A stretch of DNA of 29,116 bases from Candidatus Pacearchaeota archaeon (GTDB lineage Archaea > Nanobdellota > Nanobdellia > Pacearchaeales > GW2011-AR1). The stretch spans positions 1 through 29,116 of the forward strand of contig JAGLWP010000001.1 in assembly GCA_023133375.1 (NCBI GenBank), in the 5' to 3' direction. Shown in pieces: positions 1-29,116 of this stretch (position 1 is its first letter; each line of letters opens with the position of its first letter). A model generated the notes under the pieces. The model ran no database searches. It had not been told where the DNA came from and was given only the letters and a program-made list of their open reading frames with translations. The position numbers and the translations under genes were made by a program.

Positions 1-5
1 AGTTT

Positions 6-974
6 ATGGATAAGGTGATTTTATTAGCTGACAAAAATTCAAATGCTTGGGACTTTGCTGAAAAAATCCAGACATACATACAGATTAACAAAGGCATTCT
101 TATCCCTCTTCAAGAAGTTTCTATAAAACATTTTGGGAATGAAGAGATTGATATGTATGTTCCAGAAAATGTTAGAAAAAAAGATATTTATTTTATACAG
201 GATTCTTCAAAAAATCCACAGGAGTGGTGGATAGAGCTTCTTTTGTTAAAAGATTTATTGCTTAGTGCTTCTGCTGAAAGTGTTAGTTTTGTTTTACTAG
301 ATATGCTTTATAGTAGACAAGACAGAAAAGATAAACCCCATGTTCCTATTTCAGCTAGGACCTTAGCAAGATCAATCTCTCTTGGTTTAAAAAGGATAAT
401 AACAATGGATTTGCATGCTTCACAAATTCAGGGATTTTATCCTGAAGACCTTCCTTTGGATAATCTCTATAGTTTTCCTGAAGTTGTTCGTTATTTAAAA
501 GAAAACAAAATTGTAGATAATCCAGAAAAGTTGGTTATTCTTTCTCCAGATGCAGGAGGAGTAGACAGGGCAAAAGCCTTTGCTCAAAGATTAAAATCAA
601 AATACCCCATAGCATTTATTGATAAGAGAAGACTAATTGAACACAATAGAGAGATTTCTGAAATGAAATTAGCAGGAGATGTTGCTGATAAAGATGTTTT
701 AATAGTTGATGATATAATTGATTCAGGAGGAACATTATGCAAAGCAGCAAAACTACTCAAAGAAAAAAAAGCTAAAAACTTATTCTGTTATGGAACTCAC
801 GCATTTTTTACAAAAGGAACCAGCGAACTTCATAATTGTTTTGATAAAGTTATGACAAGTAATACACATCATCAAAAAAATAATTATACAGAAGTCATAG
901 ATGTTTCTCCTCTTTTTGCCGAAGCTATTTACCGGGCACAAAAAGGCGAATCTATTTCTAAATTATTTGAATAA
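6..974 (+). CDS. prs: Ribose-phosphate pyrophosphokinase (PRPP synthetase)
   Basis: F-x-N-E-E N-terminal loop, YSRQDRK, TMDLHASQIQGF, SPDAGG, and the PRT motif VLIVDDIIDSGGT. Confidence 0.95.
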   Translation: MDKVILLADKNSNAWDFAEKIQTYIQINKGILIPLQEVSIKHFGNEEIDMYVPENVRKKDIYFIQDSSKNPQEWWIELLLLKDLLLSASAESVSFVLLDMLYSRQDRKDKPHVPISARTLARSISLGLKRIITMDLHASQIQGFYPEDLPLDNLYSFPEVVRYLKENKIVDNPEKLVILSPDAGGVDRAKAFAQRLKSKYPIAFIDKRRLIEHNREISEMKLAGDVADKDVLIVDDIIDSGGTLCKAAKLLKEKKAKNLFCYGTHAFFTKGTSELHNCFDKVMTSNTHHQKNNYTEVIDVSPLFAEAIYRAQKGESISKLFE

Positions 975-1016
975 ATTTTGAATGCAGAATAATAAATAAG
1001 TATTTTTAAAAATAGG

Positions 1017-1071
1017 TGTAGGAGAAGAATACCGAAGCATTCAACATCAACCGAAGTTAATGCCTCCTACA
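1017..1071 (-). ncRNA. Candidate 55 nt structured RNA: three-way junction with two C(UUCG)G hairpins
   Basis: Minus strand reads UGUAGGAG-GCAUUAAC(UUCG)GUUGAUGU-U-GAAUGC(UUCG)GUAUUC-UU-CUCCUACA. It pairs fully only on the minus strand (G-U pairs). TATA box upstream, T-tract downstream. Confidence 0.55.
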
Positions 1072-1092
1072 AATTATTTATTATTTTTTGAG

Positions 1093-1100
1093 TATTTAAA
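1093..1100 (-). promoter_or_regulatory. TATA box (TTTAAATA) for the candidate ncRNA
   Basis: Archaeal TATA consensus ending 21 nt before the first base of the structured element. Confidence 0.45.
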
Positions 1101-1141
1101 TATATTTGATTATTCAATAGTGATAGCAATTAGAGATTTTA

Positions 1142-1225
1142 TGCGGGAGACAGGATTTGAACCTGCGTAGGCACTAAGCCACAGCCTCTTAAGGGCTGCC
1201 CATTTGACCACTCTGGAACCCCCGC
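1142..1225 (-). tRNA. tRNA-Leu(TAA)
   Basis: Acceptor GCGGGGG/CTCCCGC plus discriminator A, anticodon arm CAGCC-CT-TAA-GA-GGCTG, long variable arm, GGTTCAAATCC T-arm. CCA not encoded. Confidence 0.97.
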
Positions 1226-1370
1226 ATAATAGGGCGAACCATTTGACCCGAACAACGTTCACGAGTCTCGCCTCAAAACTGAAACGAGTGAGCTTGTGAG
1301 TTGAAAGTTTTCGCGAACCACAGAGTAGCCCATGATTTGAGCGAAGACTTGAGTTCTCTGGAACCCCCGC
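1211..1370 (-). repeat. Exact 15 bp duplication of the tRNA-Leu 5' end with an intervening hairpin element
   Basis: CTCTGGAACCCCCGC at 1211-1225 and 1356-1370. CCATTTGACC at 1200-1209 and 1239-1248. Imperfect inverted repeat AGTCTCGCCTCAAA (1264-1277) / TTTGAGCGAAGACT (1336-1349). Confidence 0.9.
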
Positions 1371-1422
1371 TTGAATAAACTTCTGAATAGAATTATACTT
1401 AAAAATTTAACGAATAAACTAT

Positions 1423-1650
1423 TTATCCCTTCTTCTCTATCTTAACACCCAACTCTTCAAGACGCTTAAGATGTGCTTGCATAATAGATTCTATGTTCTG
1501 AATCATTTTAATTAATTCATTTCTCTCATTTACTAAGGTGTTCAATGCTCCTTGATGAAAACCTATTTCAGTTTCCTTTGACATCTGTGGAGCTTGCGGT
1601 TCTTTCTTATTCAGCGATTCTTCAAGATTTGCTTTATCTATTTTTACCAT
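1423..1650 (-). CDS. Small hypothetical coiled-coil protein
   Basis: 75 aa ATG ORF with an amphipathic helix, in tandem with the FTR-like gene. Confidence 0.8.
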   Translation of the reverse strand: MVKIDKANLEESLNKKEPQAPQMSKETEIGFHQGALNTLVNERNELIKMIQNIESIMQAHLKRLEELGVKIEKKG

Positions 1651-1693
1651 GTTAATACTTTACAAATTGCCTTATAAAGTTTTGTAAACTAAA

Positions 1694-1981
1694 CTAAGCA
1701 ACAAATAAAAAACACTTGCAATGCCCTTCTGCTTTTATTTCTCCTTTATGAAATACGCAAGGGCAAATAATATCTCTATCTTTCTTTTTATCACCAGTAA
1801 TAACCCTGCATGGACAATAAATTTCACCACGTGTTTCTTTATTTTTTAAAAGTCCTTTTATTAATCCTTCCACTATTTTTTTATCAGGGTTCAATTTTAT
1901 CCCTGCTTTCTGAGCATATTCTTCTGCATATCTCCTTAACTCCTCTGCATTTTCTGAATTGAATTTTTCTTGCATTTTCAT
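1694..1981 (-). CDS. Ferredoxin:thioredoxin reductase catalytic subunit-like Fe-S protein
   Basis: YCPCR, ICPC and HCKC give the six-Cys CPC/CPC/CxC pattern of FTR catalytic chains. Confidence 0.9.
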   Translation of the reverse strand: MKMQEKFNSENAEELRRYAEEYAQKAGIKLNPDKKIVEGLIKGLLKNKETRGEIYCPCRVITGDKKKDRDIICPCVFHKGEIKAEGHCKCFLFVA

Positions 1982-2014
1982 AAACTTTATAATCTCTTTT
2001 CATTTTTATATCTT

Positions 2015-3706
2015 ATGAAAGAGGTAATAGCAAAAGTTCTAAAAAAAGCATTAAAAAAAGTAAAGATTAATTTAAATGAAGAGGAAATTGAAAAACTCAT
2101 AGAAATCCCTCCATCTCAGGAAATGGGAGATTATTCTTTCCCATGTTTTTTTCTTGCTGAAAAACTTAAACAAGAACCAAATCAAATCGCTTTAGAGATA
2201 AGGGAAAAAATCGGAAACCCTCCTGTGATGGATTTCGAGGACGTTCAAACATCAGGACCCTATATTAATTTTTTTTTGAACAGAAAAGATTTTGCAAGAA
2301 AGCTTGTTTGGGAAGTTTTAACTCAAAAAGGAAAGTTTGGAAAAATTAATTTAGGAAAAAGAAAAAAAATCATTGTGGAATTTTCTTCACCAAATATTGC
2401 GAAACCATTTGGGATTGGACATTTAAGATCAACAATCATTGGAAATTCCATAGCGAACATTTGTGAATTTGAAGGATTTAAAGCAATAAGAATGAATTAT
2501 TTGGGGGACTGGGGTGCGCAGTTTGGAAAATTATTATTAGGATATGAAAAATTCGGAAGTGAGACAAAACTGCAAAAAAATCCCATGAAGCATCTTTTGG
2601 AAATTTATGTTAAGATAAATAAAAGCAAGAGATATGAGAAAAAATCAAAAGAATGGTTTAAAAAACTTGAAGAGGGAGATAAGAAAGCATTGATGTTATG
2701 GAAGGTGTTTAAGCAATTAAGCTTACATGATTTTAAAAAAATTTACAAAATTCTCGGCGTGAAATTTGACGATTATACAGGTGAATCTTCATACTCCAAG
2801 AGGATGAAAAAAATTGTAGAAGAATTAAAAGAAAAAAATCTTTTGAAAAAAAGCCAGGGGGCGGAGATTGTGGATCTTAATGAGTTTGGGTTGGGTATTT
2901 GTTTAATAGAAAAAACCGATGGAACAACACTTTATGCAACAAGAGATATTTCTGCAGCCATTGCAAGATACAAAAAATATCAATTTGAAAAAATGATTTA
3001 TGAGGTTGGTCAAGAACAAAATTTATATTTTAGGCAAGTATTCAAAGTTTTGGAGTTGGCGGGTTACAAATGGGCTAAGAATTGTATCCATGCAGGACAC
3101 GGACTTTATTTAGGCAAGGATGGAAAAAAATTTTCAACAAGAAAAGGGAAAACAGTTTTCATAAAAGATATTTTAGAAGAAACAATTTCTTTGGCAAAAA
3201 AAGAAATAAAAAAAAGATTCCCTTCAATCACAAAAAGAAAATTAGAGGAGCGAGCATTAAAAATCGCAATAGCCGCAATATTCTATGGAGATTTGAAAAA
3301 TAGTCGTTCTAATGATATTGTTTTTGACATTAAAAGATTCATTTCTTTTGAAGGAGATACTGGTCCGTATGTGCAGTATAGTTATGCAAGAGCAAGTTCC
3401 ATCTTAAAAAAAACAAAAAACCAAGATAAATTTAAAGTATATGATTTAGAACAAAAAGAACTTGAATTAGTAAAAAAACTTTCACAATTCCCCGACATTG
3501 TTTTGAATTCCTACAAAAATTTGAGTCCGTCAATCATCGCTAATTATTCTTATCAACTCGCAAAAATTTTCAATGAATTTTATCATACTTGCCCAGTAAT
3601 TGGTTCAAAGCAAGAATCATTTCGATTAGCGTTAGTTGAAGCATTCAGGCAAATTTTGAAAAGCGCTCTGCGTCTTTTAGGCATAGATGTAATCGAAGAA
3701 ATGTAA
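2015..3706 (+). CDS. argS: Arginine--tRNA ligase
   Basis: SSPNIAKPFGIGHLRS (HIGH region), YLGDWG, DGTTLYATRD, KFSTRKG, GDTGPYVQYSYARASSIL. Start moved to ATG 2015 to avoid overlap with the divergent gene. Confidence 0.97.
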   Translation: MKEVIAKVLKKALKKVKINLNEEEIEKLIEIPPSQEMGDYSFPCFFLAEKLKQEPNQIALEIREKIGNPPVMDFEDVQTSGPYINFFLNRKDFARKLVWEVLTQKGKFGKINLGKRKKIIVEFSSPNIAKPFGIGHLRSTIIGNSIANICEFEGFKAIRMNYLGDWGAQFGKLLLGYEKFGSETKLQKNPMKHLLEIYVKINKSKRYEKKSKEWFKKLEEGDKKALMLWKVFKQLSLHDFKKIYKILGVKFDDYTGESSYSKRMKKIVEELKEKNLLKKSQGAEIVDLNEFGLGICLIEKTDGTTLYATRDISAAIARYKKYQFEKMIYEVGQEQNLYFRQVFKVLELAGYKWAKNCIHAGHGLYLGKDGKKFSTRKGKTVFIKDILEETISLAKKEIKKRFPSITKRKLEERALKIAIAAIFYGDLKNSRSNDIVFDIKRFISFEGDTGPYVQYSYARASSILKKTKNQDKFKVYDLEQKELELVKKLSQFPDIVLNSYKNLSPSIIANYSYQLAKIFNEFYHTCPVIGSKQESFRLALVEAFRQILKSALRLLGIDVIEEM

Positions 3707-3765
3707 TCAAAATTTATTTAAACTCTTTTTTCTTTAAAAAATTGAAAAGGAGGCAATAAGAATAA

Positions 3766-4209
3766 ATGGTTCAAACAAAAAAGATGAATGAATCTTTCTT
3801 CGCACAACTTTTAAAAGATTTTAATGTTGCAGGAGAATTAATTAGAGCACGTCAAGAGGAAAAACAAGGACTACTTAATGACTTTGATAGCGAATGCAAA
3901 AGATTTTTCTTTGGTAAAATTTCTGAAAGAGCTTTAATGTCCTCTGTAAGGAAAACAAACGATGAACTTCATAGATTAGATGCTGAAATAAGACAGAACA
4001 TAGCAAAATCAAGAAGATTAGCAGATAGGGCAGGAAGACTAACTTCAGCACAAGCACCAATTGGTTTTAGAGCAACACTTTCTGGAATAAGTGGTGGAAA
4101 CAAAAAGAAAATAGTGAAAAAGAGAACTGTGAAAAAGAGAACTCCAAAGAAAACACCTGCAAAGAAAAGAAAAGTTGTGAAGAAGAAAAAAACTACAAGG
4201 AAAAAATAA
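3766..4209 (+). CDS. Hypothetical protein: helical N-terminus and Lys/Arg-rich histone-H1-like tail
   Basis: AGGAGG Shine-Dalgarno upstream; C-terminal KKRTVKKRTPKKTPAKKRKVVKKKKTTRKK. Confidence 0.85.
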   Translation: MVQTKKMNESFFAQLLKDFNVAGELIRARQEEKQGLLNDFDSECKRFFFGKISERALMSSVRKTNDELHRLDAEIRQNIAKSRRLADRAGRLTSAQAPIGFRATLSGISGGNKKKIVKKRTVKKRTPKKTPAKKRKVVKKKKTTRKK

Positions 4210-4290
4210 TTATTTTTTATTTTTAAATCAAAACTTATTTAAACTATATTTTTTTTATACATTCATAGTTAAATAAAAAAGGAGGTAGAA

Positions 4291-4491
4291 ATGGTTGGAA
4301 AAAAAGTGAAAAGTATATTGAATTTTGTTGCATGGCTAACTGGAGTTATTGTTTCATTAGCAGTAGGTTTTGCTATGATTGACGGAGTTCTTTATGTTAG
4401 GTGGTTGCCGGAAATAATAACACAAGTAGCCGGATGGATTGTTATTATAACAACTTTACTTAGTGCAGCATTAGCTCTACTTAAGCAATAA
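4291..4491 (+). CDS. Small two-TM membrane protein
   Basis: GGAGGT Shine-Dalgarno, two hydrophobic helices, long T-tract downstream. Confidence 0.85.
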   Translation: MVGKKVKSILNFVAWLTGVIVSLAVGFAMIDGVLYVRWLPEIITQVAGWIVIITTLLSAALALLKQ

Positions 4492-4583
4492 ACTTCTTTT
4501 TTATTTTATCTTTTTCTTTTTTATTTTATCAGGTAGAGAATTCTATGTAAAATTATTTATGTCTTTCTAATGGGATTTATTTT

Positions 4584-4773
4584 TTATCTCGCCCATCTTC
4601 CTTTAATAGTCGCTCACAAATTCGCGATATTGATATAAACTAATAACCAAAATCCGCATGATAAACCCTCCTTCAAAATTATTTTCACATTAATTATCTT
4701 CTTAGCAGAGCGCCGTGAACTTGTTCTGGCGCGGAGCGAGGTAAATTTAATCTCATAAGATTATAATAAAAAT
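4584..4773. repeat. Intergenic GC-rich palindromic element (family member)
   Basis: Hairpin GCGCC-GTGAAC-TT-GTTC-T-GGCGC. Segment 4735-4773 matches the reverse complement of 15259-15297 at 31/39 positions with no gaps. Confidence 0.65.
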
Positions 4774-4804
4774 ATATGAAAACTATCAGATAATCTCATT
4801 TTAA

Positions 4805-5611
4805 TTATTTCACAGATTTCATATCTTTCCAGGCAAGTTCAAACATTTGTTCTAATGCTTGAGCAAAAAATTCTGTATTAACCCACACCCCAATATCATA
4901 ATTAGGATGAAACTTTTCATCATCAAGAAGCATAAACATTACTTGGTTTGAATCAATAATCATAAATCTTGCTTTCATCTTTTCAAGATTTTTAACTTCT
5001 GCAACTTTTTTAAAATCTCTTGCCACTTTTATATTATTCCCGTCAATGGGAGCAGCAATTCTTATTTTAACCCCTCTCTTTTTGCATCCTTCTAAACTTG
5101 GCATCAATGCTTCAAGTTTTCTATTTAGTCCTTCACTTGTTGTTACAATAGTTATTGTTTTCTCTGCATCTCTTACCATCATATCTAAATGATTGTACAG
5201 GTTCTGTCTCCCCTTCAAACTTCCCGACAAATCAGAAGGTTCTACAAATTTAATACCCTTAGTAAAAAGAGAATTCAATTCCCCCAGGACTTCATCATCT
5301 TTTAATTTATCAAGTCTTTCAGCTCTTTCCTTAGCATGCCTGATTAAATTTTTCTTTACACGTTCAACAACTTCTCCTGGCTTCAGCGCGACAAATTTTA
5401 TTGGCTTCCCAAGTTTCATAATAACAAATCCTTTCTTTTCTAAACTTTCTAAAATATCATAAGTTCTACTTCGAGGAACATCAGAAATATTACTTAACTC
5501 TCCAGCAGTGCTTGTCCCTCGAGAAAGAAGAGCAGTCCAAACTTTTACCTCATATAAATTCAAATCAAAAATTTTCCTTAGTCTGCTTAAAAATTCGTCC
5601 TTTACAATCAT
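4805..5611 (-). CDS. trmB: TrmB-family transcriptional regulator
   Basis: LNLYEVKVWTALL...TAGELSNISDVPRSRTYDILESLEKKGFV winged HTH followed by a TrmB effector domain. Confidence 0.93.
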   Translation of the reverse strand: MIVKDEFLSRLRKIFDLNLYEVKVWTALLSRGTSTAGELSNISDVPRSRTYDILESLEKKGFVIMKLGKPIKFVALKPGEVVERVKKNLIRHAKERAERLDKLKDDEVLGELNSLFTKGIKFVEPSDLSGSLKGRQNLYNHLDMMVRDAEKTITIVTTSEGLNRKLEALMPSLEGCKKRGVKIRIAAPIDGNNIKVARDFKKVAEVKNLEKMKARFMIIDSNQVMFMLLDDEKFHPNYDIGVWVNTEFFAQALEQMFELAWKDMKSVK

Positions 5612-5679
5612 TTTCTTATTTGGTAGTTTTTCTTTTTAAAGATTGTTATGGTGCAAGAGTAAATTTATTCACTTACCAA

Positions 5680-8475
5680 TCAGTAGTTATTTTTTACTCC
5701 AATCCATCCTCTTTTATCTTTAATTTTAAAGTCGGTTTTGTTTTTAAATCTTTCCTTACCAGTTGTAACAATTTCAAGTTTTTTTGAATTAGTCCTGTTT
5801 TTAATAAACTTTTTTTGTTTTTCTAAAATTTTTTGAAATTCCTCGTCGACAATTATGTATGTTTCAACTTTATCTTTTTTTTGCAAACAAAGTTTTTTTC
5901 TAAATGCCTGCACTTTCCTCGACATTTCCCTGGCATAACCTTCTGCTTCAAGTTCTGGTGTAATGTTCGTATCAAATTTAACAGAAATTTCTTTTCCCTT
6001 TTTTATTTTTATTTTTTTAACATTAAGCTGTTTTGCTATTATTTCTTGAAATTTTTTATCAAGCAGATGTCTCGGAGTTGATATTTCTACTTTTGCTAAA
6101 GGCCATTTTAATCCAATCTTTAACTTATCTCTTTCTGCCAACCCCTTTTCAATAATTTGTAACATTGCCTCAAATTCGTTTTCAAGTTTTTTATTTATTT
6201 TTTTTTCATCCACTTTCGGCCATGACGATAAATGCACAGATTCTTTTGAAAATTCCTGATAAATATATTCTGTGATATATGGAGCAAAAGGTGCAAGCAA
6301 TAATGAAACTTTTTTTAAAATTTCCTCAACAATCTTTTTTGTGTCCTTTCTGTCTCTCACAATTTTTATATACACTCGGGAAAAATCCTGAACAACAAAA
6401 TCTGAAATTTTTTGAAAAGAAATATTCAGTTTATAATTTTCAAGTTCTTTAGTAGCGTCTTTGATTAATGTGTTCAATTTACTTAATATCCATTTGTCTT
6501 CAATTTGCATGCTTGTTTTTTTATTATCTAATTGATTATAATAATTATAAGAATTATACAACACAGTCAAAAAAGGAATTACAGATTCTTTCATAAGTTC
6601 ATAAGAGAACCTTTTTGAATTTCCCGGCTCATTTATGCAGAATTGCAATCTGATTGTATCAACTCCTGTTTTGTCAATTATTTCTTTTGGGATTAGGATG
6701 TTCCCTTTACTTTTACTCATTTTCTCACCATGTTCGTCCAAAATATGACCCGCGCAAATTACATTTTTATAAGCAGGTTTATCAAATAAAATGGCAGCCA
6801 AAACATGCAGCGTATAAAACCATCCTCTTGTTTGATCAATTGCTTCTGAAATAAAATCATATGGAAATCTTTTTTCAAATTCTTTTTTATTTTCAAAAGG
6901 ATAATGAAACTGGGCAAAGCTTGCTCCACCAGAATCATACCAACAGTCAATTACATCTGGAATTCTAGTCATTTCTTTTCCGCATTTACATTTGAGTTTG
7001 ATGTTATCAATATTCGGTTTATGTAAATCAATTTCCCCTTTTATTTTTTTGGAAGCATTTTCCTTCAACTCTTTGATGCTCCCTATAATTTTATTTTCAC
7101 CGCACTCACATTGCCAAATCGGTAAAGGAGTTCCCCAGAATTTAAATCTGGATAATGCCCAATCTTTCGCTCCCTCAAGCCATTTCCCAAATCTTCCATC
7201 TTTTATGTGCGCTGGCTCCCACTTAATTTGCTTGTTTAATCTCATTAATTTATCTCTAATTTTACTTACACTAATAAACCAAGAATTTATTGCATAGTAC
7301 AATAAAGGAGAATCACATCTCCAGCAAAAAGGATAAGAATGTAATGTTTTTTCTGTTTTAAAAAGTAAATGTCTCTTTTTCAAATCCTCTTTAATTAATT
7401 TTTCAGCATCTTTGACAAATATTCCCTTCCATTGAGAAACCATATCTAAAAATCTCCCGTCTTGCCCGACAGTATGAACTGCCGGAAGACCAAATTTCAT
7501 ACCAATATCATAATCATCTTCCCCGTACATTACCGCAGTATGAACAACTCCACTTCCTTCTTCTGTTGTAACAAAATCTGCAGGAATTATTTTATGCGAA
7601 TTCTCATTTTGCAATTCCTTGATATCAAATAAAGCTTCATATTTTAACCCAACTAAATCTTTTCCTTTCATTTCTTCAATAATTTTGTATTTGGTTTTGA
7701 TTAAATTAATTTTATCTTTCCCCAGGATTAATTTATCTCCATCAGGAAGTTTCACTTTAACATAATCAATTTTTTCGCCAACAGCCAAAGCCACATTTCC
7801 AGGTAATGTCCAGGGCGTTGTTGTCCAAACCAGAATATATTCATCTTTTTTTTCTTTTAATTTAAATGCAATATAAATTGATTCTTCTGTAATATCTTTA
7901 TAACCCTGAGCAACCTCATGACTTGATAACGGCGTTCCACATCTCGGGCAAAAAGGCACAACTTTGTATCCTTCATACAACATTTTCTTTTTGTAAAGTT
8001 CCTTAAGACTCCACCAGATACTTTCAACATAATCATTTTCAAGAGTTACATAAGGATTTTTTAAATCAATCCAATAAGCCAGTTCTTCTGTTGATTTACT
8101 CCAGTCCCCAATATTAGAAAAAACACTGGCCCTGCATTTTTTTATGAATTTATCTATTCCATATTTTATTATATCTTTTTTATCAGCTAAATTAAGGCTT
8201 TTCTCAATTTGAACTTCAACAGGTAAGCCATGACAGTCCCATCCTCCTTTTCTTGGCACTGAAAAACCTTGCATAAATTTAAATTTACAAATAATATCTT
8301 TGAAAGTTCTAACTTCTAAATGATGTAATCCCGGGGGAGCATTTGCAGTTGGAGGTCCTTCTAAAAAAGAAAACAAAGGTTTGTTTGGGTTATTTTGCGT
8401 AACGAGCTCTATCTTTTTTTTATATTTCTTCCAGACTTTTTTTGCTTTTTCTTCTGCTTTTTTGAAATCATACAT
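5680..8475 (-). CDS. ileS: Isoleucine--tRNA ligase (IleRS2 type)
   Basis: EGPPTAN...GLHH, GWDCHGLPVE, WTTTPWTLPGN, EAIDQTRGWF, KMSKSKGN. Confidence 0.97.
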   Translation of the reverse strand: MYDFKKAEEKAKKVWKKYKKKIELVTQNNPNKPLFSFLEGPPTANAPPGLHHLEVRTFKDIICKFKFMQGFSVPRKGGWDCHGLPVEVQIEKSLNLADKKDIIKYGIDKFIKKCRASVFSNIGDWSKSTEELAYWIDLKNPYVTLENDYVESIWWSLKELYKKKMLYEGYKVVPFCPRCGTPLSSHEVAQGYKDITEESIYIAFKLKEKKDEYILVWTTTPWTLPGNVALAVGEKIDYVKVKLPDGDKLILGKDKINLIKTKYKIIEEMKGKDLVGLKYEALFDIKELQNENSHKIIPADFVTTEEGSGVVHTAVMYGEDDYDIGMKFGLPAVHTVGQDGRFLDMVSQWKGIFVKDAEKLIKEDLKKRHLLFKTEKTLHSYPFCWRCDSPLLYYAINSWFISVSKIRDKLMRLNKQIKWEPAHIKDGRFGKWLEGAKDWALSRFKFWGTPLPIWQCECGENKIIGSIKELKENASKKIKGEIDLHKPNIDNIKLKCKCGKEMTRIPDVIDCWYDSGGASFAQFHYPFENKKEFEKRFPYDFISEAIDQTRGWFYTLHVLAAILFDKPAYKNVICAGHILDEHGEKMSKSKGNILIPKEIIDKTGVDTIRLQFCINEPGNSKRFSYELMKESVIPFLTVLYNSYNYYNQLDNKKTSMQIEDKWILSKLNTLIKDATKELENYKLNISFQKISDFVVQDFSRVYIKIVRDRKDTKKIVEEILKKVSLLLAPFAPYITEYIYQEFSKESVHLSSWPKVDEKKINKKLENEFEAMLQIIEKGLAERDKLKIGLKWPLAKVEISTPRHLLDKKFQEIIAKQLNVKKIKIKKGKEISVKFDTNITPELEAEGYAREMSRKVQAFRKKLCLQKKDKVETYIIVDEEFQKILEKQKKFIKNRTNSKKLEIVTTGKERFKNKTDFKIKDKRGWIGVKNNY

Positions 8476-8567
8476 CTTTTTATATGGTATTTTATATTTT
8501 TAAAATGATTGACTCAAAATAAATTAAAAAGCAAACCTTTAAAAATGTAAAAGCCAGCAAATTTAAT

Positions 8568-8780
8568 ATGAGTATTAATGAAAAGTTGGATATTAATGAA
8601 AAAATTGAGAACCTATGTGAAGAGGATAGAGAAAAATTCCAGAAAAATCTAACTTGTGTTTTAGGAGATGATCATTCGTTATCTCTTCGTGGAGTGGATG
8701 ATTCTAACTATGACGAAGAAACAATAAAGACAATATTATATCAGGAAATGTTTGAAGGAGACTTTTCCCATCTATACTGA
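8568..8780 (+). CDS. Small acidic hypothetical protein
   Basis: 70 aa ATG ORF filling the gap between ileS and dph5. Confidence 0.6.
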   Translation: MSINEKLDINEKIENLCEEDREKFQKNLTCVLGDDHSLSLRGVDDSNYDEETIKTILYQEMFEGDFSHLY

Positions 8781-8782
8781 TT

Positions 8783-16816: not shown

Positions 16817-17254
16817 CTACGATTTTATTCCTTTTAATTTTAATACTGTAGGATTATTTTCATCTCCTAATATTATAGAATATTTATCTTTATTTCTTTT
16901 ATAATATTCTAAAGAAACCCATTCCATCATTTTATCACTTCCTCTAAGCACTCCAATTTGATTATCTGGGGGAGCAGGGAATATACCATGAGTTTTAAAA
17001 TCAATCTTCAACGATCTAATTTTTGGAGGATTAACAAGATACTCTTTATCCTCTTTGATTTCTGTTTTACCATCATATTTTTCCCAATGACTCTTTTGTC
17101 TTTGTTTGTCAATAATATGTAATCCCGAACCAATAATCCCTTCTGGGTTTTGAGGCACATTTTTCCACCAAGTATCGTTTTTATTAGTATATTGAATTTG
17201 TTTGTACCTTACTCCATCAATAAGAGTATCTGTAGTTTTAGTTTTTTTACTCAT
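16817..17254 (-). CDS. Hypothetical His-x9-His protein, paralog of 13058-13342
   Basis: 145 aa from ATG 17254, directly after the upstream stop; contains the shared blocks. Confidence 0.8.
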   Translation of the reverse strand: MSKKTKTTDTLIDGVRYKQIQYTNKNDTWWKNVPQNPEGIIGSGLHIIDKQRQKSHWEKYDGKTEIKEDKEYLVNPPKIRSLKIDFKTHGIFPAPPDNQIGVLRGSDKMMEWVSLEYYKRNKDKYSIILGDENNPTVLKLKGIKS

Positions 17255-17255
17255 T

Positions 17256-17558
17256 TTATTTTTTATATCCAACTTTCACTTGTTTAATTAGATATGTTAT
17301 AGCAATTAAGAGAACTGCAATTCCAATACAATATTTAAGAAAATTATTTGCTTGAGAAGATTTTTTAATCATATCAAGATTGGACGTGGTTATATTTTCT
17401 TTAAAAGTTACCCCCTTCTTAGATAACCCTACCTCTGTTGAAATGGCATGCCCTATTATCTTTATGTTCCCTCTTACTAAATAAAATAAAAGAAAACCTA
17501 CAAGGATTACGGCAAACAAAATCATTACAATTATCAAGGTAGATTGTCCTTGTTTCAT
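17256..17558 (-). CDS. Small membrane protein with class III (pilin-like) signal peptide
   Basis: MKQGQSTL followed by a 20-residue hydrophobic helix; second TM at the C-terminus. Confidence 0.6.
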   Translation of the reverse strand: MKQGQSTLIIVMILFAVILVGFLLFYLVRGNIKIIGHAISTEVGLSKKGVTFKENITTSNLDMIKKSSQANNFLKYCIGIAVLLIAITYLIKQVKVGYKK

Positions 17559-17599
17559 AAAGCCTCTAATAATCAAAATTTTTTAAGCATTTCTATATT

Positions 17600-18040
17600 C
17601 TATGCTTTTTTTGTGAAATTATTATAAACTAATAGAAATGTCATTACTATTATTGAATCAGATAAAATCATTAAAGTAAAAAGACTAACATAAAAGAGTA
17701 CTAGAGATAAACCATAATGCACTAAAACCTGAGCAATAGAACCAAAAGCAAGAGTTATTGTTGCCATCAGAATAATTCCGTTATAGAAAGTTTGTTTCTT
17801 TTGAATTTGGACTATTTGTTTATCTCTTTCATTTCTCTCTAATTCTCTCAAATGATGCATTACTCTCTCCAAGGTTAATGTCTGGGGTCTGCCTGCACAA
17901 CCCATTTCAGAAAGTAAAGTATCAACATGTATATCAACATCAGGTTCATCAGATAAATCTTCTGGGATTTGTCCTATATCTCCTATATTTCTTGCCCAAC
18001 ATTTTAGAATTTTCATCCTAATTTTTTCATATTCTTCCAT
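17600..18040 (-). CDS. Hypothetical membrane protein
   Basis: Soluble N-terminal domain, coiled segment, two C-terminal TM helices. Confidence 0.75.
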   Translation of the reverse strand: MEEYEKIRMKILKCWARNIGDIGQIPEDLSDEPDVDIHVDTLLSEMGCAGRPQTLTLERVMHHLRELERNERDKQIVQIQKKQTFYNGIILMATITLAFGSIAQVLVHYGLSLVLFYVSLFTLMILSDSIIVMTFLLVYNNFTKKA

Positions 18041-18074
18041 AAACCCACAAGAAATAGTCAGATTTTAAATTTTC

Positions 18075-18296
18075 CTATTTTTTCACATAGCACCGAAAAC
18101 TCTTATCTTCAGGATTCAAACATTTAACAAATCCTTTTTTCTCCATATCTAAAAGAACCCGACTTATAGAACTTCTATGTTTCTTCAAATCTTTTGCGAT
18201 TTCAGAAGCAGTTTTTGGTTTATCTAATTGTTTCCAAACTTCTTTTCTTAATTCACTTTTCTTTAAGAATATCTCTAATTGTAGCTCTTTTTTCAT
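18075..18296 (-). CDS. Winged helix-turn-helix regulator (ArsR/MarR-like)
   Basis: KPKTASEIAKDLKKHRSSISRVLLDMEKKGFVKC. Start set at ATG 18296. Confidence 0.85.
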   Translation of the reverse strand: MKKELQLEIFLKKSELRKEVWKQLDKPKTASEIAKDLKKHRSSISRVLLDMEKKGFVKCLNPEDKSFRCYVKK

Positions 18297-18304
18297 AAAA
18301 CAAC

Positions 18305-18347
18305 GGCGTAACAATTGTTAAAAAATAGGAGTTACAAGGGCGTAACA
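18305..18347. promoter_or_regulatory. Putative operator array between divergent wHTH and Ltp genes
   Basis: GGCGTAACA (18305), GGAGTTACA (18328), GGCGTAACA (18339); perfect palindrome TAACAATTGTTA at 18309-18320. Confidence 0.6.
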
Positions 18348-18388
18348 GATATGAAAAGATTTAAATACATGAAAAATACCTATTTTTA

Positions 18389-19000
18389 ATGGCTGAAAAA
18401 CAAAAATCATGGTTCAAAAAACATCCTGTCTGGACTGGAATAATTGGATTTGTTGTATTAGCAATGATTATTGGTCCTTTTTTGCCTGGTGATAAACAAG
18501 AATCAAATGAAGGGAGTTTAACATTATTAGAAACAGGAAATCAAGATAATGATTGTAATCCAAATTGGCAATGTTCCTCTTGGTCTATATGCAGTTCATC
18601 AAGTAAGCAAACAAGAACTTGTTCAGATAATAATAATTGTGGTGTTCTAACTAATAAACCAGCAGTATCTCAATCATGTACTCCTTCTGTAGAAGAAAAA
18701 TCAGATAAAGCGACAATAGGTGAAAAGAACGCATTATCTAAGGCATTATCTTATTTGAGTATTATGCCTTTCTCTTATAGTGGATTAATAGAACAATTGG
18801 AGTATGAAGGATATACGCATCAAGAAGCAGTATATGGTGTAGATAATTCTGGGGCTGATTGGAATGAGCAAGCAGCATTAAAAGCTCAATCTTATTTAGA
18901 TATTATGCCCTTTTCACGAGAAGGGTTAATAGAACAATTGGAGTATGAAGGATATACAAGAGAGCAAGCCGAATATGGTGTTCAAGCTGTTGGGTATTAA
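18389..19000 (+). CDS. Membrane-anchored protein with Cys-rich module and two Ltp-family repeats
   Basis: N-terminal TM; CNPNWQCSSWSIC...QTRTCSDNNNC; two copies of A-x-SYL-x-IMPFS...GLIEQLEYEGYT-x-x-x-A-x-YGV. Confidence 0.88.
   Translation: MAEKQKSWFKKHPVWTGIIGFVVLAMIIGPFLPGDKQESNEGSLTLLETGNQDNDCNPNWQCSSWSICSSSSKQTRTCSDNNNCGVLTNKPAVSQSCTPSVEEKSDKATIGEKNALSKALSYLSIMPFSYSGLIEQLEYEGYTHQEAVYGVDNSGADWNEQAALKAQSYLDIMPFSREGLIEQLEYEGYTREQAEYGVQAVGY
18785..18957 (+). repeat. Exact 32 bp intragenic repeat of the Ltp units
   Basis: TTAATAGAACAATTGGAGTATGAAGGATATAC at 18785-18816 and 18926-18957, period 141 nt (47 codons). Confidence 0.92.
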
Positions 19001-19066
19001 TCAATTAAATTATTAGAGCGAATTTAGATAGTTGGGAAGTTGAAGTAGAAGAATATTATTAAAAAA

Positions 19067-19225
19067 ATGAAACAAAAAACAAACATGAGTAGGAGTGGAA
19101 GTTGGACAATTTGTGTTTTGTTGTTGATATTTCTTTTTCCAATTGGTATTTTATATTGGTTGTTTAAAATGAGAAAAACCAAAACTTATGAATATAAGTT
19201 GAAAGAAGGTAAAGGAAAAAAATAA
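19067..19225 (+). CDS. 52 aa membrane peptide; not in the ORF track
   Basis: MKQKTNMSRSGSWTICVLLLIFLFPIGILYWLFKMRKTKTYEYKLKEGKGKK, same strand as the Ltp gene. Confidence 0.65.
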   Translation: MKQKTNMSRSGSWTICVLLLIFLFPIGILYWLFKMRKTKTYEYKLKEGKGKK

Positions 19226-19267
19226 GAACAATACATTAGATTTTAAATTTTTCTATACTCCTCTTGA

Positions 19268-19387
19268 TTATTCTATATTTGGTTGAGTTCCAGCAGGTTC
19301 TATTGGTTTAACCTCTATTTGGAGTTCTGCTCCACATTTCGGGCACACACAACATCCCGCCACTGGAATTTTGTTTTTTTCTGTCAT
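19268..19387 (-). CDS. 39 aa CPxCG-type peptide; not in the ORF track
   Basis: MTEKNKIPVAGCCVCPKCGAELQIEVKPIEPAGTQPNIE; TATA-like TTTAAAAA upstream. Confidence 0.5.
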   Translation of the reverse strand: MTEKNKIPVAGCCVCPKCGAELQIEVKPIEPAGTQPNIE

Positions 19388-19505
19388 AAAAAATAGAATA
19401 AAATATCATTTTTAAATATTTGTAATTAAATTATATAATTATTTCTCTGTATCTTTCCAACTTATTAAGAAAACTTTAAAAGCCACATCATACATAAATT
19501 ATTAG

Positions 19506-19581
19506 AGCGCGGTAGAACAGCCTGGAGTGTTCGCGGGGCCCATAACCCCGAGGTCGTGTGGTTCAAATCCCACCCGCGCTA
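19506..19581 (+). tRNA. Initiator tRNA-Met(CAT)
   Basis: A1:U72, A11:U24 and three G-C pairs in the anticodon stem (CGGGG/CCCCG). Atypical C33 and a T-stem bulge. Confidence 0.92.
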
Positions 19582-19602
19582 TTTGAAATTAATAAATCTA
19601 AA

Positions 19603-20268
19603 ATGCTAAAACTTGGAATAGATGATGCAGGAAGAGGCCCTGTAATTGGTCCGATGATTTTAGCAGGTTGCCTGATAGATGAGAAAACAGAAAAAGAATT
19701 CAAAAAATTAGGAATAAAAGATAGCAAGCAATTAACTCAAAAAAGACGGGAAGTTCTGGCAGAAAAGATAAAAGAAAAAGCAGAAACTTTTGAAATTGTT
19801 TTAGCATCTCCTAAAGAAATAGACTGGGCAAATAGTAAAGGGATTAATCTAAATGTAGTAGAAGCCATAAAAACAGCGAAGATAATCAATAGAATAAATA
19901 AGGGATTTAAAAGTATAAAAGTAATTGTAGATTGCCCTTCAGTCAGTATAGAAAAATGGCAGGACTTGTTAAAAACAAAAATAAGAAATTTATCAAATCT
20001 TGAAATTCATTGCGAGCACAAGGCAGATAAAAATCACATTGTTGTTTCAGCCGCTTCAATTCTTGCAAAATGCACAAGAGAAAAAGAAATGACTAAATTG
20101 AAAGAGGTTTATGGGGAGGGGATAGGCTCTGGTTATTGTTCTGATCCTTTAACATGCAGGTTTCTCGAAAAACATTCTCAAAGATATGAAAATAAAGGAA
20201 TATTCAGAAAAACATGGAGCACGTGGAAAAATGCAATCGCAACTTCAAAACAAAAAAGATTATTTTGA
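19603..20268 (+). CDS. rnhB: Ribonuclease HII
   Basis: GIDDAGRGPVIGPM, KDSKQL, EHKAD...VSAASILAK, GSGYCSDP. Start moved out of the tRNA to ATG 19603. Confidence 0.95.
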   Translation: MLKLGIDDAGRGPVIGPMILAGCLIDEKTEKEFKKLGIKDSKQLTQKRREVLAEKIKEKAETFEIVLASPKEIDWANSKGINLNVVEAIKTAKIINRINKGFKSIKVIVDCPSVSIEKWQDLLKTKIRNLSNLEIHCEHKADKNHIVVSAASILAKCTREKEMTKLKEVYGEGIGSGYCSDPLTCRFLEKHSQRYENKGIFRKTWSTWKNAIATSKQKRLF

Positions 20269-20290
20269 TTAAGAATTCTTATGCATTATT

Positions 20291-20692
20291 TTAGAAGTTA
20301 TAAAATCGTTCTGAATGATCAAGATAAGGGCAACATTCTCTTTTTGTGGGATCTTGTTCATTCTCTTCTAAATCTTCCCAGGATTCTATCTCTTTTAAAT
20401 CTCCAACATAGCAATATCCTAATGCAATCTCATCTGTTATTTGATTATATTGTAATCTCGGACATCTAACCATTGTAGAACAACCGCCTTTGATTGAAAC
20501 TATTGCTGTTACTCCTTCAAGTTTGTTGTTTCTTCCTTTACATGGAAAAGATTTTGTCTCAATTGTTTTTTTCTTTTCATTCATTAAATCTACAAGAATA
20601 TCTTTTCTATTCAAATTTATTTCTACAGGAATTTTACCAATGTTTAATTCTGTTTTTATTATTATATTATCTGATTTTTTTGCCATATTCAA
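20291..20692 (-). CDS. Hypothetical Cys-rich protein
   Basis: 133 aa with six Cys (FPCKG, GCS, RCP, YCY, ECCP). Confidence 0.7.
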   Translation of the reverse strand: MNMAKKSDNIIIKTELNIGKIPVEINLNRKDILVDLMNEKKKTIETKSFPCKGRNNKLEGVTAIVSIKGGCSTMVRCPRLQYNQITDEIALGYCYVGDLKEIESWEDLEENEQDPTKRECCPYLDHSERFYNF

Positions 20693-20807
20693 CTTCGAGT
20701 AACATACCTTATAAATCTTTTGTTTTATTACTTCTCTAAAGTTACTACAAGCCTATCTTAATTTTTTTGCAAGCAACTTTTAAAAATACTATTTGTTTAT
20801 TTCCTTC

Positions 20808-23666
20808 ATGCCTTTCATTAAAAAAATAGTGATGCACGGATTTAAAAGTTTTGTTAAAAAAACAGACATCCCATTTACGCCCGGAATAAATGTTGTTTTA
20901 GGACCAAATGGAAGTGGGAAAAGCAATATTTCCGATGCACTGTGTTTTGTTTTAGGAAGACTTTCAATAAAATCAATGAGAGCAGCTAAAGCAAGAAATT
21001 TAATTTTCATAGGTACAAAGGCAGTAGCCCCCTCAAAGGAAGCGTCAGTAGAAATAGTATTTGATAATTCTGATAAAACTTTTTCAATTGATAATAAAGA
21101 AATTTCAATAAAAAGAATAGTAAGAAAAAATGGTCAAAGTATTTATAAGATAAATGATGAAACAAAAACAAGACAGGAAATCTTGGCATTATTGGCTCAA
21201 GCTGGGATAGACCCAAATGGTTTTAACATAATTTTGCAAGGAGAAATTCAGAACTTTGTGAGAATGCAGGCAGAAGAAAGAAGAAAAATTGTTGAAGAAG
21301 TTTCCGGGATTTCTATTTATGAATCGAGAAAAGAAAAATCTCTAAAAGAATTGGATAAAACAGAAGACAGATTAAAAGAAGTCTCGGCAATATTAAGGGA
21401 AAGGTCAATTTATCTAAATAATCTTGAGAAAGAGAGACAGCAGGCACTGAGGTATAAAAAACTTGAGAAAGATATTAAAAAATATAAAGCGAGCATAATT
21501 TATTATGATTTAACAAAAAAGAAAAAAGAAGCAGGGATTATAGAAGAAGAAATATTAAAGAAAAATAAGCAAATAGAAAAATCAAGAAAAATAAATTTAA
21601 CTATCCAAACTTCTATTGAAAATATTGAATATAAAATCCTTTCAATAAATTCTGTTATACAGAAATCAACTGGGCTTGAACAGGAGAAACTTAATCAGGA
21701 AATAGCAGATATAAGAGCAGAACTTGCAGGAATAAATGTAAGGATTGAGAACTATGAGAATAAGCTTTTAGATATAAGAAAACAAAAACAGGAATTTGAA
21801 AAGATATTTAATGAAAATAAATTAGCAATAAAAGAATTAAAGGAGGAATCTCCAAGCAAGTCCAAAACCCAAAAAGAAATAGAAGAGAAGAAAAAAGAAC
21901 TTGAGAAGTTTGAAGAACAAAGAAAAAAATTTTACACAACAAAATCAGAACTGAAATCAATTAGAGAAAGAATTCATGATAAAGAAACTCTTCTGCAGAA
22001 TTTCACCAATGAATCAGAATTCTTGCTTAAGCAAATAAAATCTTTCTTTAGAGATTTATTTGATAGGAAAACAAATGAAGAAAAACTTGACGCATTAAAG
22101 ATTTCTCTTGCAGAAAAAAAGGAACTTTTAGAAAGATTGAATAAGCGAGAGATAGAATTAGAAAAAATTTCTGGAGCTAATGAATATGAAATAGACAAAC
22201 AAAATAAGCTTATTAAAAAAATATCAAAAATGGATCTTTGCCCGCTTTGTAAAAATAAAATTACTCAAGAACATATTGAAGAAATACACAGGGAAACATT
22301 CCCAAAAATTGAATCTTTGAAAAAAGAAATAGAAAATTCTGATAAAGAATTGGGGGGGATATATAATAAAAAGGACATGATTAAACAGGGAGTAGAACAG
22401 ATAATTTCTGAGATTTCAAAAAGAGAGTTGGATTTAATTAAACTTTCAAATATAAATGAAAAGAAAGACCAGATTAAGATTCTTCAAGAAAAAATTGATG
22501 GATTGAAAAAGGAATTATCTGGATTATCTAAAAGAGAAAAAAACCTTGAGATGAATTTTGATGCAAACTCAAATATTGAACAAAAATATGAAACTATGAA
22601 AGTTGAAATTCAGGAGATTTCATCTAGAACAAAAGAAAACATTAATTCAGAAATTTCATTTAAACAACGGGAATTTGAACGCTCGAAAATTTCTATAAAT
22701 CAATTAATTAGGGAAGAAGAAGATTTCAAAAAAGAACTTAAAGAAATTAAAGAAGAAATGAATAAAAAAGAAGAATCTCTGGAAAAAAAGAAGAAAAGCG
22801 AGAGAGAGTTAACTGAAAGATTTCAAAAATTAATTTCAGAAAGGGATGTTCTGCAAAAGCAGGTAAGGGAAAATGAATTAAAACTTTCTTCAAATAAAAA
22901 CTTCATTTATAATTTTGAGCAGAATATTAATAATTTAAAAATAGACCGGGCAAGAGTTGGTGCAGAAGTTGAAAACCTTGAAACAGAAATGCTCAGTTTT
23001 CCAAACATTGAAATAATAAAAGCAAATAAAGAAATACTTTTGCAAAAACTAACTAAATTTCAGGATATTATATCAAGAATTGGTTCAGTAAATCTTCGTT
23101 CTCTGGAAGTTTATGAGCACATAAAAAAAGAATATGATTCAATTAAGGAAAAAACAGAAATTATAAATAAGGAAAAAGAAGGAATATTAAAAATAATTCA
23201 TGAGATTGATATAAAAAAGAAAAAATCATTTATGAAAACTCTTACATCACTCAATGAAATCTTCTCTAGAAATTTTTCACAATTAAGTGAGAAAGGACAT
23301 GTATATCTTGAATTAGAAGATAGAAAAGAACCTTTTTCTGGGGGAATTAATATAATTGTAAAAACAGGGCATGGAAAATACTTTGATGTAAAATCATTAT
23401 CTGGAGGAGAGCAAACCCTTGTCGCGCTTTCATTAATTTTTGCAATACAAGAATTAAGCCCATACCATTTTTACATTTTAGATGAGATTGATGCTGCGCT
23501 CGATAAGAGAAACTCTGCACGACTCTCAAATTTACTTAGAAAATATATGCAAAAAGGACAATACATTGTTATCTCCCACAACGATGAAGTTATCTCAAAT
23601 GCAACAAATATTTATGGCGTCAGTATGCATGACGGAATTAGTAAAGTTATTAGTTTGAATGTTTAG
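20808..23666 (+). CDS. smc: SMC-family ATPase with central CPLC motif
   Basis: GFKSF, GPNGSGKSN, Q-loop IILQG, LSGGE, ILDEIDAALD, ISH, long coiled coils. ATG 20808 preferred over TTG 20793. Confidence 0.9.
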   Translation: MPFIKKIVMHGFKSFVKKTDIPFTPGINVVLGPNGSGKSNISDALCFVLGRLSIKSMRAAKARNLIFIGTKAVAPSKEASVEIVFDNSDKTFSIDNKEISIKRIVRKNGQSIYKINDETKTRQEILALLAQAGIDPNGFNIILQGEIQNFVRMQAEERRKIVEEVSGISIYESRKEKSLKELDKTEDRLKEVSAILRERSIYLNNLEKERQQALRYKKLEKDIKKYKASIIYYDLTKKKKEAGIIEEEILKKNKQIEKSRKINLTIQTSIENIEYKILSINSVIQKSTGLEQEKLNQEIADIRAELAGINVRIENYENKLLDIRKQKQEFEKIFNENKLAIKELKEESPSKSKTQKEIEEKKKELEKFEEQRKKFYTTKSELKSIRERIHDKETLLQNFTNESEFLLKQIKSFFRDLFDRKTNEEKLDALKISLAEKKELLERLNKREIELEKISGANEYEIDKQNKLIKKISKMDLCPLCKNKITQEHIEEIHRETFPKIESLKKEIENSDKELGGIYNKKDMIKQGVEQIISEISKRELDLIKLSNINEKKDQIKILQEKIDGLKKELSGLSKREKNLEMNFDANSNIEQKYETMKVEIQEISSRTKENINSEISFKQREFERSKISINQLIREEEDFKKELKEIKEEMNKKEESLEKKKKSERELTERFQKLISERDVLQKQVRENELKLSSNKNFIYNFEQNINNLKIDRARVGAEVENLETEMLSFPNIEIIKANKEILLQKLTKFQDIISRIGSVNLRSLEVYEHIKKEYDSIKEKTEIINKEKEGILKIIHEIDIKKKKSFMKTLTSLNEIFSRNFSQLSEKGHVYLELEDRKEPFSGGINIIVKTGHGKYFDVKSLSGGEQTLVALSLIFAIQELSPYHFYILDEIDAALDKRNSARLSNLLRKYMQKGQYIVISHNDEVISNATNIYGVSMHDGISKVISLNV

Positions 23667-23669
23667 ATA

Positions 23670-23825
23670 ATGAATCACCCCGCTCCAAAGTCGCTCAGCT
23701 TATTGATATGCTCACAACTGGCTCTGCCAAGTTGTTCGCTAAGAGTTCTGAACCTGAAAATCATAAGTTAAATTATCGCGTGTTTCTTCTTATTAATTTA
23801 TATTAAATCTGCGAAGCAGGTAATT
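23670..23825. repeat. Intergenic palindromic element (family member)
   Basis: AATCACCCCGCTCC at the left; hairpins ACAACT-GGC-TCT-GCC-A-AGTTGT and CTGC-GAA-GCAG; AGCAGGTAATT at the right. Confidence 0.6.
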
Positions 23826-23850
23826 ATTATAATTAGTTTAAATGTTTAGA

Positions 23851-24261
23851 TTAGTTTCTATCACATTGACATTGCAAAACCTGATAACTTGGGGTATAGA
23901 AATCTCTGATTTTTTCACAAAGAGTCGCTAATTTTAAAGCATCTTCATTTTTATAAAATTTTTCTGGATTTTGTTTTAGTAAATCAAGTTGTCTTAGGGT
24001 ATTTTTAAATCCGCATATTGGGTTCTTCAAATTTAAGGAATCATAGCCAGCCAGTTCAACAATTTTACGCAGGTCTTTTACAAAAAAATAATCTCTTTTT
24101 TCAATAACTGATTCTAATCCTCTTAAAATTTCTCTAAAGAATTTTTTTGCATCATCAACATATACTTCAAAATTTTCACTAAAAAAAGTTTTTTTATTCC
24201 TAATTGAATGAGACACAAAATTGAAAACCACTTGATATTCAAATTTTTCTATTTCATCCAT
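23851..24261 (-). CDS. Hypothetical protein
   Basis: 136 aa ATG ORF, helical pattern. Confidence 0.75.
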   Translation of the reverse strand: MDEIEKFEYQVVFNFVSHSIRNKKTFFSENFEVYVDDAKKFFREILRGLESVIEKRDYFFVKDLRKIVELAGYDSLNLKNPICGFKNTLRQLDLLKQNPEKFYKNEDALKLATLCEKIRDFYTPSYQVLQCQCDRN

Positions 24262-24338
24262 AATTTTACATCTGTAAGAAATATTTAAACTTTATTGCAC
24301 TTCACTAAATACTTAAACATGTCTGTCTTTTTTTAACA

Positions 24339-24941
24339 ATGAACAAAACTCAACTCCTCCAAAGCTTAAAACAAAAAGGTTTCTCGAAAAAAGTCTTAGA
24401 CTCATTTTCAAAAGTTTCTCGTGAAAAGTTCATTCCTGCTAAATTAAAAAAACATGCTTATGAAGATATTGCTTTGCCTATTGGAAGAGGGCAGACAATT
24501 TCTCAGCCATACACAATAGCAATGATGCTTTCTCTTCTTGAATTAAAAAATGGGCAAAAAGTTTTGGAAATAGGTTCTGGATGTGGTTATGTTTTTGCTT
24601 TAATTTCTAAAATAACTAAAGCAAAAGTTTTCGGAATAGAAATAGTCAGAGAATTGGCTGAAAAATCAAAAGAAAATCTTAAAGAATATAATAATATTGA
24701 GGTATACAACAGAGATGGTTCTAAAGGACTTGCAGAAGAATCGCCCTATGATAGAATTATAATAAGTGCTGCGGGAAAAGAAATACCAAAAAAACTTGTT
24801 TCTCAATTAAAAAATAATGGAATAATTGTTGCACCTGTTGGTCCAAGAGATGGACAATCCTTAATCGCCTTTAAAAAAATTAAGGATAAATTAGTAATAA
24901 AAAAAGAAATTCCAGGATTTGTTTTTGTGCCTTTTATTTAA
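24339..24941 (+). CDS. pcm: Protein-L-isoaspartate O-methyltransferase (copy 2)
   Basis: AYEDIALPIGRGQTISQP, LEIGSGCGY, DGSKG, SPYDRII, FVFVP. Confidence 0.93.
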   Translation: MNKTQLLQSLKQKGFSKKVLDSFSKVSREKFIPAKLKKHAYEDIALPIGRGQTISQPYTIAMMLSLLELKNGQKVLEIGSGCGYVFALISKITKAKVFGIEIVRELAEKSKENLKEYNNIEVYNRDGSKGLAEESPYDRIIISAAGKEIPKKLVSQLKNNGIIVAPVGPRDGQSLIAFKKIKDKLVIKKEIPGFVFVPFI

Positions 24942-25756
24942 CCACCAATAATCCCAATCTCTTTTAAACCATCTCTTACAGATTTTTCCTTTCTTTTGAC
25001 ATAATTTTCCATTATTTTTGGTAGTTCGAGAATTGTTTTAATATGAACTTTAAAATCTTTGATATAAGAAGTCTTTGAAATTGTCTCTTTGAAAAAATCT
25101 ATAACTTCTTCAGGATTACAATTACTTCTCCAATTTGAATAAGACTCGACAAAGCAATTAATTTTTAATTTATTTAATTGAGTGATTTTAACTTTTTTTC
25201 TTCTAAATAAACTTTTTTTTCTTTTCTCATATATCTTAGATACATCTAGACAGATTTCACTTGGTTTTTCAATACTTATCGCTACTTCAATTCCTCTTTG
25301 TTTAATTGATACTCCTTCAAATCCCTCTTTCATGTCAAATCCATGTTTTGTAACAGCTTCCCAAACATAATACATAACAGCTTTAAATGGTTCTTTTAAT
25401 ATATCAAGTTCAGAAACAGTTTTTTCAAGTTTTGACAATACCTTAGGAATCCCCTCTAATTGCCCTACATATTTCCTATGTTCAAAATACCTTTGCGCTC
25501 TTTCATCAGAATCAGCTAATTCAGATAATTTATTTGTTAGGGATTCATAAAATGAATTGAATTCTTTTACATTATGGATAGGAAGATCTTTATATTTTTT
25601 TCCGAAAAATTCTCCAACCTCACCATTTTTTGACAATTCAACATAGGGTTTATCTTCATCTAAGCATCTCAAAGTATCTACAAGTTCCAAAAGAGGTTTA
25701 TCATTAAGAAATTTATCATATTCTTTTTCACTATACCTTGTTAATGCTTTTGTCAT
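24938..25756 (-). CDS. Hypothetical protein
   Basis: 272 aa ATG ORF, convergent with pcm copy 2 (4 nt overlap). Confidence 0.8.
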   Translation of the reverse strand: MTKALTRYSEKEYDKFLNDKPLLELVDTLRCLDEDKPYVELSKNGEVGEFFGKKYKDLPIHNVKEFNSFYESLTNKLSELADSDERAQRYFEHRKYVGQLEGIPKVLSKLEKTVSELDILKEPFKAVMYYVWEAVTKHGFDMKEGFEGVSIKQRGIEVAISIEKPSEICLDVSKIYEKRKKSLFRRKKVKITQLNKLKINCFVESYSNWRSNCNPEEVIDFFKETISKTSYIKDFKVHIKTILELPKIMENYVKRKEKSVRDGLKEIGIIGG

Positions 25757-25851
25757 TTCAATTTTTCATTAAATATTATCTGTTTATAAATTAATCATAA
25801 AAAAAGAAAAAAGGAGAAAGTAAAATAAAAAAATAATAAAAATTAAAAGGA

Positions 25852-27000
25852 TTAGTAATAACTTTCTCCGAATTCTTCAGTTTTTTCAGGTTTCTTTGTT
25901 ATCAAAACAATCATTACAACTAACAAGACCAAGAAGATTATTGCCAGTATAACTGTCAATACAACAACTGGACTTGCTAACTCTTCTGATTCACTTGTAC
26001 CACTGAACTTAACTGTTCCAGCAAGTTCATTTCCAGCAAAGACAAATACATCAAAATTGTATTCTCCTTCTGAAACTTCTATTGGAACTAACTTACTTGA
26101 GCCAGCTTGAACAACAACAGTTAATTCTGTTGATGGATAAACTACCTTGTAAATTTTCAAATGGTTAGTTGGATTTAACACCAATAAGTTATCTCCTGAT
26201 TTTACTGCAACTTCAGGGAAACCATTTTTCACAGCAACTTGTTCTTCAACAATATTACTGAAATCCTCATTAGCCACTTCAACTTCAAGTGTGTATATAC
26301 CAGATGCAACATCATAAGGCACTTCTAAGTAGATTCTTCCACTTACAGTATCCTCATCATCAGATGTTTCTTCTGCTACCAAATCTCCGAAGTAAGCTGT
26401 TCTTGAAATACTTAATTCAGGAATTCTAACAGTTACATAAAGGTCTTCTAAATCATTGTAGCCAATATTCTTCAAAACAATATCAACTGGTGATATTTGT
26501 CCTGCTTCAAGTGAGCTACTTACAATTATAGACATTATGTCTGCATTATATGAAGGTCTTTGAACTCTTAAAGTAATGTCATCAATTTCTGTTTTATAAT
26601 CTCCATTCCAAATCTTCAAACTAAGAGTAACATCATCACTAACATCATCCGTAAGTTCATATGGAACTCTAAGAGTTAATGTCTTCGCATATTTCTTTCC
26701 GTTTTCAACATCAAAAGGGGTAGTTATAGCATCAACATCTTCCTTATCGCCTTCAAGCTCTGCTTTTATTCTTACGTTAGAAGTATCTTTCATAGAAGTG
26801 AAGAATACTTTCACAGAAATTGTTTCACCAGCAATAACACTAATATTGTCTGAATCAACTTCTATCCCGTTGATTTCAATATTGTAGACATTTGCTAAGT
26901 CACCATTAACTGTGTAAGCACTAACAGTAGCTACTAAAAACAAAAGAGTTGCGATTGTCAAAAAAGAAACCAAAGTTCTTTTCGCATTCATTTTTTTCAT
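25852..27000 (-). CDS. Cell-surface glycoprotein / S-layer-like protein with Ig-like (CARDB-type) domains
   Basis: Signal peptide, acidic beta-rich body (V-x-LKNIGYNDLEDLYVTV), C-terminal TM plus short tail, long T-tract after the stop. Start 27000 or 26991. Confidence 0.8.
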   Translation of the reverse strand: MKKMNAKRTLVSFLTIATLLFLVATVSAYTVNGDLANVYNIEINGIEVDSDNISVIAGETISVKVFFTSMKDTSNVRIKAELEGDKEDVDAITTPFDVENGKKYAKTLTLRVPYELTDDVSDDVTLSLKIWNGDYKTEIDDITLRVQRPSYNADIMSIIVSSSLEAGQISPVDIVLKNIGYNDLEDLYVTVRIPELSISRTAYFGDLVAEETSDDEDTVSGRIYLEVPYDVASGIYTLEVEVANEDFSNIVEEQVAVKNGFPEVAVKSGDNLLVLNPTNHLKIYKVVYPSTELTVVVQAGSSKLVPIEVSEGEYNFDVFVFAGNELAGTVKFSGTSESEELASPVVVLTVILAIIFLVLLVVMIVLITKKPEKTEEFGESYY

Positions 27001-27178
27001 TTTGTATTTAATTGCAGAAAAACTTAGTTTTCTGTAAAATTGAGACATGGAAAGTACTTATAAACTTTATGGTGACAACACATTGGAGTAATCTTATAGT
27101 ACTAAATGTAAGTAACATCTAGTGAATGAGCTTTAGATTGTTCACTGTGTAAAATTAAAGAATACTTTTATTCACCAA

Positions 27179-27418
27179 TTAAAGATATTTGCCCGCAAAT
27201 GATAGAAATATCTCATTAAATCTTTTATCTATTCTTGGCGCATAACCATCCAACCTTTCATGATATATACGAGTAGCCATGTGTAAATATTCAAATGCTA
27301 ATTTTGGATTATTCTTTTCTTCATGAACAACAACCCTGTCCATAATCATCATAATTAATTTTTCTGAACTTCTCTGTTCTTTTTCTTCTTGTGTTTTATA
27401 GAATTTTTTAAGTCTCAT
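27179..27418 (-). CDS. Small hypothetical protein
   Basis: 79 aa from ATG 27418 (ORF track extends to 27442). Confidence 0.6.
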   Translation of the reverse strand: MRLKKFYKTQEEKEQRSSEKLIMMIMDRVVVHEEKNNPKLAFEYLHMATRIYHERLDGYAPRIDKRFNEIFLSFAGKYL

Positions 27419-27470
27419 TTTAATTATTCTTTTATAAAACATACTCTTACTTTATAAAAATTTATATTTA

Positions 27471-27504
27471 AAAAAAGAAAAAGAAGAGGTTTTTCAACCT
27501 CTCC
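27471..27504 (-). terminator. Hairpin plus U-tract terminator after dnaG
   Basis: GGAGAGGTT-GAAA-AACCTCTTC followed by TTTTTCTTTTTT, starting right after the TAG stop. Confidence 0.75.
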
Positions 27505-28626
27505 CTAAAAACTTAATAATTGAATTTTTGTGTCAGTTGTAACAAAATTCTTTGCAACAATTACCTGACAATTTGCGTCTTCTGCAGCCTGAATTGTTGA
27601 ACTTGTAACAGTGCCGTCAATTATGACAACAGAAAATTTTTCTTTGCTTCTTCTCAATGCGCTGTTCAAACTTCTAACAGAAACTTTCTTCAGTTCGTTT
27701 AAAGATTCATCTAAAAGAATTGCTTTTTCTGTTCCTTCGTTTTCATCTGAAAGTTTCTTCAGCTTTTCTTTGTCTTCTTCATTTAGTTCAAATCTTTTTG
27801 TTTCTTCAGATGCACTTGGCGAAAACCCCTCAGCAGGAATTTTTTTCCTTAACGCCATTAAAATTTCCTTGCTAGTAAGTTCTTCAACTTCTTTTCCATC
27901 AGGAGCTGTTGCGAGGTAAGCAACTTTTACATTATCAACAACATTTTGGGTAATCAATTTTCCTCCCCTGTCTCCATCAACAAACAAAGTAATTTCTTTT
28001 TCATTACTTAATTCTTTGATTTCATCTGGAAGTTTTGTACCATTCATGCTGATAACATTCTTCACACCATTTCGCATCAAATTCAAAACATCTGCTCGTC
28101 CTTCAACAACAATAACTTCTTTTCCAGATAAATCTCCGCAAGGAAGTTTGTTCTTTCCATATTCTTGTATTCCGGCAATCCTTGAAGCACCTTTGATTTC
28201 TTCGGAAATTTCTCTTGAACTTGTTGAACCTTCAATTTGTTGCATTAATTTCTTAGCTCTTTCAATGATGTAATCCCTTTTGCCCCCTCTGACATCTTCA
28301 ATTCTTTCAACTTCAATCTGAGAATCGCACGGTCCTATTCTTTCAATAGTTTCTATTGCCGCACCAATCAAAGTAGTTTCTGACTGGTCCAATGCAGTAG
28401 GAATCTTAATAACACCAGTAGTTCTCTTGTTTTCTCTGGTTAATTCAACTTCTATTCTTCCGATTTTTCCTTCTTTCTGCAAATCTCTCATTTCAAGGTC
28501 TGTTCCAAGCAAACCCTCAGTTTGTCCAAAAAGAGCTCCGATTACATCAGGTTTTTCCAACGCACCTTCAGCTATAAAATTCGCATGTATCATGTATTTT
28601 ATTGATACTGGACTTATTTTTGCCAT
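27505..28626 (-). CDS. dnaG: Archaeal DnaG-like primase
   Basis: KPDVIGALFGQTEGLLG, GKIGRIEV, TOPRIM motifs IVVEGRADV and FVDGDRGG, APDGKEVEEL. Confidence 0.95.
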   Translation of the reverse strand: MAKISPVSIKYMIHANFIAEGALEKPDVIGALFGQTEGLLGTDLEMRDLQKEGKIGRIEVELTRENKRTTGVIKIPTALDQSETTLIGAAIETIERIGPCDSQIEVERIEDVRGGKRDYIIERAKKLMQQIEGSTSSREISEEIKGASRIAGIQEYGKNKLPCGDLSGKEVIVVEGRADVLNLMRNGVKNVISMNGTKLPDEIKELSNEKEITLFVDGDRGGKLITQNVVDNVKVAYLATAPDGKEVEELTSKEILMALRKKIPAEGFSPSASEETKRFELNEEDKEKLKKLSDENEGTEKAILLDESLNELKKVSVRSLNSALRRSKEKFSVVIIDGTVTSSTIQAAEDANCQVIVAKNFVTTDTKIQLLSF

Positions 28627-28813
28627 TTTCTTTGTTTCCTTATTTAATTTATTTATAAAATCTTATGATTTCATATAGAAAAATATCTCACTAAAATTCT
28701 AATCTGTTCTTACTCTTACAATAGCATAAAGCTAAAATAAAGTGAATGTGAATGTGATTAATAATAATCCATCGCGATATTTTTCTAATGATTATTTGTG
28801 CAAAAAGAAGTTT

Positions 28814-29002
28814 TTAAACATTGTCATCCAAACATGTTGCTTTTTCTTTGATGTATGCGCCAAGATAATATGCAATTCCTATCGCCCCTATTCCATCACT
28901 TTCAAATAAATGAATCCTTTCATTAATAATTTCTAAAGGATTTCTCTTATTTTTTAGTTCTTCATACATTCTTCCAAATTCATTATTATATCTCTTTAAC
29001 AT
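28814..29002 (-). CDS. Small hypothetical protein
   Basis: 62 aa ATG ORF downstream of EF-1alpha. Confidence 0.5.
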   Translation of the reverse strand: MLKRYNNEFGRMYEELKNKRNPLEIINERIHLFESDGIGAIGIAYYLGAYIKEKATCLDDNV

Positions 29003-29035
29003 TTTAATATTTTAAGAAATTTAATTAAAAATTAG

Positions 29036-29116
29036 TTATTTTTGCTTAGTAATTTCCATGCACATTCCTGCAGCAACAGTTTGTCCTGCGTCTCTTACTG
29101 CAAATCTTGACATAAA
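29036..29116 (-). CDS. tuf: Translation elongation factor EF-1alpha, C-terminal 26 aa (runs off window)
   Basis: FMSRFAVRDAGQTVAAGMCMEITKQK* matches the RFA-x-RD-x-GQTVA-x-G end of EF-1alpha. Confidence 0.9.
   Translation of the reverse strand, partial: FMSRFAVRDAGQTVAAGMCMEITKQK

Follow-up and report, generated by a model that had tools for sequence, protein, structure and literature searches.

Can an SMC protein dispense with its hinge? The hinge is regarded as a defining feature of these proteins, and it is a proposed site of DNA binding and a proposed gate of DNA entry. The stretch of 29,116 nucleotides analysed here (the window), from a Candidatus Pacearchaeota archaeon, encodes a protein that a first-pass annotation had read as a shortened, chimeric SMC, dimerising through a CPLC motif in the middle of its coiled coil. 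The question is therefore what kind of protein this is and how two of its chains could be joined. Following these analyses, we consider it quite probable that the protein is the organism's single orthologous Smc, acting in a Smc-ScpA-ScpB complex, and that a Rad50-like zinc hook has taken the place of its hinge.

The open reading frame begins with the ATG at 20808 and ends with the stop codon at 23664-23666; this start was preferred over an upstream TTG at 20793 because the beginning MPFIKK is common to the homologues. The A/T-rich box TTTAAAAATA is a candidate archaeal promoter, in which case the smc mRNA would possibly be nearly leaderless. The neighbours of smc are housekeeping genes for RNase HII and PCMT, and no second SMC is encoded in the genome. 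An AlphaFold2 model of the full-length protein (mean pLDDT 79.9) predicted helices from residue 169 to 474 and from 487 to 826, the middle of the chain having no globular part. The features are collected in the table.

Features of the smc gene and its product, in positions of the window (helices and breaks as predicted by AlphaFold2, in residues)
Feature	Coordinates	Strand	Remarks
TATA-like A/T-rich box TTTAAAAATA	20781..20790	+	About 20 nt 5' of the ATG; from reading of the sequence
smc gene	20808..23666	+	952 aa, hinge-less Smc with CPxC hook; open reading frame and translation
Head, N-terminal half (residues 1-168)	20808..21311	+	Walker A GPNGSGKS at 20901-20924; Q-loop Q144; predicted beta/alpha head fold, pLDDT about 85-90
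Coiled-coil strand, ascending (residues 169-474)	21312..22229	+	Predicted helices 169-206, 217-288, 290-344, 352-416, 424-474; predicted breaks 207-216, 345-351, 417-423
Apex turn (residues 475-486), MDLCPLCKNKIT	22230..22265	+	CPLC at 22239-22250, putative zinc hook
Coiled-coil strand, descending (residues 487-826)	22266..23285	+	Predicted helices 487-586, 590-604, 611-729, 741-758, 766-826; predicted breaks 587-589, 605-610, 730-740, 759-765
Head, C-terminal half (residues 827-952)	23286..23663	+	LSGGE at 23397-23411; Walker B and D-loop FYILDEIDAALD at 23469-23504; H-loop H924

The head motifs had been described as those of an SMC and not of Rad50, and all four were present: HGFKSF (residues 10-15), GPNGSGKSNISDA (32-44), LSGGEQ (864-869) and ILDEIDAALD (890-899), the Walker B motif reading DEID and not DEPT. 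In an alignment of 34 relatives the Walker A, Q-loop, signature, Walker B/D-loop and H-loop motifs were invariant. Pfam SMC_N covered residues 3-945 (1.2e-53), and among the NCBIfam models TIGR02169 scored 520.1 bits and TIGR02168 504 bits, against 98.5 bits or less for Rad50 models with cut-offs of at least 700. The TIGR02169 score remained below the equivalog cut-off of 729.4 because the hinge is absent; the profile matched in two stretches and its hinge part was left unmatched. Comparison with PDB sequences gave 1.5e-104 for Pyrococcus Smc heads versus 3e-15 for Rad50. The N-terminal half of the head aligned with residues 1-200 of 5xei, 5xns and 4i99, and the C-terminal half with the Pyrococcus Smc C-terminal head, the ScpA-binding part in 5xns and 4i99. 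A Foldseek search with the full-length model returned condensin and Smc as the best matches. In a tree of 99 head sequences, the branch leading to the Rad50 outgroup measured 1.47 changes per column (support 100), and 44 hinge-less SMCs, the window protein among them, formed a clade (SH-aLRT 89) amid hinge-bearing SMCs of the same class. The head phylogeny that the first-pass annotation had proposed thus placed the heads among SMCs and far from Rad50. Judged by these sequence comparisons, heads and arms are those of a true Smc, orthologous to the canonical one.

Could the protein still be something other than Smc, such as a Rad50 paralogue, a member of the ASRP/ClsN/Sph group, arcadin-4 or a defence SMC (LmuB, JetC)? 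Sub-threshold matches to ASRP, Rad50, arcadin-4 and LmuB models were obtained, and in those families hooks are present or the hinge is missing. However, the scores were far too low (100.6 versus 300 for ASRP model NF045487, 98.5 versus 700 for Rad50, about 70 bits for LmuB), and the position of the heads inside the SMC tree, the lack of any other SMC in the genome, the housekeeping neighbours and the retention of both ScpA and ScpB all speak for Smc, so that we regard such an identity as highly improbable. The ASRP match lay mainly in the coiled coil, the hook segment alone reaching 19.5 bits. It had also been remarked that hook-bearing archaeal SMC-like families are known. This is correct for ASRP (ClsN/coalescin, Sph1/2; Yoshinaga et al. 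2022, PMC9389158) and for arcadin-4, which like the window protein are archaeal members of the SMC superfamily with a zinc hook for a hinge, but these are different proteins that make up a family of their own, in which the heads have diverged and the chains are shorter. A gene of a defence system or mobile element was also considered and rejected: PADLOC gave 174 bits for mads_3, 71 for LmuB and 42 for JetC, all well below the SMC scores, and the gene is single-copy among housekeeping genes.

No hinge had been visible by eye, and every search agreed with this. SMC_hinge (PF06470) was not found in the 952-residue protein even at E<=1, nor by a six-frame search in the whole assembly (41 contigs, 447 kb, 75% complete), nor by Pfam scan in any of the 34 relatives. 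Six hinges of Nanoarchaeia served to build a custom HMM, which matched none of 26 loci of the order and detected every hinge-type control locus. Neither a hinge nor a grouping of the heads with Rad50, the two observations held to tell against a hook-bearing SMC, was therefore made. Outside the missing domain the alignments ran on as in an ordinary Smc: positions 1-479 of TIGR02169 were colinear with residues 3-472, and in phmmer comparisons hinge-bearing SMCs realigned from residues 465-493 or thereabouts, just past their own hinge. On alignment, the difference from hinge-bearing SMCs is confined to the apex. The protein is short because a turn of about 12-20 residues stands in for a hinge of about 178 residues and about 35 residues flanking it. 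The idea of a shortened chimera consequently needs amending: the hook-like turn in place of the hinge stands, but the arms are scarcely shorter than usual, with about 300 residues per strand versus about 320 in hinge-bearing relatives.

Given an incomplete assembly in 41 contigs, one might suspect that the short form is an artefact of assembly or gene calling, for example a deletion in the metagenome-assembled genome. The chance of this is negligible, and the suspicion is refuted by the recurrence of the architecture: dozens of independent genomes from this order contain an open frame of about 952-1010 residues with a CPxC motif, and so do hundreds of clusters in databases (NCBI, JGI, ENA, Logan). 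The CPxC arrangement is natural and is kept across most of that archaeal order.

The CPLC motif is encoded by TGC CCG CTT TGT, as C478-P-L-C481, and lies where the first-pass annotation had put it, at 0.50 of the length of the translation (478/952) and at the tip of the antiparallel coiled coil, which is predicted to be continuous. It is not a chance motif, because the protein contains three cysteines in total and because, among the 34 relatives (37-84% identity), no column from residue 289 to 715 is invariant other than C478, P479 and C481. The Pfam Rad50_zn_hook model was the top match of the apex segment, with 17.7-18.6 bits, below its gathering cut-off of 24.3, and it matched 10 of the 34 relatives at E<=0.01 (best 5e-6). 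The NCBIfam models that matched this segment best were those of Rad50, at their central positions. When profiles of the SMC hook and of the Rad50 hook from the same order were compared with hhalign, the probability was 99.3% (E 6e-21) and the score 104, against 16-48 for coiled-coil controls, over an alignment of about 90 residues with 22% identity, the register of which is partly set by construction since the segments were cut around CPxC. The SMC-hook profile also retrieved each genome's own Rad50 hook (47-58 bits, E about 1e-16), and the extended motif L-x-x-C-P-x-C-K-x-x-[IV]-T-x-E-H is common to both hooks.

Predicted structure pointed in the same direction. An AlphaFold2 model of the segment (pLDDT 93) showed a helix-turn-helix hairpin with a short non-helical turn (pLDDT 88-93), and the top three Foldseek matches of this apex model were Rad50 hooks (1l8d_A, 5gox_A and 1l8d_B), albeit weak ones (E 0.02-0.03). 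VIA-align superposed 1l8d_B with an rmsd of 2.4 A over 101 of 102 residues at a Z of 10.8, a value that does not discriminate, as many unrelated helical hairpins also gave Z 10-12. With the 100-residue apex segment as the query, phmmer returned no Rad50 from the PDB sequences, only chance matches at E>=0.09; one such match was the BRCA1 RING, which contains CPLCKNDIT. By profile comparison and by model, the apex resembles Rad50 hooks.

The partners expected of a Smc complex are encoded on other contigs. As had been reported from the first reading, none of scpA, scpB and mre11 lies in the window, and the suggested search for a kleisin and a separate Rad50 found all of them elsewhere in the genome: ScpA on contig C2 (8087-8722, 48 bits), ScpB on contig C41 (3007-3444, 123 bits), and a separate Rad50 of 681 residues adjoining Mre11 on contig C37. 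Across the order, ScpA was retained in 39 of 41 genomes, ScpB in all 41 and Rad50 in 40.

From this we suggest the following arrangement. Each chain would double back to form an arm with strands of about 300 residues, and Cys478 and Cys481 of two chains would jointly bind one Zn2+ at the tip, in the manner of Rad50. Such a joint would link the two arms into a dimer of the same V or rod shape that a hinge ordinarily gives, and the heads, once ScpA together with ScpB had closed them, would hydrolyse ATP, load onto DNA and translocate along it as in canonical Smc-ScpAB. Zinc binding, homodimerisation through the hook and a condensin-like function are all predicted. B. subtilis Smc carrying the P. 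furiosus Rad50 hook for its hinge supported normal growth (PMC5344682), and in Rad50 itself hook and hinge are reported to be interchangeable (PMC6969161); the design is feasible for these two reasons.

Perhaps the CPxC motif is only a structural cap, holding an intramolecular metal site or a disulfide, with the chains being joined by zipping of the arms, engagement of the heads and the kleisin. Sister lineages with SMCs of about 780-870 residues that have neither hook nor hinge suggest that a joint at the apex is dispensable, and H489 and H494, just past CPLC, could complete a site of four ligands in one chain. However, these histidines are not conserved in the order (Y, D or A is found there) and CPxC is invariant, a tetrahedral site within one chain needs more than two cysteines, and the similarity to Rad50 hooks spans about 90 residues, the cysteine pairs of 1L8D being joined across chains. 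We therefore think a mere cap unlikely.

A further reading is that the hook bridges different complexes, either one Smc dimer to another or Smc to the Rad50 hook of the same cell, which would link folding with repair. The recognition of the same-genome Rad50 hook by the SMC-hook profile would fit this, as would the extended CPxC motif common to the two proteins and their coexistence in 40 of 41 genomes. On the other side, the smc and rad50 genes are unlinked, the flanking coiled-coil residues differ (only 22% identical by hhalign), and an engineered Smc with such a hook, Smc(Zh), had near-normal association of the arms inside the dimer (PMC5344682). Bridging of this kind is in our view very unlikely, and we would give just as little credence to its specific form, in which hook-to-hook pairing of Smc and Rad50 couples the chromosome-folding motor of these minimal genomes physically to double-strand-break repair.

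The preferred reading, a Smc dimer joined by its own hook, can be set against several known systems. With canonical Smc (TIGR02169/TIGR02168; Pyrococcus 5xei, 5xns and 4i99) the window protein shares an orthologous head with all motifs, a single gene copy, ScpA and ScpB in the genome, and antiparallel arms that are almost as long as the canonical ones and have breaks resembling a joint and an elbow; it differs in having the CPxC turn where canonical Smc has its hinge. Rad50/SbcC (PF04423; 1l8d, 5gox, 6zff) likewise carries CPxC at the exact apex of the coiled coil within the common flanking motif, but the window protein has an SMC-type head (DEIDAALD, not DEPT) and no Mre11 partner, and the 681-residue Rad50 of the same genome has arms of about 200 residues only. 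The same design is found in Smc(Zh) of B. subtilis, an engineered protein (Buermann et al. 2017, PMC5344682) in which Smc heads and arms also end in a Rad50-type hook and whose function still depended on arm geometry. That protein is a laboratory chimera, whereas in the window protein the hook is set directly in SMC arms with no obvious transplanted Rad50 coil. Marine Actinobacteria have an SMC termed 'hinge-less' (Sussfeld et al. 2025, PMC12153180), which is similarly SMC-type and lacks the hinge, but it is bacterial and reported to be without CXXC, unlike the window protein with its invariant CPxC; its closer analogue is the hook-less relative of about 800 residues in the present order. In the literature, our coverage of which extended to few subscription journals, we found no natural zinc-hook SMC described; the only such protein that we found was the engineered Smc(Zh).

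If the only Smc-ScpAB of the order carries a hook, and a few lineages carry neither hook nor hinge, this would be natural evidence that SMC function does not depend on how the apex is folded, in line with what the engineered Smc(Zh) had suggested. It would also imply that dimerisation modules can move between members of the SMC superfamily in evolution, and these proteins, being small and natural, lend themselves to biochemical tests of the part played by the apex. They are currently annotated simply as "chromosome segregation protein SMC", and a pipeline that relies on the hinge to collect SMCs will miss them.

Within DPANN, the hinge-less hook-SMC trait is restricted to a single order, and homologues there are named Pacearchaeota. 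Across the phylum, 278 of 301 genomes gave an SMC_hinge match; the 15 genomes sampled from the order gave none. Five further hinge-negative genomes of the class were examined as possible additional hinge-less lineages and rejected, since four had no SMC match at all and one had a fragment at a contig end. Within the order, some relatives have lost the hook as well: the SMCs without hinge or CxxC include those of one genus of family f4 (g360) and of families f5-f7, in one case in a single-contig genome, and they indicate that a dimerisation module at the apex may not be strictly needed. Independent origins of the hook were also considered, since a second type of hook-SMC, represented by L040 and by the Diapherotrites-named P0272 with its CPIC, grouped apart from the main clade. 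A single clade of all hinge-less SMCs was not rejected by the AU test (p 0.37), a result that fits one origin or several.

The smc gene of this Pacearchaeota contig, its motifs and flanking frames are listed in the table, and the homologues of its product start at an identical MPFIKK, which makes the upstream TTG at 20793 an unlikely start codon. The first-pass annotation had reported SMC-type head motifs in a protein of 952 residues with CPLC at its midpoint, and this observation is confirmed in full by the translation, which contains three cysteines in total.

Features of the smc region and related loci (L, loci; G, genomes; P, database proteins; G000, the assembly containing the window; C37, one of its contigs)
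Feature	Position	Strand	Detail
203-aa protein	18389-19000	+	N-terminal hydrophobic segment, Cys-rich stretch
Flanking ORF	20291-20692	-	133 aa, several Cys pairs, no Pfam match
smc	20808-23666	+	952 codons, open frame
HGFKSF	residues 10-15		
Walker A GPNGSGKSNISDA	residues 32-44		
C478-P-L-C481	22239-22250	+	TGC CCG CTT TGT; 50% of protein length
Signature LSGGEQ	residues 864-869		
Walker B and D-loop ILDEIDAALD	residues 890-899		
Flanking ORF	23851-24261	-	136 aa, no Pfam match
Rad50 of G000	L004:1477-3522 (C37)	-	681 aa
Hook-less short SMCs	L023-L027 (G028, G035, G040, G029, G030); L094, L095 (G343, G356); P0140, P0143, P0145, P0148		

A Pfam scan of the protein matched SMC_N over residues 3-945 (1.2e-53), and the NCBIfam models SMC_prok_A and SMC_prok_B scored 520 and 504 bits against at most 98 bits for all Rad50 models. 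The top matches among PDB sequences were Pyrococcus Smc heads (1.5e-104, 3.8e-94 and 3.2e-84), with Rad50 reaching only 3e-15. In a maximum-likelihood tree restricted to the head halves, with 99 sequences (36 hook-type, 8 short, 50 hinge-type and 1 divergent hook-type SMC, and 4 Rad50 from the order), the protein was one of 44 hinge-less SMCs forming a clade (SH-aLRT 89) placed among hinge-bearing SMCs from its own class, and away from Rad50, whose branch measured 1.47 changes per column. Residues 3-472 are colinear with positions 1-479 of the SMC profile, and alignment with hinge-bearing SMCs resumes at about residue 465-493, immediately past the hinge of the latter. On these sequence comparisons the heads are those of a true Smc, as had been proposed, and SMC-type sequence continues along the arms as far as the tip. 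The description as a shortened SMC holds for the protein and not for its arms, which are not truncated: it is about 213 residues shorter than its relatives of about 1165 residues because it lacks a hinge of about 178 residues together with a few turns next to it. A candidate assignment to ASRP (ClsN/Sph), another hook-bearing archaeal SMC-related family, was rejected (100.6 bits against a cut-off of 300).

The absence of a hinge, likewise noted earlier, was borne out by every search. SMC_hinge (PF06470) was found neither in the protein at E<=1, nor at any place in the assembly (447 kb, 75% complete), nor in any relative (0/34), and a hinge HMM built here, which detected every hinge-type control, found none when applied to 26 SMC loci from the order. 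The full-length AlphaFold2 model (34 sequences as input, mean pLDDT 79.9) has no globular middle domain and predicts a helix (424-474), a short turn (475-486) and a second helix (487-586). Paired breaks in the modelled coiled coil at about 207-216/759-765, 345-351/605-610 and 417-423/587-589 are reminiscent of the SMC joint and elbow.

What occupies the tip is predicted from sequence to be a Rad50-like hook. Of the alignment columns from residue 289 to 715, only those of C478, P479 and C481 do not vary among 34 full-length relatives, the most distant at 37% identity, and C-P-x-C is likewise the sole invariant element across families of the order in an alignment of 18 apex segments. Rad50_zn_hook was the top Pfam match of the apex segment, at 17.7 bits below its cut-off of 24.3, and was matched by 10 of the 34 relatives (best E 5e-6). 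Among NCBIfam models the segment best matched those of Rad50, in their central portions, with ASRP and arcadin-4 next. The Smc and Rad50 hooks of the order have in common the extended motif L-x-x-C-P-x-C-K-x-x-[IV]-T-x-E-H, and hhalign of 37 Smc against 29 Rad50 apex segments gave 99.3% probability (E 6e-21, score 104, coiled-coil controls 16-48), with a register partly set by construction since the segments were cut around CPxC. The Smc-apex profile also recovers the Rad50 hook of each genome at 47-58 bits. The structural comparison fits a hook and is not decisive, the claim being carried by the sequences: the three best Foldseek matches of the apex-segment model (pLDDT 93) are Rad50 hooks of P. 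furiosus and human, at a weak E of 0.02-0.03, and the model superposes on 1l8d_B at 2.4 A over 101/102 residues (VIA-align) with a Z of 10.8 that is common to many unrelated hairpins.

Among 301 genomes from the phylum, which are at least 70% complete and belong to a single class, SMC_hinge was present in 278, typically in frames of 1160-1200 aa; this tally takes in G283 and G284, two hinge-positive genomes flagged unpublished, and is 276/299 without them. Within this sample it was not found in the order of the window, represented by G000, 13 further genomes of its family and one of family f4. Five further hinge-negative genomes were checked; four lacked any SMC match and the fifth had only an SMC fragment where a contig ends. 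One hinge-less SMC was found in 40 of the 41 genomes of the order. The apex profile matched 401/401 genomes sampled, with best matches in frames of about 950-1035 aa, a tally that is not a count of hook-SMCs because the profile also detects the Rad50 hook of each genome. In the protein database 831 clusters at 90% identity match the apex region, and those that are named are SMCs of Candidatus Pacearchaeota or Nanoarchaeota. In certain SMCs the sequence just past the Walker A region is interrupted by an intein of about 525 aa that includes a LAGLIDADG homing endonuclease (Intein_splicing 6e-28, LAGLIDADG_3 2e-23); they include the hook-type P0122 and P0129 (about 1480 aa), and P0168 and other hinge-type SMCs of the class (about 1660-1810 aa).

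The same order contains SMCs of about 780-870 aa in which hinge and CxxC are both missing (families f5, f6 and f7, and genus g360 of f4, to which a single-contig genome belongs); a far shorter helical segment takes the place of the distal arm and hook (about residues 380-590, window numbering). These are scattered in the head tree, requiring at least three changes, and P0143 is nested within the hook-bearing f4 group, which points to secondary loss of the hook in at least this case. Their existence suggests that the apex module may be dispensable in some contexts, and this keeps alive the alternative that CPxC is a structural cap. A second, divergent hook-bearing type without a hinge match is represented by L040 and P0272 (983-993 aa, CPVC or CPIC at the midpoint), whose heads share 89% identity and fall outside the main hook clade. 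P0272 (983 aa, CPIC) is named 'Candidatus Diapherotrites', and the 5.5-kb contig of L040 (G039:C20) may be mis-binned since its genome, G039, also has pieces of an ordinary SMC of the order. One origin and two are inseparable for the hook-SMCs, a single origin not being rejected by the AU test (p 0.37).

The window smc is the only SMC gene in its assembly. Its neighbours encode RNase HII and a protein-isoaspartate methyltransferase, with no known Smc partner among them, and the statement that scpA, scpB and mre11 are not adjacent was correct; ScpA, ScpB and a Rad50-Mre11 pair lie on other contigs (C2, C41 and C37). Of 41 genomes of the order, 39 have ScpA, 41 ScpB and 40 a Rad50 distinct from the Smc, about 680 aa long and bearing its own CPxC. 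The protein has the hook in common with Rad50, and not the head or Mre11. It descends from canonical Smc and would work like it. It has no hinge and scores below the equivalog cut-off. Most likely it would run a normal Smc-ScpAB cycle with a constitutive apex joint, in which one zinc ion would be held by two cysteines from each of two chains. Such a zinc-joined cycle is made plausible by a B. subtilis Smc whose hinge was exchanged for the Rad50 hook of P. furiosus: its arms associated near-normally and it supported normal growth (PMC5344682). In Rad50, too, hook and hinge reportedly can stand in for each other (PMC6969161). The interpretation of the first-pass annotation, a chimeric SMC that would dimerise through a hook, is supported. 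Hinge-less SMCs of marine Actinobacteria also miss the hinge but are reportedly without CXXC (PMC12153180), and full-text literature searches found no description of a natural SMC with a zinc hook. The case is of real interest for work on SMC proteins.

Two other observations concern this genome. Its Rad50 is only 681 aa long; CPTC is at residue 349, the arms span about 200 residues, and the gene of a 415-aa Mre11 lies directly upstream. The 203-aa protein encoded upstream of smc contains two Lipoprotein_Ltp repeats (PF07553, 2.5e-30), described by Pfam as a host-cell-surface-exposed lipoprotein and unexpected in a DPANN archaeon.
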